From a virus (taxonomy: Duplodnaviria; Caudoviricetes): a DNA stretch of 64,000 bases. Positions within the stretch are counted from its first letter, which is position 1; the number at the start of each line of letters is the position of its first letter. The notes beneath the pieces were generated by a model. That model was not told the origin of the DNA. It saw nothing but the letters and a program-made list of their open reading frames with translations, and searched no databases. Of this stretch, positions 1 through 64,000 are shown one piece after another. The stretch lies in the IMG/VR virus record IMGVR_UViG_3300013121_000039, positions 64,001-128,000 of that record; one strand, written 5' to 3'. Both the position numbers and the translations under genes were made by a program.

Positions 1-79
1 GCCTCAGCCTCCCTTCGGGCCCACCGTCGACGCGCAGTGACAGGGGCCTGTGGTAGGGCAGCCAGAGCGAGAGGAGAAC

Positions 80-1531
80 GTGAACTACGTCTTCGCACAG
101 AAGGAGCCCGACAAGGCCTACGTGTCGAATCGGCTCTGGCTGCCCAAGGCCCGCATCCGCGAGTACCAGGTCAAGCATGCCCTGGAGTTCTTGGTGAACA
201 TGGATGGGGAGCAGGAAGTTCTTCGGCTGTGGGACGAGAGTACGCACCATCTCGTCTGCCCGAGGGAGTTCCTGCCTCCGTCGCAGTACCCCAACTACAA
301 GTTCCCCTTCGTCGACCTCCGGCCGGAGTTCGACACGGTCGAGTTCGAGGACTGCGTCGTGCCACGAGACGAAGACCAGGCCAAGGCCTGGGCCGCTCTC
401 TCCCAGCACGACAACGGGATCCTCAACCTCGGCTGTGGCAAGGGGAAGACCAAGCTCGCGGTGAAGAAGATCGCCCAGCGTCGGACTCCCACCCTCGTCA
501 TCGTGCCGGACGGCGGCATCTACACGCAGTGGGAAGAAGCCATCCACGGCGGGGCCCACTCTCCAGTCGGTCTTCGGTTCTCTGGCGCGCTCGGCAACGT
601 GCGCGGCGGGGAGTTCGACTGGGAGGGGAGCCCCGTCGTTTTAGCTCTCATGCCGTCTCTCGCACTCAAGATCCGAGACGGGAAAGTGCCTGAGGAGTTC
701 TTCCGGTACTTCGGCCTCATCATCTACGACGAGGTCCACATCACCGGAGCGCCGGTCTTCTCTCTCACGGCGGCACCCTTCTACGGGGACCGCATCGGCC
801 TCACTGCCACTGTCCAGCGAGAGGACGGGCTCGACCCCATCTACCGCTACCACCTCGGTGAGCCGTTCTACACGGACCTCACCCAGGATCTCATCCCACG
901 CATCTACTTCTGGAGGACTCCGGCGTCTCTCGACGTCAAGGAGGCGAAGCGCGGCAAGACCGTCAACATCTCGCTCCTGCGCACCATGCTCGGGCGGGAC
1001 CGTATCGGGAACGTCTACCGGTACTACGCCATCCAGCAGGCGTTGGGCGAGGGGAGGAAGATCCTCTGCCTCTCCCACTCCAAGGACCAGCTCAGGCTCT
1101 TCCATGCTCTGTTCCCAGAGAGTGGACTCATCTTGGGAGAGACTCCTCAGGATGAGCGGACAGGGATCCTCCGGAGCCACCAAGTCACCTTCGCCATCGC
1201 CAAGCTCGGCAGTCAGGGCGTCGATGACCCTCGTCTCGACACGCTCTTCTGGCTCACGCCCTTCAGGTCGAAGATCTCCCTCCAGCAGTCGATGGGCCGC
1301 ATCCAACGGGCGTATCCGGACAAGATGACCCCGGTGATGGTCGTCTTCGAGGACTACGAGACCCACCCGCTTCGCTCCCTGTGCACCAAGCTGCGCTCGA
1401 ACCTGAGAGCATGGGGATTCCCAATCGAGACGCATTCTCCAGCGCAGTTCCCACCTGACTTCCCCACCGAGGTTCGCAATGGATACGCTGCCGCCTACGC
1501 CGAGCTCCCCGAGAGAGCCGAAGCCGCCTGA
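80..1531 (+). CDS. Superfamily II DNA/RNA helicase (UvsW/XPB-like)
   Basis: Walker A GCGKGKT, DEVH box, TAT motif III, QSMGRIQR motif VI; GAGGAG RBS before GTG at 80. Confidence 0.85.
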   Translation: MNYVFAQKEPDKAYVSNRLWLPKARIREYQVKHALEFLVNMDGEQEVLRLWDESTHHLVCPREFLPPSQYPNYKFPFVDLRPEFDTVEFEDCVVPRDEDQAKAWAALSQHDNGILNLGCGKGKTKLAVKKIAQRRTPTLVIVPDGGIYTQWEEAIHGGAHSPVGLRFSGALGNVRGGEFDWEGSPVVLALMPSLALKIRDGKVPEEFFRYFGLIIYDEVHITGAPVFSLTAAPFYGDRIGLTATVQREDGLDPIYRYHLGEPFYTDLTQDLIPRIYFWRTPASLDVKEAKRGKTVNISLLRTMLGRDRIGNVYRYYAIQQALGEGRKILCLSHSKDQLRLFHALFPESGLILGETPQDERTGILRSHQVTFAIAKLGSQGVDDPRLDTLFWLTPFRSKISLQQSMGRIQRAYPDKMTPVMVVFEDYETHPLRSLCTKLRSNLRAWGFPIETHSPAQFPPDFPTEVRNGYAAAYAELPERAEAA

Positions 1532-1958
1532 GCTCGAAGAGCTCCACGAAGACCTGAGGAAGAACTCGATCGATCCCGATCGTCTCGCCGTGCTCTCCAT
1601 CGGGCAGAACGAGATGATCTTCGGGGAGGTACAGGGCGACGACTACTTCTACGAGGGCGAGCCGGCCGGCCTGCTCGGCGACTTGCTCGTGGCGGTGAAG
1701 AACCCGAAGCGGCTCGTGCGCTTCACGGGACCCGGGCAGGCTCCAGGGTCCGTCATGTCTTCGCTCCTGCTCTTCAACTACGACCTCATCCAGCAGGGAG
1801 TCATCGAGGTGCAGGCCTCGGCCGGCTTCTGGCTCCAGTGGCTCGACTACCCGAGCCAGGTCGCCTACTGCCGGCTGCTCTCCAGGTGGCTGCAAGACCA
1901 GAGGAAGGCCAAGTCCGGCCTCCATCTCCCGGACGGCCCTCTCGTCAAGGAGCGGTGA
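1479..1958 (+). CDS. Hypothetical protein (start uncertain)
   Basis: ORF with GC3-rich codon usage; stop overlaps next ATG (TGATG). Confidence 0.6.
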   Translation: MDTLPPTPSSPREPKPPELEELHEDLRKNSIDPDRLAVLSIGQNEMIFGEVQGDDYFYEGEPAGLLGDLLVAVKNPKRLVRFTGPGQAPGSVMSSLLLFNYDLIQQGVIEVQASAGFWLQWLDYPSQVAYCRLLSRWLQDQRKAKSGLHLPDGPLVKER

Positions 1959-2767
1959 TGTCGAAGAAGGCTCTACCCGTTGTGCAGGAGACTCTGCACA
2001 ACTTCCAGGGCACGAAGATGGAGCGGCTGCGCCAGCTCTGGGAGACCCAGTGGTACGGCTGTACGAGGTGCCAGCTCTCGACCACTCGGATCAACGGGAC
2101 CGAAGACATCGTCTTCGGACAAGGCAACCCGGACGCGCACGTCATGCTCATCGGGGAGGCGCCCGGTGAGGACGAGGAGGCGTCCGGAGTCCCGTTCGTC
2201 GGGCAGTCGGGACAGCTCCTGAACCAGATCCTGGCCGCCACGTCGGACGACGAAGGCATCCAGGAACTCTTCAAGTGGTACAACCGCGGCCGGCACTCCC
2301 GGGCGGACACTGACCACTTCCACGAGCAGGTCCTGAAGTGGAGGGACCAGGAGTTCTTCATCACCAACCTGGTGTCCTGCCGCCCTCCCAACAACCGGAC
2401 CCCGAACCACCCGGAGGTGAAAGCCTGTTGGGAGAGGCTCTACAACATCATCTACATCGTGGACCCGTGGCTCATCATCACCCTCGGACGTCCTTCCATC
2501 GAGGCGCTGGTCCACCGGCAGATCGAGATCACCAAGCTGAGGGGAACCATCTTCGACGTCGAGATCCGGGGGCGGCGGGTGCCGTACCGGATCCCCACCA
2601 TGGCCTGTCTGCACCCCAGCTACCTGCTACGGCAGGCTGACTGGAAGTCCAAGACCGGCTCCTTCATGAAGACCGTCCACGACTTCGATTCTGCCCTGCG
2701 ATTCGTGGACGGCATGCGCCACCACTACCTCGGTACCCCCATCCCAAGACGCACCCAGTTCGCCTGA
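1958..2767 (+). CDS. Uracil-DNA glycosylase family 4 (Fe-S)
   Basis: CxxCxL, VFGQGN, IGEAPGxxE, GxPFVGxSG, CRPPxNRTP and HPSY motifs. Confidence 0.9.
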   Translation: MSKKALPVVQETLHNFQGTKMERLRQLWETQWYGCTRCQLSTTRINGTEDIVFGQGNPDAHVMLIGEAPGEDEEASGVPFVGQSGQLLNQILAATSDDEGIQELFKWYNRGRHSRADTDHFHEQVLKWRDQEFFITNLVSCRPPNNRTPNHPEVKACWERLYNIIYIVDPWLIITLGRPSIEALVHRQIEITKLRGTIFDVEIRGRRVPYRIPTMACLHPSYLLRQADWKSKTGSFMKTVHDFDSALRFVDGMRHHYLGTPIPRRTQFA

Positions 2768-2783
2768 GCGAGCAGAGGTCACC

Positions 2784-3443
2784 ATGAACATGCCCGACGC
2801 ACAGAACAACCAGCACCAGGTCCTCATCGACGAGTTCGGCGAGCTCGACCGGGAGTGCCAGGCCCTCATCGAGAAGTTCTCCACCGGCAAGATCATCTAC
2901 GACTGCATCCCGTCGGACGGGGCCAAGAACTACGAGGAGCTCTTCTCCAAGATGGTGGAGAAGTACATGGCCGCGCAGGAGGCGGCCAAGCAGCTCGTCG
3001 AGAAGCGCAACGCCAAGATCCAGGAGATCGCCGCCGCCATGCGCGGCCTCGTCATGGCCGGCGAGAACGTGGTGCGCGGGCCGGATGGGAAGTCGACCAC
3101 CCTGGAGTACGGCCCGTTCTCCGTGTCGTCCAAGACCTCCCGGTCGTTCGACCCCGAGCTGCTCTTCGCCAAGATCGCGGAGCTCGGCCTCCTCCAGCGA
3201 CTGAAGGACGTGACCTTCGTCAGCTCGGACACCGGCCAGTCGGAGCCCGCCATCAGGGAGGTCGTCGAGGTCAAGTACGAGCCCGTGAAGAACTGGCTCC
3301 GTGAGAACAACCTGGAGGCGATCCTCGACGCCGCCTACGAGGAAGAGGAGGGCACGCCGGCCGTGACCGGCCCCAAGCCCATCGCCTGGATCGGCGACAT
3401 CGACCCTAACCCCAAGAAGGCCAGCAAGAAGGGAAAGAAGTAA
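2784..3443 (+). CDS. Hypothetical protein (coiled-coil)
   Basis: ORF with GAGG RBS and phage-like codon usage. Confidence 0.7.
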   Translation: MNMPDAQNNQHQVLIDEFGELDRECQALIEKFSTGKIIYDCIPSDGAKNYEELFSKMVEKYMAAQEAAKQLVEKRNAKIQEIAAAMRGLVMAGENVVRGPDGKSTTLEYGPFSVSSKTSRSFDPELLFAKIAELGLLQRLKDVTFVSSDTGQSEPAIREVVEVKYEPVKNWLRENNLEAILDAAYEEEEGTPAVTGPKPIAWIGDIDPNPKKASKKGKK

Positions 3444-3700
3444 TGCCCGCCGTCCCCAAGCAGACGAAGGACCTCATCTCCAAGATCCAGCGGCAGAGGT
3501 TCTCCCCGGCCGAGCTCTCGTTCCTCGTCGCCTCCATGGATGCGCAGTGCCGAGAGAGCGCTGCCAAGCTCCTCCGCTACCTCGACGCCTCCCCGGAGAA
3601 GCCGCGCCTGGCCAGCCCTCTCCGCAAGGAGCTGAAGCGGAACATCTACCTGAAGGGCGTCCTCTCGGACATGTACTACGCCAGGAGCCACCGCAAGTGA
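3443..3700 (+). CDS. Hypothetical protein
   Basis: TAATG coupling to upstream gene. Confidence 0.65.
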   Translation: MPAVPKQTKDLISKIQRQRFSPAELSFLVASMDAQCRESAAKLLRYLDASPEKPRLASPLRKELKRNIYLKGVLSDMYYARSHRK

Positions 3701-3912
3701 CCGCCACGGAGCTCATGAAGAAGATCCAGGAAGGTCTGGATCGGGTTCCTGACTCCGACGGTGAGCCGGGCTACGCCTTCGCCACCGAGGCCCACGACCT
3801 GAAGAACGAGGGCTTCGCCATCCTCGACATCACCGCCCTCGTCGACGACACCCAACCCCTGGAGGAGGAGTTCGAGCTCCTGATCAGGAAGAAGACTCCT
3901 CGCACCACATGA
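3697..3912 (+). CDS. Hypothetical protein
   Basis: GTGA overlap upstream, ATGA overlap downstream. Confidence 0.6.
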   Translation: MTATELMKKIQEGLDRVPDSDGEPGYAFATEAHDLKNEGFAILDITALVDDTQPLEEEFELLIRKKTPRTT

Positions 3913-4325
3913 CGGAACTCAGGAGACGCAACGTCAAGATCCTGGTTCACAAGATCTGGACCGTCGACGGTGACGAGACCAGCGCCGTCGACAACCCAAC
4001 TGCACCGGAGGCACTCATGGCGTTCGCAGAGCAGGTCCGCGGCAACGCGGGAGCCCGTGTGTCGGTCACCACCGACTTCGGGATGAAGGACTACGGCAAC
4101 GGGGCGAGCGGGAGCGTCACCATCTCGCTCGACTGCAACGAGGACGACAACACGGTCCAGGCGGTGGCCCGCGGCCTCTCGTCCTGGACGATCGGCCTCG
4201 CGGAGGAGCACTTCCAGAAGGCCGACGAGAAGTACCGGCAGCTGTACTTCCAGAAGCACCCGGAGCAGGCGCCTGTGCAGTCCCAGCAGCCCTTCCTGCC
4301 TCCGCCCGCGCCCTTCAAGCCATGA
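3909..4325 (+). CDS. Hypothetical protein
   Basis: ATGA-coupled ORF. Confidence 0.65.
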   Translation: MTELRRRNVKILVHKIWTVDGDETSAVDNPTAPEALMAFAEQVRGNAGARVSVTTDFGMKDYGNGASGSVTISLDCNEDDNTVQAVARGLSSWTIGLAEEHFQKADEKYRQLYFQKHPEQAPVQSQQPFLPPPAPFKP

Positions 4326-4567
4326 CGGTCTGCGTGATCTGCTACTCGCACCGGCACGGGACGGACATCTCCGTCTTCCACACCCGTGCCGGTGCCGAGA
4401 AGGCTATCCGCCAGCTCATGCTCGACTGGAAGCATGAGCTGGACGCGAAGCTCCGGCGCCGCATCCTCCGCTACCTGCGAGAGGGGAAGCTCCACAAGGC
4501 CATCGCGGTCTGGAACTCCGAGACGGAGGAGTACTTCGGCATCGAGACCACGGAGGTGCTGTCATGA
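4322..4567 (+). CDS. Hypothetical protein
   Basis: ATGA-coupled ORF. Confidence 0.6.
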   Translation: MTVCVICYSHRHGTDISVFHTRAGAEKAIRQLMLDWKHELDAKLRRRILRYLREGKLHKAIAVWNSETEEYFGIETTEVLS

Positions 4568-4875
4568 AGACGGTGCAGGACAAGGGTGGGATCCGCATCG
4601 ACTCGGTGCGAGCCGGAGAGGTCACCATCGACGCCATCTCGGACCCGACCGGCGTCGCCCGCCTCTCCGGCAAGATGGCCTACGTCGACTCGGTCACCGG
4701 AGAGAGGCTGGGGTACTGCAACCGCACCACCTGGAGCGACGAGACGTACGCCAAGCTCCGGGAGCTGCTGGAGTCCATGGAGGACGACGTGCTGCGCCAG
4801 CTCTTCGGAGACGACGCAAGTCCTAGTGGTCTGACCCTCCCCCTGGACCCAACAGGTGGGGTCCCCAGTCTCTAG
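4564..4875 (+). CDS. Hypothetical protein
   Basis: GGAGG RBS, ATGA overlap. Confidence 0.65.
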   Translation: MKTVQDKGGIRIDSVRAGEVTIDAISDPTGVARLSGKMAYVDSVTGERLGYCNRTTWSDETYAKLRELLESMEDDVLRQLFGDDASPSGLTLPLDPTGGVPSL

Positions 4876-4876
4876 C

Positions 4877-4905
4877 TTGACGGTCCCCCTCCGCTCCTCC
4901 AAGGT
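4877..4905 (+). promoter_or_regulatory. Putative sigma70-type promoter
   Basis: TTGACG-N17-CAAGGT, resembling the promoter at 22413. Confidence 0.4.
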
Positions 4906-4964
4906 GGCCTCCTACCACCGGGCAGAGTGTGAGAGAAAGACCGAACCAGATCGAGTCATAAGGC

Positions 4965-5006
4965 GGCGGCGGAAGTGTCTTCGGGCATCTCCGCCGCCCT
5001 CATTTT
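4965..5006 (+). terminator. GC-rich hairpin / possible terminator before the helicase
   Basis: GGCGGCGGA...TCCGCCGCC stem followed by CTCATTTT. Confidence 0.45.
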
Positions 5007-5031
5007 AGCCCTCTGACGGTAAGGAGACGCT

Positions 5032-6444
5032 GTGTCGGCGCAGATCGAATACGCCCTCATCTCCAAGGTCATCGAGACTCACAACTTCCAGGAGCTGGAC
5101 AAGCAGCAGATCACCGCTGACTTCTTCCTGACTCCCGAGATGCGGACGATCTACGAGTTCCTCCGCTACACGTATCACAACCCGCAGACGGCCGGACTCG
5201 TGCCTTCTGCGGACATGATCCGGCAGTACTACCCCGGCTTCAACATGGTGTACGCGCCGGATGACGTGCCGGTTCTCGCGCAGGCCGTGCGCCGCGGCAA
5301 GCTCCAGGCAGACCTCTTCCAGCTCTCCCAGATCATCAGCTTGGGGCTGGACGCCGACCCCGAGGAGGTCTTCGCCAAGGTCAGGCAGTCCGTCTCCTCC
5401 ATGTCGGCGATGGAGAACATCGGTGCCGACCTCTCCATGTCGGCTGCCTACCAGCTGCTCATGCAGCGCTACACCCAGGTGGCGAGTGCGAAGGGCCTGC
5501 TCGGGATCCCGTTCCCGTGGGAGCGGCTCAACCAAGAGACGCAGGGGATGCAGAACGGGCAGTACATCGTCCTCTACGCTCGGCCCAAGAACATGAAGAG
5601 CTGGGTGGCCATCTACATGGCCGTGTTCGCCTACCTGAAGGCCAGGCGCCGCGTGCTCTACTACACGCGGGAGATGCCCAACATCCAGATCGCCCAGCGT
5701 GTCGCCGCGGCGATGGCCGGCATCGACTACCGCAGCTTCATCAACGGCAACCTCGACCCCAACATCCTCCAGTACTTCCAGGCAGTGATGCAGGGGCTCA
5801 TCCAAGACGAGGTGTCGGCCGGGAAGCACGGGCACCAGCCCTGCTTCGTCATCACGGCGGACAAGTCGGCGAAGGGCGGCGGTGTCTCCTGGCTCCGGGC
5901 CAAGATCAAGGAGGTGAAGCCGGACCTCGTTTTCGTGGACGGCGTCTACCTCATGAGCGACGACCGTTCCGGGTCACGCCAGGCTGACTGGAAGAACATC
6001 CTCCACGTCTCCCAGGACATCCGGCAGATCGCGCTCAACGAGAACCTCCCCGTCGTGGCCATCACCCAGGCGAACAAGAAGAGCGACCAGATCCGAGGCA
6101 ACGACGACATCGACATGGCCTACACCGACGCCTTCAACCAGGACGCGGATGCCGTCTTCAAGCTGCGTCACCGCATGCGGCGTGATGAGCAGACGGGGAT
6201 GAAGCACAGCGAGATCGACATCTTCGCCCCGAACCTGCGTGAGGGCATCATCGAGGGCATCGTCATCAACGGGGTGCCCGCCACGGACTTCTCCTACATC
6301 CGGGACATCAAGGCTGAGGAGGAGCAGTCCGAACCGGAGTACGGGGCGGAGAAGAAGCAGCCGAAGATCCGTCCGCCAGGCGCTTCGTTCTCGAAGAGCG
6401 CTGGCAACTACTACGACCCGGTCATCCCAGCCCTCAAGAAGTAG
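5032..6444 (+). CDS. DnaB-like replicative helicase
   Basis: GIPFPW-x-x-LN, Walker A variant ARPKNMKS, YTREM, VFVDGVYLM, ITQANK, QDADAV; AAGGAG RBS. Confidence 0.85.
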   Translation: MSAQIEYALISKVIETHNFQELDKQQITADFFLTPEMRTIYEFLRYTYHNPQTAGLVPSADMIRQYYPGFNMVYAPDDVPVLAQAVRRGKLQADLFQLSQIISLGLDADPEEVFAKVRQSVSSMSAMENIGADLSMSAAYQLLMQRYTQVASAKGLLGIPFPWERLNQETQGMQNGQYIVLYARPKNMKSWVAIYMAVFAYLKARRRVLYYTREMPNIQIAQRVAAAMAGIDYRSFINGNLDPNILQYFQAVMQGLIQDEVSAGKHGHQPCFVITADKSAKGGGVSWLRAKIKEVKPDLVFVDGVYLMSDDRSGSRQADWKNILHVSQDIRQIALNENLPVVAITQANKKSDQIRGNDDIDMAYTDAFNQDADAVFKLRHRMRRDEQTGMKHSEIDIFAPNLREGIIEGIVINGVPATDFSYIRDIKAEEEQSEPEYGAEKKQPKIRPPGASFSKSAGNYYDPVIPALKK

Positions 6445-6455
6445 GAGTCCACCAC

Positions 6456-7550
6456 ATGCGAGAGCACGTGCTCTCGTTGCTGGACCGCTACCTCCCCGCC
6501 GCTGGCGCGAGGCCTGGGGCGGGCGGCAACGTGTTGATGAAGTGCCCGTTCCACAAGGGCGGGTTGGAGACTAGGCCGTCGTTCTCCGTCAACGCCGACC
6601 TGGGAGTGTTCCACTGCTTCACTTGCCACACGGCCGGCTCCATCGGCTACCTGCTTCGCCTTCTCGGCCTGCCGCGGCACCTCATCGAGAAGGAGCTCGC
6701 AGTCATCCAGCCTGAACTGGATGCCAACCGGGCGCAGGCGGAGTTCCAGAAGAAGCACTTCCACGCCGTACAGGATCCGTTCAAGGCCAAGGTCATCCTC
6801 CCGGAGACCTTGCTCGCCGTCTACGAGTGGTGCCCGACGTCCTTGACCGAAGCTGGGTTCGACATGGGGCTGCTCCAGGACTACGAGGTCGGCTTCGACA
6901 GACGCCACCAGCGGGTCACCTATCCGCTGCGCGACGTCTACGGCAACCTGGCGGGGATCGCCGGGGGCAGGACCCTTCCGCACCAGGAGCCGAAGTACAA
7001 GGTGTACCAGGGCAGCTCCAGGGACGCTCACCATCGGCTGATCGAAGGCGACTTCGGGCCCAGCTTCGATGAGATGTTCCCGGGGTACCGCTGTGAGAAC
7101 CACGACTTCGTGTGGAACCTCGACCGCGTCTACCCTCGCGTCATGCAGGCGATGTCAGAGCAGGACAGTACCGTCTTCGTCGTCGAGGGCTACAAGGCCT
7201 GCCTCTGGATGATCCAGAGCGGCTACCTCAACACGGTGGCGTTGATGGGCAGCTACGTCTCAGAGGCACAGCAGCGACTGCTCCACCGCCTTGGCGGGCC
7301 AGTGGTGCTGTTCCTCGACAACGACGAACCTGGAAGGAGGGCTACGCAGAAGGTCGGAAACCTCTTGTGGCGACCACTTCACGGACGCCTCAAGGTTGTG
7401 CCGTATCCGCAGGAAGATGTGCAGGCGTCGCTCGACGGAGAGAGCGACTCTCAACCAGACGACTACGAGGCTCAAGGAATCCACCAGATGGTGGCAAGCA
7501 GCCTCCCATTCCACGTCTACTCCCAGAAGAGGTTCTCCACATGGCGATGA
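6456..7550 (+). CDS. DNA primase (CHC2 zinc finger + TOPRIM)
   Basis: CPFH...FHCFTC zinc finger; VVEGY and FLDND TOPRIM motifs. Confidence 0.88.
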   Translation: MREHVLSLLDRYLPAAGARPGAGGNVLMKCPFHKGGLETRPSFSVNADLGVFHCFTCHTAGSIGYLLRLLGLPRHLIEKELAVIQPELDANRAQAEFQKKHFHAVQDPFKAKVILPETLLAVYEWCPTSLTEAGFDMGLLQDYEVGFDRRHQRVTYPLRDVYGNLAGIAGGRTLPHQEPKYKVYQGSSRDAHHRLIEGDFGPSFDEMFPGYRCENHDFVWNLDRVYPRVMQAMSEQDSTVFVVEGYKACLWMIQSGYLNTVALMGSYVSEAQQRLLHRLGGPVVLFLDNDEPGRRATQKVGNLLWRPLHGRLKVVPYPQEDVQASLDGESDSQPDDYEAQGIHQMVASSLPFHVYSQKRFSTWR

Positions 7551-9022
7551 GCACGTTTCGCAGGAACACGAAGTCCGAGCAGAAGAAGGGCGGCAAGGGT
7601 CTGCGGGGCAACTGGCGGGAGCAGTTCCGCCTGCCCAAGGGCCAGCCCACCCCGTTCGTCCTGATCAGCGGGGAGTACCCCGACCCCAACCCGCAGCAGG
7701 AGATGGTCGAGATCGACCCGGCCACCGGCCAGTACGTGCCGCCCGTCGTGCCGTACTGGAAGTGGCTGAAGCACCGGCTGAAGGGCGTGAACCAGAACAC
7801 CGGGAAGCAGAAGTTCATCGACGAGCCCTGCTCCCGCGGCTGGGACAAGCACGCGCCGAAGCCCTGCGCCGGCTGCGCCGCCATGGAGTCCGGCGACAAG
7901 CGCATCACCCTGGGCGAGGCCTACTCCATGGGCCTGGTGCACCTCGTGGTCTACCACCGGCACCCGCTCGTCGACCCGAAGAAGGGTCCGGTGATGAAGA
8001 AGGACAACTCCGGGCCGGTCATGGTGGACTCGGAGTGCCTCGGCAAGGCCTGCAACTTCTGCCGGCTCCTCTCGGGGCAGCCGCCCGTCCTCCAGCAGAA
8101 CGAGTTCTGGCCGAACTACGACCGCAACACCATCCAGAACGTCTTCGGGTCGCGTCGCTACCTGGAGATCGGCTCCGGCCACCTCGGGGACATCGGCGAG
8201 TGGGACAGCCAGGTCGGCAGCCGCTGCGGAGGCATCGCCTTCGTGAAGGACGCCGCCGGGCAGTACATCCTGGACCAGAACGGGAACGCGATCCCGAAGG
8301 GGCGGTGCAACAACTTCCTCACCATCGACAGCTACAACTGCCCGAAGTGCGGGAACGTGCTCATCGACACGGCCGCCGACCCGCGCACCCCGGCGCAGCT
8401 GGAGGAGCTGGCGACCAAGAAGTACCCGTGCCACGTCTGCCAGCAGCCGGTCTTCATGAAGGAGGTCAACTCCTGCGATGCCGGGTGCTCCGGCGTCCAG
8501 GTCCACGGCATCTTCGACGGCGTGATCCAGGGCGTGCGGCAGGGTGAGGACACCCAGTCCCACCTCGTGCTGGCCGGGTTCGTCAGCGTCGAGGAGTTCG
8601 AGAGCACGCTGCACCCCTCGGTGCGGGCGCTCTTCCAGGGCAAGACCCTCCGCCAGCGCATCGAGGAGCTCGCCAAGCCGTACGAGTTCTCCGAGCTCTA
8701 CAAGCCGAAGTCGCTGGAGGAGCAGGCCAAGCGGCTGGAGATCCAGGGCTACGGCGGCTACGGCCAGGCGCAGCAGGGCTGGGCGCCCCCGGGCCAGCCC
8801 ATGATGCAGCAGCCGGGCGGCTACTACGGCAACCAGGCCCCGGCGCCGATGCAGTACCCGCCGCAGCAGCAGCCCATGCAGTACCCGCCGCAGCAGCCCC
8901 AGCAGCCGCAGTACCCGCCGCAGCAGCCGCAGAACCCGGGCTACCAGCAGTACGGCCAGCCGCAGCAGGGGCCCGGCCCGGCGCCGTTCGTGCCGCCCCA
9001 GCAGCCCAACTTCGGCAAGTAG
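7541..9022 (+). CDS. Cys-rich protein with Q/P/Y/G-rich C-terminal tail; candidate ssDNA-binding protein
   Basis: Several CxxC pairs; lies between primase and PolA; QYPPQQ repeats. Function inferred from context only. Confidence 0.6.
   Translation: MAMSTFRRNTKSEQKKGGKGLRGNWREQFRLPKGQPTPFVLISGEYPDPNPQQEMVEIDPATGQYVPPVVPYWKWLKHRLKGVNQNTGKQKFIDEPCSRGWDKHAPKPCAGCAAMESGDKRITLGEAYSMGLVHLVVYHRHPLVDPKKGPVMKKDNSGPVMVDSECLGKACNFCRLLSGQPPVLQQNEFWPNYDRNTIQNVFGSRRYLEIGSGHLGDIGEWDSQVGSRCGGIAFVKDAAGQYILDQNGNAIPKGRCNNFLTIDSYNCPKCGNVLIDTAADPRTPAQLEELATKKYPCHVCQQPVFMKEVNSCDAGCSGVQVHGIFDGVIQGVRQGEDTQSHLVLAGFVSVEEFESTLHPSVRALFQGKTLRQRIEELAKPYEFSELYKPKSLEEQAKRLEIQGYGGYGQAQQGWAPPGQPMMQQPGGYYGNQAPAPMQYPPQQQPMQYPPQQPQQPQYPPQQPQNPGYQQYGQPQQGPGPAPFVPPQQPNFGK
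8850..8930 (+). repeat. Coding tandem repeat CAGTACCCGCCGCAGCAGC x3 (QYPPQQ)
   Basis: Three direct copies visible. Confidence 0.8.
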
Positions 9023-9036
9023 CAGAGCAGTCCATG

Positions 9037-9074
9037 AGGCCCTCCCCCGGCGTTGGGGGAGGGCCTTTCCTCTT
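9037..9074 (+). terminator. Intrinsic terminator-like hairpin
   Basis: 12-bp stem AGGCCCTCCCCC/GGGGGAGGGCCT followed by TTCCTCTT. Confidence 0.6.
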
Positions 9075-9085
9075 GGAGCGCCTAC

Positions 9086-11080
9086 ATGCCCGGTTTCGAC
9101 CTGTCTCTTCCGCCCCCGTACTACCCCGAGAGTGAGTACGAGGCGCGGCAGTGGATGAATCACTTCCTCCAGTCCTACAAGCTGAACGACGGGAGCCTTG
9201 GCCTCGACTCCGAGACCAGCGGCATCGACAAGCGCAAGGACGTCGTCATCATCTGGTCGCTCTCGGACGGGGCGAACCGGATCTGCCTCCCAGCCAAGTT
9301 CCTCCAGCTCTACCGCGAGCCGATCCTGGAGAACCCAGAGATCGCGCTCGACCTGACCAACGCCAAGTTCGACGCCCACATGTTCGCCAACACGGGCGTG
9401 GACATCTCGAAGGCTGGGCCCTGGCGCGACACCATCGTCCAGAGCTTCCTCATCGACGAGAACCGGCAGGGGCGGCACGGTCTCAAGGAGACTGTCCACG
9501 ACTTCCTCGGCCGCAGCCCTCCTACCTTCGTCGAGATCTTCGGCAAGGTCCCCACGGCCAAGAAGGGCCAGGTCAGGAAGACCACTGGCGAGCTCATCTA
9601 CGAGGCGCTCGCTGACCCGGAGAAGAAGGAGAAGGCCATCGACTACGCGTCGATGGACGCGTACAACACGACGACGCTCCGGCGCTGGTTCGACCAGCAG
9701 CTCGCGCAGATCTACATGTACGAGGGGCGCAACCTCTTCGACTTCTACCACCAGGTCGAGGTGCCCTTCACGAAGGTGCTCTGGAAGATGGAGCGCCGCG
9801 GCTTCCAGATCGACCCGGTCTACCTGTGGGCTCTCAAGGAGCCCATGGAAGCCAAGATGCAGGAGATCGAGCGCGAGTTCGCCAAGGCCTATGGCCAGCT
9901 CATCAACCTCCGCTCGACCAACGCCGTCCGAGACTTCTTCTTCGGGTTCCTCGGCAAGCAAGCCATCAAGATGACGGATGGCGGGACCACGGGGAACGTG
10001 CAGCCCTCAGTCGACGCCGAAGTCCTGGAGGAGTGGGCCGGCCAGGGCGACGGGTGGGCGAAGCTGCTCCTGGAGCATCGAGGCGTCTCCAAGATCTACG
10101 GCACCTACGTCATGGGGCTCATGGATCTGCTCGACGCGCGGTTCAGGGTCCACACCTCGCTCAACCAGATCGGGGCCCAGTCCGGCCGCCTATCCTCGTC
10201 CGACCCCAACCTCCAGAACATCCCGGCCGCACGCGAAGACCAGTTCAAGATCCGGGAAGCCTTCATCGCCTCGAAGGGCAAGAAGCTCATCGTCGCCGAC
10301 TACGCGCAGTTGGAGATGCGCCTCATGGCGCACTTCTCCGGCGACGAGAAGATGATCAAGGCCATCATCGACGGCATCGACCTGCACTGCTTCACGGTGT
10401 CGGAGATGTACGGCATCCCGTACGAGGAGGTCATCGGCGCCGTCAAGCACGAGAAGAAGTTCAAGAACGGCGACACCACCGAGCCTCTCTCGCAGCGTGA
10501 GGAGGAGCTCCTCATCTACCGGCAGGCCGCCAAGGCCACCGGCTTCGGCATCATCTACGGCATCGGCGGCCCGCGGCTCGCGGCCCAGCTCACCAAGATG
10601 GGGTCGAAGGTCTACTCGCCCGAGGAGGGCTACAAGCTCATCGACAAGTGGTTCGGCGTCTTCCCTGGCGTCCGGGTCTACATCGAGGACCAGAAGAACA
10701 AGATGCGGATGTTCGGCGCGGTCCAGACCCTGACCGGCCGCCTCCGCCGTGCTGGCGACATCGCCAACATGTCGAAGAAGGATGCCGGCCAGACCGAGCG
10801 CACCCTCATCAACGCCACCATCCAGGGGTCTGCGGCCGACATCGCCAAGTCGGCCATGCTCCAGGCGGACTGCGACGCAGTGCTCCTGTCCTGTGGCGCA
10901 GCGATGCTCCTCCAGGTCCACGACGAGCTCATCTTCGAGGTGGACGACGACGAGGAGAAGGTGAAGACGGCCAAGGCGCGCCTCAAGGAGATCATGGAGA
11001 ACCCGTTCCCCGGCCAGTCGCTCCGGGTGCCGCTGCCGGCCGAGGTCGGCGACGCGTACACCTGGGCGGCCGCCAAGTAG
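9086..11080 (+). CDS. polA: DNA polymerase family A (3'-5' exonuclease + polymerase)
   Basis: DSETSG ExoI, NAKFD ExoII, YASMD ExoIII, SGRLSSSDPNLQNIP, ADYAQLEMR, KATGFGIIYG, QVHDEL. Confidence 0.95.
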   Translation: MPGFDLSLPPPYYPESEYEARQWMNHFLQSYKLNDGSLGLDSETSGIDKRKDVVIIWSLSDGANRICLPAKFLQLYREPILENPEIALDLTNAKFDAHMFANTGVDISKAGPWRDTIVQSFLIDENRQGRHGLKETVHDFLGRSPPTFVEIFGKVPTAKKGQVRKTTGELIYEALADPEKKEKAIDYASMDAYNTTTLRRWFDQQLAQIYMYEGRNLFDFYHQVEVPFTKVLWKMERRGFQIDPVYLWALKEPMEAKMQEIEREFAKAYGQLINLRSTNAVRDFFFGFLGKQAIKMTDGGTTGNVQPSVDAEVLEEWAGQGDGWAKLLLEHRGVSKIYGTYVMGLMDLLDARFRVHTSLNQIGAQSGRLSSSDPNLQNIPAAREDQFKIREAFIASKGKKLIVADYAQLEMRLMAHFSGDEKMIKAIIDGIDLHCFTVSEMYGIPYEEVIGAVKHEKKFKNGDTTEPLSQREEELLIYRQAAKATGFGIIYGIGGPRLAAQLTKMGSKVYSPEEGYKLIDKWFGVFPGVRVYIEDQKNKMRMFGAVQTLTGRLRRAGDIANMSKKDAGQTERTLINATIQGSAADIAKSAMLQADCDAVLLSCGAAMLLQVHDELIFEVDDDEEKVKTAKARLKEIMENPFPGQSLRVPLPAEVGDAYTWAAAK

Positions 11081-11090
11081 GAGAGACACC

Positions 11091-11825
11091 ATGGGCTGCG
11101 ACATCCACTTCAGAGTCGAGAAGAAGGTCAAGGGGGTCTGGAAGGAGGTCCCAGGCCCTATGCGGACGTGCTTCGGCTGCGACGGAGACGGCAAGAAGCG
11201 GGACCAGGACGGAACGGTCACCGAGGAGAAGTGCTACTGGTGCAAGGGGCACGGTCGCCGGCGAGAGGAGTTCTACGAGGGTCGGAACTACCAGCTCTTC
11301 TCCATCCTCGCAGGCGTCCGTGACTACGGCGGGGTGAAGCCGATCAAGAAGCCGAAGGGCTTCCCGCGAGACGCCTCGGACACGGTGAAGAGGCGCTACA
11401 GGGGCTGGGGCGGGGACGCCCACTCGCCCTCCTGGTACAGCCTGAAGGAGATGCGCGACTTCGACTGGAGCCAGAAGGCCGGCTTCGTCGCAGGCATCAT
11501 CACCATCAAGCAGTTCAAGGAGCTGAAGGAGTCTGGCAAGGAGCCGGAGTCCTACTGCCAGGGCATCGGCGGCCCCAACATCCGGGTGGTCGACGAGGGC
11601 TGGGCCCAGGAGCAGCTCCTCGTCGAGAAGATCTCCCTGAAGGAAGGGGAGAAGTCCGTCTTCGAGGACGGGGTGAACTACCACGTGCGCGCCGCGTGGG
11701 GGAAGCCGTACAAGGACATGGCCGACAAGTCCTTCCTCAAGGTGCTCGACGAGATGGAGGCCATCGCCAAGAAGGCCAAGCTCAAGCAGGACCAGATCCG
11801 CATGGTCTTCTGGTTCGACAACTAG
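11091..11825 (+). CDS. Conserved-looking phage protein (MGCDIH...VFWFDN) with CxxCxGxG zinc-finger insert
   Basis: Terminal motifs; CFGCDGDG and CYWCKGHG. Confidence 0.7.
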   Translation: MGCDIHFRVEKKVKGVWKEVPGPMRTCFGCDGDGKKRDQDGTVTEEKCYWCKGHGRRREEFYEGRNYQLFSILAGVRDYGGVKPIKKPKGFPRDASDTVKRRYRGWGGDAHSPSWYSLKEMRDFDWSQKAGFVAGIITIKQFKELKESGKEPESYCQGIGGPNIRVVDEGWAQEQLLVEKISLKEGEKSVFEDGVNYHVRAAWGKPYKDMADKSFLKVLDEMEAIAKKAKLKQDQIRMVFWFDN

Positions 11826-11834
11826 GAGGGGCAG

Positions 11835-12110
11835 ATGCCCAGGTACGAGGAAGAGAAGCTCCGACTCATCGCAGGAGAAGCACTCGGGGAGCTCATGCGC
11901 GCCACGGAGCTCCACGGCCCGATGCGCAGCGGGCACGAGGGCTACGCGGTCCTCAAGGAGGAGGTCGACGAGCTCTGGGAGATGATCAAGGTGAACCCCA
12001 AGAAGCTCACCGAGATCCAGAAGGCGGAGCTCAAGCTGAAGATCCGTGAGGAGGCCATCCAGGTTGCTGCGATGGGCATGCGGTTCGTCCTGGATGTCTG
12101 CGGCCCGTGA
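11835..12110 (+). CDS. MazG-like all-alpha NTP pyrophosphohydrolase
   Basis: HEGYAVLKEEVDELW...EEAIQVAAM pattern. Confidence 0.5.
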   Translation: MPRYEEEKLRLIAGEALGELMRATELHGPMRSGHEGYAVLKEEVDELWEMIKVNPKKLTEIQKAELKLKIREEAIQVAAMGMRFVLDVCGP

Positions 12111-12403
12111 CCTTCACGGAGCTCATCGCCGCGGTGGCGAAGGACTCCAAGCTGCCACGTCATGTGGTGGCCGGAGTCCTTCGCTCCTTCATCAAGGTCT
12201 CCACCGCCGCCCTGGTGTCAGGGCGGGACGTTAAGCTGCGGTCGTTCGGCTCCTTCTACACAGTGGTGCCGAAGAGAAAGCCGCTGTTCGGTGGGCGCCG
12301 TTCCCCAAGAGGACACCCAGTCATCCGCTTCAAGGAGAGCCGCCATGGAGAAGTACGGAGTCGAGTTCGACCAGGAGAAGACGAAGACGTCGGGGAAGGG
12401 TGA
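12107..12403 (+). CDS. HU/IHF-like DNA-binding protein
   Basis: TFTELIAAVA...GRDVKLRSFGSF signature. Confidence 0.75.
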   Translation: MTFTELIAAVAKDSKLPRHVVAGVLRSFIKVSTAALVSGRDVKLRSFGSFYTVVPKRKPLFGGRRSPRGHPVIRFKESRHGEVRSRVRPGEDEDVGEG

Positions 12404-12503
12404 CACCTGCCCGAAGTGCGGGCTGGCCATCGACCCCGCCACGCCCCGGTACTGCAAGACGTGCGGCACCGAGCCCTTCGAGAAGAAGCCGGACACCAAG
12501 TAG
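12345..12503 (+). CDS. Small zinc-ribbon protein
   Basis: AAGGAG RBS; CPKC...CKTC. Confidence 0.6.
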   Translation: MEKYGVEFDQEKTKTSGKGDTCPKCGLAIDPATPRYCKTCGTEPFEKKPDTK

Positions 12504-12527
12504 TCCCCACTCCGAGAAAGGTACGCC

Positions 12528-13805
12528 ATGGCCGTGAAGAAGGGCGGCGCAGCGCCAGCTGCGCCCAAGAAGGGTCTGTCGCGTAGTGATCGTGCCGCCG
12601 CAGTCGTGGAGTGGACCAACGACAAGATGAAGGGGCACGCCCAGGTCAAGGTGGCATCGGAGTACGTGCTGCCCTTCATGACGAAGAGGCTGCCGACCGG
12701 GCTCCTCTCCCTCGACGTGGAGCTCGGAGGCGGCTTCCCCGCCGGCGGCATCTCCCAGATCGTCGGAGCCAAGAACGCCGGGAAGAGCTACATCGCCTGG
12801 CAGGTGGCCAGACAGCAGCAGTTCTACAAGGGCGACGACTTCATGTGCCTGCTCGCCATGACCGAGATGCGTGCCGACCGCACGCAGGCCAAGCGTGCAG
12901 GAGTCGCCATCTCCCTCGGCGACGACGACATCATCTCCCTGGAGAAGGCCCGGGTGGACCAGGGCCTCGCCAAGTTCTCGAAGGAGGAGCTGTCCTCTCT
13001 GCGCCACGAGGTTGGCACCTTCCACGAGGTCCACGCCACCAGTGCAGAGAAGCTCTTCGACGTGCTCCTCAAGGCCGTCGCGGACAACGCCTACCATCTC
13101 GTCATCCTCGACTCCTTCGGCTCGATCATGAGCGCGGCCGAGTCCGAGGTGAAGACGCTGAACGACAAGACCTACGGCGGAGCCTCAGGCCCCATCTCGC
13201 AGTTCCTGAAGCACCTCACCTCCCTGCTGACCATGGACGACGGCACCGGGAACGCCAGGGACGTCTGCATCCTCGGCATCAACCAGATCCGCGACGCCAT
13301 CGGTGATCCCAACCTGGAGTACCGCTCTCCCGGCGGCAAGGCTCTGGAGCACGCCAAGTTCGTCGACCTCCTGCTGCGCTCCGGCGCCGCCCAGGGGTAC
13401 GAGGACAGCATCTACACCTCGAACGGCACGAAGAAGCGCTTCATCCAGACCGGGAAGGAAGTGAACTGGAAGATCGTGAAGGGCAAGGCCGGCATCCACG
13501 AAGGCGGGACCGGCAGCTACATCTTCGACTTCCGCACCGCCCAGGGCGACTTCTACACCGACACGCTGGTGGCCGGCGTCCGCAGCGGCGTCATCACGCA
13601 GTCCGGGGCGTGGCTCGGCCTTCCCAACCCGACCGACCCCTCGAAGAACCTCCTCTACGCCCAGGGTAAGGACAAGTTCCTGACCGCCCTCGCCGAGGAT
13701 GCCATGAAGTGCGCGCAGGAAGATCGGACCGACTCGCTGATGAACCACATCCGCAACGAGGTCTTCAAGAAGCACGGCATCTTCATCAACTACGACTGGG
13801 AGTGA
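12528..13805 (+). CDS. recA: RecA-family recombinase
   Basis: PTGLLSLDVELGGGFP, GAKNAGKS, VILDS, INQIR, PGGKALEH. Confidence 0.9.
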   Translation: MAVKKGGAAPAAPKKGLSRSDRAAAVVEWTNDKMKGHAQVKVASEYVLPFMTKRLPTGLLSLDVELGGGFPAGGISQIVGAKNAGKSYIAWQVARQQQFYKGDDFMCLLAMTEMRADRTQAKRAGVAISLGDDDIISLEKARVDQGLAKFSKEELSSLRHEVGTFHEVHATSAEKLFDVLLKAVADNAYHLVILDSFGSIMSAAESEVKTLNDKTYGGASGPISQFLKHLTSLLTMDDGTGNARDVCILGINQIRDAIGDPNLEYRSPGGKALEHAKFVDLLLRSGAAQGYEDSIYTSNGTKKRFIQTGKEVNWKIVKGKAGIHEGGTGSYIFDFRTAQGDFYTDTLVAGVRSGVITQSGAWLGLPNPTDPSKNLLYAQGKDKFLTALAEDAMKCAQEDRTDSLMNHIRNEVFKKHGIFINYDWE

Positions 13806-13808
13806 TGG

Positions 13809-14057
13809 ATGGCCAAGCTCCCCGACAAGCTGTTCAAGACCACCATCGTCATCTGGTCGGAGTACGACCCGAGCGCCAACAACATGGAGCTGGAGGATCT
13901 CGCTCGTGAGGCAACGGGCGGGGATGCCTACTGCTCCAAGCAGGAGGGGGAGTGGGTAGACCCGAGGATGGACGAGGCCTGGGACGGCTCCGAGTTCTTC
14001 GGTACCGACGACGGCGAGGAGGATGAGGATGGCGAAGAGCCGGCAGCAGAAGCGTAG
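13809..14057 (+). CDS. Acidic hypothetical protein
   Basis: ORF in operon. Confidence 0.6.
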   Translation: MAKLPDKLFKTTIVIWSEYDPSANNMELEDLAREATGGDAYCSKQEGEWVDPRMDEAWDGSEFFGTDDGEEDEDGEEPAAEA

Positions 14058-14577
14058 TCGTCTGCAAGAGCGCCGCATCGCTGAAGAGGTGGGCGGCCGC
14101 ACGCAGGCCGGGTCCGGATCCTCCTGGTCAGCTAAGAGTGACGTTCGCAGCATGGGCAGGCTCCGCGTCGAAGCCAAGTTCACCGAGAAGGGGACCTACT
14201 CGCTGAAGCTGGCGGACTGGCTCAAGATCAAGGACGAGGCCATCAAGGGCGGGCTGGAGACCCCAGCCATGCAGATCGAGTTCATCCCGCCAGGGGCCGC
14301 CGGCACCTACAAGCTCGCGGTGATGAGCTACCAGCTCTTCCGGCACTGGCACGGCTTCTCCCAGGAGAAGACGCTCTTCGAGGCGGAGTTCTTCTGCACC
14401 GGGAAGCAGTTCACCATCGACTGGGTCGACGCCAGATCCCACTTCGTGAGCTCCATCGGCCGGGCCGGGCACGGAGTATGGCGGGTCGTCTTCGACCGAG
14501 GCCCGAACGAGCAGAAGGTCTCCCTCGCGCTCATCGAGTGGGACCTGTTCACCACCCTCCACGAGGAGCAGGAATGA
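14029..14577 (+). CDS. PD-(D/E)xK nuclease / Holliday junction resolvase-like
   Basis: QERRIA...GSGS...KSDV...VEAK motif. Confidence 0.7.
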   Translation: MAKSRQQKRSRLQERRIAEEVGGRTQAGSGSSWSAKSDVRSMGRLRVEAKFTEKGTYSLKLADWLKIKDEAIKGGLETPAMQIEFIPPGAAGTYKLAVMSYQLFRHWHGFSQEKTLFEAEFFCTGKQFTIDWVDARSHFVSSIGRAGHGVWRVVFDRGPNEQKVSLALIEWDLFTTLHEEQE

Positions 14578-14876
14578 CCTTCGACGAGATCATCAAGGAG
14601 ATCGCCTCCATCACCACCAGGGTCGAGAAGAAGACGATCCAGGAACTGGCGCTCAAGACCAGCGAGGAGGTCGGGGAGCTGGCCCAGGCCGTCCTCTCCG
14701 TCACCAGTGCCCCGGGCTGTCGCTACAAGCAGAAGACCTGGGACGACGTGGACGAGGAGGCGGTGGACGTCGTCATCTGCGCCTTCGCCACCGCGCTGAA
14801 GGGCGCGCCGGACCCGGAGCGGCTCAAGACCATCTTCGAGAGGAAGATGGCCAAGTGGAAGGAGAAGCTGGGATGA
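14574..14876 (+). CDS. MazG-like nucleotide pyrophosphohydrolase
   Basis: KTSEEVGELAQAV...EEAVDVVI...KMAKW. Confidence 0.75.
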   Translation: MTFDEIIKEIASITTRVEKKTIQELALKTSEEVGELAQAVLSVTSAPGCRYKQKTWDDVDEEAVDVVICAFATALKGAPDPERLKTIFERKMAKWKEKLG

Positions 14877-15736
14877 GCAGGCCCGTACTGCACCTTCACA
14901 CCATCGAGCAGTGGTACTCCGCGCCTGAGGGGGTCCGCGAGCTCGTGCTTCGGGCCCTCCGGGTCCGGGAACGGCTGTGGGCCTTTCGGCTCAAGCTGGA
15001 GCAGGAGAAGGTCGACCTGAAGGAGGCGAAGTGGATCCCGTGCGTGGAGTGTGACCAGACCGGGTGGAGGTGGAAGCACCCCCGCAAGCCTGGGATCCAC
15101 CCGTCCGCCATCTCGACCACACCGTGCCTCCTGAAGGTCTACTGGGAGGCGGTGGGGCGCGAGGCATCGGTCATGCACGAGGCCCGGGAGCTACTCATCT
15201 TCGACCTCGGGACCGCCGCGCACGACATGCTCCAGAGCTTCGGCATGGCCGGCGCCTGGGGGTCCTACTACAAGCCGGAGATCCCCATCGAGCAGACCCC
15301 ACTCGCCCAGCAGCTCGGGCTGGTGGGCCATGCAGACGCCGACAACATCATCGTCATCGAGGACATCGCGGACGCCCCCATCATCGAGGTGGGGGTGGTG
15401 CACGAGTACAAGTCGATCAACGACAAGGGCTTCGAGAGCCTGCGCGGGAAGCCGAAGCCGCAGCACACAACGCAGGCCACCATCTACTCGGGCTGCCTCA
15501 ATCGACCGCTCGTCGTCTACCTCTACTTCAACAAGAACAACTCCAACATCGTCGACTTCCCAGTGCCCTTCAACTACTCCGTCTGGGAGAACGTGGCCCA
15601 GAGGGCGATGGTGGTGAAGCAGGCACTCGAAGCGCAGGTCGAGCCCAAGGCAGAGGTGGGCTACCACTGCGGGCAGTGCCCGTACATCTACGGCTGTGAC
15701 GCCTACAAGGCGTCCAAGCAGAAGAAGGGAGCATGA
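14873..15736 (+). CDS. Cas4-like PD-(D/E)xK exonuclease
   Basis: HPSAI...C, GTAAH, GHAD, EYKS, QATIY, C-terminal CxxCxYxxxC. Confidence 0.8.
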   Translation: MSRPVLHLHTIEQWYSAPEGVRELVLRALRVRERLWAFRLKLEQEKVDLKEAKWIPCVECDQTGWRWKHPRKPGIHPSAISTTPCLLKVYWEAVGREASVMHEARELLIFDLGTAAHDMLQSFGMAGAWGSYYKPEIPIEQTPLAQQLGLVGHADADNIIVIEDIADAPIIEVGVVHEYKSINDKGFESLRGKPKPQHTTQATIYSGCLNRPLVVYLYFNKNNSNIVDFPVPFNYSVWENVAQRAMVVKQALEAQVEPKAEVGYHCGQCPYIYGCDAYKASKQKKGA

Positions 15737-15737
15737 C

Positions 15738-16319
15738 ATGATCGGCAGCCTCGTGGGCGTGCAGGCCATGGACGTGGAGCAGATCAAGCAGGCGCTCTCC
15801 GTCTCTGAGCAGGCGGCCCAAGCCGTGATCTCGAAGGGGTTCGTCTTCCCCGCCATCCCGCAGAACCAGAAGTACCACGGGGTTCTGCCCTCGAACCTCA
15901 TCTTCCTCGACGACAACAGCCTGGGAGACCTGCTCGGCGAGATCGCGACCTGGTGCAACTACGCCAACTCCGAGCTCGCCAAGGCCAGAGCGGCCAGGGA
16001 CGAGTCGGAGGAGAAGATGAAGTCGGTGGTCTCCCGGCTCCGGCTCAACGTGAAGATGGTGACGGAGGGGAGGAAGCCGTCCAATCCGGAGATGGACGAC
16101 ATCGTCAACTCCGACCAGCGCACCATCGACGTGAAGAGGAACTACCTCTTCTGCCTCGCGGTCTACGACTACACCAAGCAGCTCGTGGACGCGGCCCAGC
16201 GCGACTGGGAGACTGTCTCCCGCCGCATCACCCAGCGCGGCCAGGAGATCGAGCGGCACAAGCGGACCGAGGGCGCCGGGACCGTGCCCGTCATGGCTGG
16301 CGCCTTCAGGAGGCCGTGA
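15738..16319 (+). CDS. Helical protein, possibly UvsY-like recombination mediator
   Basis: Coiled-coil, C-terminal VSRRITQR, recombination gene context. Confidence 0.45.
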   Translation: MIGSLVGVQAMDVEQIKQALSVSEQAAQAVISKGFVFPAIPQNQKYHGVLPSNLIFLDDNSLGDLLGEIATWCNYANSELAKARAARDESEEKMKSVVSRLRLNVKMVTEGRKPSNPEMDDIVNSDQRTIDVKRNYLFCLAVYDYTKQLVDAAQRDWETVSRRITQRGQEIERHKRTEGAGTVPVMAGAFRRP

Positions 16320-16987
16320 TGGGGAAGATCATCGGCATCATGGGCCAGGCGCGGGCAGGGAAGGACTCCATCGCTGCCTACCTGGCCGAGAACTACAACG
16401 CAGTCCGCCTCGGCCTCGCAGACCCCATGAAGCGCTTCTGCAAGGAGGTCTTCGACTTCTCCGACGAGCAGCTCTACGGGGACCAGCGAGACGTTTTCGA
16501 CATCCGGTACAAGCGCCTCTCCAAGACCAAGGCCGGGCTCCCGGTCTCTGCCACCAACCTCACGGCAAGGTACGCCCTCCAGACGCTCGGCACGGAGTGG
16601 GGCCGGAACTGCTACGAGAACGTCTGGATCGACTACGGCATCCGTGTCGCGCAGGAGCTGCTCCGAGATCCGTACCGCCGCTACACGGTGGAGCAGGGGC
16701 TGTACCTCGGAGCCAGCCCTCGCCCGACTGCCGGCGTCGTCTTCTCCGACCTGCGCTTCCGCAACGAGTTCGAGGCGGTGAAGAAGGCAGGAGGCTTCCT
16801 GGTCCGGGTCTACCGCCCAGGGGCAGACGGGGAGACGGCCGGGGTGTCCAAGCACGCCTCGGAGGAGGAGCAGAAGACCATCAAGGACGAGGAGTTCGAC
16901 CTCATCCTCCGCAACAACGACACCCTCTCGCACCTCCACATGCTCGTGCGAGAGGAGCTCGCCCCGAGGGTCGGTCTCCTCCCATGA
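16319..16987 (+). CDS. Deoxynucleoside monophosphate kinase
   Basis: IIGIMGQARAGKD, LADPMK, RYALQTLGTEWGR, SDLRFRNE, HASE. Confidence 0.88.
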   Translation: MGKIIGIMGQARAGKDSIAAYLAENYNAVRLGLADPMKRFCKEVFDFSDEQLYGDQRDVFDIRYKRLSKTKAGLPVSATNLTARYALQTLGTEWGRNCYENVWIDYGIRVAQELLRDPYRRYTVEQGLYLGASPRPTAGVVFSDLRFRNEFEAVKKAGGFLVRVYRPGADGETAGVSKHASEEEQKTIKDEEFDLILRNNDTLSHLHMLVREELAPRVGLLP

Positions 16988-17367
16988 GGACGGACAACCC
17001 CTATGACTCTCCGCGAGTGCTTCGAGCCGTTCTCGAAGAGATCATAGAGCGCCTCCAGGTCGGGTTCGAATCCTTGAGGTTCGACCCGGCCTTTCTTCAA
17101 CTGCTCCAGAATGCCGCCGACCAGTACTGCTGGGCCATCGCGTACAGAGGGGTACCTCTCCTCCGGCTCATCACCATCGAGGCGAGCCTCTCCACTACCG
17201 AGGAAGGGGTGGTGAACTTCACCTTCCGCCCCCGGTCGGAAGATGGTCGGTGGCTGCTGGAGAAGATGGACCTCGTGGAGAAGGCCCCAGAGCTGCCGAC
17301 CGTGAAGGAGATCCACGAGAAGGCTGAGGCGCAGGGCATCAAGATCACCCGCATCGTGGAGATCTAG
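16984..17367 (+). CDS. Hypothetical protein
   Basis: ATGA-coupled ORF. Confidence 0.55.
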   Translation: MRTDNPYDSPRVLRAVLEEIIERLQVGFESLRFDPAFLQLLQNAADQYCWAIAYRGVPLLRLITIEASLSTTEEGVVNFTFRPRSEDGRWLLEKMDLVEKAPELPTVKEIHEKAEAQGIKITRIVEI

Positions 17368-17368
17368 C

Positions 17369-17572
17369 GTGAGAGGGCGACTGGCCTTCATTGGCAAGAA
17401 GCTGAAGCACGTCTGGCTCCGGATCAGGTTCGGCACCATCACCGCCAAAGTCACAGGCACTGCGGGGGACAATGTCCCCGCGGAGATCGAGTTCTACGGA
17501 CGAGGTGGGAAGCTGATCGGCTTCTGGGCCTACGGCTCGTTCCATCCCAAGTTCCCCTACCAGGGAGAGTGA
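17369..17572 (+). CDS. Hypothetical protein
   Basis: ORF in operon. Confidence 0.5.
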   Translation: MRGRLAFIGKKLKHVWLRIRFGTITAKVTGTAGDNVPAEIEFYGRGGKLIGFWAYGSFHPKFPYQGE

Positions 17573-17573
17573 C

Positions 17574-17804
17574 ATGGACCGCGACGCCAACCGCGGGCTG
17601 TATCAGAAGTACATCGTGAAGCGTGCCGACGGCAGTCACCGGCGCGGACAGAAGCACGAACGCTGCAAGTACTTCGTGCTCGACCTCATCCACGACAAGT
17701 TCGCCGCGCCGGCCCTCTTGGCCTACGCCCTGGCGTGCGAGTCCACCTACCCCGAGCTCTCTCGGGACCTCAAGCACATCGTCAAGACGATGGGAGGAGT
17801 CTGA
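17574..17804 (+). CDS. Small conserved-looking phage protein
   Basis: GLYxKY...YFVLDLxHDxFAxxALxAYA pattern. Confidence 0.65.
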   Translation: MDRDANRGLYQKYIVKRADGSHRRGQKHERCKYFVLDLIHDKFAAPALLAYALACESTYPELSRDLKHIVKTMGGV

Positions 17805-17806
17805 CC

Positions 17807-18751
17807 ATGGAGAAGGGTTTCACCCAGAAGATCCTGGACCACGGCTACGTGAAGTTCATCGACAGCATGGGCACCGACGAGACCATCGTCGAGGCGGCGC
17901 GCATGTCCACCAACAAGGGCTTCATCTCGTGGGAGCCCTACCGCGAGTGCTCGAAGTGCGGGCGGGTCGAGGCCCCGCTGATCGACCTCCCGAACTTCTT
18001 CGCAGGCGCCAAGGACTGCGAGCACAAGTGGGTGGAGAAGCCAGACGGCGACACCGGCTTCCTGGAGTTCCTCCTGGAGAACCGCCACACCTCGCCCTTC
18101 GAGCAGGTGGAGCTGGCCATCGAGGTGCAGGCGCCCATCTTCGTCTACCGCGAGTGGCACCGGCACCGGACCCAGTCCTACAACGAGCTCTCGGCGCGCT
18201 ACACGCAGATGCCGAACCTGCACTACGTCCCCGACGCCAGCCGGCTCAAGGCGGTGGCGTCGGCGAACAAGCAGGAGGCCAGCGTCGGCGACGGCTTCGC
18301 GGACCCGGACACGGCTCTCGAAGAGATCATGGCCGAGCAGCAGCGCATCTACGACAACTACGAGGACATGCTGAAGCACGGGGTCCCGAAGGAGATCGCC
18401 CGGGTCAACACCCCCGTATCCCGCTACTCGCGGATGCGCGCCAAGACGGACATCTGGAACTGGCTCCACTTCCTGAACCTCCGCATGCGCCCCAACGCCA
18501 TGTGGGAGATCCGCCAGTTCGCCAACGCGGTGGCCGCCATCATCGAGGAGCAGTTCCCGAAGACCTACTGGCTCTTCGAGGAGTACATGCTCCACGCCCA
18601 GAGCTTCAGCCGCACCGAGATGAAGGTGCTGCGGAAGTTCTTCGCCACCCGGATGCAGCTCGACGGCCTCACGGACCTCATGGCGGGTGAGGTCGAGTCC
18701 AGGCCGAACGCCGTGAAGCGCGTTCGGACGCTCCTCGAAAAGCTCAAGTAG
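17807..18751 (+). CDS. thyX: Flavin-dependent thymidylate synthase
   Basis: HTSPFE, RHRTQSYNELSARY signature, FLNLR, WEIR. Confidence 0.93.
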   Translation: MEKGFTQKILDHGYVKFIDSMGTDETIVEAARMSTNKGFISWEPYRECSKCGRVEAPLIDLPNFFAGAKDCEHKWVEKPDGDTGFLEFLLENRHTSPFEQVELAIEVQAPIFVYREWHRHRTQSYNELSARYTQMPNLHYVPDASRLKAVASANKQEASVGDGFADPDTALEEIMAEQQRIYDNYEDMLKHGVPKEIARVNTPVSRYSRMRAKTDIWNWLHFLNLRMRPNAMWEIRQFANAVAAIIEEQFPKTYWLFEEYMLHAQSFSRTEMKVLRKFFATRMQLDGLTDLMAGEVESRPNAVKRVRTLLEKLK

Positions 18752-18785
18752 AGGACGCCATAAGAGAGGTGGAGGAACTCTTAGC

Positions 18786-19439
18786 ATGTACAACTACGAG
18801 AGCTGCCCCATTGCCCCGTGGGTGGCCGAGATCGTGACCAGGATGCACGAGGCCGCGGCCGCAGGCACCCCAGTGGTCAACCTCTCCTACACGCACCCTC
18901 GCGGCTACATCCCCAACCAGATCATCAGACGTCCAGAAGTCCGGAAGGTCATGGCCGGGTGGAGCTACGACAACGCCAGAACGGCCCCCACCCCGATACC
19001 GGACCACTGGTTCCTGCCCCCTGGTATCGACATCGCCTACGGCCCGCTCGCTCCGTTCGAGCAGGAGATCGCTCGTAGGGAGGCCGAGGCAGCCCAGGAG
19101 GCTGCGGCCAAGACCGCGATGGATGGGGAGAGGCACATCTCCGTCATCGACCTGACCACGTTCCACCCCAGGGGTGGAATCCCGCTCGTCGTCATGGCGA
19201 GACTGTCTCGACGGAAGTCGAAGACCTGGCGGACGGAGATGCTCGCCGAGATCGAGCGGCTCCAGGGAGAGGCCAACCGGGCCGAGGCCTTCTCTCAGAC
19301 GCAGAAGGACCGGGCAGAGGCGATGGCATCCAAGGGCTCCGACCCCAACCCGCTCCTCGCCTCTGCTCAGAGGGAGCTGGAGAAGGCCGCCACGGCCAGG
19401 GCGCAGATCGTGATGATCAAGAAGGAGATGGGCTCGTGA
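18786..19439 (+). CDS. Hypothetical protein
   Basis: GGAGG RBS; C-terminal coiled coil. Confidence 0.6.
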   Translation: MYNYESCPIAPWVAEIVTRMHEAAAAGTPVVNLSYTHPRGYIPNQIIRRPEVRKVMAGWSYDNARTAPTPIPDHWFLPPGIDIAYGPLAPFEQEIARREAEAAQEAAAKTAMDGERHISVIDLTTFHPRGGIPLVVMARLSRRKSKTWRTEMLAEIERLQGEANRAEAFSQTQKDRAEAMASKGSDPNPLLASAQRELEKAATARAQIVMIKKEMGS

Positions 19440-19972
19440 ACATCCCGGACTTCAACGAGCATGGCCGGCGGCAGCGGATCCAGGTCTGGTACCCGGAACT
19501 GCCGCCGTCGGCCAACGCCATCTACTTCTCAGGGACCCGGCTGACGGATACCGCTCGCGAGTACAAGGAGCGGTTCCGTCAGTACATGCAGCAGTACTAC
19601 GGGCACCAGCTCAACGAGTTCGTCGAGCCGAACGAGAAGTACACCGACCCGAAGGACGGGAAGACGAAGGACCTGCGCACGCAGGCCCCCAACCTCATCT
19701 TCGGGATCGAGCTCACCTTCTTCATGGACTGCCTCACAAGCTGGGGTGACTCGACTCTTCCCAAGAGCCGTCGAGCCAAGTTCCGCTTCGCCAAGACGGA
19801 CGTCACCAACCGCATCAAGTTCGTCGAGGACTGCTTCAAGACGGTTCTCGACATCGACGACTCCCTGACCTTCGACTCCAGGGAGCGGAAGATCCACAAC
19901 CTGGAGCAGCAGGGCGTCCACATCGACTACTTCGTGGTGCCCGTCGAGCAGTACAACCTACCGAGGATCTGA
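19436..19972 (+). CDS. RusA-like Holliday junction resolvase
   Basis: PPSAN...DVTNRIKFVED...IDD catalytic pattern. Confidence 0.7.
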   Translation: MNIPDFNEHGRRQRIQVWYPELPPSANAIYFSGTRLTDTAREYKERFRQYMQQYYGHQLNEFVEPNEKYTDPKDGKTKDLRTQAPNLIFGIELTFFMDCLTSWGDSTLPKSRRAKFRFAKTDVTNRIKFVEDCFKTVLDIDDSLTFDSRERKIHNLEQQGVHIDYFVVPVEQYNLPRI

Positions 19973-20415
19973 TGCAGACGCTCAACCCGGACACTCTGCA
20001 ACCGGTGGGCGGGGATGAGCTGAGGCAGCGACAAGGTCGAACGGGGGAGTTGGGGAACGGGAAGACCGTGTTCTGCCAACCCGACCTCTCGGACCCGTAC
20101 GTCGTGCAGCACGTCTCCCGAGTCATGTGCCTCACGACGCCGTACGCCGCCTGCCTGTCCTGTGCCCATCACCGGTTCGAGTACATCTTCGCCGTCCCCC
20201 AGCAAGAGGACTGGGTGCTCTGCCCGCGCTGGAAGAACGGGGCTGACGGAGGTCCGCCGGACTACTACGTGCCGGTCTGGATGTCGGAGTGCCGTGCTAC
20301 GCCACACACGTTCTGCTGTCACTGCCCTGGCAGAGAGGAGCTCGCGGACCTCTCGACGGACAAGCAGAAGGACGGATGGCTGGAGCGGTACAGACGCTTC
20401 ACCAAGGAGGAGTAG
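19972..20415 (+). CDS. Cys-rich hypothetical protein
   Basis: TGATG coupling; many Cys. Confidence 0.6.
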   Translation: MQTLNPDTLQPVGGDELRQRQGRTGELGNGKTVFCQPDLSDPYVVQHVSRVMCLTTPYAACLSCAHHRFEYIFAVPQQEDWVLCPRWKNGADGGPPDYYVPVWMSECRATPHTFCCHCPGREELADLSTDKQKDGWLERYRRFTKEE

Positions 20416-20417
20416 AG

Positions 20418-20741
20418 ATGGTCCTTGAGGGCGACGAGCCCCTCTACGAGCTGAACGAGTCAGAGCTGCTGTGGATGGCTCGTCTTCAGGGGCTCCCGCT
20501 TCTTAGGCGAGGAATTCCGCGCGAGGAGCTCGTGGAACTCGTGTCGGGCAGCAGGGCCGTGGAGGAGAGACACCAAGCAAGCACCAACTACACGAGGGGA
20601 CGGCTCGAAGACTTCGTGCAGGCCAACATCGACCGGCTCCGTGGGCAGCTCCCAGGCTGCAACGGGCTGTGTCGAACCTTCCAGTGCACCGAAGGCAAGC
20701 ACATGTCGTGCTTCATGCCGAACGAGGCACTGCTGCTATGA
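20418..20741 (+). CDS. Cys-rich hypothetical protein
   Basis: AGGAGG RBS. Confidence 0.6.
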   Translation: MVLEGDEPLYELNESELLWMARLQGLPLLRRGIPREELVELVSGSRAVEERHQASTNYTRGRLEDFVQANIDRLRGQLPGCNGLCRTFQCTEGKHMSCFMPNEALLL

Positions 20742-22006
20742 GCACCTACCAAGAGTGTTTCACCTGTGCGAAGGTGGGGTACTGCTCAAAGACCGACGTG
20801 CAGAAGATCTTGAGGGGGTTTGTCTGCCCACTCTTCGCTCCGGTGACGGAGCCGATCATCATGGCGCGCTGTTCGATGATCGATCAGTACGGCCCCATCC
20901 CAGCAGCCCGCGCCATGCTGCACAGGCCGCCAGACGCGAACCAGGAGGAGCATGTCCAGATGACCTACGACGCCCCGCCAGCCCAGGGGACGACGTACGC
21001 TGACCGCCGCAAGCAGCTCGAAATCATGTCCTTCACCGAGGTGCGCCTTCTCGGCAACAAGCGGTACAAGACTGCCGACGGCCAGCCCGTGTTGGACTGG
21101 GACGAGTCTCTCCAGATCGACAGGAAGTCCCAGTCCATCGAGAAGATCCTCCAGTTCGAGCTCGTGAACGGCATCATCGTCCCCGACAACCAGCAGTCCA
21201 CCCAACCGCAAGGAGCAGACCAGATGGCCCAGCAGCCCGTGCCCCCGCAGTTCCCGCCCAACGGCGCCCCCCAGATGCCGCAGGCCTTCCAGCCGCCGGC
21301 GCCCGGCGCCCAGCCGCAGCAGATGCCGATGCCGCCCAACGCCCCGCCCATGCCCCCGCAGATGGCGCCGCCGATGCAGCAGATGGCGCCCCCGCCGATG
21401 GGCCCGCCCGCCTTCCAGCCGCCCCCCGGCTTCGCCCCGCAGGCCGGCCCCGGCCCCATGGGCACCCCGCAGCTCCCGCAGACGGAGGCTCCGGCGCCCC
21501 AGGCGGGGGGCAAGAAGAAGCGGAACTCCGGCGCCGCCGCGGCGCCACCGCCGGCGCCCGCGCCCGGGCCGGGCACGCCCCCGCAGCAGCCCAACGCCCC
21601 CATGATGGCCCCGCCGGCCGGGCCCCCGGCCTTCCAGCCGGGCGGCTTCGCGCCGCCGCAGCAGGGCTTCCAGCAGCCCCAGCAGCCCGGGTTCGCGCCG
21701 CCCCAGCAGCAGGGCTTCGCGCCGCCCCAGGCCGCGCCGCAGCCGGCGCCCCAGGCCGCCGTGGACCTCACCCCGGTCCTCCAGCTCATCGACCAGGTGG
21801 GCAAGGCCGTCAACGCCCTCGGGGCCGCCGAGGGTGAGACCCTGGCGCGCCTGGAGCGGAACCTCCAGGTGCTCACCATCGGCGTCATGCACATCTACGG
21901 GTCGCAGACCCAGCTGATGCAGTGGCTCTCCGGCCAGAACAAGGCCGACGCCGTGCAGGACCCGACGAAGTTCGTCGAGTTCCTCTCCCAGTACCTCCCT
22001 CGGTAA
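20738..22006 (+). CDS. Protein with N-terminal Cys cluster and long P/Q/A/G-rich low-complexity region
   Basis: CxxC...C N-terminus; about 200 aa P/Q-rich segment. Confidence 0.7.
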   Translation: MSTYQECFTCAKVGYCSKTDVQKILRGFVCPLFAPVTEPIIMARCSMIDQYGPIPAARAMLHRPPDANQEEHVQMTYDAPPAQGTTYADRRKQLEIMSFTEVRLLGNKRYKTADGQPVLDWDESLQIDRKSQSIEKILQFELVNGIIVPDNQQSTQPQGADQMAQQPVPPQFPPNGAPQMPQAFQPPAPGAQPQQMPMPPNAPPMPPQMAPPMQQMAPPPMGPPAFQPPPGFAPQAGPGPMGTPQLPQTEAPAPQAGGKKKRNSGAAAAPPPAPAPGPGTPPQQPNAPMMAPPAGPPAFQPGGFAPPQQGFQQPQQPGFAPPQQQGFAPPQAAPQPAPQAAVDLTPVLQLIDQVGKAVNALGAAEGETLARLERNLQVLTIGVMHIYGSQTQLMQWLSGQNKADAVQDPTKFVEFLSQYLPR

Positions 22007-22083
22007 GGACGCCGGCAGCCGCGCCGGAGGGAGTGCCTCCTCCCTCCGGCCGGCGTCCCAATACCATCCCGCCCACGACCCTC

Positions 22084-22239
22084 ATGTCGCTGACCAGCGA
22101 CCAGACGAACGTGATGAGTGACGAGCAGCTCATCGCGTTCCTCGACTTCTACCAGGGCGTGCGGCTGCCTCAGGGCACTCCACGCTCAGTGCTGCTCTCC
22201 AAGCTGCACTCGGTCGCCATCGTCGCGAGGGACTTCTGA
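22084..22239 (+). CDS. Small hypothetical protein
   Basis: Short ORF with coding-like codon usage; start uncertain. Confidence 0.4.
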   Translation: MSLTSDQTNVMSDEQLIAFLDFYQGVRLPQGTPRSVLLSKLHSVAIVARDF

Positions 22240-22365
22240 GACGGTGAGAGAACGCGGTTACGAAATCAGGCGTCTCAGTCGCCTGTAGGGACTGCGCCAG
22301 GGGCGAGGTCAACCGCGCGAGATACCTACTCCGCGGCTCCAGCGTGAAGCCACTACCGAGCAGTG
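22236..22365 (+). ncRNA. Candidate pseudoknotted structured RNA
   Basis: CTGAGACG/CGTCTCAG stem; loop CGCGGTT complementary to AACCGCG (22311-22317); extra hairpins. Confidence 0.35.
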
Positions 22366-22406
22366 GAAGCAGGCCTGCGGCGAGTCCCCGGGCCTGCTTC
22401 TTTTTT
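22366..22406 (+). terminator. Intrinsic terminator ending the replication block
   Basis: GAAGCAGGCC/GGCCTGCTTC stem followed by TTTTTT. Confidence 0.85.
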
Positions 22407-22412
22407 ACCCAC

Positions 22413-22441
22413 TTGACTCTGCGGAACGTGCTGACTAAGGT
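22413..22441 (+). promoter_or_regulatory. Sigma70-type promoter of the tRNA operon
   Basis: TTGACT-N17-TAAGGT. Confidence 0.7.
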
Positions 22442-22450
22442 GCTCCTCGC

Positions 22451-22606
22451 ATGACGCTCTTGTCGCAAACACGGTGGTCGGACTCAGTGGCCGAAAGGGC
22501 CCTGCTGTCCCACGTGTATGCGGCGATGGAGTGCGCCACCCTCGTGGCCTCCAAGCGCGACCCCCAGGCCCAGATCCCGTTCAACGGTAGCAGGCCCGGC
22601 CCATAG
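22451..22606 (+). CDS. Putative attenuator leader peptide (51 aa, all 20 amino acids)
   Basis: MTLLSQTRWSDSVAERALLSHVYAAMECATLVASKRDPQAQIPFNGSRPGP*; ATG 10 nt after the -10 box, no SD; stop lies inside the antiterminator. Confidence 0.65.
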   Translation: MTLLSQTRWSDSVAERALLSHVYAAMECATLVASKRDPQAQIPFNGSRPGP

Positions 22607-22645
22607 AAGAACCACTCCAGAGTGGACCCCTTCTAGAGGCCGGGC
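22594..22645 (+). promoter_or_regulatory. Antiterminator hairpin
   Basis: GCCCGGCC(22594-22601)/GGCCGGGC(22638-22645), TAGAAG/CTTCTA and CCACT/AGTGG pairings. Confidence 0.65.
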
Positions 22646-22674
22646 GAGCAAAGGCTCCCCGGCCTCTTCGTTTT
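22635..22674 (+). terminator. Attenuator terminator upstream of the first tRNA
   Basis: AGAGGCCGGG-c-GAGC / GCTC-CCCGGCCTCT stem followed by TCGTTTT. Confidence 0.75.
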
Positions 22675-22708
22675 CCTGAGGAGGCACGGATGAAACGACA
22701 ACCGACAT

Positions 22709-22780
22709 AGGTCCCCATGCCCAAGGCTGGCGAGCTGGTCTCCAAAACCGGCTGGGAGGGTTCGATTCCCTCGGGACCTG
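22709..22780 (+). tRNA. tRNA-Trp(CCA)
   Basis: Cloverleaf, anticodon loop CTCCAAA; D-arm divergent. Confidence 0.8.
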
Positions 22781-22786
22781 CTGTAC

Positions 22787-22860
22787 GCCCTGGTAGCTCA
22801 GCTGGTAGCAGCGCCGCACTCGTAATGCGGAGGTCGCCGGTTCGACTCCGGCTCAGGGCT
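22787..22860 (+). tRNA. tRNA-Thr(CGT)
   Basis: Cloverleaf, loop CTCGTAA. Confidence 0.88.
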
Positions 22861-22871
22861 CACAAGAAGAT

Positions 22872-22947
22872 GCGGCTCTAGCTCAGCTGGTAGAGCGCTG
22901 CCTTGCCAAGGCAGAGGTCGCGGGTTCGATTCCCGTGAGCCGCTCCA
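22872..22947 (+). tRNA. tRNA-Gly(GCC)
   Basis: Cloverleaf, loop TTGCCAA, TCCA end. Confidence 0.93.
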
Positions 22948-22951
22948 GTAC

Positions 22952-23033
22952 GGGGACGTTGACGGTAAGGGTACCGACGCCGGCTGTAAACCGGCTCTCC
23001 TTGAGCAACCTGGTTCGAGTCCAGGCGGCCCCA
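22952..23033 (+). tRNA. tRNA-Tyr(GTA)
   Basis: Loop CTGTAAA, long variable arm. Confidence 0.8.
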
Positions 23034-23046
23034 TTCGCAGCACCGC

Positions 23047-23060
23047 AGTTCTTTGACAAC
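23047..23060 (+). promoter_or_regulatory. boxA-like antitermination element
   Basis: AGTTCTTTGACAAC resembles rrn boxA (GCTCTTTAACA). Confidence 0.6.
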
Positions 23061-23082
23061 TGAATCGCAGTGACAGTGAAGA

Positions 23083-23161
23083 TGCAGGGACGGGTGCGTC
23101 CCACGATGCTCTGCGCCTGAACTCGTGTCAGGAGCAACATCAGCGCGCACCCGTCCCAGCA
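23083..23161 (+). ncRNA. Long hairpin RNA of unknown class
   Basis: Perfect 12-bp GGGACGGGTGCG/CGCACCCGTCCC stem with internal CCTGA/TCAGG stem. Confidence 0.5.
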
Positions 23162-23168
23162 GTACTTC

Positions 23169-23239
23169 GCGTCTCTAGCTCTGGGGAGAGCAGTGGCCTT
23201 TTAAGCCGAAAGAAGTGGGTTCGACTCCCACGGGACGCA
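23169..23239 (+). tRNA. tRNA-Lys(TTT)
   Basis: Loop CTTTTAA; imperfect anticodon stem. Confidence 0.78.
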
Positions 23240-23244
23240 CACAC

Positions 23245-23320
23245 GCCTGCGTAACTCAACTGGTAGAGTACTCGGCTCTTAACCGAGAAGTTGTGGGTTC
23301 GACTCCCTCCGCAGGTACCA
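23245..23320 (+). tRNA. tRNA-Lys(CTT)
   Basis: Loop CTCTTAA, ACCA end. Confidence 0.9.
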
Positions 23321-23323
23321 TCT

Positions 23324-23401
23324 TCCTCGTTGGTGCAGTCAGCTGTTGAGCACGTCGCGCTTGAAGCGCGGAGGCCCTGGCCTTGCGATCAGGACGAGGA
23401 G
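23324..23401 (+). tRNA. Atypical tRNA-like RNA (TGA anticodon, no long variable arm, non-canonical T loop)
   Basis: TCCTCGT/ACGAGGA acceptor; loop CTTGAAG; T loop CCTTGCGA. Confidence 0.5.
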
Positions 23402-23407
23402 CATCAT

Positions 23408-23483
23408 GCGGCACTAGCTCAGTTGGTAGAGCGTCGGCTTCCCAAGCCGAAGGTCGCGGGTTCGAATCCCGCGTGCCGCTCCA
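23408..23483 (+). tRNA. tRNA-Gly(CCC)
   Basis: Loop TTCCCAA, TCCA end. Confidence 0.93.
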
Positions 23484-23487
23484 GCAT

Positions 23488-23562
23488 GCGGGTGTAGCTC
23501 AGTGGTAGAGCTCTGGCCTTCCAAGCCGGGAGTCGACGGTTCGAATCCGTTCACCCGCTCCA
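23488..23562 (+). tRNA. tRNA-Gly(TCC)
   Basis: Loop CTTCCAA, TCCA end. Confidence 0.93.
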
Positions 23563-23565
23563 TCT

Positions 23566-23797
23566 TCTCCGTACCCGGGTAGCTTAATGGCAGAGCTCCA
23601 GCCTATGAAGCTGGCGATGCGGCTTCGAGACCCGCCCTGGGGGAGATCGTCGTGAGGGGTACTGAACCCCAATCGGCTACGGAGAGTACCGGGTCGCGAG
23701 GCCCGGGCAGGCCCTCCTCGATGAGTGGGGAGGTGGAAGATGCAGGGCCATCGGGGCCCGAGCCTCTGCCATGTCGGTGAGATCCCGGCCGCCTGAC
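23566..23797 (+). ncRNA. About 230-nt structured RNA with an embedded tRNA-like domain (ATG anticodon)
   Basis: D arm TAGCTTAATGGCAGAGC, CCAGC-CTATGAA-GCTGG arm, T-like arm; TCTCCGTA/TACGGAGA long-range stem; further hairpins. Confidence 0.5.
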
Positions 23798-23807
23798 ACA
23801 AGTTCGC

Positions 23808-23881
23808 AGAGGAGTCGTCCAACGGCAGGACGCTGGTCTTTGGAGCCAGCTATCTCGGTTCGAATCCGAGCTCCTCTTCCA
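23808..23881 (+). tRNA. tRNA-Gln(TTG)
   Basis: Loop CTTTGGA, CCA end. Confidence 0.88.
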
Positions 23882-23887
23882 CTTCGC

Positions 23888-23962
23888 AGGGGTGTAGTTC
23901 AACGGCAGAACGTCTGGCTCTGGACCAGAAAGTTGAAGGTTCGAATCCTTCCACCCCTTCCA
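23888..23962 (+). tRNA. tRNA-Gln(CTG)
   Basis: Loop CTCTGGA, CCA end. Confidence 0.9.
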
Positions 23963-23966
23963 CCTT

Positions 23967-24042
23967 GCCGGCGTAGCTCAGTTGGCAGAGCAGCCGCCTT
24001 GTAAGCGGCAGGTCGCGAGTCCGACTCTCGCCGCCGGCTCCA
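23967..24042 (+). tRNA. tRNA-Thr(TGT)
   Basis: Loop CTTGTAA, CCA end. Confidence 0.9.
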
Positions 24043-24051
24043 TCTTCACAT

Positions 24052-24124
24052 TCCGGGGTAGCTCAACTGGCAGAGCGGGCGGCTGTTAACCGTCAGGTTG
24101 GGGGTTCGAATCCCTCCTCCGGAG
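24052..24124 (+). tRNA. tRNA-Asn(GTT)
   Basis: Loop CTGTTAA, U1-A72, G73. Confidence 0.9.
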
Positions 24125-24130
24125 CTTCAT

Positions 24131-24205
24131 GAGTCGCAAGTCATCGAGGGATGGCCGCGGTCTGCAACACCGCAGAGCGGAGTTCGACTCTCCGGCGACT
24201 CTCCA
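24131..24205 (+). tRNA. tRNA-Cys(GCA)
   Basis: Loop CTGCAAC, U73, CCA end. Confidence 0.85.
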
Positions 24206-24209
24206 GTAC

Positions 24210-24284
24210 GGCCCTGTCTTCTAGCGGTAGGAAGCCGGACTCTCAATCCGGTAACGGCGGGTTCGATTCCCCCCAGGGTCACCA
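24210..24284 (+). tRNA. tRNA-Glu(CTC)
   Basis: Loop CTCTCAA, ACCA end. Confidence 0.85.
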
Positions 24285-24289
24285 CTCAC

Positions 24290-24362
24290 GTCGCGTTCGT
24301 CCAGGGGCCAAGGACGCTGGCCTTTCAAGCCGGAAACGCGGGTTCGAATCCCGCACGCGATA
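24290..24362 (+). tRNA. tRNA-Glu(TTC)
   Basis: Loop CTTTCAA. Confidence 0.88.
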
Positions 24363-24365
24363 CTT

Positions 24366-24439
24366 CGGGGTGTAGCGCAGCCTGGTAGCGCGCCTGCCTT
24401 GGGCGCAGGAGGTCGCGGGTCCGAATCCCGCCACCCCGA
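24366..24439 (+). tRNA. tRNA-Pro(TGG)
   Basis: Loop CTTGGGC, C1-G72. Confidence 0.88.
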
Positions 24440-24502
24440 CTCGTATTTTAGGTTCAGGCCCGAAGCTAAAATAAGGGGCCGACCTGTGATGGCTTACTTC
24501 AA

Positions 24503-24576
24503 CAGCGTGTAGCTCAGCTTGGTAGAGCACCAGCTTGGGGTGCTGGGGGCCGGAGGTTCAAATCCTCTCACGCTGA
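24503..24576 (+). tRNA. tRNA-Pro(GGG)
   Basis: Loop TTGGGGT. Confidence 0.9.
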
Positions 24577-24582
24577 CTTCTT

Positions 24583-24656
24583 CGGGGTGTAGCTCAGACT
24601 GGTAGAGCGCACGGTTCGGGACCGTGAGGTCGCTGGTTCGATTCCAGTCACCCCGA
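24583..24656 (+). tRNA. tRNA-Pro(CGG)
   Basis: Loop TTCGGGA. Confidence 0.9.
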
Positions 24657-24664
24657 CTCTTCAT

Positions 24665-24742
24665 CCGCTCGTAGCTCACGTGGCCCAGAGCACCCGCCTG
24701 ATAAGCGGGAGGTAGGTGGTTCAAGTCCACCCGAGCGGACCA
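24665..24742 (+). tRNA. tRNA-Ile(GAT)
   Basis: Loop CTGATAA, ACCA end. Confidence 0.9.
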
Positions 24743-24749
24743 TCTTCAT

Positions 24750-24824
24750 GGTGATGTTCGTCCAACGGCAGGACATGGGATTGTGGATCCCAGAATGAGA
24801 GTTCGACCCTCTCACATCACCCCA
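24750..24824 (+). tRNA. tRNA-His(GTG)
   Basis: G-1, loop TTGTGGA, C73, CCA end. Confidence 0.9.
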
Positions 24825-24829
24825 TTCAC

Positions 24830-24920
24830 GGGGGACCTCTCCGCAGCGGAGGGTACATGCCCACCGGCTCTTGCGCGCCGACACGGCTAAGGTCCTGGGG
24901 TTGAAGTCCCCGGTCCCCCT
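24830..24920 (+). ncRNA. tRNA-like RNA with non-canonical core
   Basis: GGGGGAC/GTCCCCC acceptor-like stem and T-like arm, but no standard D or anticodon arms. Confidence 0.45.
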
Positions 24921-24930
24921 CCTTCGTCCT

Positions 24931-25005
24931 GGGGTCATCGTTCATCGGTCAGGACACCGGCCTGTCACGCCGGAGAGGCGAGTTCGATTCTCGCTGGCCC
25001 CGCCA
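24931..25005 (+). tRNA. tRNA-Asp(GTC)
   Basis: Loop CTGTCAC, GCCA end. Confidence 0.9.
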
Positions 25006-25009
25006 TCTT

Positions 25010-25085
25010 GGAGCGATAGCTCAGCAGGTAGAGCACTGGTCTGAAGAGCCGGGTGTCGCAGGTTCGATTCCTGCTCGCTCCACCA
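25010..25085 (+). tRNA. tRNA-Phe(GAA)
   Basis: Loop CTGAAGA, ACCA end. Confidence 0.9.
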
Positions 25086-25087
25086 CC

Positions 25088-25180
25088 CTTCGCAGCAACC
25101 TCATGAATCGCGATGCGGGACCCTACCCCGCCTCTCACGACGACGAGGGCCTCGGTACTTGCGGCCGCGGTGCTGCGAAG
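25088..25180 (+). ncRNA. Structured RNA of unknown class
   Basis: 10-bp closing stem CTTCGCAGCA/TGCTGCGAAG with internal hairpins. Confidence 0.4.
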
Positions 25181-25187
25181 ACTTCTT

Positions 25188-25260
25188 GGGGCCGTAGCTC
25201 AGTTGGGAGAGCGCCTGCTTCGCACGCAGGAGGTCAAGGGTTCGACTCCCTTCGGTTCCA
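25188..25260 (+). tRNA. tRNA-Ala(CGC)
   Basis: Loop TTCGCAC, G3:U70. Confidence 0.9.
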
Positions 25261-25263
25261 CAT

Positions 25264-25339
25264 GCGCGCGTAGTTCAGTGGCCAGAACGCTGCCTTGACA
25301 TGGCAGAGATCGCCGGTTCGAGTCCGGCCGCGCGTACCA
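25264..25339 (+). tRNA. tRNA-Val(GAC)
   Basis: Loop TTGACAT, ACCA end. Confidence 0.9.
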
Positions 25340-25345
25340 CTTCCC

Positions 25346-25421
25346 GGGGCTATAGCTCAGACGGGAGAGCGCCTGGATGGCATCCAGGAGGTCGTCGGTT
25401 CGATCCCGACTGGCTCCACCA
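25346..25421 (+). tRNA. tRNA-Ala(GGC)
   Basis: Loop ATGGCAT, G3:U70. Confidence 0.9.
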
Positions 25422-25427
25422 CTTCAC

Positions 25428-25503
25428 GGGTCCATAGCTCCAACGGGAGAGCAGCGGCTTTGCAAGCCGACGGTTGCCGGTTCGAGTCCGGCTGGATCCA
25501 CCA
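25428..25503 (+). tRNA. tRNA-Ala(TGC)
   Basis: Loop TTTGCAA, G3:U70. Confidence 0.88.
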
Positions 25504-25517
25504 CATCAGGAGTACGC

Positions 25518-25733
25518 ATGCCGCGGCCGCCAGAGGCTCAAGCCCTCTTCGAAAGGAGCGGGATGTTCTCGACTCACGAGAAGTTGGTCTCCTTCCTCTA
25601 CGAGCTGATGAGGGACCACCTTCCCCCAGGAGTCGTCGAGAGGCTCGTCCAGAACAACCAGGAGACTCCGGCGTCGCTGACGAACGGCTACCTGGCGCAG
25701 TACGCCAAGGACCTCGCCGACCGACTCAAGTAG
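25518..25733 (+). CDS. Small hypothetical protein inside the tRNA array
   Basis: AGGAG RBS; stop abuts the next tRNA. Confidence 0.7.
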   Translation: MPRPPEAQALFERSGMFSTHEKLVSFLYELMRDHLPPGVVERLVQNNQETPASLTNGYLAQYAKDLADRLK

Positions 25734-25734
25734 T

Positions 25735-25808
25735 GCCGATGTAGCTCAGAGGCAGAGCACTGCCTTGGTAAGGCAGCGGTCTGGGTTCGACCCCCAGCAT
25801 CGGCTCCA
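25735..25808 (+). tRNA. tRNA-Thr(GGT)
   Basis: Loop TTGGTAA, CCA end. Confidence 0.88.
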
Positions 25809-25812
25809 TCAT

Positions 25813-25890
25813 CCGCCCGTAGCTCAGCTGGATCAGAGCGCTTGACTACGAATCAAGAGGCCGGGGGTTCGAATCCCTCCGGGCGGACCA
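25813..25890 (+). tRNA. tRNA-Arg(ACG)
   Basis: Loop CTACGAA, ACCA end. Confidence 0.92.
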
Positions 25891-25893
25891 CAT

Positions 25894-25971
25894 GCGTCTG
25901 TAGCTCAGATGGAAGAGAGCGCTGGCCTCCGAAGCCAGAGGGCGGGGGTTCGAGTCCCTCCAGACGCGCCA
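25894..25971 (+). tRNA. tRNA-Arg(CCG)
   Basis: Loop CTCCGAA, GCCA end. Confidence 0.92.
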
Positions 25972-25974
25972 CAT

Positions 25975-26049
25975 GCTCCTGTAGCTCAGGTGGACGAGAG
26001 CGGCTGTTTCCTAAACAGCAGGCCGGGTGTTCGAGTCACCCCAGGAGCA
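25975..26049 (+). tRNA. tRNA-Arg(CCT)
   Basis: Loop TTCCTAA. Confidence 0.88.
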
Positions 26050-26055
26050 CTTCAC

Positions 26056-26137
26056 TGCGGGATCGTCTAGTGGCCATGACACCGGGCTCATAACCCGGGG
26101 GCGAAAGCCATCGTGGGTTCGAGTCCCACTCCCGCAA
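26056..26137 (+). tRNA. tRNA-Met(CAT), initiator-like, with long variable arm
   Basis: CCGGG-CTCATAA-CCCGG arm; variable hairpin GGC-GAAA-GCC. Confidence 0.8.
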
Positions 26138-26140
26138 CAT

Positions 26141-26216
26141 GCACGCCGAGGTAGCTGGAGACACCGCCTCTCTCACACGGAGGACTTGCTGGGTTCGATC
26201 CCCAGGGCGTGCACCA
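26141..26216 (+). tRNA. tRNA-Val(CAC)
   Basis: Loop CTCACAC, ACCA end; D-arm divergent. Confidence 0.75.
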
Positions 26217-26223
26217 TCTTCAT

Positions 26224-26308
26224 GTCCAGGTGGCGGAACTGGTAGACGCACCAGCTTGAGGGGCTGGCGGGTAACACCGTGCGGGTTCGATTCCCGCCCT
26301 GGACACCA
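26224..26308 (+). tRNA. tRNA-Leu(GAG)
   Basis: Class II, loop TTGAGGG. Confidence 0.92.
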
Positions 26309-26313
26309 TCTTC

Positions 26314-26397
26314 GGTCGAGTGGCGGAATGGTAGACGCACCTGGCTCAGAACCAGGCGGGTAACACCGTGAGAGTTCGACTCTCTCCTCGACCACCA
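26314..26397 (+). tRNA. tRNA-Leu(CAG)
   Basis: Class II, loop CTCAGAA. Confidence 0.92.
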
Positions 26398-26401
26398 TCA
26401 T

Positions 26402-26482
26402 GCCCGAGTGGCGGAACGGTAGACGCGGCGGACTCAAAACCCGCTGCCGAGAGGCGTGCCGGTTCGAGTCCGGCTTCGGGCA
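26402..26482 (+). tRNA. tRNA-Leu(CAA)
   Basis: Class II, loop CTCAAAA. Confidence 0.9.
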
Positions 26483-26521
26483 CTTCACGCAGTACCACTA
26501 CAACAAGAAAGGAGCGTAGCG

Positions 26522-27066
26522 ATGGACACGTTGGTGTTGTCCCACGCCTACGAGCCCGTCGCACGCGTCCACTGGCAACGGGCCGTAACCCTCCTCTGGG
26601 AGGGCAAGGTCGAGGTCATCGAGGAGTACGAGAGCAGGACGGTCAGGTCGGTCACGCTGGAGTTCAAGATCCCCAGCATCATCCGCTTCCTCAACGTCAT
26701 CCGCCGGCGCAAGCCGTCGATGAAGTTCTCGCGAGAGAACGTCTTCGCTCGGGACAAGGGCCGCTGCCAGTACTGCGGCAACAAGGTCACGAGAGCAGAG
26801 TCGACCTACGACCACGTCACCCCGCGGTCGAAGGGGGGCGGGACGAACTGGGAGAACGTCGTCATCGCCTGCACCCCGTGCAACCAGCGGAAGAGCGACA
26901 AGACCCCGGCCCAGGCCGGCATGAAGCTGCTCTCGGTGCCGGTGAAGCCGGCGCACCTGCCTGGCACCACCAGGCTGACGTTCCTGCTCGACAAGAACGT
27001 GCCGCAGTCCTGGAAGCAGCTCATGATGGACTACGGCTACTGGCACGGCGAGCTGGAGCACGACTA

Positions 27067-27067
<1 letters not shown>
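26522..27067 (+). CDS. HNH endonuclease (McrA-like) inside the tRNA array
   Basis: RDKGRCQYCG...TYDHVTPRSKGG...WENVVIACTPCNQRK. Confidence 0.92.
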
Positions 27068-27158
<91 letters not shown>

Positions 27159-27224
27159 GCGTGTGTGGCCCCGAGCACCTTGGGTGTCTGGCACTCAGCC
27201 AGAGCGCACCATCGGGGCATCCTT

Positions 27225-27314
27225 GGAAGAGTGGGTGAGTGGCTCAAACCACCGGCCTCGAAAACCGGACGTGGGGCAACCTGCGCGAGAGTTCGAATCT
27301 CTCCTCTTCCGCCA
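27225..27314 (+). tRNA. tRNA-Ser(CGA)
   Basis: Class II, loop CTCGAAA. Confidence 0.9.
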
Positions 27315-27319
27315 TCTTT

Positions 27320-27409
27320 GGAAGCGTGGCCGAGTGGCTCAAGGCACCAGCTTGGAAAGCTGGAGGTGGCTCCGGCTGCCCGCAGGTTCGAATCCTGCCG
27401 CTTCCGCCA
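27320..27409 (+). tRNA. tRNA-Ser(GGA)
   Basis: Class II, loop TTGGAAA. Confidence 0.92.
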
Positions 27410-27412
27410 TCT

Positions 27413-27503
27413 GGAGAGGTGGGCGAGTGGCTCATGCCGCCGGTTTGCTAAACCGGTCTGCGATCACATCAAAGCGAGGGTTCGAATCCCTCCCTCTCCG
27501 CCA
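27413..27503 (+). tRNA. tRNA-Ser(GCT)
   Basis: Class II, loop TTGCTAA. Confidence 0.9.
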
Positions 27504-27506
27504 CAT

Positions 27507-27583
27507 GCCCCCGTAGCTCAGAGGACAAGAGCAGCCGCCTTCTAAGCGGACGGTCGCTGGTTCGAGTCCAGCCGGGGGCACCA
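27507..27583 (+). tRNA. tRNA-Arg(TCT)
   Basis: Loop CTTCTAA, ACCA end. Confidence 0.9.
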
Positions 27584-27607
27584 CTGTCACTACGACTCAG
27601 GAGTCCT

Positions 27608-27865
27608 ATGAAGAAGGTCGCGAAGATCACCGGCCGGGCGCTCTGCTACGACGTGCTGGAGTGCCCCATCTGCGAAGCCCGCACCGTCGTCAACGAGAAC
27701 ATGCCCTGGTGCGCCACGTGCGGCACCGAGTACTACCACGGCCGAGACGACCGGAAGACCGGCGCCAGACGCTGGGTCTTCGACACGAAGCGGAAGACGC
27801 CACAGTACGCCTGGGGCAAGGCCCTGAACCTGTCCGGCGGGATACGGATCGGGCCGAAGAAGTAG
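27608..27865 (+). CDS. Zinc-ribbon hypothetical protein
   Basis: AGGAG RBS; CPIC...CATC. Confidence 0.65.
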   Translation: MKKVAKITGRALCYDVLECPICEARTVVNENMPWCATCGTEYYHGRDDRKTGARRWVFDTKRKTPQYAWGKALNLSGGIRIGPKK

Positions 27866-27898
27866 AGGGGCGGGCCGCTGCGCCCGCCCCTCTTTCTT
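27864..27898 (+). terminator. Terminator closing the tRNA operon
   Basis: AGAGGGGCGGGC/GCCCGCCCCTCT stem followed by TTCTT. Confidence 0.75.
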
Positions 27899-27936
27899 AG
27901 CTCACTTCACCATTGGAGTGGCCTTCCTTTCCCCAG

Positions 27937-28257
27937 TTACCCGCCGAAGAGCTTCTCGTCGCGGCACTGGATGCAGAACGTGTCTGCGTCTGGGTACTGC
28001 CCCTTCAACATGAAGACCCGGTGACCGCAGGGCAGCTCACGAGTCCGGAAGTGCCGGTTCGTGTAGTGCGTCCGCATGTGCGAAGCGCGAGGGTGCTTGT
28101 CTCCCACGTCGATCGACACCTTCGGCCCAACCAGCCCCGGCTTGGGAGCGTGGTAGGACGACTTGGAGACGTCGGTGTAGTAGACCTTGCGCTTGTGGTG
28201 ATGGTCAGTCGGGCCCCCGGACGAGCGCCTGCTGCGCCCGAAAACAAGGGTAGCCAT
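27937..28257 (-). CDS. Basic hypothetical protein with C-terminal Cys/His cluster
   Basis: GGAGG RBS; PCGH...CIQC. Confidence 0.6.
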   Translation of the reverse strand: MATLVFGRSRRSSGGPTDHHHKRKVYYTDVSKSSYHAPKPGLVGPKVSIDVGDKHPRASHMRTHYTNRHFRTRELPCGHRVFMLKGQYPDADTFCIQCRDEKLFGG

Positions 28258-28361
28258 ACAGCCTCCTAGAGCTGGTCGAGATCAGGTCTGACCGCTGGCG
28301 CGCCTCACGGGCGCTGGGCGGGTTCTCGGGACCGGTCTAGGAGTGGGACATGACGGCGCGG

Positions 28362-28390
28362 AAGGTAGACGCGACGCCACGTAGAGTCAA
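28362..28390 (-). promoter_or_regulatory. Sigma70-type promoter
   Basis: Minus strand TTGACT-N17-TACCTT. Confidence 0.6.
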
Positions 28391-28408
28391 GCGGTCATTT
28401 CCAAGCAG

Positions 28409-28437
28409 AAGGGGGCCCAGCTTGTACTAGGCCCCCT
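28409..28437 (-). terminator. Hairpin ending the minus-strand operon
   Basis: AGGGGGCC/GGCCCCCT stem. Confidence 0.5.
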
Positions 28438-28447
28438 CGCGATCAAC

Positions 28448-28687
28448 TCAGCTTGCTTGCTTCAGGCGAATGAACTCATGCCAGCCGCACTTGTGGGGGC
28501 AGACGACGCTCGGGCTCACCTGGCCGTCGGCCGTGATGGTGTGGTTGACGAGGGACAGCAGATGGTCGCATTTCGGGCACACCAAGGCCACCGTCTGCTT
28601 GAAGACCGGACCTGGGAAGACACTGGCGATCCATGGTCGCCAGCGTCCCTTGGTCCAAGCCCCGCCGTCTGGCAGGAGCTCCTGCAC
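28448..28687 (-). CDS. Small Cys/His protein, DUF6527-like
   Basis: CPKC...VSPSVVC...CGWH pattern. Confidence 0.5.
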   Translation of the reverse strand: MQELLPDGGAWTKGRWRPWIASVFPGPVFKQTVALVCPKCDHLLSLVNHTITADGQVSPSVVCPHKCGWHEFIRLKQAS

Positions 28688-29097
28688 TAGAAGCTGCCCT
28701 TGATGCGGATCCCAGTGGCCCGGCGGAAGGCGCCGGTCGGGTACTTCACGTCGCGCTCGGTGTAGTCGTCCACGACCTCTCGGTCCGCCGAATAGCCGCG
28801 GCAGACCTTGGCGTCCTGGTCACCCGGCAGCGCGTCGATGGCCGCCTGGGTCTGGTTGCAGCGGGAGCACTTGTCCTTCCCGGGCGGGAAGTAGTGCACC
28901 GCCATCTCCGACGGCCAGTGGTGGAACTCCGCCACGTAGGGCCGCATGGTGGCGCGCTGCATCTCCGAGACGAAGCGGGCCATCATGCAGTCGGGGCAGG
29001 TCTCCTGCCCGCAGCCCCTGATCTCGGAGCCCTCCTTCGCGTTCCGGTCGCAGCCGTGTCCGCCCGTCGCTTCGATCACGATTCTGAAGTCACCCAT
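28687..29097 (-). CDS. Cys-rich hypothetical protein
   Basis: AAGGAG RBS; GGHGCDR...CPDC. Confidence 0.65.
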   Translation of the reverse strand: MGDFRIVIEATGGHGCDRNAKEGSEIRGCGQETCPDCMMARFVSEMQRATMRPYVAEFHHWPSEMAVHYFPPGKDKCSRCNQTQAAIDALPGDQDAKVCRGYSADREVVDDYTERDVKYPTGAFRRATGIRIKGSF

Positions 29098-29152
29098 GTC
29101 TGCTCTCCTTCACTGCTCTGCGTTCACTGCCTCACTGCACTCGCTGCCAGTA

Positions 29153-29515
29153 CTACTGCTGCTCTGCGGGGAACTTCCGGCCCTCGCAGTCGTCCGTGAT
29201 GATACCGTCTCGGATCCAGCCGTGGTAGATGCCGTGCACGTTGATGCTCGGGGAGACGGTGATCTTGGGAGCGGTCCCCGTCACCACCCAGCCGTCCCGG
29301 TTTCCGGAGCCGCCGATGTCCACGCAGTGCTCGTGGCCCCCGGGCAACTTCACGACGAGCGGCGGGCGCTTCCCGGCCCAGTCCCGGTCGTACTGGATCG
29401 AGGTCCAGTAGCGTCGGCTGCCCTCATCCTTGAGGAACCACGGGGCCGGCCACATGTCGCCGACCTTCGGCTTCTCAGGACGCTCCTCGTGGTAGGTGAT
29501 AGGCCAGGCCATCAC
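29153..29515 (-). CDS. DUF6527-like hypothetical protein
   Basis: WxxTGxxPxITVSPSI...YHGWIRDG pattern. Confidence 0.55.
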   Translation of the reverse strand: MMAWPITYHEERPEKPKVGDMWPAPWFLKDEGSRRYWTSIQYDRDWAGKRPPLVVKLPGGHEHCVDIGGSGNRDGWVVTGTAPKITVSPSINVHGIYHGWIRDGIITDDCEGRKFPAEQQ

Positions 29516-29835
29516 TTCGTCCCGTTCTTCACTGGCTCAGGCTCGCCGAGCGGGTCCTTGTCGTCCTTCTCGACCAGGCAGTGGGCGATCCCGGTGCAGG
29601 TCGCCCCGTACATCTTCCTGATCGCGTCCGTCTTGCACAGCGCGCAGAAGAGGTTCGGCTCGTTGCGGCTGGTGATGACGATGAGCCGCTGCGAGGGGTA
29701 GTCGCGGACCAGAACCTCGTCTGGAGTGATGCTCTCCAGGCGGGCGCGCGGGAGGATCTCCTTGCGCTCACGATAGGAGAGCAGGGTCCTAGTGTCCCCC
29801 CAGAACACTGCCAGCTCTGGACGCCGCTTGCTCAC
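29512..29835 (-). CDS. Hypothetical protein
   Basis: Overlap-coupled ORF. Confidence 0.55.
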   Translation of the reverse strand: MSKRRPELAVFWGDTRTLLSYRERKEILPRARLESITPDEVLVRDYPSQRLIVITSRNEPNLFCALCKTDAIRKMYGATCTGIAHCLVEKDDKDPLGEPEPVKNGTK

Positions 29836-31304
29836 TGTGTCGCCTGATCACGCTTCAGCAGCTCCCTGAACTGGTAGTTGAGCCGTTCCTTGTCCTGCGA
29901 GAGACGGCTCAGGTACTCGTCGACGCCGAAGCCTGGGGAGCGCAGCTTCATCTTCTCAAGTACCCCTGACCGCGGGCGCGTGGCAAGGAATCGCTCGACG
30001 CGCACCTTTCGCTCCTCTGGTGGCAGATCAGCGTGACTCCCGTACCTGATGCCACGTCCTTCGACCTGCTTCAGCTTCTCGTCATTCCAGTGCGGCTCCA
30101 TGACTTGGATGAGGCGAGTCCCCTTGAGGTCGAGCCCCTCACCGCCGGCGCTGGAGAGCATCAGGGCCCTGAGCTTGCCTGCGTTGTATTGCCGCACGAG
30201 CTCGTCCCGCTCCTTCTTCTTCATCTGCCCGGTGAACTCGCCGAACGGGATCCCCTCCTGTGTCAGGCGTTCCTTGTACGGGTTGAGCCCGGCATCGAGG
30301 TAGTTGGAGTACACCACCGCCTTCGACCTCGGGTTGGAGCCCAGCTCCTTCCGCAGGCGCTGGAAGGCCTCTTCGACCTTCGGCTCTTGGGGCGTTGCCT
30401 GCTGATCGTGGTACGGCCGAGTGGTGTTGGAGACCTGCCTGGCCCCGCCGAGGAAGGCGTTCAAGTCGCCGGCCTCTTGCTTGGTCGGCGGCAAGCCCTT
30501 GCGGACCTTGTAGCGGACCCAGAACGGCGCCTTCTTCATCAGCGTGTCGTAGTAGTCGAGCTGGTCCTTGGTCATCGGCACGCGCACGTCCTCGCGCGAG
30601 ACCTCGGGGAAGTTCTCCTTGGCGCCCTCGTAGTAATCGACCCACTTGTCGAGTACCTGCTTCAGCTCCTTGCGCCTGCCCGGATGCAGGATGGGGACCG
30701 TGGAGCCCTTCACGCCGCGGAGCTTGGCGAGGAAGCCGGGGTCCTTCTTCAGGTTGTAGATGTACTTCTCCTCGAACTCCTTGCGGTCGACCGGCAGGAC
30801 CTTCCCGCCAGCGGCGAGGTTCACGAGGGGCGAGATGTCGGCCGGCCGGTTGTAGAAGGGGGTGCCGGTGAGCAGGAGCCTCTTCTGAGCCTTGTTCTTC
30901 TTCAGGGACTCGTAGGTCTTGGTCCCAGGCTCGCGGGCCCGGTGGGCCTCGTCCACGACGAGCATGGGGCTGCGCAGCTCCGCCCCGCCGCGCGCCACGT
31001 TCTGCATCGAGAGGACGCGCGCCGGCTTGTGCTCGCCCTTCGTGTGCTTGGCGAGCTCCTTCTTGTAGTTGGCTTGGAGGGACGCCGGCACCACGACATC
31101 GGACGGCATCGCCATCGCATCCTGCGCCGCGATGGCGGTAAGGGTCTTGCCGGAGCCCAGGCCATGAGCCACGACGAGGCCTGGCTGGTCCTTCTCCTGG
31201 ATGCGGTTGACCACCCGCTGCTGGTGCGGCTGGAGCGGGGTGAAGACCTTGGCCTCCTTCAGGAGGCGGGCTGCGGACCGGAAGGCGGAGAGATGTGGGC
31301 TCAC
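29832..31304 (-). CDS. SNF2-like SF2 helicase/ATPase
   Basis: HGLGSGKT, VDEAH, LTGTP, AGGEGLDL, QVEGRGIR. Confidence 0.88.
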   Translation of the reverse strand: MSPHLSAFRSAARLLKEAKVFTPLQPHQQRVVNRIQEKDQPGLVVAHGLGSGKTLTAIAAQDAMAMPSDVVVPASLQANYKKELAKHTKGEHKPARVLSMQNVARGGAELRSPMLVVDEAHRAREPGTKTYESLKKNKAQKRLLLTGTPFYNRPADISPLVNLAAGGKVLPVDRKEFEEKYIYNLKKDPGFLAKLRGVKGSTVPILHPGRRKELKQVLDKWVDYYEGAKENFPEVSREDVRVPMTKDQLDYYDTLMKKAPFWVRYKVRKGLPPTKQEAGDLNAFLGGARQVSNTTRPYHDQQATPQEPKVEEAFQRLRKELGSNPRSKAVVYSNYLDAGLNPYKERLTQEGIPFGEFTGQMKKKERDELVRQYNAGKLRALMLSSAGGEGLDLKGTRLIQVMEPHWNDEKLKQVEGRGIRYGSHADLPPEERKVRVERFLATRPRSGVLEKMKLRSPGFGVDEYLSRLSQDKERLNYQFRELLKRDQATQ

Positions 31305-32047
31305 CAGCGACCTCCGATGCCCCCTGCGACCCCCAGCTTGCCGTCTGTCGTGAACAGCACCCCAGCCTCCGCCTCCAGGCGGATAGGCCCCATCTCGAAA
31401 GGCGGGAAGAGCGCCTTCGGGCCGAAGTCCAGACCGGTCGCCCGGGAGTAGGTGGTGATGATGCCGGCCCCCCAGCGCTTCTCACGCCGTGTCGGCAGCA
31501 CCACGACGTCAGACTTCGGGGCGTCCGTGGTGATGTAGTCGGTGAAGAGGACGAGCTCGGACGGGGTGGTGCGGATGCACTGCACGCGGCCGGTCAGCAC
31601 CGTGTTGTCGTTCGGGGTCTTGTAGTGGAGCTCGTCGAGGGCTGCTGTCACCTTGTCGCCCTTCAGCAGCACGATGTCCTTCTTGTCCTCTGGGCACTCA
31701 CGGGCAGGGCCCGGATCCCCTGGCACCGGCTTCTCCACGAACCGGATCTCCACCACCTTGATGAGCTTCGGCTTCTCGCCAAGCAGCTTCTCCAGTTGCT
31801 CGACCTGGGCCTTCCAGGCAGCGTCTTGGCGCAGGATCTCCTTCTCCTGCTTCTCCAGCGTCTTCTTGTTGGACTCTCGCTCCGCGACGAACTTCTCACG
31901 TTCGAGCTGGAGAGCCTCCTTGTCCTTCCGCAGGGTATCCCGCTCGCCTCGGGCGTTGTTCCAGTAGAAGGCGAAGACGATGATGACGATGAGGAGAGCG
32001 CCCCTCTCGATCCAGATGCGGTACTCCTTCATCGCCTGCCAGTTCAT
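31301..32047 (-). CDS. Membrane-anchored coiled-coil protein (spanin/Rz-like)
   Basis: N-terminal TM helix then coiled coil; next to small membrane genes. Confidence 0.5.
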   Translation of the reverse strand: MNWQAMKEYRIWIERGALLIVIIVFAFYWNNARGERDTLRKDKEALQLEREKFVAERESNKKTLEKQEKEILRQDAAWKAQVEQLEKLLGEKPKLIKVVEIRFVEKPVPGDPGPARECPEDKKDIVLLKGDKVTAALDELHYKTPNDNTVLTGRVQCIRTTPSELVLFTDYITTDAPKSDVVVLPTRREKRWGAGIITTYSRATGLDFGPKALFPPFEMGPIRLEAEAGVLFTTDGKLGVAGGIGGRW

Positions 32048-32418
32048 CGGCTCCCCCAGAGCCAGGCCCCCAGGCCCGTGAACATGATGTAGACCTCCAT
32101 GTGCGTGGCTGTCGGGATCCGGTCACGCAGAAAGAGGTCCCGGTAGATGACCGCCAGGCCGAGACCTGCAAGGGCCATTGGCCCCCACCACGGACCGCCG
32201 CGGCTGCCGAAGAAGTGGCCGCCCATGGTGCCGTACAGCGCCGGCCAAAGCATCCACCGCTGAGACCCCTCCCGCATAGCATCGGTGAGGGGCGGGTCCC
32301 CGCGGATGAGCGCGATGACCTCGACAATGAGCAGCGCCACGCCGCACACCACCCACGTCCGGTAGGTGTACGGCATGAGCCGCCAGCCGAGCCACAACTC
32401 TCGCAGGAACTCGATCAC
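32044..32418 (-). CDS. Multi-pass membrane protein (holin-like)
   Basis: 3-4 hydrophobic segments; GTG start overlapping the upstream stop. Confidence 0.5.
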   Translation of the reverse strand: MIEFLRELWLGWRLMPYTYRTWVVCGVALLIVEVIALIRGDPPLTDAMREGSQRWMLWPALYGTMGGHFFGSRGGPWWGPMALAGLGLAVIYRDLFLRDRIPTATHMEVYIMFTGLGAWLWGSR

Positions 32419-32747
32419 GGCTTCGGCGGTGCCGCCTTGAGCGGCTGCTCCCCTGTGACTTCGAGTCCGGCCATGGCCCTCGCCTGCTTCACGCTGTGGA
32501 CCTTGTCGTAGAGCTCCTCGTCGGAGAGGTTGTCGTCCCCACCCTTGATGAAGCCCATGATGCCGGGCAGGGCCGCGATGCCGAGGGCGAGGGCCCAGCG
32601 CTTCACGGACCACGTCTCCACCACGTCGACGCCCACGGCAGTCACCTGGGCGAGCATGCCGAAGAGCCAGCCGAGGAAGGCTCGGATCTGCTGCTTGTAG
32701 GGCTTGATGAACTTCTGCCAGCTCTTCCACACCGTCTTGATGGTCAT
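32415..32747 (-). CDS. Two-TM membrane protein (holin-like)
   Basis: Two hydrophobic helices; AAGGAG RBS. Confidence 0.55.
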   Translation of the reverse strand: MTIKTVWKSWQKFIKPYKQQIRAFLGWLFGMLAQVTAVGVDVVETWSVKRWALALGIAALPGIMGFIKGGDDNLSDEELYDKVHSVKQARAMAGLEVTGEQPLKAAPPKP

Positions 32748-32756
32748 GCGTGCTCC

Positions 32757-35700
32757 TTAGCCGAACATGGTGGCGGACATCGTGAGGTTGTACGGGTAGA
32801 CGGAGATGTCCGTGGGGTCGTAGGCGGTGAGGTTGATGTAGGTCTGGGCGTTACCTCCACCGCTGTCGACGGTCCTGGACACGCCCCAGGCGATGACCGC
32901 CAGCGTCTGCGGAACGTCGGGGTCGGCCGACCAGTCGTAGGAGATGTTCATGTAGTAGTCGTCGTTGGTGGAGGCGCGCCCGTCCGTCAGAGAGGCCAGC
33001 GCCGCCGCTTCGGCTTGCGTCACCGAGCCGGACCCGTTGAGCCCTCCGTGCAGGTTGAAGAACTCGCGCCACTTCCCCTGCTCGTTGAAGCCCGTCCGGG
33101 CGAAGGCATCCGCGTTGATCAGGGCCAGGCGCCCAGCGCCAGGAGCGATGTTCGCCCCGCCGATGTTGGCCGTCGTGAACGCGTCGCCCTGGATCAGGAC
33201 ACCGTTCACGTAGATGAGCACGCCCTGGGTGGCGTCATTCACCCTGGTCCGCACGTAGAGGCGGTACTTGCTGGGGCTCCCGTTCTTCCCCAGCGGCAGC
33301 ATGGGAAGGGTGATCGGCGTCACCGGGGCGGTCACCATGTTGGCGCGGGTCGCCCCCGCCTTCGTCCCGAGGAGTGCGGTGAGCTGCCCGGGGTCAGTGG
33401 AGCCGGTCCCGATCTCCTTCTGCCCCAGAGTCCAGTACTCGTACTCGCCGTCGGTCACGGTGGCACCGGAGGTCGTCCCCAGGGCCCCGGGCCACCTGAA
33501 GCCGTAGACATGAGCCCTGGTGTAGCCATCGGTGTACTTCTTGTTCGGAACCGAGCCGGCAGGGCTGGTCAGGACGTTCAGGTCCGGGGCGATCGGGGAC
33601 GAGCCGAAGGTCTTCACCCCGTTGATCGTCTCGTTGCCGATGTTGTGGACGACCTGGGTGTCGACGGCCTTGAGGCCCAGCGCCGTCTTGTCGGCAGCCG
33701 ACATGAATCCGGCCACCGACGTTGTCGCAGCTGCGTGGAGGCTGCCTCCGGCCTGGTCCCCGTGTGCGTGGGAGTGCAGGGCATCGGCACTGCCGCCGCC
33801 GGTCAGCGTGTTGAGGTTTGGCGCCGTGACGTTGGCGCCATTCGTGGTGCCGGTGGCCCCGATGGAGAAGCCAGACTGGATCGCCCCATGGGTGTGGTAG
33901 GAGTCCGCGTTCACGGCAGGACCGCCGAGGAGCACGGTGGTCACGGTGTCGAGCTGGTCCTTGGTGAGGACCACGTCCACCTCGCCGGTCTTGCTGAGGA
34001 CCAGCCGTCCCTGGGTGCCGGAGACGTCGAGGCTGGCGCCTGGTGCCGACCTGGCACCGACCTGGACCTTCTTCGTCGACGTGACGGTGACGTCTCCAGA
34101 GAAGGTGGCATTCTCAGAGACGCTGAGAAGGCCTCGGACCTGGGTGGTCGCGCCGCTCTTGCCGAGGAGGACAGAGAGCGCCACCGCGCCGATGTCGACG
34201 TAGTGCGAACCGTCCTGGGAACGGAAGCTGGTTCCGCCGATCTGGGTCAGGTTCCGGGCCCACCACATCGCCGCCCCAGTGATGAGCGTCCGCCCTGCCA
34301 GGTCGAGGTGGAAGTCGGAGAGCAGGCAGTAGTCGCTGGCTCCACCCGTGAAGAAGGGGCCTGTGGCCCCAGGGTAGAGCGTGGCCATCGGAGTGGCACC
34401 GCGGATGGCCACGGGCATCCCAGGCAGCACCCAGCCACCAGAAGGAGCCGTCTGGGTGCTGAGGACGATGACCTCGCAGTCACCCCGTGGCACGCCGCTG
34501 ACCCGGACACGGGTCAGGTACTCCAGCGCCTCCGTCAGCGTCGGGAACTGCCCGCCGTAGCCGACGGTGATCTGGGCCGCGAACTCAGCGGCCAGACGGG
34601 AGGCCTGGGCCACTGACGTGATGACCCCTGTGCCGGAGACCACGTTGACCGTGGCGACGAGCAGGCCCTTGCCATTCGTGTTCGGGGTCTTGCCAGCCAG
34701 CTCGTTGGCCGACGTGCCGTTGCGGGTCTCGGCAGCGAGGAAGCCGGCGCTGGTGCTGGCCTTGAGCTGGCAGTCCACCTCGTCCCAGTAGAGGTACCAG
34801 GTGGCGGAGCCGGTGCCGGGCGTGAACGTCTGACCCGGCACACGCACTGGACGACCGTGCCAGCGCACCATGAAGGGGCCGACGGTCATGCTGGTCGCCC
34901 CACCGGCAGGAGTCGGGATGTTGGGCCTGGAGAGGATGGCGTTGGGAAGGGGGTCGAAGTCGTGGACCAGGGACGTGAAAGCCCCGTAGCCCCGGTCGGC
35001 CAGGGCCTGGATCTCACGATCATGGATCGACGCGGGCACCGGGGCCCAGAGGTCGAAGGACGCACCGGCCGGGATGGGGGGAGAGAAGACGACCCGGGCC
35101 CCGGTCGAGAACTTGCTGCGGAGCACCGTGACGGTTCCGGCGCTGCCGGAGATGTTCTGGTTCAGCTCCACCACCGGCTGGTTCTCGTCGAGCACCGTGC
35201 CGACCATCCCCAGCTCGGCCGCCGACATGGGCCGGAGGGCGAGGTGGGTAGCATCGACGACTGCCTCGACCACCCAGCGCAGCCCGTTGTTGGAGAAGGG
35301 GTTGCTGCTCCCGGAGCCGTCGATCTGGACGAAGTCCCCGGGCTGGACCCCGGCACCGGTGAAGCTGGCCGTGTCGCACTCGACCACGGAGCCGTTCAGG
35401 ATGTTCGAGATGTTGAGCGCCGAGGTGACCGACTGGGGGACCCCGAAGAGCGACGTGCCGGCCACCTGGTCACGCACATCGACCACTCGGCTCTGGGAGA
35501 CTTGTCCGGTCTGGGTGTCGATGAGGAAGTAGAGGTGGGCCAGCAGATCCTTCGCGGCTCCAGGGGCCAGCCCTGTGAAGACCCTCTCCGTCCCGAGGTC
35601 GTAGGTGGAGGTCGCGACGCCGGGGGACGTGATGGACGCGATCTTCTTCAGCACCACCTCGTGACGGACCAGGTCGGCGTACAGGACGTCCGTGTTGGCC

Positions 35701-36242
35701 ATGACCCGACCGAGCGACCGGGTCATGATGTCGGAGTTCAGGTTCTCGCCAGGGACCGGCAGAGAGGCATCGTTGGGCTGCCCCAGCCCTCGCCCCTCCG
35801 GGCTGGTGTTGAGGTCACCGCCCACGGAGAAGAACGACTGGGCCGCCACGTCGAACCCGAGTGCCTTGGCGGCCGTACCTCCCGTGACGCGGACCCGCCC
35901 ACTGCTGCCGGCGATGGTCGACCGGAGACCGATGCAGCCGCCTGCGTCGAAGGCGAGGACGTTGATCCCGCCGGTCGAGGAGTTGATGGCGGAGATGACC
36001 GTCGCCAGGTACGCCTGGTCCTGCACGTTCGCGGGAATGGAGACGCTGACCGAAGTCGGCACGCCGCCACTCACACCCTCGATGTCGAGGGTCTGGCCGT
36101 TCGTGACGCCGGCGAAGTACGGCTCGGGGGAGGACCCGTCGATGTCGGAGCGGCGCAGGTTGCCGCGGATGTTCGCCTGTGCTGGGCGCTTCAGGCTGCG
36201 GCCAGCGAGGGCGGGCCTGCGGAAGTAGGTCATCTGCGGCAT
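32757..36242 (-). CDS. Tail fibre / receptor-binding structural protein
   Basis: G/T/S/A-rich; ADALHSH, AGFMSAADK and ETINGVKTF fibre-type motifs; downstream of baseplate genes. Confidence 0.75.
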   Translation of the reverse strand: MPQMTYFRRPALAGRSLKRPAQANIRGNLRRSDIDGSSPEPYFAGVTNGQTLDIEGVSGGVPTSVSVSIPANVQDQAYLATVISAINSSTGGINVLAFDAGGCIGLRSTIAGSSGRVRVTGGTAAKALGFDVAAQSFFSVGGDLNTSPEGRGLGQPNDASLPVPGENLNSDIMTRSLGRVMANTDVLYADLVRHEVVLKKIASITSPGVATSTYDLGTERVFTGLAPGAAKDLLAHLYFLIDTQTGQVSQSRVVDVRDQVAGTSLFGVPQSVTSALNISNILNGSVVECDTASFTGAGVQPGDFVQIDGSGSSNPFSNNGLRWVVEAVVDATHLALRPMSAAELGMVGTVLDENQPVVELNQNISGSAGTVTVLRSKFSTGARVVFSPPIPAGASFDLWAPVPASIHDREIQALADRGYGAFTSLVHDFDPLPNAILSRPNIPTPAGGATSMTVGPFMVRWHGRPVRVPGQTFTPGTGSATWYLYWDEVDCQLKASTSAGFLAAETRNGTSANELAGKTPNTNGKGLLVATVNVVSGTGVITSVAQASRLAAEFAAQITVGYGGQFPTLTEALEYLTRVRVSGVPRGDCEVIVLSTQTAPSGGWVLPGMPVAIRGATPMATLYPGATGPFFTGGASDYCLLSDFHLDLAGRTLITGAAMWWARNLTQIGGTSFRSQDGSHYVDIGAVALSVLLGKSGATTQVRGLLSVSENATFSGDVTVTSTKKVQVGARSAPGASLDVSGTQGRLVLSKTGEVDVVLTKDQLDTVTTVLLGGPAVNADSYHTHGAIQSGFSIGATGTTNGANVTAPNLNTLTGGGSADALHSHAHGDQAGGSLHAAATTSVAGFMSAADKTALGLKAVDTQVVHNIGNETINGVKTFGSSPIAPDLNVLTSPAGSVPNKKYTDGYTRAHVYGFRWPGALGTTSGATVTDGEYEYWTLGQKEIGTGSTDPGQLTALLGTKAGATRANMVTAPVTPITLPMLPLGKNGSPSKYRLYVRTRVNDATQGVLIYVNGVLIQGDAFTTANIGGANIAPGAGRLALINADAFARTGFNEQGKWREFFNLHGGLNGSGSVTQAEAAALASLTDGRASTNDDYYMNISYDWSADPDVPQTLAVIAWGVSRTVDSGGGNAQTYINLTAYDPTDISVYPYNLTMSATMFG

Positions 36243-36256
36243 GAGGTGTCCTCAGT

Positions 36257-36940
36257 TCAGTGACGGATTTCCCACTCCACCTGGAACTCCAGGGCGTTCG
36301 TCTTCTCGACCGGCTCGGTGAGAGCCTTGTACGCCGCCGGAGCCTGTTGGAGAGCGTCGACCAGGTTCGTCTTGCGGCCGCCCTGCGCCTCGGTACCGGC
36401 GAAGAAGCCGTCGTCCGGGTTGCCGTCGGTGAAGAGCCCGAGCTCCGAGATCTGGATGGATGTCGTGAGGCCGAAGGTGAGCTCGTCCTCGGTGAAGACC
36501 CGCACGTACCGGACGGTGGTCCGCGTGGGCGAGAGCGGGAAGTCGGTCGCCGAGTGCGCGAGAGGGGCGAGGAACTCGCCCGCCACGTACGGCGCAGGCG
36601 TCACCAGGTTGGTGACGCCTGGATCCTCGGTCTGGTACCCAGTGCCGACTCCGAGGTAGGCCACCCGGTCGTTGCGGTAGGGAGTCGAGCCGCCGGGCTT
36701 GTACGTCTTCAGCATGGCGTCGAACTCGCGCCCGGTGTTGGTCCAGACGTTGTGCCCCTCGCGCCTGGAGCCGGGCACGATCTTGCCCCGCTCGCGCATC
36801 AGAGTGCGGACCCAGCCACGCACCTCGACCACGCTGGGCTCGCCATCCCAGGCCCGCCCAGCGATGGCACGGCCCAGTCGGTTCCGGACTCGAAGCAGTC
36901 CTGCGTCCGAGACGCGGATGAGCTCGTTGAAGAAGGGCAT
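36257..36940 (-). CDS. Tail fibre attachment / baseplate protein
   Basis: HNVWTNTGRE...YLGVGTG...ISELGLF...WEIR pattern. Confidence 0.6.
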   Translation of the reverse strand: MPFFNELIRVSDAGLLRVRNRLGRAIAGRAWDGEPSVVEVRGWVRTLMRERGKIVPGSRREGHNVWTNTGREFDAMLKTYKPGGSTPYRNDRVAYLGVGTGYQTEDPGVTNLVTPAPYVAGEFLAPLAHSATDFPLSPTRTTVRYVRVFTEDELTFGLTTSIQISELGLFTDGNPDDGFFAGTEAQGGRKTNLVDALQQAPAAYKALTEPVEKTNALEFQVEWEIRH

Positions 36941-36941
36941 C

Positions 36942-39900
36942 TCAGACTCCCACAGGGGTCAGCGTGAAGGTGACGCGGTCGGTGATGGTACGGAGGGACT
37001 GGTCGAAGAGGAAAGGAGTTTCTCCGGCCCCGGTCTTCAGGAGCCGCACCTCGTAGGTGCCGAGCGGCGGGGCCGGGGTGAGCTTGAGCGGCGAGACGGT
37101 CTCGACGACGCTCGTCAGCAGGTCATCCTGCTGCACCTGGAGCTCATCCCCTGGGTCGAGAAGTCCGAGCAGGTCGTCCGGCAGGGTCGGGGAATCGGTC
37201 CCGTCGGCCGTGATCGTGTAGAGCTCGTTGGTGAAGGTCCCGGGCCGGTAGATGGCGAAGGTGGTCGGGGCCCCAGACAGGATAGGCGTGATCTGCACCT
37301 TGTCCCACACCACGCCTGTCTTCTTGATGGCGATGACCGTGTAGGCCTGGCCACCCGCCACGAACCGATCCCCTGGGGCCACCATCCCGGCCCGGAGGCC
37401 TCCATCCACGGTGACCTCCGAGTAGTCGTAGGACGCCCCATTGTCCGGATCGACGAAGTTGAGGTCCGTGTGGTTGAGGATGTCTCCAGCGATCCGCAGG
37501 CTGCGGATGGCCCTCATGATGACGAAACGCTGCCCGGCGCTCTCGCTGAGCTGAGGCCCGTCGATGGTGAGCGTCGAGTCCGTCACCGTGAGGATCGGGT
37601 AGACCCCCTCCGTGGGACCGTTGACCACGAAGAGGAAGTCCCCAGGACTCACCAGAGGGGCCTCGAAGCTCTCACCGGTCCTGGGATTCACCAGACCTCC
37701 AGACGCGAGAGAAATGGCTCCCGTGTTGTCGATGGCCAGGTCCGACCCGCCGCGGAGGAAGTAGTACGGATCCTCGTCCCACCGCATGGGGGCGAGGCCG
37801 GAGAGGGTGCGGAGGTCGAAGATGGGAGCCGTCGGGAAGTTGAGGCCGGCCATGTCCACCAGCACCGGCGCGGTACCGACGGGGCTTCTCAGGTTGAGGC
37901 TGAGCTTGTCGTCGACGGTGACGTTGTCCTGGACCTCGGAGGTGTTCGAGATCACCAGGGCCACGTAGGACGGCGTGATGCGGCGCAGGAAGGAGGAGAC
38001 GAGCCCGATCTCGCTGGGCTGGAAGACCGTGTCGTTGATGCGGATGCGCGCCGAGTGGGTGCTCTGGAGACGCTGCACCGCGGTCATGAGCGCCGCCGAA
38101 GACGTCTTGGAGTCCTCGACCGCAACGCCCTTGGACAGCGAGGCGAACGCTTCCACCACGTCCCCCACCTCGTACGGCTTCTGGGTGGCCGGGTTGACGT
38201 CGACGCCAGAGAGCTCCGACGCCAAGTCCACAGGGAAGGTGTAGACGCGGAAGACCCCAGTCGCGGCATCGGTGGTGTCGAGATCCTCGACCAGGATTCG
38301 CCCCATGGCCGGGTTGCCGTAGGCGTCCTTCCGGTAGGCCGTGTCGATGGACCGGATGATCCCCCGCCGCTCCGTGAAAGGAAGACCGAGCAGCAGAGAG
38401 GCGCCGAGGCGAACCTTGTCGACGGCCGGGCCATTCACGTAGGCGTACATGAGCCCGGCCACCGCCTGACGGTAGGAAGCCTGAGACGTCACCTTCTCCA
38501 GGTCTTGGCGGGTGAGCCCGACCAAGACCCCGAAGTTGCGCTCGATGTTCTCGGAGTTGTCGTAGAACGTGACCTCTCCCCACAGCCGTGCCGGCGCCGG
38601 GGACTTGGCCGAGAAGAGGCCTGGCACGAACCTGATGAAGTGGCCCGCCCGGCGGCGCTTCAGCGTCACCGTCCCCGTGACGAAGACGGACAGCGGGTGG
38701 GCCGAGATCTCCGAAGAGAGGAGCAGCTTGCTTCGAGAGAGGACTCTCATCACCTCGAAGGAGCCTGCCACCGGAAGAGGGCTGGCAATCTCCAGAGTGT
38801 CGCCGGGACGGATGCCCAAGTCGACGAAGTCGCCGCCCTCCACCTCGAAGACGTTGGTGCCCGTGCGGAAGGTGATGTCCCCGGAGAGCACGGATTGGCC
38901 GTCGACGACGTAGTGCTTCTGCTCCAGGGCGATGACGGGTGGCCGCGCGAGGAGGAAACGCTTCTCCCCCTTCACCAGGTAGGTCTTCCCACCATCCTCG
39001 ACGGTCTCCGGCTGCACGATGAAGTCCTGGAGGGCCGGGATGGACCGCACAGTCTCGTCGACCGGGATCAGCCGGTTGCGCAGGATGTACTTCGGCTCGA
39101 TCGTGAAAGTCCCCAGGGGGAGCTCGAACGACGCGGGAGTCGGAAGCTCCATCCCCCAGTACTTGCGCTGGAAGTAGATGGACTTCACGTAGGTGAGCAG
39201 GGTGGCCGCATCCCCGGAGGCTGAGAACGAGCCATCCGGCAGGACCGTGCCAGCCTTCAGGGCGAGCCCCTCCACCACCCGCATCAAGATGGGTACCGAG
39301 ACCTCCGGAACGTCCCCATCCGTCACGACCTCATCCGTGAAGACGAAGCCGAGTCGGGTGCGATCGACTCCGACCACCTGGCACGGGACGTCAACCGAGA
39401 CGTTCCCGAAGGTGATGGTGGAGACGAGCACGTCTCCCGTGGACACCCCAAGGTCCTCGAAGTCCTGGTCCGCAGAGACCAGCGTGTGGGGTGTGCGCCA
39501 GGCCAGGCTCTTGAGCCCAGGGACCAACACCTGCTGGTCGATGGAGACCGCCACCAGCGGCACACGCTGGTTCTCGTCCACTGCCGTGCGGGTCACGGTG
39601 TACGCCTGCCCGTTCACCACGATGAGGCGACCAGCCGTCAGGTCCGCCACGTCAGCAGATTCTGCCAGCGGGATGGAGATCGAATCGGAGAGGGTGGTCT
39701 CGGTCGAAGGGATGGAGAACCCGACCGGGCGGTAGATGGTCACCTGGGAGGACTCGCCGACCAAGCTGGACCCAGCCGGCTTCTTGTCCACCACGATGTA
39801 CCCGCCGCTCCGGTCGACGATGCGGTACAGGCCGACGTTGATGCCGGACTTGATGATGGCCACGTCCCCGACCCGCACCTCCTCCAGGCCGGCAGCCTCC

Positions 39901-40892
39901 TCCGTGATGTAGTAGTCGAAGCCGAGGATCTCCGACATCACGAAGTCGTACCGCTTGGTGCCGCCCAGGGACCAAGTCGTGGAGCCGAAGTCGAACTGGA
40001 TCTCGACGTCGCGCACGATGACGTCGCTGTTCTCGCCGGCCGTGTTGGACGGGTTCTTCGGCAGGTCGGTCGAGAGTCGGAAGCCTCCATGCTTGGCGGT
40101 GGTCCCCGCGATGACGTAGCTCCCGACGTTCTCCGCATTGCGGGAGTAGAGGATGTCGATCTGGCGGCCAGCCAGATCGAGCCGCACGGTGCCTTGGAGG
40201 GCCACGAGCTCGTTGCGGTCCAGGATGACCGCCAGGCCGGTCTCGCCAGCAGCCCCTGTTGCCGCAGAGGTACCAGCTCGGTGGCTACCGAGGAAGATCG
40301 AAGAGCCTTCCGAGAGCGCCAGCTTCGGCTCGTACTTCATCCAGCGACGCTGGAAGAGGTCTTGGACGTCTCGAATGCTCTTGTTGAAGTCGATCTGGTA
40401 GAGCTTCAGGAGCTCTCCGCCGGCGATCTGGATGAGGGCGCTCCAGAGCGTCTCGAAGAACTCCCGGTCGTCGACCTGAGTCCAGACGTCCCGCAGGTAG
40501 CTCCAGATGAACTTCCCATCGGGGACGAGACCACGGCCGTGTGGCACGGCGATGGAGCGGACGTCGATGGTGACCACCGACAAGGCGCTGTCGAAAACGC
40601 CGTTCGAGACGACCAGGCCAATGACGTACTGGCCGACGACGTCCGGAGAGAATGACGTGAGGGCCCCGATGTCGTCGAGCGTCTTGAAGCCGTCAGCCGC
40701 AGCCTTCGAGCCGATGGGGAGAGACACGAAGGAGAAGTGGTAGGTGAGCACCCCACCGTCGGGGTCCGAAGAGAGCCGACCGTCGAGGGAGATGACCGAC
40801 CCGAGGACCGCGAACTCCGAAGACACCACCAGGGACGCGACTGGGACCTTCTTCTCCGCGACGACGGCCGTGCTGATGAGGAAGGCGGTCAT
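36942..40892 (-). CDS. Large baseplate wedge-like protein with N-terminal PKD/Ig-like domain
   Basis: LDGRLSSDPDG...TYHF...PDVVGQY PKD-like motif; GP...LLLGLP segment. Confidence 0.6.
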   Translation of the reverse strand: MTAFLISTAVVAEKKVPVASLVVSSEFAVLGSVISLDGRLSSDPDGGVLTYHFSFVSLPIGSKAAADGFKTLDDIGALTSFSPDVVGQYVIGLVVSNGVFDSALSVVTIDVRSIAVPHGRGLVPDGKFIWSYLRDVWTQVDDREFFETLWSALIQIAGGELLKLYQIDFNKSIRDVQDLFQRRWMKYEPKLALSEGSSIFLGSHRAGTSAATGAAGETGLAVILDRNELVALQGTVRLDLAGRQIDILYSRNAENVGSYVIAGTTAKHGGFRLSTDLPKNPSNTAGENSDVIVRDVEIQFDFGSTTWSLGGTKRYDFVMSEILGFDYYITEEAAGLEEVRVGDVAIIKSGINVGLYRIVDRSGGYIVVDKKPAGSSLVGESSQVTIYRPVGFSIPSTETTLSDSISIPLAESADVADLTAGRLIVVNGQAYTVTRTAVDENQRVPLVAVSIDQQVLVPGLKSLAWRTPHTLVSADQDFEDLGVSTGDVLVSTITFGNVSVDVPCQVVGVDRTRLGFVFTDEVVTDGDVPEVSVPILMRVVEGLALKAGTVLPDGSFSASGDAATLLTYVKSIYFQRKYWGMELPTPASFELPLGTFTIEPKYILRNRLIPVDETVRSIPALQDFIVQPETVEDGGKTYLVKGEKRFLLARPPVIALEQKHYVVDGQSVLSGDITFRTGTNVFEVEGGDFVDLGIRPGDTLEIASPLPVAGSFEVMRVLSRSKLLLSSEISAHPLSVFVTGTVTLKRRRAGHFIRFVPGLFSAKSPAPARLWGEVTFYDNSENIERNFGVLVGLTRQDLEKVTSQASYRQAVAGLMYAYVNGPAVDKVRLGASLLLGLPFTERRGIIRSIDTAYRKDAYGNPAMGRILVEDLDTTDAATGVFRVYTFPVDLASELSGVDVNPATQKPYEVGDVVEAFASLSKGVAVEDSKTSSAALMTAVQRLQSTHSARIRINDTVFQPSEIGLVSSFLRRITPSYVALVISNTSEVQDNVTVDDKLSLNLRSPVGTAPVLVDMAGLNFPTAPIFDLRTLSGLAPMRWDEDPYYFLRGGSDLAIDNTGAISLASGGLVNPRTGESFEAPLVSPGDFLFVVNGPTEGVYPILTVTDSTLTIDGPQLSESAGQRFVIMRAIRSLRIAGDILNHTDLNFVDPDNGASYDYSEVTVDGGLRAGMVAPGDRFVAGGQAYTVIAIKKTGVVWDKVQITPILSGAPTTFAIYRPGTFTNELYTITADGTDSPTLPDDLLGLLDPGDELQVQQDDLLTSVVETVSPLKLTPAPPLGTYEVRLLKTGAGETPFLFDQSLRTITDRVTFTLTPVGV

Positions 40893-40895
40893 CGT

Positions 40896-43259
40896 CTACA
40901 CCCCACCGTACTCGATCTCATCGACGTCGACATACAGGTCCGCCCGGCCGCCGAGAAGGGTCTCCACATCTTGGAGCTGCTGGGTGAGCTCGATCTCGTA
41001 GCCGGATGAGACGCCCCACCGGAGGTGGGCCCACTTCGACGTGCCGGCGAACTCCTTCTCGAAAGAGCCGAAGGCGATGGAGGGGAGTCGTTGGTCCACA
41101 TCCTGCTCTGGGGTGAAGTCTGCCCAGGGGATGGAGATGAGCGGGTCGGTCTTGAGCAGCCCGGGACCGTAGACCTCGATCTTGTAGTACGGCTGGTAGA
41201 CGATGCGGTAGCTGCCCATGGCAAGCCAGTCGCAGTCGGCGGAGTGGCGCCGGCCCAGGGGCGTCTGGTTGATGATGTCCGCCACCGACCCGGCCCCAGG
41301 CACGATGGCGATCTTCCGCCCGTGCAGACCGCAGTCGAAGAAGCCGACCGTGAGCTTGAAGAAGTCGTTGAGGGGCGACTCCTCCTGCCCGAAGTAGATC
41401 GTGACCCCACAGCCCGTCCACTGCGACGCCTGGCCGGAGGTGCCGTCCACGTCCGTGTAGGAGACGACCTGGGCCCGGAAGTCCACCTGAGCCCCGCGCA
41501 GCAGCGTGAAGCGGTCCTCCTTGACGAAGAAAGCGTACTTGTCGGCCCCGGTCCCGAAGTCCTCCTTCGAGATGGTCGCCACCTCCGAAAAGGAGAAGCC
41601 GTTGGAGCCCGTCGCCTCGAAGGTGAAGCCGACCGACTCCGGGTCCACCGCGTCCAGAGACTCCCATGCCGAGTAGCGGTTGAGGTACGAGATGGCGGCG
41701 ACGTCCACCTCGCCGTCAGCCACCACCGCACCGACGTGCCCCACCTCGAAGCGCCCGCCGGCGTTCCTGGCCGGGACGGTGACCTGGGAGAGGGGGATGC
41801 TGAGGAGTGGAGTGTCCATGTCCTCGACGAAGACCCTCAGCTTGTCGTTCTGGCGATCCCCAGTCAGACGCACCAGCCGGAGTCCGCGGTACTCCGACTC
41901 GACCACGACGCCCGCGTTCTGGGGGTATGCGTAGGCCCCGATTTCCCCCACGGCCCCCGGATCCAACAGCAGCCCCCAGGTACGCTGAAGCTGCGTGTCC
42001 AGGGCCGTGAGGACGAAGGCCGAGGTGCCGTCCTGCACCATCAACCCCACGCCGGTGTCGACCGAAGTCAGCCCGGTCACGTTGCCAGACATCCAGGCCT
42101 CCAGCGAGAAGCCTGAGGCGGCGGACTCCAGACACGGCTCGGAGCGGAAGATGGTGGAGGAGGCGAGACCGACGTTGGCTGGCTTCGCCAGCACGGAGTA
42201 GAGGGGGGTGAGGCGCCTGCCGGGCTGGAACCACGAGCTGACCGCCGGAGGGGCGGTCCCTCCAACCCTCCACATCCCGAGTGACTTGGCGGTCGGAAGG
42301 ATGCGGTCGGAGGCACGGAACACCACCGGCAGATCGGGCCGCCGGCGCAGCCCGTGCCCGAGCCCGACCTCTCCGGACTTGATGCCCCAGTTGGCCTGCC
42401 TGTAGAGGGCGTAGTTCGTGATCTCGACGACGTCGCCGACCCCACCACCGTTGCCGAAGTAGAGCGTCAAGGCGTGTGAAGGCCCGCTGCGGCGCTGCGG
42501 GAACGCGCTGGTGTCAGGCTCGAACGGGCCGAGCTGCCCGAGGAGGAAGGAATCGACGAGCATCGGGGCATCGTGGGCCGGGCCCATGAGCCACAGATTC
42601 ATGGACTGCGTCGCAGTCTCCACGTCGAAGTAGAGCGTGCACTCGCTGCCGTCCGCCCACGAGAGCCAGTCGATGTCGTACTCGGCCTGGAGCGGCCGAG
42701 CGGAGCTGAAGGCGTGCAGCGGGCCCCCCACCACCAGTGTCCCGTTCCCGCTAGCCCGCAGTGCGACGAAGAGGCCGGTGTTGCGGATGCCGTACTCGAA
42801 GCCTGCGTAGAGCGGGGCGATGTCCGAAAGGTTGTTCCAGTACCGAAGACCGGTCGTCCACGCCTGCGAGACCTTGAAGGAGACGGAGGCGAGAACGTCG
42901 CTGTAGGTCTTCGTCTCGGTGGAGATCTCGTAGAGGCCCTGGTCGACGCCCCCTGACCCTTCCCCGATGAGCAGGGAGGTGCCAGCGGCGGTGACCTCCG
43001 GTACGGCGGCAATAGGCCGGCGGCGCTCCGGGGTCTCCCTGGCCACCGTTGCGTAGCGCAGCAGATCCGTGTGGGCTTCTGGGAAGACGGCGACCCCGTT
43101 CACGCTCTTGTGGACGAGGTTCGAGACCGCCAGACGGGCCTTCAGGGAGGCCAAACGGACGAACTGCGTCTCCGACTTCACGCTCAACGCGACGGGGGTC
43201 CCCGGGAGGAAAGACTCGACGAAGTCGCCGGGTGCGGTATTGACAAGTCGCAGAGCCAA
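40896..43259 (-). CDS. Beta-rich virion structural protein
   Basis: Long ORF in tail module; TTG start with GAGGA RBS. Confidence 0.55.
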   Translation of the reverse strand: MALRLVNTAPGDFVESFLPGTPVALSVKSETQFVRLASLKARLAVSNLVHKSVNGVAVFPEAHTDLLRYATVARETPERRRPIAAVPEVTAAGTSLLIGEGSGGVDQGLYEISTETKTYSDVLASVSFKVSQAWTTGLRYWNNLSDIAPLYAGFEYGIRNTGLFVALRASGNGTLVVGGPLHAFSSARPLQAEYDIDWLSWADGSECTLYFDVETATQSMNLWLMGPAHDAPMLVDSFLLGQLGPFEPDTSAFPQRRSGPSHALTLYFGNGGGVGDVVEITNYALYRQANWGIKSGEVGLGHGLRRRPDLPVVFRASDRILPTAKSLGMWRVGGTAPPAVSSWFQPGRRLTPLYSVLAKPANVGLASSTIFRSEPCLESAASGFSLEAWMSGNVTGLTSVDTGVGLMVQDGTSAFVLTALDTQLQRTWGLLLDPGAVGEIGAYAYPQNAGVVVESEYRGLRLVRLTGDRQNDKLRVFVEDMDTPLLSIPLSQVTVPARNAGGRFEVGHVGAVVADGEVDVAAISYLNRYSAWESLDAVDPESVGFTFEATGSNGFSFSEVATISKEDFGTGADKYAFFVKEDRFTLLRGAQVDFRAQVVSYTDVDGTSGQASQWTGCGVTIYFGQEESPLNDFFKLTVGFFDCGLHGRKIAIVPGAGSVADIINQTPLGRRHSADCDWLAMGSYRIVYQPYYKIEVYGPGLLKTDPLISIPWADFTPEQDVDQRLPSIAFGSFEKEFAGTSKWAHLRWGVSSGYEIELTQQLQDVETLLGGRADLYVDVDEIEYGGV

Positions 43260-43304
43260 GAGGTTTCCTCAGGGATTACGTTCCGGCGATTATACGGAAG
43301 GGGT

Positions 43305-43619
43305 ATGTACGTGCCCAGCTTCAACACGATGGACCCGGAGAGAATTCGGGAGCTTCTGGAGGCCAAGACCGAAGACGGGCAGAAGCTCTACCCGGATGTC
43401 TTGACCCCTCTCGCCCGCCAAGAGACAGCCCTCTTCCAGAGGACTCCCTGCCCGAAGTGCGGTTCCTCCTCAACCGCGGCTACGCTGAACACCCACCGTC
43501 CCTTCGCCCCAACCTCACCGCTGCCCAACATGATCGCCAGGTGCGTGGTGTGTCAGACGGAGTTCGACCCGAAGACAGGGATCATCACCCTGGCCACGCT
43601 CATCGACGGGTCAGCTTGA
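43305..43619 (+). CDS. Zinc-ribbon protein on the opposite strand
   Basis: CPKC...CVVC; purine-rich RBS; only + strand gene in the structural block. Confidence 0.6.
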   Translation: MYVPSFNTMDPERIRELLEAKTEDGQKLYPDVLTPLARQETALFQRTPCPKCGSSSTAATLNTHRPFAPTSPLPNMIARCVVCQTEFDPKTGIITLATLIDGSA

Positions 43620-46600
43620 TCTGCTCTCCGGAGACCGACGACGTGCCTGAGGCGTCGGCCCCTGGGATGAAGTAGATGAGACGCGGCGAGCCGCTGTACC
43701 CCACCTTCGGGTTGCTGGAAGCGGACCCACCCACCTCGTCTTCCGAGAACTCCACCCAGACACGCCTGTTCCAGTCGTAGAGGGTGACGGCCACCTTGGT
43801 CGGCGTGTCGGGGTTGCCACCGTTCTGGTCGATGAGCTTCTCGATCTCGGAGACGTCGACAGGCGTCTCGATGGAGAGCTGGTCGATGTAGCTGCGGATG
43901 GCCTTGACGATGACCGCCGGATCTCGCCCACCGACGTAGGACGCGGTGTAGGAGACGTAGGCCGGAAGGAAGTGGCGGGCGAGCAGGTCGGCCGCCAACG
44001 TGCGGTCCGTGGGCGAGTCGATGAAGTTCTGGACGAGCCTCACGAGGTCCGCGCGCTCGTAGGAGATCTGGATTGGGGCCCCCACGAGACGGATGTACGC
44101 GTCCGGGGAGTCCGGACTGCCGAGAGGGAGCAGCACGACCGGCAGGTCGAGGAAGCCGGTCTCGCGGGTCGAGTAGCTGAGGGTCGTGTCCTCCACGGCG
44201 TGCCGGTAGCCGAGGGACGAGAATGTGCCGGGCTCCAGCGCGAGGTAGGAGTCCTTCGCGATGTTGGCGAGGTCGGATGGGGACAGCGAGACCACCTCGG
44301 TGTCGAAGTAGTAGAGCGCCCCGTCGACCTTCTTCGACATCTCGGTGGTCGTGATGCGCCTCTCGTTGTCCTTGAGGATCCGGTACGGCTGCCCCACACC
44401 GTCTCGGACCTGCGCAGCCGTCGTGCCGCCAGAGACCACCGAGTCGTTGGCGACGGCGGAGAAGGCGTAGTCGGACCGCTCAGACTCGTAGATGCGGAAG
44501 GGGACGAGGCCGACCATGTCCCTTCCACCGTAGTCGACCCCGTCCCAGAGCTGGGACGTGGGGGCGGGCAGGTCAGTTGCCGGGATGATCACCCAGCGAG
44601 TCACCCCAGCCCCGCTGGGGAATGCCGGCATGACGCTCTGGTCGGTCAGCACCACGTAGTCGCCGTGACCAGTGATGTCCTTGTTGAGCACCTCCTCGAT
44701 GAGGAAGGTGCCCATGGCGCGGTAGTCGATGCCGAAGAGGCAGATGTACGCGCCGACATCCGAGTCCGTGAACGGCTTGGTGGCGCCAGAGAAGACCACG
44801 AACTTGGGGTCGCCGAAGTCGGTGGACAGCCCGTAGCTCGCGCCAGATCCAGACTTCGTGACCACTGGGGACGACGCGGAGAGGACCCTATCCACCGTCA
44901 CCGTGTAGGCGTCGACGTAAGAGGTGATGCGGTAGCCGCCAGCGTCGTCTCCCGCATCGAGGCAGAGGAGGTTGCCCACCATAGCCGGGGTGAAGGGGCC
45001 GCCAGTGGACTCCGGGGCGACGAGCTTCGAGCTCCCAGCCTCGGTGGAGATGATGGCCTGGCCCCACTTGTCGCCGTAGAGGAAGACCTCTTCGTGGACC
45101 GAAAGCGTGTCCCCCACGACGACCCCGGCCGTGAAGATCGGCAGCTTGGAGTCGTCCGAGAAGGCGACGGTGTTGGCCCCACCGACGACCAGGTCGCGCG
45201 GGAACTCCTTGGGATCGGTCTCGTCCCCCGTCGTAGCGGGCACGACCTGACGGGAGGAGTACCGCACCGGGTCGGGACGGTACTGGATGGCCTCGCCGGC
45301 ATCCGTCGTGAAGCGGAAGAGCGTGGGCTGGGCAGCATCGGCGGTCTTCTGGGTGAAGACGGTCGGCTCCTTGAAGTAGCTGCGCAGGACGCCACGTGCC
45401 GGCAGCCCCCACTCGTACCGGCACTGCACCATGTTGTTGAGGGCGGCCTCCACCTCGGAGACATCCAACGCCGCGGCACCGGCGTTGGAGATGGCGGTGG
45501 CCAGCTTCGAGCTGAGCGTGCTGTACCAGGTCGAGAAGAAGTCCGGGAACTGGAGAGGGAAAGAGAGGCTCTCCAGCCCTGTCGGCACGGCGTGGGCCGA
45601 GCAGAAGTCGAGGATGAGCTTCAGCGGGTCGACCGGGAACTCCCCGTAGATCTGGATGAAGTAGACGTAGGCATCGGTCGAACCGTCGACCTGGTAGCGG
45701 AACTTGTGGACGGCGCGGATGAGGTAGTCGCCCTTGTTCGGCCCGTTCTTGATGGAGAGGCACTCCCCAGGATTCGGCTCGATGGGTGGCGTATTCACCG
45801 CATCCGAGAAGACCTCGGTGGTGGCCACGAAGAAGCTGGTCTTGCCCTTGGTGTCGGAGCGGGTGTCGAGCTCCCCGTAGGTGCCTGCTCCGAAGAGCAT
45901 AGGCAGGTAGACCCCATCGGCCCGATCGTAGCCGTTGGAGTACCGGCCACCGCCTGGCGAGGCGATGTTGGAGTAGGGATCGATGAGCCCAGCCAGGTCC
46001 GGCAGGACGAACCCGGAGGCCGTCTGGCTCCCACCCAGCACCTTCGCCGAGGTCATCGGCCCGGTCGGCACCACTGCCACGGGGTCCGCCGGCGGGATCG
46101 ACAGCCCGGTGGACTGTTGGGTGGAGTCGAGGAGCAGGATCTCCCGCACACGGACCAGCGGCCGCTCCACCGGCTCCTGGAAGTAGAAGACCTCGAAGGC
46201 GAGGTCGTAGCTGGTGGCGGAGAGCTTCTTGTTCAGGATGGCGCCCTGCCCGCCGAGCGTCGGGTCGAACGCCGTGATGGTGTAGTCCCCCGCATCCGGA
46301 CCGGAGAGAATGCGGAGGGTATCCCCCACCTTCGCCCCGTACTGGAGCAGGTCGGTGTTCGCGAGCGTGACGAGCTCGGAGCCGATGGTCGACTGGAGCA
46401 CCTTCTGCTCCACGTTGCCGAACGGGAAGCGGACGGTGCGCGGCTCGAAGGGGTTGATGCGGATGTTCTTCAGGATGCGGTAGCGGACGTTGAGCTTCGA
46501 AGCCGTGAGGCTCTGCGCGAGACGCACCGTGCTGCCGGCGATCTCGCAGATGACGTAGGAGCCGGCGTCCGGCCCCTCCTCGATGAAGATGAGGTCTCCG

Positions 46601-48078
46601 ACCTCCACTCCCGCATCCTGGAAGCTGAACGACGCCTCCGAGTCCGAGACTGCGTTGGTGGCGTTGGTGACGAGAGACAGCCGCTCCAGAGAGAAGTGCG
46701 GGTTCTTGGTCGTTGAGCCGAGCTTGCCCAGGTCGGAGAGTCCGTCGATGACCGCCTGCGTGACGTCCTGCGTCGAAGGCCGCACGTAGATGTCCGTGCG
46801 GCCGTAGATGTGGACCTCCCCGCTCGGAACGGAGAGGTCGACGGCCTCCCCTCCCGGCAGCGACGACACCTTGATCTGACTCTTCTTCGAGAACCCGCCC
46901 TCGAAGGACCTGGGGAGGGTAGAGAGGAAGTCAGAGAGCGTGTCCCCGAAGATCGTGCCGAGCACGTTCGACGGGTCGGACCACCGCACGAGGTAGGACC
47001 TCAGGAATCCGGACTCCGCCGCGGCCTGGTCGAAGAGGAGCTCCTCGACCACCAGACGCACCAGGCGCAGAGACTGCGGGACGCCGTCGATGTTGAGGTA
47101 GGCGTAGACGGAGTCACCGGCCGCAGGAGAATCCAGCTCCTCGCCTTCCAGGGTCCGGGCCCGCACGTAGGCCAGCTTGTCGTAGAGCTCCACCCTTCCG
47201 GTGATCCAGGAGTGGCCAGGACCAGAAGCCACCAGCAGGTCTCGCTGCATCTCCGGGTCCTTGGCCCCGATGACCTGCACGGCCCGCAGAGACCCGCGGA
47301 AGACCGAGTTGAGCAGCGCCGGCGCACCGCGCGGAGAGGTGAGGCTCCGCTCGGTCAGCGACTGCTCGGCGGCCTGCACGAACGCCGTCGAGTCCTGCTT
47401 CGCCGAGCCTCCGATGAACTTCGTGAGGTTCGTGACCTTGACGACGTTGGAGACGCCTTCGATGCCGACCAGGTCACCGACTGCGAGGTTGTAGGAGTCG
47501 CCAGGCTGCTCCGCGCGCAGCGGCACGTCGACGTAGAAGAGCGTGCCGTCCCTGTTGAAGGCCACGGTCTCGGCCGAGACCGTGAGCGGCAGAGTCGGGA
47601 AGAAGGAGAGGCCGGTGGAGCTGAAGGCCCTGGTGGCCAGCTCGATGCGGACATCGGTCGGGGTCTGGAAGTAGATCCGGCCGATGCCGATGGAGAAGCC
47701 GCCCGGGTCTCTGGTGTCGAAGAGGTTGGCGACGACCGCGTCGACGTCGTCGTCCGAGAGCAGAGTCGGGTCGATGACCGACTGGGACCGGCGGATGGAG
47801 TTCGTCTCCCGCTTCCAGGGCTCCAGGATGAGCTTCAGCGGGTTGACGAAGGTGTCCCTGATGGCCCCTGGGTCGGTGGCGTAGAGGTCCGGGAACTCCT
47901 GGGCGAAGCGGTCCGTCAGGAAGGAGTCGATGTCGGTCTCGAACGGATCCGCGCCGAGGTAAGAGAGGAGCGGGTCGACGAACTTCGTCTGAGCCGGAGA
48001 ACCAGACGAGACGTCCATCGACGGATCCAGAGCGAGGAGGCGGGTCTCGATGAACGACTTGAGTTCGGTGCTGGCCAT
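43600..48078 (-). CDS. Baseplate J/gp6-like wedge protein (extended)
   Basis: VPLRAEQPGDSYNL...GG...SLTERSL...DPEMQRD...GRTDIYV pattern. Confidence 0.7.
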   Translation of the reverse strand: MASTELKSFIETRLLALDPSMDVSSGSPAQTKFVDPLLSYLGADPFETDIDSFLTDRFAQEFPDLYATDPGAIRDTFVNPLKLILEPWKRETNSIRRSQSVIDPTLLSDDDVDAVVANLFDTRDPGGFSIGIGRIYFQTPTDVRIELATRAFSSTGLSFFPTLPLTVSAETVAFNRDGTLFYVDVPLRAEQPGDSYNLAVGDLVGIEGVSNVVKVTNLTKFIGGSAKQDSTAFVQAAEQSLTERSLTSPRGAPALLNSVFRGSLRAVQVIGAKDPEMQRDLLVASGPGHSWITGRVELYDKLAYVRARTLEGEELDSPAAGDSVYAYLNIDGVPQSLRLVRLVVEELLFDQAAAESGFLRSYLVRWSDPSNVLGTIFGDTLSDFLSTLPRSFEGGFSKKSQIKVSSLPGGEAVDLSVPSGEVHIYGRTDIYVRPSTQDVTQAVIDGLSDLGKLGSTTKNPHFSLERLSLVTNATNAVSDSEASFSFQDAGVEVGDLIFIEEGPDAGSYVICEIAGSTVRLAQSLTASKLNVRYRILKNIRINPFEPRTVRFPFGNVEQKVLQSTIGSELVTLANTDLLQYGAKVGDTLRILSGPDAGDYTITAFDPTLGGQGAILNKKLSATSYDLAFEVFYFQEPVERPLVRVREILLLDSTQQSTGLSIPPADPVAVVPTGPMTSAKVLGGSQTASGFVLPDLAGLIDPYSNIASPGGGRYSNGYDRADGVYLPMLFGAGTYGELDTRSDTKGKTSFFVATTEVFSDAVNTPPIEPNPGECLSIKNGPNKGDYLIRAVHKFRYQVDGSTDAYVYFIQIYGEFPVDPLKLILDFCSAHAVPTGLESLSFPLQFPDFFSTWYSTLSSKLATAISNAGAAALDVSEVEAALNNMVQCRYEWGLPARGVLRSYFKEPTVFTQKTADAAQPTLFRFTTDAGEAIQYRPDPVRYSSRQVVPATTGDETDPKEFPRDLVVGGANTVAFSDDSKLPIFTAGVVVGDTLSVHEEVFLYGDKWGQAIISTEAGSSKLVAPESTGGPFTPAMVGNLLCLDAGDDAGGYRITSYVDAYTVTVDRVLSASSPVVTKSGSGASYGLSTDFGDPKFVVFSGATKPFTDSDVGAYICLFGIDYRAMGTFLIEEVLNKDITGHGDYVVLTDQSVMPAFPSGAGVTRWVIIPATDLPAPTSQLWDGVDYGGRDMVGLVPFRIYESERSDYAFSAVANDSVVSGGTTAAQVRDGVGQPYRILKDNERRITTTEMSKKVDGALYYFDTEVVSLSPSDLANIAKDSYLALEPGTFSSLGYRHAVEDTTLSYSTRETGFLDLPVVLLPLGSPDSPDAYIRLVGAPIQISYERADLVRLVQNFIDSPTDRTLAADLLARHFLPAYVSYTASYVGGRDPAVIVKAIRSYIDQLSIETPVDVSEIEKLIDQNGGNPDTPTKVAVTLYDWNRRVWVEFSEDEVGGSASSNPKVGYSGSPRLIYFIPGADASGTSSVSGEQIKLTRR

Positions 48079-48082
48079 TCGA

Positions 48083-48727
48083 TCACCTGACGGTCACAAG
48101 AGCTGCGTCGCCAACGACGTTGCGGAGGTCGATGACGCCGTAGAGGGTGGTGGTCTCCGAGTCGAAGCGGACGCTGGAGAGCGACGCCGAGAGGAGCCGC
48201 TCCTCGGGAGGGATGCGCCGGTTGTTGGCCTGGGCCCGGAAGACATTCTTCTTGGTCCTGTCCACCGCCATGGAGAGCTCGGCGGTGGCCCCATGCCCAT
48301 CCGTCACGGCCTTGCCGATGATGGACCTCGCACCACCACCGCTCGCCTGATCGAAGATGTCCGAACCAGGCGTCGTGAAGAGCTCCAAGAGGAACTGCTG
48401 GATGAGTCGGTCGAGGCCGCCGACCATCCTCACCCCGCGACCCACGTTGAGGGAGATCTGAGCGTCCTGCGTCGACACGGCGGAGTCGGCCAGGACCAAG
48501 AGGGACCGGAGAGGGACCCCGACCTGCGAGTCCGGGATCCTGACCACGAGCCTCCCGGTCCCCATGATGACGAACTCTGGTGCTGCGACGTCGTTGTAGA
48601 GGATCTCGACCGTCGAGTTCAGATCCTGGCCCAGGACGATGAGGGCCGGCGGCGAGAAGTTCCGGACTGGGGAGACCGAGGTGACCTTGAGGACGGTCCT
48701 GGCCTGGACGATCTTGAAGTCCTTCAC
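48083..48727 (-). CDS. Baseplate gp25-like protein with N-terminal Ig/IPT-like domain
   Basis: GLDRLIQQFLLELFTTPGSD...GGG; precedes the baseplate J-like gene. Confidence 0.6.
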   Translation of the reverse strand: MKDFKIVQARTVLKVTSVSPVRNFSPPALIVLGQDLNSTVEILYNDVAAPEFVIMGTGRLVVRIPDSQVGVPLRSLLVLADSAVSTQDAQISLNVGRGVRMVGGLDRLIQQFLLELFTTPGSDIFDQASGGGARSIIGKAVTDGHGATAELSMAVDRTKKNVFRAQANNRRIPPEERLLSASLSSVRFDSETTTLYGVIDLRNVVGDAALVTVR

Positions 48728-48957
48728 AGGCTCTCCTCGCTCTCCAGCCCGGCCACGACGGCATCCACATGCGCCTCCAGCGTGGTGAGGCGCATCAGCT
48801 TCGCCACCCTCTTCGTGGACGGAGAGCCCTGGATGAGGTCGACCTGCTCCTGGAGAAGATCCCCCAGGGTCATGCCAGACAAGGCCTTCGTCATCGCGTC
48901 GCCGCGGACAGCCGAGTAGGCGGCGTGCAGGGACTCCTCGACGCTAGACCTGGCCAT
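48724..48957 (-). CDS. Hypothetical protein
   Basis: Overlap-coupled ORF. Confidence 0.55.
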   Translation of the reverse strand: MARSSVEESLHAAYSAVRGDAMTKALSGMTLGDLLQEQVDLIQGSPSTKRVAKLMRLTTLEAHVDAVVAGLESEESL

Positions 48958-51013
48958 CCCACACCTCCCCGGCCGAGATGGAGGCGCCTGCGGAGTCCTG
49001 CACCGTCGAGGGCAGGGCGGACACGGCCACCGCGGACGTCGCCTTCAAGAAGGTGCCGGCGTAGCTGGCCATGTCCTCGTCCAGTTCCAAGAGTGCCTGA
49101 AGGTCGCACCGCAGCAGCAAGTCCGTCGCCCGGTCGTAGTTCTTCTCAGCCAGGGTGAGGAGGATGCCGTCAACGATCCGACGCTCCTCGTCAGCGGCCC
49201 CTGGCGGGAGCATTGTCGACGGGTCCCCCAAGAGGTTCAAGAGTGTTGTGAGGTGGGATGCGAGAGAGGAGAGCGCCTTACGAGCCTCCCCTCTCTGGGC
49301 CTGAGTCTGCGAGGCCATGAGAGAAGCGAAGAGGCGGTCCAAGACCGCCAAGTCTGTCGCGAACTGCGTCTTCCTCCAGCTCTTCAAGAAACGGTTCAGG
49401 GCAGGGAAGAGTGCGTCGTAGCACTGCGTCAAGGCACTGGAGGCGTAGAGGGGGCCCGTGAACGACTCCACAGCCCTCTCCAAGTAGACCGTCGGCAGGT
49501 CCACGTCCTGCACCAAGATCCCATCAGCCTTCTTCGAGCCGAGGCGCACGGTGTCCCCCACTTGGAGGACGTCCCCGGGGGCGAGCTCCAGGAGCACCAA
49601 GGTCTTGGTCAGGGCACGGTGCTGGCCCGTGATGCCGAACGAGTCAGGGGCCGAGACCGTCACCACGGTCCCAGGGGCCGTCTCCGGCCCCTCGATGAGG
49701 ACCCTGTCGTCAGACGTCGCGGTGAAGGAGAACGTCGGGAAGAGAAGGCCGAGCGCATCAGCCGCATCCCTGGCACTCACCTTCTGGGAGCCGGTCTTCC
49801 CGACCGTGAGGCCGAGAACGGAAGCGCCCGTGGACTGGAAGTACTTCTTCGTCCCAGTCGTCGTCCCCAGCGAGAAGAAGGCCCCGCCCGGCTCCACACG
49901 GAGCGACTCCGACCCAGGAGCGTAGAACAGCACCCGGTTCGAGGTCCCGGCGTAGGACGCTGCCCGGACGGTGGAGGGGGCACGGAAGTTGAAGTCCGTC
50001 ACCAGGTCGAGGACCGTCGCGTACGGGCCGGCCAGCTGCACCAGAGTGGGATCCGACAGGTCGGTGGAGAAGACGACCTGCCCAGGGGCACTCATCGGGA
50101 ACTGGATGGGGTCGGAGATGAGGAAGGCCGAGGCTGGGACGAAGAAGGTGAAGGCGATGTTGTCGATGCTGAATACCGGCGAGGCGCCGAGGTCGAAGGG
50201 GCCCTGCTGGCTGAGGATGGACACCGTCTCCGGAGAGCTCTCGACTTGAGTGCCGGCAGGGACTGGAGGGTCGAACAGCGCGGGCGGGGATGTGATGGTC
50301 GACACCGCGGCTCTGGCCGCGATGAGGCGCACAGCGATGTCACGAGAAGCTGCTGGGTCCCCTCCCGCGTCCAGATGCGCCAGGATGTCTTCCAGGTCCG
50401 CGCGGGCACGCGCCACAGCGGAGGTCCCCAGCATCGCGGAGAAGGGGGAGGCGGTGAAGTTCTCGATCCCGACGGCCAGCGTGTAGAGGCGGCTCAAGGT
50501 CTCCGTGTGGAGATCCTTCAAGGCGGCCAGGTCGCTCGGCAAGTCCCGCAACGCCTCCGACGCCGGGCGGGTGAGCTGTGAGGCCCCCTTCTTCCGCACG
50601 TTCCTGGAGATGTGACGGGTGAGGAACTCCTGAACCGCCCGCTCAAAGACCTGGACGGAGCCGTTTCCTGAAGGGAGACGGGGGAGGTTCTCCATCTGGA
50701 GCAGCGCCGATCTGGCCGTGGCCAGCACGTCCGCTCCGCCCAACTTGGTGGAGAAGTTTCCCAAGTCGGAGATGTCCGACTGGAGCGCCGTCACCTGGCT
50801 CAGCTCGGCCTGGACCGCCTTCATCAAGCCGTTGCGAGCCAGGTGGGCCAGGTAGAGCGCGGTGCGGGGCTTCAGCAGGAAGGTGAGGGCGATGGAGCCG
50901 AAGATGGCGGACGCGTTCAGCCCGGAGCTCTGGGCCCCAGGATCCCTTGGTCCCGAAACGCTCTGCGAGAGGAGCGCGGAGACCTGGTCGCTGACCGTCC
51001 GCGCTGCCATCAA
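48944..51013 (-). CDS. Virion structural protein
   Basis: Long ORF in tail module. Confidence 0.55.
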   Translation of the reverse strand: MMAARTVSDQVSALLSQSVSGPRDPGAQSSGLNASAIFGSIALTFLLKPRTALYLAHLARNGLMKAVQAELSQVTALQSDISDLGNFSTKLGGADVLATARSALLQMENLPRLPSGNGSVQVFERAVQEFLTRHISRNVRKKGASQLTRPASEALRDLPSDLAALKDLHTETLSRLYTLAVGIENFTASPFSAMLGTSAVARARADLEDILAHLDAGGDPAASRDIAVRLIAARAAVSTITSPPALFDPPVPAGTQVESSPETVSILSQQGPFDLGASPVFSIDNIAFTFFVPASAFLISDPIQFPMSAPGQVVFSTDLSDPTLVQLAGPYATVLDLVTDFNFRAPSTVRAASYAGTSNRVLFYAPGSESLRVEPGGAFFSLGTTTGTKKYFQSTGASVLGLTVGKTGSQKVSARDAADALGLLFPTFSFTATSDDRVLIEGPETAPGTVVTVSAPDSFGITGQHRALTKTLVLLELAPGDVLQVGDTVRLGSKKADGILVQDVDLPTVYLERAVESFTGPLYASSALTQCYDALFPALNRFLKSWRKTQFATDLAVLDRLFASLMASQTQAQRGEARKALSSLASHLTTLLNLLGDPSTMLPPGAADEERRIVDGILLTLAEKNYDRATDLLLRCDLQALLELDEDMASYAGTFLKATSAVAVSALPSTVQDSAGASISAGEVWDGQV

Positions 51014-51447
51014 GCGTCCTCGAACATCTCTCCGATGAGGCGGCGCTCAGCCTCGGCCAGGACGAGAGGGGTCGCCGAATCCCTCTCCAGGTGCTCGATC
51101 TTGGCGACGTGTTCCTTGGTGAGGTGGCGGGCCCAGGCCCGGATCTTCTCCGGCGGCAGGTCGACCAGATGGCAGACGTTCTCGAAGGAGTTGAAGAGCT
51201 CGCTGGGCTGGAAGAGCCAGACGAAGGCGTACTCGGCGATCTTCCGATGCTCCAGCTTCAGGGAGTCCCGGTAGCTCACCCAGTCGAAGGCCGCCCGGAT
51301 GATGACCTTCATCCAGAGCGCCCGGTACCCCACGTAGCGGTCGACGCTGCGCTGCATCGAGTCTGGCATCGACCGACACGCGCTGGGGTAGTACGTCACG
51401 TCCGGCACGAGCCGGTTCGCCATCTTCGCCAGGGCCTGTTGGGTCAT
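51010..51447 (-). CDS. Hypothetical protein
   Basis: ALWMKVIIRAAFD...WLF...SFENVC pattern. Confidence 0.6.
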   Translation of the reverse strand: MTQQALAKMANRLVPDVTYYPSACRSMPDSMQRSVDRYVGYRALWMKVIIRAAFDWVSYRDSLKLEHRKIAEYAFVWLFQPSELFNSFENVCHLVDLPPEKIRAWARHLTKEHVAKIEHLERDSATPLVLAEAERRLIGEMFEDA

Positions 51448-52358
51448 GACACGTTCACCGTGAGGGTCGGAGTCCCGATGTTGTAGGTAGGGAGGCGGAG
51501 CGGGTAGAGGTCCGGCCGGATCGAGGCTGTGATCTCGAAGGTGCCGGTCGCCTTGCCCAGGATGACGAGTACGCCGTCGGATGTGCGGAAGGAGACGTCA
51601 GCGAGGAGGGAGTCCGAGGCGTCGAACTGGATGAGGTTCCCGAGGTCCGCGGAGTGCGTCTGGAAGTCGCTGAAGGCAACCTCGACCGGCACCTCCACGA
51701 ACTGCCCGATGGTCACGGCGACAGGCGACGGCAGGCCGAAGGTGAGGGCAGTCGGCTCGGGGTGGATGAGCTCGATGAGGTTGGCCGTGGACCGATCCGG
51801 CACGACGATGGTCCAGAGCTCGTCCTCCTCCCCAGAGTAGGTAATCCAGTACTTGCCGGTGCGGAGCAGGTCGACCGACACGAACCCGTTCGCGTCAGTC
51901 CGGAGCTCCACAGCCGACGAAGACACCATGGCGCTGTCCACGACCTTCGGGGCCCTGAGCAGCAGCTCGGACTCTGCCGAGATACGGACCATGGCATTCG
52001 CCACTGGCTGGTTGCGGAAGTTGATGAACCTTCCGATGCAGCGGCAGACCCTTGGGTCGAGTGGGACGCCGAAGACGCCGACCGGGGTGGCAGCGACGGT
52101 GAAGCCGTTCGGGGCCTCCGGCAGCTCTGGCTCGTTCACCACCGCCGTCTGCGGCATGGCGAAGAGGAAGCCTGCTTTGAAGAAGCGCAACTCGTAGGTC
52201 CCGCCCGGGAGCAGGAGAGATGCGCGGCCATCGGCGTCCGTCGACCCCATGCCCACCTGCTGGAACGTGGTCGGGTCGAACGCACCGACCACCGCTCCTT
52301 CGATGGGCGCTGGGGTTGCGGAGTCGTCCTCCACGTACACGTTGACTGGGACGGCCAT
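51444..52358 (-). CDS. Prealbumin/carboxypeptidase-regulatory-like beta-sandwich structural protein
   Basis: PIEGAVV...TDADGRA...PGGTY; TDANGF. Confidence 0.6.
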   Translation of the reverse strand: MAVPVNVYVEDDSATPAPIEGAVVGAFDPTTFQQVGMGSTDADGRASLLLPGGTYELRFFKAGFLFAMPQTAVVNEPELPEAPNGFTVAATPVGVFGVPLDPRVCRCIGRFINFRNQPVANAMVRISAESELLLRAPKVVDSAMVSSSAVELRTDANGFVSVDLLRTGKYWITYSGEEDELWTIVVPDRSTANLIELIHPEPTALTFGLPSPVAVTIGQFVEVPVEVAFSDFQTHSADLGNLIQFDASDSLLADVSFRTSDGVLVILGKATGTFEITASIRPDLYPLRLPTYNIGTPTLTVNVS

Positions 52359-53279
52359 CTACAGCGACCTCCGCGTGAGGAGTGGGGGAGTCGTCTGAAC
52401 CGTGAACGGGTCGGCCACGTCGGAGAGGGCACTCATGAGGTCGAACGCCGGCGTGGCAGGAACCGTGATGACGCGAACGAGACTGGTCCCCTCCACTGCG
52501 ACGCACACCCGCGCGCCTTGGGCGAGGGGGAATTGCAGGAAGCCGTTCTCGTCAGCGGTGTAGAGGCGGGACCCGCCGTCGACGAAGCGGGACCCCACCG
52601 ACCCGACCTCCGGCGCGACGATGATCGTCGTCCTGGCCGGCCGACCGTCGATGGTGGTGAACCGGGCCGTAGCCAGGCTCACGGGAACGTCCGACAGCGG
52701 TGCCTGCGAACCGGCAGCCAGCGGAGAGACCTTCGAGACGGGGTTCGCCCCGTTGTCGCTGTAGCGCCACTGGTACCTGGAGAGGCTGGAACCGGAGACG
52801 TCGAAGTAGACGTAGAGGGTCTGCTCCGCCACGAGCGCTGGGCGCTGGTCCTTGCCATACACGATCCCAGTCGGGAAGCCGAAGAAGGCGGCCCCCTGGG
52901 TCACCTCCAGGGAGCTGGCCCGACCAGAGGAAAGGGTGCGGAGCACCACCGTCCCATCGACTACGCTGGCCACGCCTGGCACGGCAGCCTCGATGGCCGA
53001 CACGACCTGCGCCGGCGTCCAGTCAGCGAAGACTGGGGAGAAGGTGACCGACTGCGCCTCCCCGCCGTCGAGGCTGAACGCCAGGGTCATGCCGCCGACC
53101 CGGAAGTAGGACGCCTTCTTGGAAGAGACCCGAGCCGGCTCGGCAGACGGAGCGGTGATCTCGACGACCTCGTTGTCCGCCCCAGAGGTCTCGAAGATCT
53201 CGATGGTCGTGAAGCCCAGGTCGAGCAGCGTGGCGATCTCGCCAGCCATGACCGACACGGTGTTGACGAGCGTGCTCAT
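52359..53279 (-). CDS. Virion structural protein
   Basis: Beta-rich ORF in tail module; GGAGG RBS. Confidence 0.55.
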   Translation of the reverse strand: MSTLVNTVSVMAGEIATLLDLGFTTIEIFETSGADNEVVEITAPSAEPARVSSKKASYFRVGGMTLAFSLDGGEAQSVTFSPVFADWTPAQVVSAIEAAVPGVASVVDGTVVLRTLSSGRASSLEVTQGAAFFGFPTGIVYGKDQRPALVAEQTLYVYFDVSGSSLSRYQWRYSDNGANPVSKVSPLAAGSQAPLSDVPVSLATARFTTIDGRPARTTIIVAPEVGSVGSRFVDGGSRLYTADENGFLQFPLAQGARVCVAVEGTSLVRVITVPATPAFDLMSALSDVADPFTVQTTPPLLTRRSL

Positions 53280-53293
53280 CTACTCCTCCGCTG

Positions 53294-53614
53294 CTAGTGC
53301 TTCTTCTGACGCGGCGGAGGCTCGGGAGGAGCTCCGATGGCGTTGGTGATGCGCTTGGCGGCCTCTTGTCCCTTCTTCTTCTCGTCGATGACTTCCTGAA
53401 GCGAAGCAGAGACGGTCTGGTAGAAGCCGGTGACTTCGCCGTGCTGCTTGGTGTCCCTCGGGACCATGATGGGATCCGAACTCTCCGCATGCACGATGTC
53501 CGAGAACTCCGGCGGCGGGCTGTCGGTCTTCTCGATGGTCTTCAGCTCCTCCTCCGCCACGTACTTGGCAAACCGCTTGTCCCGCAGACGCTGGAAGAAC
53601 TTGACGATCCCCAT
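53294..53614 (-). CDS. Hypothetical protein
   Basis: ORF in operon. Confidence 0.55.
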   Translation of the reverse strand: MGIVKFFQRLRDKRFAKYVAEEELKTIEKTDSPPPEFSDIVHAESSDPIMVPRDTKQHGEVTGFYQTVSASLQEVIDEKKKGQEAAKRITNAIGAPPEPPPRQKKH

Positions 53615-53620
53615 GACCGC

Positions 53621-53947
53621 CTACCGATCCCGCATGAGCGCCGAGACCATGTCCCCGATGCGATCCAGGGCCAGGTTGGTCTCCTTCTGGGCAGCCGCAT
53701 GCTCGCTGATGATGTCCACGAGCTGAGTCGCGATCTTGTGGGAGTCGTCCACTCGCTTCTCCTGCGTCGCAGCCACCCGCTGCCCCATGTCATCCTGCCG
53801 CTTGGCAAACTCGTCCTGCATCTTCCGCATCTCGGTGTTAAGACGAACCGTGTCCCTCCAAAGCCAGATCATGCCGACCACGGGCGCTGCCAGAAGCAGT
53901 CCGAAGAGCCCGTAGCTGTCGATCATCAACTTGAGAAACGAATCCAT
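53621..53947 (-). CDS. Single-TM coiled-coil protein (holin-like)
   Basis: N-terminal TM YGLFGLLLAAPVVGMIWLW. Confidence 0.5.
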   Translation of the reverse strand: MDSFLKLMIDSYGLFGLLLAAPVVGMIWLWRDTVRLNTEMRKMQDEFAKRQDDMGQRVAATQEKRVDDSHKIATQLVDIISEHAAAQKETNLALDRIGDMVSALMRDR

Positions 53948-54154
53948 CTACTTCCCAGAGAGGTATGAGGCGATGTCCTTCTCAGCCACGGCGGAGACAG
54001 CGTCGATCCCAACGTCCTGAAGCCCGCGTCCCTTCTGGCCTGTCCTCATGACGGCCTTCAAGACCGCCGCCTCATTCGTCAGGCGCAGCCTCTCCTTGGA
54101 GACGTACTCCTTGGTGGCCTGCTGGAGCGCCTTCAGCTTGGGAGAGGCGGCCAT
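53948..54154 (-). CDS. Hypothetical protein
   Basis: TGATG coupling. Confidence 0.55.
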   Translation of the reverse strand: MAASPKLKALQQATKEYVSKERLRLTNEAAVLKAVMRTGQKGRGLQDVGIDAVSAVAEKDIASYLSGK

Positions 54155-55065
54155 CAGTCCATCCACTTCTTCATCTTGGTGCGCAGCACCTTGCGAATCT
54201 TGGAGACCTTGGTGACGTGCCAGCCGAGCCTCTTGGCGAGCACGCCGGTGCTCAGGGCTGGCTTCCCTCCGTCCCGCGGGTAGACGAGCTCGTGGACCTT
54301 CTTCTCGTCCGGCTTCAGCCCGTGGTAGATGAGCCGCGCCGCCATCAGCTCCTGGTTCAGGGCAGTCGAAGTCGCGCCTTCCAGCACCTCGCCACCAGCG
54401 TCGATGTCGAGGCCGCGGCGGACCTGCCGGTGCACCATGAGGGCGTCGTTCTCGGACAGCCGCTTCCCGGTCCAGTCCTTCGAGTGGGTGTGCTCGACGA
54501 TCTGGTTGAGGGAGGGCTGGTACCCCAGCTTGGCGGTCAGCTCCTCCTGTGCGGTGCGGAAGGGCGTGATATTGTCAGCCACCTCATCGGAGATCTTGGC
54601 GGTGTTCTGGTACTTGCGGACGAAGCGGCCCAGCCCACGCAGGTGGTTCACGATGTGGGTGGTGAGGTTGGCCCCGCCCTTCATCGACGGATTCCAGCTC
54701 TCCAGCGCATCGTAGTAGAGCTTCGTCGCCTCGCCGAAGATGGCGTCCCGGTTCACCTCGACGCCGCGCCACTTGTTGACCTCCTTGTTGAGGAGGGACT
54801 GGTGGCTCTTCCAGAGAGGAGTGAAGTGGTCAGGGTGCTTGTCGTTCTGGACCCAGCTGTGCCAGAGCTCGACCTCGTTCTTGCGGGTCTTGCTCAGGCG
54901 GGCCTGACGCTCTGCCTGACTCTCCACCGGCTTGACCGCCGGCGGCTTCGGGACCTCGATCTTCGGAATGCGAAGCGCAGGCGGCTTCAGGGAACCCGCG
55001 TTCTTGGCCGCGAGCTTCCCGAGCACCCACTCCAGAGCCTCCACCTGTCGTCCGGAGTCCGCCAT
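54154..55065 (-). CDS. Sigma-70 family RNA polymerase sigma factor-like protein
   Basis: Region 2-like ALESWNPSMKGGANLTTHI, region 3-like ELTAKLGYQPSLNQI, C-terminal HTH LAKRLGWHVTKVSKIR. Confidence 0.7.
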   Translation of the reverse strand: MADSGRQVEALEWVLGKLAAKNAGSLKPPALRIPKIEVPKPPAVKPVESQAERQARLSKTRKNEVELWHSWVQNDKHPDHFTPLWKSHQSLLNKEVNKWRGVEVNRDAIFGEATKLYYDALESWNPSMKGGANLTTHIVNHLRGLGRFVRKYQNTAKISDEVADNITPFRTAQEELTAKLGYQPSLNQIVEHTHSKDWTGKRLSENDALMVHRQVRRGLDIDAGGEVLEGATSTALNQELMAARLIYHGLKPDEKKVHELVYPRDGGKPALSTGVLAKRLGWHVTKVSKIRKVLRTKMKKWMD

Positions 55066-55069
55066 CGCA

Positions 55070-56404
55070 TCAGGGGGTGCCGCCGGACATCATGGCCGTG
55101 GAGGGACGGGCGCTCTTCGGCGGCTTGAGGCTCACCGTGGGCCTGGTGCCGGCCCCACCAGGCGCCGCCGAGACCTTGAGGAGCTCCGGGTAGCGGCGCT
55201 GGGCCTCCGTGAGCTGCGAGTACGCCAGCTTGTCGAAGAAGGAATCGACGCTGGCGTACTTGTGCTGCCGCATCTCCCAGAGCATCTCCTGGTGACGCCG
55301 TTCCGCCGCCATGTCCTTGGCGAGCTCGTGGTGCGCCACGTGACTGGCGATGGACCGATCGACACCCTTCGAGCTCTTGGAGTGCTTCTTCGCGTGCTCG
55401 ATCTTGCGGTGGTCGTCGGACGCGAGACCCAGCCCGAACAGGCCTCCCAGCGCGCCTCCAGCCATGGCCCCCACCGGCACGCCGACGCGGCCATGACCAG
55501 CGCCCAGGAGGCCGCCGAGCCCGGCGCCGATGGCGGCGCCGGTGAGCCCTGCCTTCCCGTAGCCAGTGGGCTCCTCCTTGGCCTTGCGCTTCAGGTACTT
55601 CCCGTGCAGCTCCTTGCGGACACGGTACGGGATGGCGCCGTGGTAGCTCTCGCCCGGCACGTGCTCTCCGAAGATCTTGGCGAGCTTCTTGAGCGAGGCC
55701 GTCTTGGCGAGCATGGGCGCCATGGTCTCGGCGCCCTCGGCCTGGGCGAAGAGGCCCTTCACCTGCCGCTGGGCCTTCGCCTTGGCCACGTTGGCCTGGT
55801 CGAAGAGGGTCTCCGCCTCGGCACGGGTGGCCGCCCGGGTGAGCACCTTCGCTTCGGTCTGCGCCCGCTCCTCGGCGCCGAGGTTCGACACGGCCACCTT
55901 CTTCATGGCGTTCTCCTTCTTCCACGTCTTGCGACGGTGCTCCTTCCGGAGCTTGTGGGCGATGCCGAGTGTGGCGCCGGTGGCGAGGATGCCGGCCTTG
56001 ACGCGGGGCGGCAGCTTCCCCTCGTACCACTTCTCGTTCATGATCTTGAAGCCTGGCTTGCCGTGCTTCTGCGCATGCTGGTGGAGAGCGGCCAGGCCCG
56101 TCTCGACAGCGTCTCCGGTGAACTTGGCCGCGCCAGCGCCGCCGAGCGCGTGGACCCCGTAGTTGAGCGCCTTGTCGTACTTCGTGGGCGGTGGGTCGTC
56201 GTCGTGCTTCTTGATGAGCCTCTTCAGCGCAGGCAGCACGTCCGGCCTCGGGCCGGCCGTCTTCTCAGCCTCCATCTCGGCTCGAATCTGCTCGGCCTTG
56301 GTGAGGATCTGCTGCGCCTTCTCGTAGGCAGCGCTCGGCATGGGCTGAGGCTGCGGATAGCTCCGCAGGGTCTCCGCCGAGAGGCCGAAAGGATGGACGC
56401 TCAC
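55070..56404 (-). CDS. Basic glycine-zipper protein, candidate internal virion/ejection protein
   Basis: GAAIGAGLGGLLGA...GAMAGGALGGLFG; repeated K-x-A motifs. Confidence 0.55.
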   Translation of the reverse strand: MSVHPFGLSAETLRSYPQPQPMPSAAYEKAQQILTKAEQIRAEMEAEKTAGPRPDVLPALKRLIKKHDDDPPPTKYDKALNYGVHALGGAGAAKFTGDAVETGLAALHQHAQKHGKPGFKIMNEKWYEGKLPPRVKAGILATGATLGIAHKLRKEHRRKTWKKENAMKKVAVSNLGAEERAQTEAKVLTRAATRAEAETLFDQANVAKAKAQRQVKGLFAQAEGAETMAPMLAKTASLKKLAKIFGEHVPGESYHGAIPYRVRKELHGKYLKRKAKEEPTGYGKAGLTGAAIGAGLGGLLGAGHGRVGVPVGAMAGGALGGLFGLGLASDDHRKIEHAKKHSKSSKGVDRSIASHVAHHELAKDMAAERRHQEMLWEMRQHKYASVDSFFDKLAYSQLTEAQRRYPELLKVSAAPGGAGTRPTVSLKPPKSARPSTAMMSGGTP

Positions 56405-56712
56405 TAGCCCCCCTGCTGGCGCCGGATCTCACGCCCCATGCGCCAGTCCTCGTGCATCTTCTTGAGCTTGCGCTCCCCGACGAGGGCGAGGGCCCCACCG
56501 GAGAGGGCGGCCGCCCCGACATGCCTGGCGTTCACGCCCGCGCCCTTGAAGAGGTTCTTGGCGGCGGGCACGTCGAACTTGCGCTTCACGAAGCGCTCGG
56601 AATTCTTGAGGACGGTGGAGGCCATGCGCGGCCGGATCCCGGTCCGGGTGAACCCGCCGGCCGCGATCTTGGTCAGCTCGTCCATGAAGGCCGACACGAT
56701 GCTCTCGTTCAC
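56404..56712 (-). CDS. Small basic protein with AFxDELxKIA N-terminus
   Basis: AGGAGG RBS; SAFMDELTKIA. Confidence 0.65.
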   Translation of the reverse strand: MNESIVSAFMDELTKIAAGGFTRTGIRPRMASTVLKNSERFVKRKFDVPAAKNLFKGAGVNARHVGAAALSGGALALVGERKLKKMHEDWRMGREIRRQQGG

Positions 56713-56747
56713 AGAAACCTCCTAGTCTTCCGAGGATACACGGGGCT

Positions 56748-56769
56748 TTCTCCCGTGAGAACGGGAGAG
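56748..56769 (-). terminator. Hairpin after the baseplate hub-like gene
   Basis: TCTCCCGT/ACGGGAGA stem; no U-tract on the minus strand. Confidence 0.35.
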
Positions 56770-59700
56770 TTACCCCACGAATCCCAGACCCCGGTCCTTC
56801 AAGGCCAGGCGGTACTCCTTCACCCTGGCGAGCTTCTGCCACCGCACGTCGTAGCTGGCCTTCAAGGCTTCCGCCTGGGACCGCCCCATTCGCGCGAGGA
56901 CTGCGTTGTCGGTCAGGCCACAGAGGTTCTTCTGCTCGACGCAGGCCTCGTGGACCGAGAAGGTGTGGAACCCGGCCGCCCCCTTCACCACGGAGACCGT
57001 AGAGCCGGAGACCTTCAGCACCAGGTCGTAGGAGCCGAGCAGGTCCCTCTTGGTGGCCACTGGCCGCCTGGTGTACGTCTCGACGAACTCGTCGACGTCC
57101 AGCTTGGCCAGACGCACCTTGCCGTAGGTGAAGGCGAGGAGGTTCACGGCCTTCTCGATGGAGACGAGTCCCTTCTGCATCTCGATGGTCCGCAGACGCT
57201 TCTTCAGGGCCTCCGTCTCCTCGCCGGGCATGACGAAGACCCCGTCCGGCTCATCCTGCTCTACCGGACCGACCTCCAGCACCAGGTCGTCCACGATGGA
57301 GCCGCAGCCGAAGAACTTCTGGTAGACCTGCTTCCCCACCTTGTTGTTGTCATACGAGGAGGACAGCCAGGTGGGCTGGACGGCGTACTCGAATGGCACG
57401 TCCTCTGGAGCAGCTCCGGTCGGCACCGCCACCGTCTCATAGACCATGATGCGGTCGTAGTAGTAGGACTTATCGAGCTCCTTGTACCCGCCGAAGACCT
57501 CGATGAGCTTCACGGTTCCGCCGTGGAACCCCTTGGAGCCAATGGACACCCGACCGCCCTCGGTCGGCACCTTGATGACCTTCCCGGTCATCGACGTCGT
57601 CTCGGTGGTCGCGTTGGTGGCGGCCTCCCGAGAAGCGGCGTCCTTGGGCACCTGCACCTCGACCGGCTTCTTCACCGCTACCTTCTTCTTCTCCAGGATC
57701 TCGACCCCGTCCTTGACTGCCTTCCTGGAGTAGGACAGCTCCGACTCCGTCAGGTACCTCTTCGCCGTGACCAGGTCCGTGTTTCCCACGGCCGCCGCGT
57801 TCTGCGGCGTGCAGTCTCGAAGGAACTGGAGGAGCTTCTTGTCCTTCTTGGCCTCGGTGAGCGAGACGACGTACCGAATGGTCTTGTAGAAGGCCCCGCT
57901 CTCCCGCGTCTTCGCGACCACGCTGCCGACGAACTCATCGTCGATGCCGAGGTGGTTCCTGACGTGGCTCAGGGAGAACGTGGTGGAGCCGCCGTCCTGT
58001 CCGATGGAGTGGCTGATGCCTTCGACCATACCGAGGAACTGCGGAGGCGCCCCCAGCTCCCGGGCCGGGTCCTTGGCGCCTCGGATCTTCTGGACCGGGT
58101 CCTCCCCGGCCCCCAGCTTACGCAGGTAGAACGGCTCGTTGATGACCAGGGCAGGGAAGCCGCAAGCGAGGTAGGGCATGAACCGGCCTGCGCCGTTCAG
58201 GGTGCGCGGTCCGATGCGGTACTTGAAGAAGTGGTGCAGCCCGACTCGCTGGGTCCAGGTGATGGTGAGGTTGTTGAGTTTCTTGGCGTCGGCCGGATCT
58301 CGCCCGCGCAGGGAGCCGTTGGCGAAGGAATCTGGCAGCCACTCCTCGCGGGCCACAATGCCTGTGTGGAGCTCGTGGTCCATGAGGACGCGCCACTTGT
58401 CCTTGATCACCTTGGCCGCGGCGCTCGTCTCATTCCTCAGCGACGGCTGGAGGAACTGGTTGGCCGTGAGGTAGTCCTGCCCGGTCACCATCGAGTGCTG
58501 GAAGATGGCGACGCGCGTGGTCTCGTCGATCAGACTCCGGTCGTAGGTGATCTGCGTGTACTGCTCCGGGAAGATCACGTTGCAGGTCGGAGGGGCAGCC
58601 ATGTAGCAGTCCGGCCTGAAGATCTGCGTCCTGAGACGCTGCTGCCCGCTGACGTAGTGCGTGCTGCCAGGCACGTCGACCGTCTGCTCGAAGGCCGCTT
58701 CGATCTGCGTCCTGAGCCCCTTGAGGTACAGGAGCGCCGTCTTCTGGCGCGTGACCACCTCTCGGTCATTCTGCTGATCGTTCTTGCTAGCCAGTGCTGC
58801 GAGAGACTCCAGGTACTGCGAGACCGACTTCGCCTGGGCGTAGAGCTTCCCCCAGCTCACCATCTTCGGAAGCATCTCGTCCCGCACCGTGATGGAGTAC
58901 GTGGAGAGCGTGGGCCCCGGCAGTCTCTCATCTCCTGCGGACTGGAGCAGCGCCATCCCGTTCTGAAGCACGACGCGGACAGCGTTGATGAACGGCGACT
59001 TGAGGAGCTTCTCCTGGTGTGGGGGGACCTTGACCGGCTTCTTGTCGAAGGATGGGTCGAACTTCGCAACCGGGTTGGGGACCACCTGGTAGTAGACGTA
59101 CTGGCAGAGCAGCTTGAACATGTCGCGCAGCGAGATCTGTCCGGACTGGCCCTGGAGGTCGTTGTAGAGCCACTTCCAGAAGACCTGCACGGAGAGCACG
59201 TTCTGCGCCGTCGAGTCGTTGTCCTCGGCCACGATCTGGCTGAGGAGGTGGGCCCGCAGCTCTGCGATGGTGAAGAAGTCGTTCACGCCCAGCGAGTGGT
59301 TCCGCAACCCGCCCATGATCTCCATGAGCGCGATGATGCCGCCCGCCAGGCCCTTCACGTCGGTGAGGCCAGGAGTCTGCGGCTTCGAGAGGATCCAGGC
59401 CCGCAGCTGCTCTCCCTGGCTCTGCGTCGGGACGTTGGCGAAGAGTGCCTCGTTGGAAGCGTAGAGGCGGCCGCGCGAGACGAAGGCGTTGCCCTGGGGG
59501 CCGTAGTCCATCATCGTCGCCTGGAGGAAGTCCCAGTACGAAGAGAAGTCGAGGCACTGGAGGACCACCGCCCGGTTGATGGGCGTCTTCACATAGGAGA
59601 AGCCGGCGAACTCTCCCGAGAAGAGGAGCTTGTAGGCCGAGTCGGAGAGCTCGGTGTCCCCGCCGTCCGCCGCCCGCAGGTCTGCCAGGGAGACCCGTCC

Positions 59701-59907
59701 CGCCTTCTCCACCCCGGCAGAGGGTTCTTCCAGGAAGAAGAGGTGCACCATGGTCCGCGCCTTGAGCTGGAGCACCTCGGGCAGCGGTACGACCTGGATG
59801 GCCGCGGCGGCCGGCGCGAAGACGTTGGCCGTGACCTGGGCGGAGATGACAGGCACCTCCAGGCCCTCCAAGAACAAACGCAGGTGGAGCGGCTTCGCCA
59901 GGCTCAC
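56770..59907 (-). CDS. Baseplate hub / tail-tip-like protein
   Basis: Begins LRLFLEGLEVPVISAQV; FMPYLACGFP motif; AGGAG RBS before GTG at 59907. Confidence 0.55.
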   Translation of the reverse strand: MSLAKPLHLRLFLEGLEVPVISAQVTANVFAPAAAAIQVVPLPEVLQLKARTMVHLFFLEEPSAGVEKAGRVSLADLRAADGGDTELSDSAYKLLFSGEFAGFSYVKTPINRAVVLQCLDFSSYWDFLQATMMDYGPQGNAFVSRGRLYASNEALFANVPTQSQGEQLRAWILSKPQTPGLTDVKGLAGGIIALMEIMGGLRNHSLGVNDFFTIAELRAHLLSQIVAEDNDSTAQNVLSVQVFWKWLYNDLQGQSGQISLRDMFKLLCQYVYYQVVPNPVAKFDPSFDKKPVKVPPHQEKLLKSPFINAVRVVLQNGMALLQSAGDERLPGPTLSTYSITVRDEMLPKMVSWGKLYAQAKSVSQYLESLAALASKNDQQNDREVVTRQKTALLYLKGLRTQIEAAFEQTVDVPGSTHYVSGQQRLRTQIFRPDCYMAAPPTCNVIFPEQYTQITYDRSLIDETTRVAIFQHSMVTGQDYLTANQFLQPSLRNETSAAAKVIKDKWRVLMDHELHTGIVAREEWLPDSFANGSLRGRDPADAKKLNNLTITWTQRVGLHHFFKYRIGPRTLNGAGRFMPYLACGFPALVINEPFYLRKLGAGEDPVQKIRGAKDPARELGAPPQFLGMVEGISHSIGQDGGSTTFSLSHVRNHLGIDDEFVGSVVAKTRESGAFYKTIRYVVSLTEAKKDKKLLQFLRDCTPQNAAAVGNTDLVTAKRYLTESELSYSRKAVKDGVEILEKKKVAVKKPVEVQVPKDAASREAATNATTETTSMTGKVIKVPTEGGRVSIGSKGFHGGTVKLIEVFGGYKELDKSYYYDRIMVYETVAVPTGAAPEDVPFEYAVQPTWLSSSYDNNKVGKQVYQKFFGCGSIVDDLVLEVGPVEQDEPDGVFVMPGEETEALKKRLRTIEMQKGLVSIEKAVNLLAFTYGKVRLAKLDVDEFVETYTRRPVATKRDLLGSYDLVLKVSGSTVSVVKGAAGFHTFSVHEACVEQKNLCGLTDNAVLARMGRSQAEALKASYDVRWQKLARVKEYRLALKDRGLGFVG

Positions 59908-59915
59908 GGAGGCTC

Positions 59916-61343
59916 CTACGGCACCGAGGAGAGAGACACCTTCAGGTTCTGGAGCTGGGCGATGGAGGACGTCGAGAGGTTCTCTTGCAGGAAGGAGTTC
60001 GTATCCGTCCCTGACCGGTTGACGGCATCGTCGATGAGGGCGAGGTCTCCCAGCGCCTCCGTACCTCCGGCCACGATGGGAGAGGCGGCGTCCAGGGCGA
60101 CGTTGACCCCTTGGACACCGCCCCGCACAGTCGACCTGGCCGAGCTGATGACCTGCATGCCGACATCCGTCTTGGCCGCGAGACCGATCACCGACGCCAC
60201 CTGCGCTGGTGGGACGATGAAGCCGCGGTCGGCCCACCGCTGCGCCTCCTCGGCCATGACCTGCTCGTTGCGGAGGTAGGCGGACCAGCCCGAGAACGTG
60301 TCTGCCATGGCACGGCCGTAGGCGGTCGATGAGGACTCGTAGACCGGCTCGGCGCCCACGAACTCGTCCGCGTTGTCGCCGAAGGTCGTGTAGCGGATGA
60401 CGGTGCGGCCGATGAGACCGGCCGGCTCCTCGGCGAGCTTCACCGGCTCGTCGTCGAAGACCGTGGCGCCGAGGAAGCCCACCGGCACCCTCACAGGGTT
60501 GCCGAGGATCGAGTCGATGGAGCCGGAAGCGTTGTTGACGATGGAGTGGACCTTGGACCAGGTGTTCTGGACCACCCGCAGGGCATCCGTCGCGATGGCC
60601 TCGATGAGCGAAGGGTTCGGCCGGCCGCTGAAGTCGGCGATTCCACCCCTCGGCACCAGCATGGGCCGGTACTCGCTGTCGCTGTAGAACGAGGTGAGAG
60701 GGGCCTTGTCCGACTGCTTGGCGTTCGAGTCTCCGACCTTGGCGAGGTCGATGTAGTCGAGCACGAAGAGCTGGAACGTGAGAGGGACGTAATTCCTCTC
60801 CTGCGCCTGCTTGGAGGAGGCGCAGGAGAGGATGTACCCGGCCACCATCGTCTTATCGAAGGTGAGGTACACCCTGGCGTCGTTCTGCACGCACTTCGTG
60901 CCGCGCAGGTAGTTGTCGTAGTTGTGCCACCACTCGGCTTCCCAGTTGAAGTCGAAGGTGTTGAGCAGCACACCCTGGATGGTCAGGACCCTGGGGCGCT
61001 CGCCGAAGAAGAAGATGTAGGCCTCGCCGAAGGTCTCCAGCACCTGCTGCTTCTCAGCCCTCTCTTCGGAGACGCTCTGGATGAGGAAGTTCGTGTAGTC
61101 GTAGGACGCTGTCTTGTCACCGAGCTTGAGGTCGTAGCCCGGCGCTGCGCCGGCGTTGACGAGCGGCAGCGGGGTCCCGTCCCCAAGCATGAGCCGCATC
61201 GTGGCGTAGGTGTCCTCCCGCAGCTCGATGCCGCGGGTGGGCCTGCGGACGTTGCCACGGCCGTCCATGTTCGGCTTCCCGAGCCGGGCAACCTCGGACT
61301 CGGTGGTCTTCTTGAAGCGGTCGGGGATGACGGCGACGATCAT
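59916..61343 (-). CDS. Tail tube initiator / baseplate-associated protein
   Basis: NFLIQSVSEERAEKQQVLETFG...FFGERPR pattern; follows the tape measure gene. Confidence 0.55.
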   Translation of the reverse strand: MIVAVIPDRFKKTTESEVARLGKPNMDGRGNVRRPTRGIELREDTYATMRLMLGDGTPLPLVNAGAAPGYDLKLGDKTASYDYTNFLIQSVSEERAEKQQVLETFGEAYIFFFGERPRVLTIQGVLLNTFDFNWEAEWWHNYDNYLRGTKCVQNDARVYLTFDKTMVAGYILSCASSKQAQERNYVPLTFQLFVLDYIDLAKVGDSNAKQSDKAPLTSFYSDSEYRPMLVPRGGIADFSGRPNPSLIEAIATDALRVVQNTWSKVHSIVNNASGSIDSILGNPVRVPVGFLGATVFDDEPVKLAEEPAGLIGRTVIRYTTFGDNADEFVGAEPVYESSSTAYGRAMADTFSGWSAYLRNEQVMAEEAQRWADRGFIVPPAQVASVIGLAAKTDVGMQVISSARSTVRGGVQGVNVALDAASPIVAGGTEALGDLALIDDAVNRSGTDTNSFLQENLSTSSIAQLQNLKVSLSSVP

Positions 61344-61549
61344 CTCTCCACCCCGGTCCTGATGAGGATGTCCCGGATGTCACGGCTGACGCGGTGCTCC
61401 GGGTGCTCCACGCCGTTCGCGAGCTCGGCCGCACGCAGCCTCATCTCCACGACGAGAACGTCCTCGATGGTGGGATTGTCGAGAACGAGGACGGTGTGGG
61501 GCCTCCCGTCCAGCACGACTTGGGAGCGGATCTCGGTGCGGAATGGCAT
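61340..61549 (-). CDS. Hypothetical protein
   Basis: Overlap-coupled ORF. Confidence 0.5.
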   Translation of the reverse strand: MPFRTEIRSQVVLDGRPHTVLVLDNPTIEDVLVVEMRLRAAELANGVEHPEHRVSRDIRDILIRTGVER

Positions 61550-61551
61550 CG

Positions 61552-64000
61552 CTAGGAGCCCTTGCCGTTCTGCGGCGACTTGCCGTTGATGGCGTCACGG
61601 TTGGCTGTGTAGTTCGTCCGCTCGTCGACCTTGACGTTGAAGTGGTCAGCGATGCCGAGAAGGGCGGACGTCATCGTGCGGAAGAGCACGATCTGCTCCT
61701 TCTCCTTGGCCTCCTTCATGGAGGCGCTGGAGGTCGCAGCAGCCGTCCGGCCGAGCACGTCTCGCCCAGACGCCTGGGTCAGCTTCTCCACAACAGAAGC
61801 GTCGAGGCCGACGATGTCCTTCGCGCCTCCGACACCGGTGAGACGGGCGATGGTGTCGGCCCCCAGGCCGGTCTTCTCCATCAACTCGGCCACCGTCGCG
61901 GAGCCCTTGCCGACCAGCCCCTGCAAGTTCTTGGAGGTCGTCTGCCTCTGTTCGATGGCGGCTCGGACGATGGACGGCAGGCCGCCGAGGGTCGACTTCT
62001 GGTCTGCCTTCGACAAGGAGTTGTAGGCGGAGACCGCCTTGTCGAGCGACTGCATGGCTCCGCCAGCGTCACCCTTGCTGAGAGAATCCGAGAGCGAGGA
62101 GAGGACGCTGCTGAGGGGGCCCTTGGAGGTGCCGGCTGCCCCTGCGACGTCCGAGGCCATGTCCTTCAGAGCGCCCTGGAAGGCCAGGTTGTCGGCATCG
62201 GAGAAGGCGGCTCCAGCGCGGCCGAGGACGTCCTTGGTCGACTCGCCCCACCGCAGCGTGAAGCTGCTTTCCTTGTCGAGCGCCGCGTTGACGATGTCCC
62301 ACTCGTCCCCGGACAAGGAGACCTTGCCCCCAGTAGCGCGACGGAGTGCGGCGCTGTCCTTCTTCCGCAGAGCGTCTCGAACAGCTGCCCCGTTCGGCCC
62401 GCCAGCGAAGGCCTGGGTGACGGCCTCTCGGATGTTGGAGTTGGCCGACATGGCCCCGGCGCCCTCAGACCCGAACAGACGGCGAAGGTCGCTCTGGGCA
62501 TCTCGCAGGTTCTTGTTGACCGTGTTGACGTCCAGCGCCTTCACCTCCCGCTGGAGCGCCCCCTGCATGTCGAGCACGCCTCCCGCGGCCTTGTTGCCGG
62601 CCCCCAGCAGGTAGGTCGCCGCATCCATGATCTGGGTCTCGACACCGTTCGCGTCCCGCCGCGACAGCCTGCGCTGGATGGACGACAGAGCGTCCTGGGT
62701 TCGGGCGTCGCCCTGGACGGCCTCTCTGGCCATCTCGAACTTCTTGGTGTCGGTGGCGTCGCGGAACTCCTTGCTCTCGTAGAGCTCGTTGATGATGCGC
62801 GCCGCCGCGTCTCGGCCATGGGTCTCCGACTCCCCCACGATGGCCATGTTGCCCTTCTGGAGCCACGCCGCACGAGAGTTCACGCCCTCGGCCGACGTCA
62901 CACCCAGCATCTCCTTGTAGCGGTCGAGCTGGGCGGCCTCGGTCCGTCCCGTGTCGTTGTCGCCGCGCATGACGAAGGCCCCGAACTCCGTGGAGCGGAG
63001 CCATCCTGAAGCCCGAGACGTGAGGGAGCCTCCTCCGCCCAGCTGGGGACCCGCGCTGACCTTGGCCAGGCGCTTCAGGTCACCACTGGCCATCGCCGTC
63101 CGGAACTCTTCCCGAGCCGACTTCGTTGCCGTGATGATGGCGTCGTTCTGAACGTCTGCCAGGATTTCCTCGATGTAGGTCCCGATCCCCGTCGAGAACT
63201 CTGCGCCAGCCTCACGGAGAGGCTCCATGAGCGAGTTCTGGAGCCTCTTGCTGAGACGCTTGCCGATGCCCTGGGCCGAGCCGTACTCCCGACGCATGGC
63301 CTGTCTCTTCACCATCTCGGCCACAGCGCGCCGCTCTTCTCCGACCCCAGCCCCATTCTCCTTGAGCAGGGAGGTGATGAGGTCCGCCTGCTCCTCGGAG
63401 GCCCCGTACTGCGACTGGAGGATGTAACCCGCTGCCTCCGTGTCCGTCCCAAGCGCGCCCTGGAGCAGCTGGAGCATCGCTTCTCCACCGCCCATCGAGG
63501 CGAACTGCTGGCCGAGCTTGGTCTGGTGCCTCTCGAAGGCGATGACGTTCTTCCGGTTGCCCATCATCTGCCGGCCACGCTGGCGGATGTCGTCCATCGA
63601 GAGGTTCCCGGCGAGGTGCTGCCTCATCAGGTCCTCGTCGATGCCCACCTCGCCGTTGGGCCCCACCTTCATCATGCCGGCCAGCATGAAGCGGCCCGGG
63701 CCGGACCCCGCCACGCGCATGCCGAAGTTGGCGAGCATGCCGGCGGCGTCGCCGATGCCCTCTTCCCCAACCTTCCCGGTGATGTTCGCGATGGTCTCCT
63801 GGAGCCCGACGTTGCCTCGCACCGCCGCACCGAGACGCTGTGCGATGTTGGTGACCGCCTGGGCCCCCAGCCGGCGAGAGCCGCCGATGGCCGTCCCGAA
63901 CGCCGCCCCCTGCTCCTGCATGGCCATGACCTGCTCCTGCGTCATCCCAGTCATCGACTGGGTGACACGGGTATTCATGGCGTTCACGAGCTGGTCCTTG
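61552..64000 (-). CDS. Tape measure protein (5' truncated by the window edge)
   Basis: Long Ala/Gly/Gln-rich helical ORF open to the window end, upstream of baseplate genes. Confidence 0.65.
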   Translation of the reverse strand, partial: KDQLVNAMNTRVTQSMTGMTQEQVMAMQEQGAAFGTAIGGSRRLGAQAVTNIAQRLGAAVRGNVGLQETIANITGKVGEEGIGDAAGMLANFGMRVAGSGPGRFMLAGMMKVGPNGEVGIDEDLMRQHLAGNLSMDDIRQRGRQMMGNRKNVIAFERHQTKLGQQFASMGGGEAMLQLLQGALGTDTEAAGYILQSQYGASEEQADLITSLLKENGAGVGEERRAVAEMVKRQAMRREYGSAQGIGKRLSKRLQNSLMEPLREAGAEFSTGIGTYIEEILADVQNDAIITATKSAREEFRTAMASGDLKRLAKVSAGPQLGGGGSLTSRASGWLRSTEFGAFVMRGDNDTGRTEAAQLDRYKEMLGVTSAEGVNSRAAWLQKGNMAIVGESETHGRDAAARIINELYESKEFRDATDTKKFEMAREAVQGDARTQDALSSIQRRLSRRDANGVETQIMDAATYLLGAGNKAAGGVLDMQGALQREVKALDVNTVNKNLRDAQSDLRRLFGSEGAGAMSANSNIREAVTQAFAGGPNGAAVRDALRKKDSAALRRATGGKVSLSGDEWDIVNAALDKESSFTLRWGESTKDVLGRAGAAFSDADNLAFQGALKDMASDVAGAAGTSKGPLSSVLSSLSDSLSKGDAGGAMQSLDKAVSAYNSLSKADQKSTLGGLPSIVRAAIEQRQTTSKNLQGLVGKGSATVAELMEKTGLGADTIARLTGVGGAKDIVGLDASVVEKLTQASGRDVLGRTAAATSSASMKEAKEKEQIVLFRTMTSALLGIADHFNVKVDERTNYTANRDAINGKSPQNGKGS

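Follow-up and report, generated by a model that had tools for sequence, protein, structure and literature searches.

A putative ribosome-mediated attenuator with a complete amino-acid repertoire in front of a phage tRNA array

A short open reading frame (ORF) that encodes all 20 amino acids, followed by two competing RNA structures, lies between a promoter and an array of 41 tRNA genes in the genome of a virus (W). We read this element, with about evenly balanced confidence, as a ribosome-mediated transcription attenuator that would gate the whole array, would be ON by default, and is stocked with nearly every codon class. With such a control, the phage would probably make the array tRNAs only during slow decoding. 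The parts of the element and its frame-specific GC content at third codon positions (GC3) can be read directly from the DNA, as can the completeness of the amino-acid repertoire, and the competing structures are conserved and covary among relatives. The window analyzed here is a stretch of 64,000 nucleotides that forms part of the 138-kb record of W (65% GC), and coordinates refer to positions in it.

Organization and distribution of the leader and the tRNA array

Upstream of the leader is a rightward block of replication genes for helicase, primase, DNA polymerase, UvsX-like recombinase, ThyX, and RusA. An intrinsic terminator with a GCAGGCC/GGCCTGC stem and a T-run, read from the sequence at 22369–22406 (+ strand), ends this block and isolates the leader as its own transcription unit; a terminator is also found at the equivalent position in two relatives, G2 and L130. 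The terminator is followed by a sigma-70-type promoter, TTGACT-N17-TAAGGT (22413–22441, + strand), with TTGACT at 22413–22418 and TAAGGT at 22436–22441, and direct reading agrees with the earlier note on this point. A strict sigma-70 scan called no promoter at the leader, because TAAGGT is identical to TATAAT at just three of six positions. The promoter is accepted because its layout, TTGAC followed by T, A, or G, a spacer of 17–18 nt, and TANNNT, is kept in nine relatives (G2, G3, G4, L128–L132, and L134). The pattern TTGACN-N16–18-TANNNT has just two matches in the 138-kb genome, the second of which is located on the other strand at 28390–28362, and has none between the leader terminator and the tRNA genes. 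Therefore, the match before the leader is the sole promoter match of the array.

Downstream of the promoter, the leader ORF and the antiterminator/terminator region are followed, 35 nt after the leader terminator, by tRNA-Trp. This gene opens an array of 41 tRNA genes, with all 20 amino acids represented, which was detected by ARAGORN at 22710–27583 (+ strand); the location of the array after the terminator had been given correctly before, with a count of 40 genes. The genes are packed on one strand within 4.9 kb, are interrupted by an HNH endonuclease ORF (26456–27067), and begin in the order Trp-Thr-Gly-Tyr-Lys-Lys-Gly, which is syntenic in relatives. From the sequence, the last gene of the unit is an ORF for a Cys-rich protein of 85 amino acids (27608–27865, + strand), and a strong terminator (27865–27898, + strand) closes the unit. 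Two small features lie between the leader terminator and tRNA-Trp on the + strand. A conserved GAGGAGG (22678–22684) has the potential to pair with the terminator in its 3′ arm and tail, and the GGAGG of this motif is kept in L130, G2, L131, L132, L134, and L135. A mini-ORF of six codons (22690–22710) ends on the first base of tRNA-Trp and is kept, among the relatives, only in L130.

No cultured relative of W was found, the DNA polymerase being at most 32% identical to that of any isolated phage, and neither blastn with the leader nor tblastn with a large ORF gave a match among isolated phages. Four IMG/VR contigs encode a DNA polymerase 55–70% identical to that of W, and a syntenic array starting at tRNA-Trp is present in three of the four. 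Homologous leaders were found in three IMG/VR relatives (G2, G3, and G4) and at 11 further DNA loci (L128–L138), together with more than 20 homologous peptides. The peptide family was opened up by an exhaustive profile search and then a word search with the enlarged alignment, which yielded more than 20 further peptides of 43–51 residues; two more had been called with N-terminal extensions. Most members were found by way of called ORFs while G2, G3, and G4 were found by synteny, and therefore only the latter three test ORF maintenance free of bias. The W peptide alone had no match in IMG/VR, a word-index protein search with four leader peptides returned only the query, DNA patterns derived from the leader matched only already-known relatives, and metagenome scans for the leader found nothing. 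The element is absent from the GTDB species genomes scanned, and therefore no named host genome carries it. A distant DNA-polymerase relative, G007, has scattered tRNAs and a tmRNA with no homologous array or leader, and other distant DNA-polymerase relatives have few or no tRNAs.

The most informative relative is G2, a 209-kb phage whose homologous leader has the promoter layout of W, with 7 nt between the −10 box and the ATG. The G2 ORF is 49 codons long, encodes a peptide 42% identical to that of W with all 20 amino acids, and ends with proline-UAG within an equivalent antiterminator/terminator pair. In G3 and G4 (52% GC), the promoter is followed by an ORF of 40 or 33 codons with GGAG upstream of its start, and the stop codon is the site of a 12-bp hairpin; the U-tract terminator is absent from both and their diversity signals are weak. 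Among L128–L138, every copy that reaches past the stop codon precedes the W-type array; the L129 sequence extends just 16 nt beyond its stop codon, and the array of L134 shows partial decay. Reduced arrays of 17 tRNAs in L131 and three tRNAs in L132 are still preceded by leaders with 19–20 amino acids, and therefore the leader and the roster of the array are only loosely matched. Altogether, the related arrays have a homologous ORF at the equivalent place with high diversity and low peptide conservation, as the earlier note had anticipated.

Several copies reside in contigs that are not of phage origin, in the neighborhood of RNA-repair genes. The leader and array are arranged divergently from Ro60 in the P0015 contig, L132, and L134, and three of the non-phage leaders are separated from a Ro60 gene by at most a few hundred bases. 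One Ro60-adjacent contig also contains RtcB, RtcA, and RtcR, another contains RlaP, and RtcB, which is also encoded by the G2 phage, is found upstream of the leader in a further contig. Ro60 is absent from all five phage records searched. The matches of the Ro60 neighboring the leader belong to Bacteria, most commonly Pseudomonadota, and are uninformative on the host.

The leader ORF and its codon repertoire

The leader ORF consists of 51 codons and UAG (22451–22606, + strand; UAG at 22604–22606), and its ATG is found 9 nt after the −10 box. The ATG at 22451 is the earliest possible start because an in-frame TAA is present at 22436, and the mRNA would be leaderless or have a 5′ UTR of at most 2–3 nt. 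The sequence thus bears out the nearly leaderless ORF with all 20 amino acids that had been described here. Such completeness is found in about 1.2% of real 51-residue windows. The ORF uses 35 distinct codons, compared with a typical 25 ± 3, and has no tandem run of one regulatory codon. For 35 of the 41 array tRNAs, a codon is present in the ORF by Watson-Crick, G:U, or I wobble pairing, and the six anticodons left without a codon are UUU, CCC, UCC, GAC, UGC, and UCU; the previous count of 34 of 40 is revised accordingly, with the same six codon classes missing.

This coverage exceeds every null expectation that was computed. Windows of 51 codons from the phage's own genes cover 23–24 ± 3–4 tRNAs, and none of about 8,500–11,000 such windows reach the observed 35–36. 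Mean coverage is 29.6 ± 2.0 in position-wise shuffles (P = 6e-4) and 28.1 in nucleotide shuffles (P = 3e-4), and it is 31.0 when the W peptide is recoded by phage codon usage (P = 0.004). When each leader is compared with its own tRNAs against real-gene windows, coverage is 36/42 in W (P < 1e-4), 34/40 in G2 (P = 1e-4), 14/16 in G3 (P = 0.015), and 17/25 in G4 (P = 0.005), and the value for G2 stays significant when the codons that it has in common with W are kept constant (P = 0.001). The match between leader and array codons is therefore repeated in G2, and it is weaker in G3, G4, L130, L131, and L135. Furthermore, the choice of synonymous codons takes in a larger number of tRNA species than would be predicted from codon usage, both in W (P = 0.004) and in G2 (P = 0.010). 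Codons for Phe, Asn, Gly-GCC, Ser-GCU, Pro-UGG, and Pro-CGG occur solely in the last nine codons of the W ORF; without the last eight codons, coverage is 31 against an expected 21.5 ± 3.5.

The codon diversity had been described as unlike that of the GC3-biased phage genes. The diversity itself stands; the supposed contrast in GC3 was an error, since GC1, GC2, and GC3 of the ORF are 0.59, 0.55, and 0.86, a periodicity of the coding type, and the mean GC3 of phage genes is 0.90. Similarly, GC3 is 0.84–0.90 in seven of eight high-GC members of the family (0.73 in G2), with GC1 near 0.6 and GC2 near 0.55. Both remaining frames are interrupted by stop codons and encode only 11–17 amino-acid types, and the frame is kept open in G2, G3, and G4 alike. 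The ATG is invariant in the 11 DNA loci with analyzed ORFs. In leaders of the leaderless type (W, G2, L129–L132, and L134), the −10 box is located 7–9 nt before the ATG, while in loci with a 5′ UTR (L128, G3, and G4), GGAG is found 10–11 nt before it. The start context thus appears to vary in the manner that translation requires, which provides an indirect indication that the ORF is translated. As a separate observation, alternative frames across the switch (22518–22679 and the G2 counterpart) were considered as genes and rejected because the frame differs relative to conserved bases.

The sequence of the peptide, on the other hand, seems to be free to change. The leaders of W and G2 are 42% identical whereas the median for W–G2 orthologues is 59%. 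In close relatives, first, second, and third codon positions contain 20, 25, and 20 variable columns, and nonsynonymous changes are more numerous than synonymous ones. The best-conserved “residues” coincide with RNA helix arms, such as those of Thr-Arg-Trp and Ala-Val-Tyr, which pair with each other, and no Pfam family was found for the peptide. In spite of this drift, family members have 18–20 amino acids, mostly 19–20, within 47–51 residues. Amino-acid completeness is significant in nucleotide shuffles for each of nine high-GC members (P = 0.0003–0.013), in the ORF frame only. In simulations of neutral drift from the subfamily consensus, summed diversity was 273 ± 4 against 289 observed, a difference whose P value is optimistic because the lineages are not fully independent. 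Ile and Asn swap places between two positions across members, and Trp and Lys do likewise in L134. These patterns support selection that would act on the repertoire and not on the sequence of the leader peptide.

Competing antiterminator and terminator structures

Three elements on the + strand make up the antiterminator in predicted folds. Its 5′ arm, region 2 (22594–22609), comprises the last two and a half codons, the UAG, and AAG; an apical hairpin with a CCACT/AGTGG stem follows (22612–22625); and its 3′ arm, region 3 (22630–22645), overlaps the 5′ arm of an intrinsic terminator (22636–22674). The terminator consists of a 9-bp stem, a bulge, and a 4-bp stem (22636–22666) followed by the tail UUCGUUUU; its U-tract is interrupted, and the distance from the stop codon to the U-tract is about 70 nt. 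These pairings had been proposed before, and both are present, mutually exclusive, and similar in energy, −31.6 kcal/mol for the antiterminator and −30.4 kcal/mol for the terminator in W; in local folds, the antiterminator is more stable by about 4 kcal/mol. Free or nascent W RNA is predicted to fold as the antiterminator, which is also transcribed first, and masking of the stop codon region (−15 to +12) in silico converts the fold to the terminator. The comparison of folds with and without this masking, which the earlier note had suggested as a check, therefore gave the outcome expected by it.

The leader as a whole is structured beyond chance (z = −3.6 to −5.2). Inside the ORF, a helix, P1 (22469–22517, + strand), is predicted between 22469–22477, encoding Thr-Arg-Trp, and 22509–22517, ending with Val-Tyr. 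Conservation in the family alignment is highest in the two P1 arms, with a rare TAT codon kept, and P1 may serve as a pause or folding helix. A search of Rfam over 22000–28500 returned only tRNAs and weak chance matches, and the leader had no match there, to T-box or otherwise.

Both competing structures are kept in all eight loci that are complete through the terminator, with compensatory changes, so that the predicted covariation is also found. In seven of the eight (W, L130, G2, L128, L131, L134, and L135), the antiterminator is formed in the free RNA and the terminator when the stop codon is masked (−15 to +12), with energies ranging from −26 to −33 kcal/mol. The eighth, L132, whose array has three tRNAs, has a weakened antiterminator, and its free RNA already takes the terminator fold. 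In G2 and L128, region 3 has an additional G, which is compensated by an A-to-C change in region 2 together with an additional C in region 4. At the base of the terminator, the pair is either G-C or A-U depending on the locus, with a distribution that takes at least two events to explain, and the stem covaries as GAGG/CCTC and AAGG/CCTT, or GAGC/GCTC and GACC/GGTT. The apical helix varies in sequence yet pairs in the relatives (CCACC/GGTGG, ACCC/GGGT, and TGCCC/GGGCA). Covariation was judged from the folds of individual sequences, since a MAFFT alignment (A9) placed the paired insertions out of register. Conservation of the ORF and stems, on which the attenuator reading had been staked, thus extends to the eight W-type loci, while G3 and G4 lack the terminator.

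Proposed control of the array, alternatives, and known systems

The proposed attenuator would work as follows. A strong host-type promoter would start a leaderless mRNA at around 22449–22451, and 70S ribosomes would translate the 51-codon ORF, on the assumption that leaderless translation is efficient in the host. In the nascent RNA alone, region 2 would pair with region 3, and polymerase would read into the 41 tRNA genes. A ribosome at the UAG, which lies inside region 2 after an invariant proline codon, would cover region 2; region 3 would then pair with region 4, and transcription would stop at 22667–22674. Fast decoding would consequently turn the array OFF, while a delay at almost any codon, or zero translation, would leave it ON, and the array products would feed back negatively on their own synthesis. 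Because the ORF holds every amino acid and codons for most of the array tRNA species, the leader would report general decoding capacity. In this scheme, transcription would have to start, the ORF be translated, polymerase be coupled, and termination be efficient as supposed. Slow decoding might arise naturally from tRNA cleavage, depletion, or codon demand, and a role of the array control in counter-defence is conceivable.

Selection of the fold by a ribosome positioned at the UAG agrees with the modelled structures as a matter of geometry, not of function. The geometry of the trp/his type and the sampling of nearly all tRNAs, both claimed in the earlier note, hold up. The idea that a stall at almost any codon frees the antiterminator needs qualification, since a ribosome stalled in the last nine codons would cover region 2 and not free it, and six tRNA species are sampled just there. 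Further points tell against the mechanism: in G3 and G4, the promoter, the ORF, and a long stop-codon hairpin are present with no U-tract terminator; the U-tract of W is interrupted; leader and roster are loosely matched in reduced arrays; and the even substitution over codon positions, together with P1, also fits a structured non-coding RNA.

In the folds, any failure of a ribosome to reach the stop codon, zero translation included, results in the antiterminator. This would also be expected of a translation-coupled attenuator that senses overall translation status, such as ribosome availability, inhibitors, host shut-off, or infection stage, with the full repertoire being secondary. The retention of full-repertoire leaders before reduced arrays is consistent with such a sensor, as is the induction of the Anabaena array by translation inhibitors in general (PMC8421152). 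We regard it as unlikely, because it leaves unexplained both the 19–20 amino acids kept amid free drift of the peptide and the spread of synonymous codons (P = 0.004 in W and 0.010 in G2). The strong structure of the leader (z = −3.6 to −5.2), the coincidence of the most conserved “peptide” motifs with RNA helix arms, and a substitution pattern resembling a dN/dS of about 1 would be accounted for by a structured non-coding RNA switch with an incidental ORF, whose fold is chosen by a ligand or protein, for example, a Nus-type factor, a tRNA or a fragment of one, or, as for Y RNAs, Ro60. Moreover, in the P0015 contig, L132, and L134, the element is placed divergently from Ro60, the usual site of a Y RNA (PMC4201824). 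However, Rfam contains no match to the leader, YrlA and T-box included, and none of the five phage records searched has Ro60. A non-coding switch would not lead one to expect three-base GC periodicity, frame-specific amino-acid completeness, an open frame in G2, G3, and G4, or the alternation between leaderless starts and a GGAG-led 5′ UTR, and we judge it quite unlikely.

The order of promoter, ORF, and terminator is that of any monocistronic gene and the GC3 is gene-like, so that the ORF could in principle be an ordinary small protein gene with its own leaky terminator, the tRNAs being transcribed by passive read-through and the overlap with the hairpin being incidental. This is very improbable, considering that the peptide belongs to no Pfam family and bears no sign of purifying selection, that all homologues found precede tRNA arrays, and that the competing pairing is kept with compensatory changes in eight loci. 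The attenuator reading is the one that we retain for comparison with known systems.

Leader-peptide attenuators are well known in amino-acid operons, where they are represented by trpL, hisL, leuL, and pheL and by the multivalent thrL and ilvL. The present leader resembles them in having a promoter-proximal short ORF, a stop codon at the 5′ arm of an antiterminator, a terminator excluded by the latter, and a proposed decision by ribosome position; even the distance of about 70 nt from the stop codon to the U-tract is as in trpL. In contrast to these leaders, that of W contains one or a few of almost every codon class instead of a tandem run, the ORFs of the family are longer (47–51 codons) and mostly leaderless, and the regulated genes are those of tRNAs, not enzymes. 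Also unlike them, no 1:2 helix sequesters region 2, and therefore the untranslated state is predicted to be ON and not super-attenuated. Modelling of amino-acid operon attenuators is available (PMC1183508).

In a wider sense, the proposed switching-on by slowed translation of a short, sometimes leaderless ORF recalls the leaders of resistance genes and of Cys metabolism. In erm, cat, and vmlR/bmrCD-type leaders and in mycobacterial Cys-responsive leaderless uORFs, slowed translation of a short ORF remodels the RNA and induces genes that bring relief. These respond to a drug-bound ribosome or a single amino acid, and none of them is known to govern tRNA genes or to maintain a full set of amino acids. 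T-box riboswitches, in which one uncharged tRNA is bound directly by an untranslated RNA, are similar in that the status of tRNA is sensed, as is proposed here, and the choice between terminator and antiterminator is controlled; unlike them, the W leader has no T-box match in Rfam.

Phage tRNA arrays are usually viewed as constitutive helpers for codon usage or as anti-defence cargo. The dense tRNA genes on one strand in W, with synteny of the array in phage and non-phage contigs, are features of an L-array. A precedent for a regulated L-array is the trn operon of Anabaena sp. PCC 7120, a long array that is normally silent and becomes induced, along with rtcB, under translational stress (PMC8421152). 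Its control was mapped to direct repeats that span the −10 box and the start of transcription, with a presumed repressor; a leader ORF or attenuator is not described there, and the same paper states explicitly that regulation of tRNA genes is largely unknown (PMC8421152). The two systems share a long, horizontally mobile tRNA array and a link to rtcB. They differ in that the promoter of the present array looks constitutive and the control element is a cis-acting leader. In the literature, we found no description of a leader-peptide attenuator before tRNA genes.

Y RNAs of the YrlA type are similar to the present element as a structured RNA followed by a tRNA-like sequence, and three copies of the leader are located near Ro60, which Y RNA genes usually adjoin (PMC4201824). 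The leader differs from YrlA in having an open GC3-biased frame, in being followed by real tRNA genes, and in occurring also in phages without Ro60. Indeed, the YrlA covariance model gave no match on the leader at E values up to 1, and its matches fall only on tandem tRNAs, a known class of false positives for this model (PMC4201824).

On a broader scale, the element may represent a mobile “tRNA homeostat” module common to phages and bacterial RNA-repair islands with Ro60, Rtc, and RlaP, in which a leader selected for its repertoire makes long arrays inducible by shortage of almost any tRNA. We put this generalization forward tentatively, as possible though short of probable. If true, it would provide a cis-acting mechanism for the stress-inducibility of L-arrays and a direct feedback loop between translation capacity and tRNA supply, with 41 tRNA genes gated in W. 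It would also explain how supernumerary arrays stay silent until they are needed and would link them to responses to tRNA damage involving Rtc and Ro60. The combination of a complete repertoire with a freely evolving peptide is an unusual pattern that is testable on sequence data alone, and it would exemplify clearly how selection can act on the amino-acid composition of a drifting sequence. The leader itself would then be a compact and portable sensor of decoding capacity.

Unusual tRNAs and insertions in the array

The first tRNA of the array, tRNA-Trp with anticodon CCA (22710–22781), falls under the Rfam tRNA threshold both in this phage and in its relatives, and its best Rfam match is tRNA-Sec, at 28–36 bits. 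Furthermore, a tRNA-His with anticodon AUG (A34) is found in the array at 23572–23644 as well as the normal tRNA-HisGUG. An ORF encoding an HNH endonuclease (26456–27067; Pfam HNH_5, E 2e-15) is located inside the array and is flanked by tRNA-Leu and tRNA-Ser, while in the relatives far more HNH-type insertions are present, extending the array to approximately 20 kb.

In the short stretch between the terminator and tRNA-Trp (22678–22710, and 6213–6244 in L130, a further locus with the leader), most members of the leader family have a conserved GGAGG 3′ of the terminator tail, which can pair with the 3′ arm of the terminator and its U-tract. In this phage and L130, the GGAGG is followed by a mini-ORF of six codons (Met-Lys-Arg-...), whose stop codon extends onto the initial base of the tRNA-Trp gene. 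The corresponding site of G2, a 209-kb relative, has an inserted HNH gene.

Genes surrounding the leader and the array

A second promoter of the consensus type, TTGACT-N17-TACCTT, is located on the minus strand at 28390–28362, and is the only one in the genome besides that of the leader. It has a terminator upstream (the two lie within 28362–28430) and drives the last small leftward gene (27937–28257), whose 5′ UTR is approximately 95 nt long. The gene at 20669–22006, which is two genes ahead of the leader, encodes a 445-aa protein whose center is a long low-complexity stretch rich in Pro, Gln, and Ala; no match to this protein was found in Pfam.

In non-phage contigs (P0015, P0004, L132, and L134), the module of leader plus array is adjoined by genes for RNA repair and RNA quality control, namely Ro60, RtcB, RtcA, RtcR, and RlaP. 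In the P0018 contig, a gene with a SIR2 domain is adjacent to the module, as is an IS110 transposase.

Residue exchanges and amber codons in the leader

In the family alignment (A8), some exchanges of residues leave the amino acid composition of the leader peptide intact. For example, Ile and Asn trade places at two positions close to the C-terminus in different members, and Trp and Lys are interchanged between positions 9 and 11 in the L134 leader (2941–3090).

Leaders of the type present in this phage terminate with UAG in all cases, and in this phage itself a second in-frame UAG is present at 22634–22636, within region 3, the segment common to the antiterminator and the terminator. Phages G2 and L130 encode an amber suppressor tRNA (anticodon CUA) 1–2.3 kb upstream of the leader (G002:C1:106647-106722 and 4922–4996, respectively; called “Pyl” by ARAGORN). 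With amber suppression at the leader UAG, ribosomes would run on into the switch between the two hairpins.

Follow-up and report, generated by a model that had tools for sequence, protein, structure and literature searches.

Large phage tRNA arrays are now viewed as devices for counter-defence and for the takeover of translation, and the spacers within them are treated as filler. Small stable RNAs that are co-transcribed with tRNAs are known from phage T4, whose tRNA cluster contains the 'species 1 and 2' RNAs (rnaC and rnaD), and from E. coli, which produces 3'ETS-leuZ; the function of 3'ETS-leuZ is regulatory and that of the T4 species is unknown. GOLLD and ROOL are structured non-coding RNAs of 500-800 nt, with conserved cores of their own, that lie near phage tRNA genes. 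In Y RNAs with tRNA-like domains, such as YrlA and Yrn1 of D. radiodurans, flanking strands form a helix that is attached to a tRNA-shaped domain; such RNAs also occur in phages, and YrlA carries a GNCGAAN0-1G motif near its 5' end (Chen et al. 2014, PMC4201824). Theta ribozymes, which are minimal HDV-like ribozymes, are found behind phage tRNAs, at most 5 nt from the tRNA end, and fold into a nested double pseudoknot with a catalytic C; a role in trailer processing has been proposed for them (Kienbeck et al. 2024, PMC10879173). Finally, phage tRNAs with changes in the anticodon loop have been proposed to evade host tRNases or anticodon nucleases (van den Berg et al. 2023, PMC10264068).

The locus described here belongs to an uncultured soil phage with about 65% G+C, whose 138-kb record is 72% complete. 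The window, that is, the whole stretch of 64,000 nucleotides that was analysed, contains 41 tRNA genes at 22710-27583 on the + strand (ARAGORN). The interval between tRNA-Gly(UCC) and tRNA-Gln(UUG) holds a tRNA with the anticodon AUG followed by 163 nt, in which a folded module of about 130 nt is predicted. We propose that the interval is a composite of a guest tRNA gene in a variable array slot and an accompanying structured module. From the comparison of related sequences, the module is predicted to be a new conserved RNA outside the families of Rfam 15.

Like the T4 species and 3'ETS-leuZ, the module would be a non-tRNA RNA among the tRNA genes of one transcription unit, with ends set by the tRNA-processing enzymes; it has no relation to them in sequence or structure, but an architecture of its own, a tie to one variable slot and the possibility of tandem duplication. 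GOLLD, which the original prediction had raised without being able to match it, resembles the locus, as ROOL does, in being structured non-coding RNA near phage tRNA genes; the module has about 130 nt and the whole element 130-240 nt, against about 800 nt for GOLLD. Searches against Rfam 15 gave no match to the module at E<=10 (window 22500-27800, and the best-folding copy, in L099), so that membership in GOLLD or another Rfam family was not borne out; GOLLD, ROOL-type RNAs, known ribozymes and tmRNA are excluded as far as Rfam 15 goes. No tmRNA was found at the locus by ARAGORN or Rfam, and the small ORF with a terminal AA has no conserved counterpart in G001. A tmRNA gene does lie within the tRNA array of one relative (L048:8192-8543). 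With theta ribozymes the module has in common that a structured RNA directly follows a phage tRNA, but its helices come in a different order, no Rfam HDV-family model matches, and the copies share no conserved sequence immediately behind the slot tRNA. The loop-changed tRNAs of PMC10264068 are likewise extra phage tRNAs with a loop unlike the host type (here A34, often with C33 in relatives); they are ordinary isoacceptors with loop substitutions, whereas the locus has an anticodon of a class that cells avoid, and the His identity pair is absent from the window copy.

The likeness to Y RNAs consists in the tRNA-shaped domain joined to a flanking-strand helix, the occurrence in phages and Ro60 near the arrays of two relatives. 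The differences are that the acceptor is uncapped and that the slot can hold a normal Leu tRNA. The YrlA model (RF02553, gathering score 69 bits) has no match over 23566-23807 and gives only 20-27-bit matches over pairs of ordinary tRNAs, as it also does in L099; the GNCGAAN0-1G motif is absent from 23560-23810, where H1 reads GNCGYGAG. No Ro60 (TROVE) gene was found in the source record, at its 72% completeness, or in the complete genome G001. Ro60 genes follow the array in two relatives, G005 (84.5-85.4 kb) and L093, at 7-9 kb from the module, where about 4 kb, with both on one strand, would be expected for a YrlA-type RNA. Just upstream of Ro60 in L093 lie two sub-threshold YrlA-like matches of 28 and 25 bits (L093:12175-12300 and 12443-12496), which may be divergent Y RNAs.

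The guest tRNA and the module in the window

The tRNA features of the original prediction, namely a D arm, an anticodon arm, a T-like arm and a 6-bp acceptor stem without CCA, are all present in the sequence (Table 1). Rfam scores the tRNA (RF00005) at 49.9 bits for 23573-23643, above the gathering score of 29, and ARAGORN calls 'His(atg)' at 23572-23644. Read from the sequence, the cloverleaf forms 6 of 7 acceptor pairs, 4 of 4 in the D stem, 5 of 5 in the anticodon stem and 4 of 5 in the T stem. The short stem and the missing CCA had been taken as signs of something other than a tRNA; this reading was not borne out, as an encoded CCA is absent from 12 of the 41 array tRNAs and from most tRNAs in the arrays of two relatives. 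The 7-nt anticodon loop keeps U33, while the orthologues in G001 and G005 have C33. The G53-C61 pair that closes the T loop is present in both orthologues but replaced by C53/C61 in the window.

Charging with histidine is doubtful for the window tRNA because it lacks the bacterial His identity pair, G-1:C73; it has U-1/G73, and its anticodon is AUG, not GUG. The G001 orthologue has U-1:A73. The G005 orthologue has G-1:C73, and for it histidine charging is plausible from the sequence. The phage's own tRNA-His(GUG) is canonical, with G-1:C73 and CCA, and a phage HisRS was looked for and not found. In the likely genes of the window, 19% of His codons are CAU; for UAU and AAU the share is 2-5%. 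Two-codon boxes are generally free of A34, which risks misreading when the codon box is split. Bacterial TadA is known to edit only the Arg(ACG) loop, from which the loop of the window tRNA differs at position 35 alone. A literature search for a His tRNA with the anticodon AUG returned nothing relevant.

Table 1. Features of the slot, the module and their flanking tRNAs in the window
Feature	Coordinates	Strand	Evidence and remarks
tRNA-Gly(UCC), upstream slot anchor in all relatives having the slot	23488-23562	+	ARAGORN, Rfam; same neighbour in G001, G005, L092, L093, L097, L099
P1 5' strand, CU-rich leader that ends on tRNA position 1	23566-23573	+	Exact 8-nt complement of 23678-23685
Guest tRNA, anticodon AUG, loop CUAUGAA; A1/G72 and C53/C61 mismatches, U-1/G73, no CCA	23573-23643	+	Rfam, ARAGORN
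Small hairpin in the 33-nt insertion between tRNA 3' end and P1 3' strand	23656-23670	+	Sequence, MFE fold; this copy only, absent from G001
P1 3' strand, GA-rich	23678-23685	+	GA-rich core followed by U, kept in 8/8 copies
H1, 7-bp hairpin with GNRA tetraloop GCGA	23689-23706	+	Counterpart GNRA-capped hairpin in 8/8 copies
P2 5' strand	23708-23712	+	Pairs with 23791-23795; covaries
Variable inner domain closed by P2; hairpins 23713-23733, 23742-23769, 23773-23789	23713-23790	+	Folds
P2 3' strand	23791-23795	+	Pairs with 23708-23712
Conserved single-stranded tail reaching the 5' end of tRNA-Gln	23796-23807	+	Window, G001, L092, L093, both L099 copies; shifted form in L097 and G005
tRNA-Gln(UUG), downstream anchor	23808-23881	+	ARAGORN, Rfam

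The module has four parts: P1, H1, P2 and the tail. The pairing of the 5' flank with the downstream GA-rich strand, as originally predicted, is exact over its eight bases, and the hairpins that had been drawn behind the tRNA can be seen, including the last one (23773-23789), which resembles a T arm with its 5-bp stem and 7-nt loop. The multibranch had been closed by a GGCAG/CTGCC stem; its closing helix is instead P2, which covaries in the relatives. The fold energy of the window copy is unremarkable against shuffles (z=-0.6 for 23563-23807, z=-0.96 for the module). When the module is folded alone, z lies between -2.0 and -4.9 against dinucleotide shuffles in four of seven copies.

Other readings of the interval were rejected. 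No conserved ORF was found in it on either strand: a small ORF starting at 23740 behind a Shine-Dalgarno-like GGAGG is not conserved in comparison with G001, nor are the ORFs on the minus strand. A long-range helix between 23119-23132 and 23792-23805 would pair 13 of 14 positions in the window, but G001 offers no counterpart to pair with, and 23791-23795 was assigned to P2 instead.

Several further features of the array were noted. The first large array gap (window 23034-23168) is conserved with G001 (L017:4316-4535), a boxA-like stretch included. A 12-nt motif at 23078-23089 is repeated exactly at 23736-23747, inside the module, and each occurrence is followed by a GC hairpin and CUCUGC. Between tRNA-His and tRNA-Asp, 24828-24925 would form a tRNA-shaped RNA with a 7-bp acceptor-like stem, a T-arm-like hairpin and a remodelled middle, for which neither ARAGORN nor Rfam makes a call. 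An HNH endonuclease gene lies within the array (26456-27067), and its position between Leu-CAA and Ser-UGA is constant in every related array seen; its protein has 546 homologues at E<=1e-30. A homologue search with the 445-aa ORF upstream gave no relatives, and BLAST against cultured phages returned generic tRNA matches only. Public sequence runs from soil and activated sludge contain DNA contigs of a near-identical strain with two SNPs.

Related arrays and the covariation of H1 and P2

Relatives were collected in two rounds. The helicase encoded 2 kb downstream led to three related IMG/VR contigs, fifteen with alignment, and contigs carrying the closest HNH homologues added four arrays. Three of the relatives, G001, G002 and G005, are complete or near-complete genomes of about 200 kb with syntenic arrays. 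In total, the module was found in eight copies in seven phage arrays, the window included, always between tRNA-Gly(UCC) and tRNA-Gln; L099 carries a tandem pair.

The slot in front of the module has variable contents. It holds the AUG tRNA in the window and at the same place in G001, where a 148-nt spacer follows; a normal class-II tRNA-Leu(UAG) with CCA in L092 and in the second L099 copy; a weak 'Phe'-like tRNA with C33 together with a second tRNA-like (37 and 36 bits) in the first L099 copy; a tRNA-like whose anticodon loop is reduced to AGAGA in L093; a tRNA-like with the loop UAUUGAA and a poor acceptor in L097; and a decayed relic in G005. In the last genome, a 279-nt structured spacer (fold z=-4.5) begins with this decayed tRNA, whose T arm matches that of the G001 AUG tRNA (z=3.7), and lies upstream of an intact AUG tRNA. 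The intact tRNA stands just 5' of the conserved tail, where the window has its inner P2 domain. G002 has only the 3' half of an AUG tRNA directly after tRNA-Gly (z=6.5 against G001) and then a 5' tRNA-like half, and G012 has other tRNAs and tRNA fragments in the interval. Slot and module are gained or lost together: both are absent from L048, L049 and L095, in which tRNA-Gly(UCC) abuts tRNA-Gln.

Two relatives carry other genes of note. In the interval of L047 (L047:3553-4064), the place of the tRNA slot is taken by an ORF that shows the dCMP/cytidine deaminase signature HAE...PCxxC. L095, which belongs to NCBI assembly GCA_040961345.1, is a contig that has a syntenic array and the HNH gene beside rtcR, rtcB, rtcA and Ro60 (TROVE/vWA), an RNA-repair operon.

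Conservation is concentrated in a block of 26 nt that comprises the end of the P1 3' strand and H1: 25 of 26 positions are identical between the window and G001, in a setting where orthologous array tRNAs average 73% identity and the rest of the spacer is unalignable between the two. This block occurs once per genome, and a repeated promoter or operator is ruled out because of this uniqueness. H1 begins one to five bases after the P1 3' strand and is capped by GUGA, GCGA or GCAA, always a GNRA loop, in the eight copies; the invariance of this cap argues for structure at the level of RNA rather than DNA. All four basal pairs of H1 form within each of the eight copies, while strands combined across copies form a mean of 2.26 pairs, and only 7% of the combinations reach four. 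The 5' strand of P2 follows directly after H1. Over seven copies, P2 forms 4.86 of 5 pairs; its second pair is A-U in two copies, U-A in four and G-C in one, and its fifth is C-G in one, U-G in three and U-A in three. The comparison thus establishes H1 and P2 as conserved and covarying helices of the predicted RNA. The domain between the P2 strands ranges from 48 to 102 nt and contains hairpins that cannot be aligned between copies.

Support for P1 is moderate. Leader and trailer can pair over 5-10 bp in all eight copies, and flanking pairs that differ between the window, L093 and G001 still match; in G001, P1 would form about 19 stacked pairs with the acceptor helix, interrupted by one 4-nt bulge. 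P1 is less secure because both strands are of low complexity, CU-rich and GA-rich. The leader resembles a trailer motif common behind the CCA in the array, and matches of 6-8 nt between leader and downstream sequence also occur at other tRNAs, so the pairing may be partly fortuitous.

These figures describe seven to eight copies from one phage lineage, in an alignment made partly by hand from short anchors; the leader and the inner domain are unalignable by MAFFT, and a strict regular expression for the module finds only the window and G001 because the stems of the other copies are bulged. The inner P2 domain looks derived from a tRNA: its features include a T-arm-like hairpin and recurrent loops of the CAUG type, and G005 has an intact AUG tRNA at its place. 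Part of the pairing could therefore go back to earlier acceptor stems and not be under present selection. A hand alignment of the window P2 domain with the G005 AUG tRNA was not significant (z=1.6).

Covariation among homologues had been named as the check on the original prediction, its absence to be read as a decayed tRNA plus spacer, and compensatory changes were found in both H1 and P2 of the module. The larger claim, of a structured RNA with an embedded tRNA-like domain, survives in part: H1 and P2 covary over the seven to eight copies and P1 can form in all eight, but the AUG tRNA is not the conserved core, as the tRNAs in the slot differ.

AUG tRNAs within and beyond the locus

An AUG anticodon defines a tRNA class that is generally held to be avoided in cells. 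The window and G001 copies have the D arm, the anticodon loop and the T loop in common (local alignment z=11), and their acceptor stems differ at almost every position with pairing kept. The intact G005 copy (z=5.6) has the loop CCAUGAC and lies 21 nt before tRNA-Gln. The three syntenic tRNAs have kept the AUG anticodon and A37 with compensatory changes in the stems.

Pattern scans recovered additional well-formed AUG tRNAs, mostly on phage DNA and also in prophages and tRNA arrays. Two are neighbours of tRNA-Arg(GCG) in tRNA arrays of planctomycetes. An Eggerthellaceae prophage has one between genes for a CI-like repressor and YqaJ/RecT, and another, from Rhodococcus, is matched by near-identical copies on two prophage contigs, with compensatory changes in the acceptor; two more are on other phage contigs, one having G3-U70. 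Pairing of the cloverleaf reaches 96% over ten AUG tRNAs, 15 of 21 pairs have changed on both sides, and three of the tRNAs have a mismatch at 1-72. C33 is present in 5 of the 10; the scans required the loop sequence and are hence uninformative on loop conservation. A well-formed AUG tRNA type therefore recurs, mostly on phage DNA. The AUG tRNA at L081:11560-11631, on a phage contig of 74% G+C, combines G3-U70 with A73, which is the alanine identity set.

Other searches led elsewhere. An exact search of IMG/VR with the anticodon arm gave only chance matches in coding DNA, and the metagenome pattern-scan matches in low-GC rumen and other phage arrays were tRNA-likes with long insertions after the ATGAA loop, which are a different thing. 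Part of the metagenome signal is probably due to start codons of ORFs or to Y-RNA-like tRNA-likes. Insertions of 40-60 nt in or just after an anticodon loop containing ATGA are seen in tRNA-likes at L073:6994-7100, L022:1150-1400(-) and L024:1740-1870(-), which may be of the Y-RNA-like type or intron-bearing tRNAs.

Further unusual tRNAs and tRNA-likes were observed in the contigs surveyed. Six large-phage contigs (L074, L076, L078, L080, L083 and L085) carry, inside their arrays, a nearly identical aberrant tRNA-like that ARAGORN does not call; its acceptor 5' strand and D arm are normal, after which CCAUGA pairs with UCAUGG across the T arm. Three adjacent tRNAs in G002 (L019:10164-10391) have odd anticodon loops, one being CCAUAAG (called Tyr-AUA, although not class II) and two being 9-nt loops that end in UAAGCAA. 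Two relatives each have, standing alone, a tRNA that is called Ile(AAU) and so likewise carries A34 in its anticodon (L046:17502-17576 and L048:996-1071).

Possible roles of the module

We put at about an even chance the reading that the module is not debris but either a cis-acting element for processing or stability or a stable small RNA punctuated by tRNAs, with the AUG tRNA as an interchangeable passenger. The array is probably one transcript. RNase P cleavage at tRNA-Gln would generate the 3' end of the module, and its 5' end would come from 3' processing of the guest tRNA, or of tRNA-Gly if P1 persists. The product would be a discrete small RNA, of about 130 nt if it is the module by itself and of about 240 nt if the guest tRNA is included; we infer such a release because an array read as one transcript would be cut by tRNA-processing enzymes. 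P1 should slow or redirect RNase P and RNase Z on the guest tRNA, or else offer a site for RNase III; delayed or redirected maturation is expected because P1 extends the acceptor stem. The module is dispensable, as some relatives do without it.

This absence is also what would be expected if the interval were birth-and-death debris, that is, the remains of duplicated NUG-type tRNAs, among which the AUG tRNA is a survivor and the helices are old tRNA arms with no present function. The two half-tRNAs of G002, the fragments in G012, the T-arm-like hairpin of the window and the G005 arrangement, in which the copy enclosed by P1 has decayed and an intact AUG tRNA occupies the place of the P2 domain, all fit such a history. 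Neutral relics, however, should lose their pairing, and H1 keeps its GNRA cap and full pairing in eight copies despite turnover of the stem; a single P2 pair appears as A-U, U-A and G-C, the H1 block is conserved well beyond the array tRNAs, and the alignment of the P2 domain with the G005 tRNA falls short of significance. We thus consider debris an unlikely explanation. It is also conceivable, though we think it quite improbable, that the guest tRNA and the module make up a single stable RNA of about 240 nt and with it a new class of phage tRNA mimic, in which P1 keeps the guest domain unprocessed and the tRNA body is displayed to a host or phage factor, recruiting or trapping it as a nuclease decoy or a Y-RNA-like tether might do. 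The decoy for anticodon nucleases was a suggestion of the original prediction, and the comparison brought it no direct support. The factor could be a modification enzyme, a defence nuclease that targets tRNAs, or a complex of the RNA-repair or Ro type; the anticodon would be free to drift, H1 and P2 would confer stability or a second binding site, and the cassette would spread and duplicate within tRNA arrays. In every copy, P1 stacks on the acceptor helix, and the slot tRNAs are often aberrant (AUG with C33, UAUUGAA and AGAGA loops) yet keep their D and T arms at Rfam scores of 36-50 bits, which fits selection for shape over decoding; the Ro60 genes that follow the arrays of G005 and L093 would suit a tether. 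Against this stand the normal Leu(UAG) tRNAs with CCA in the L092 and L099 slots, the complete G001 genome without Ro60, the lack of a YrlA match or motif in the region, the separate YrlA-like candidates of L093 right before its Ro60, and the well-formed AUG tRNAs that occur without a module in other phages and prophages.

Those same tRNAs lend weight to the idea that only the tRNA matters and the spacer is irrelevant, the tRNA decoding CAU by an A34-U pair and serving perhaps as a back-up tRNA-His that is resistant to nucleases or independent of modification. Ten well-formed examples in phages, prophages and tRNA arrays, the retention of AUG and A37 in three syntenic copies while the stems covary, the His pair of the G005 copy and the share of CAU codons, higher than that of UAU and AAU, are in line with it, as is the proposed escape of loop-changed phage tRNAs from anticodon nucleases (PMC10264068). 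However, positions -1 and 73 in the window and G001 differ from those of the phage's tRNA-His(GUG), the search for a phage HisRS found none, and C33 replaces the universal U33 in G001, G005 and half of the ten. The AUG tRNA was, moreover, lost in G002, its place is taken by other tRNAs in L092, L093, L097 and L099, and A34 in a split codon box carries the general risk of misreading. This leaves a role of the tRNA alone quite doubtful.

The comparison shows one spacer of a phage tRNA array to be a conserved, covarying RNA fold that goes with a slot of changing, unusual tRNAs. This offers a concrete handle on array processing, on the gain of tRNAs and on non-decoding uses of tRNA-shaped RNAs. 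In addition, independent well-formed AUG tRNAs, nearly all linked to phages, make the use of A34 tRNAs in split codon boxes testable.
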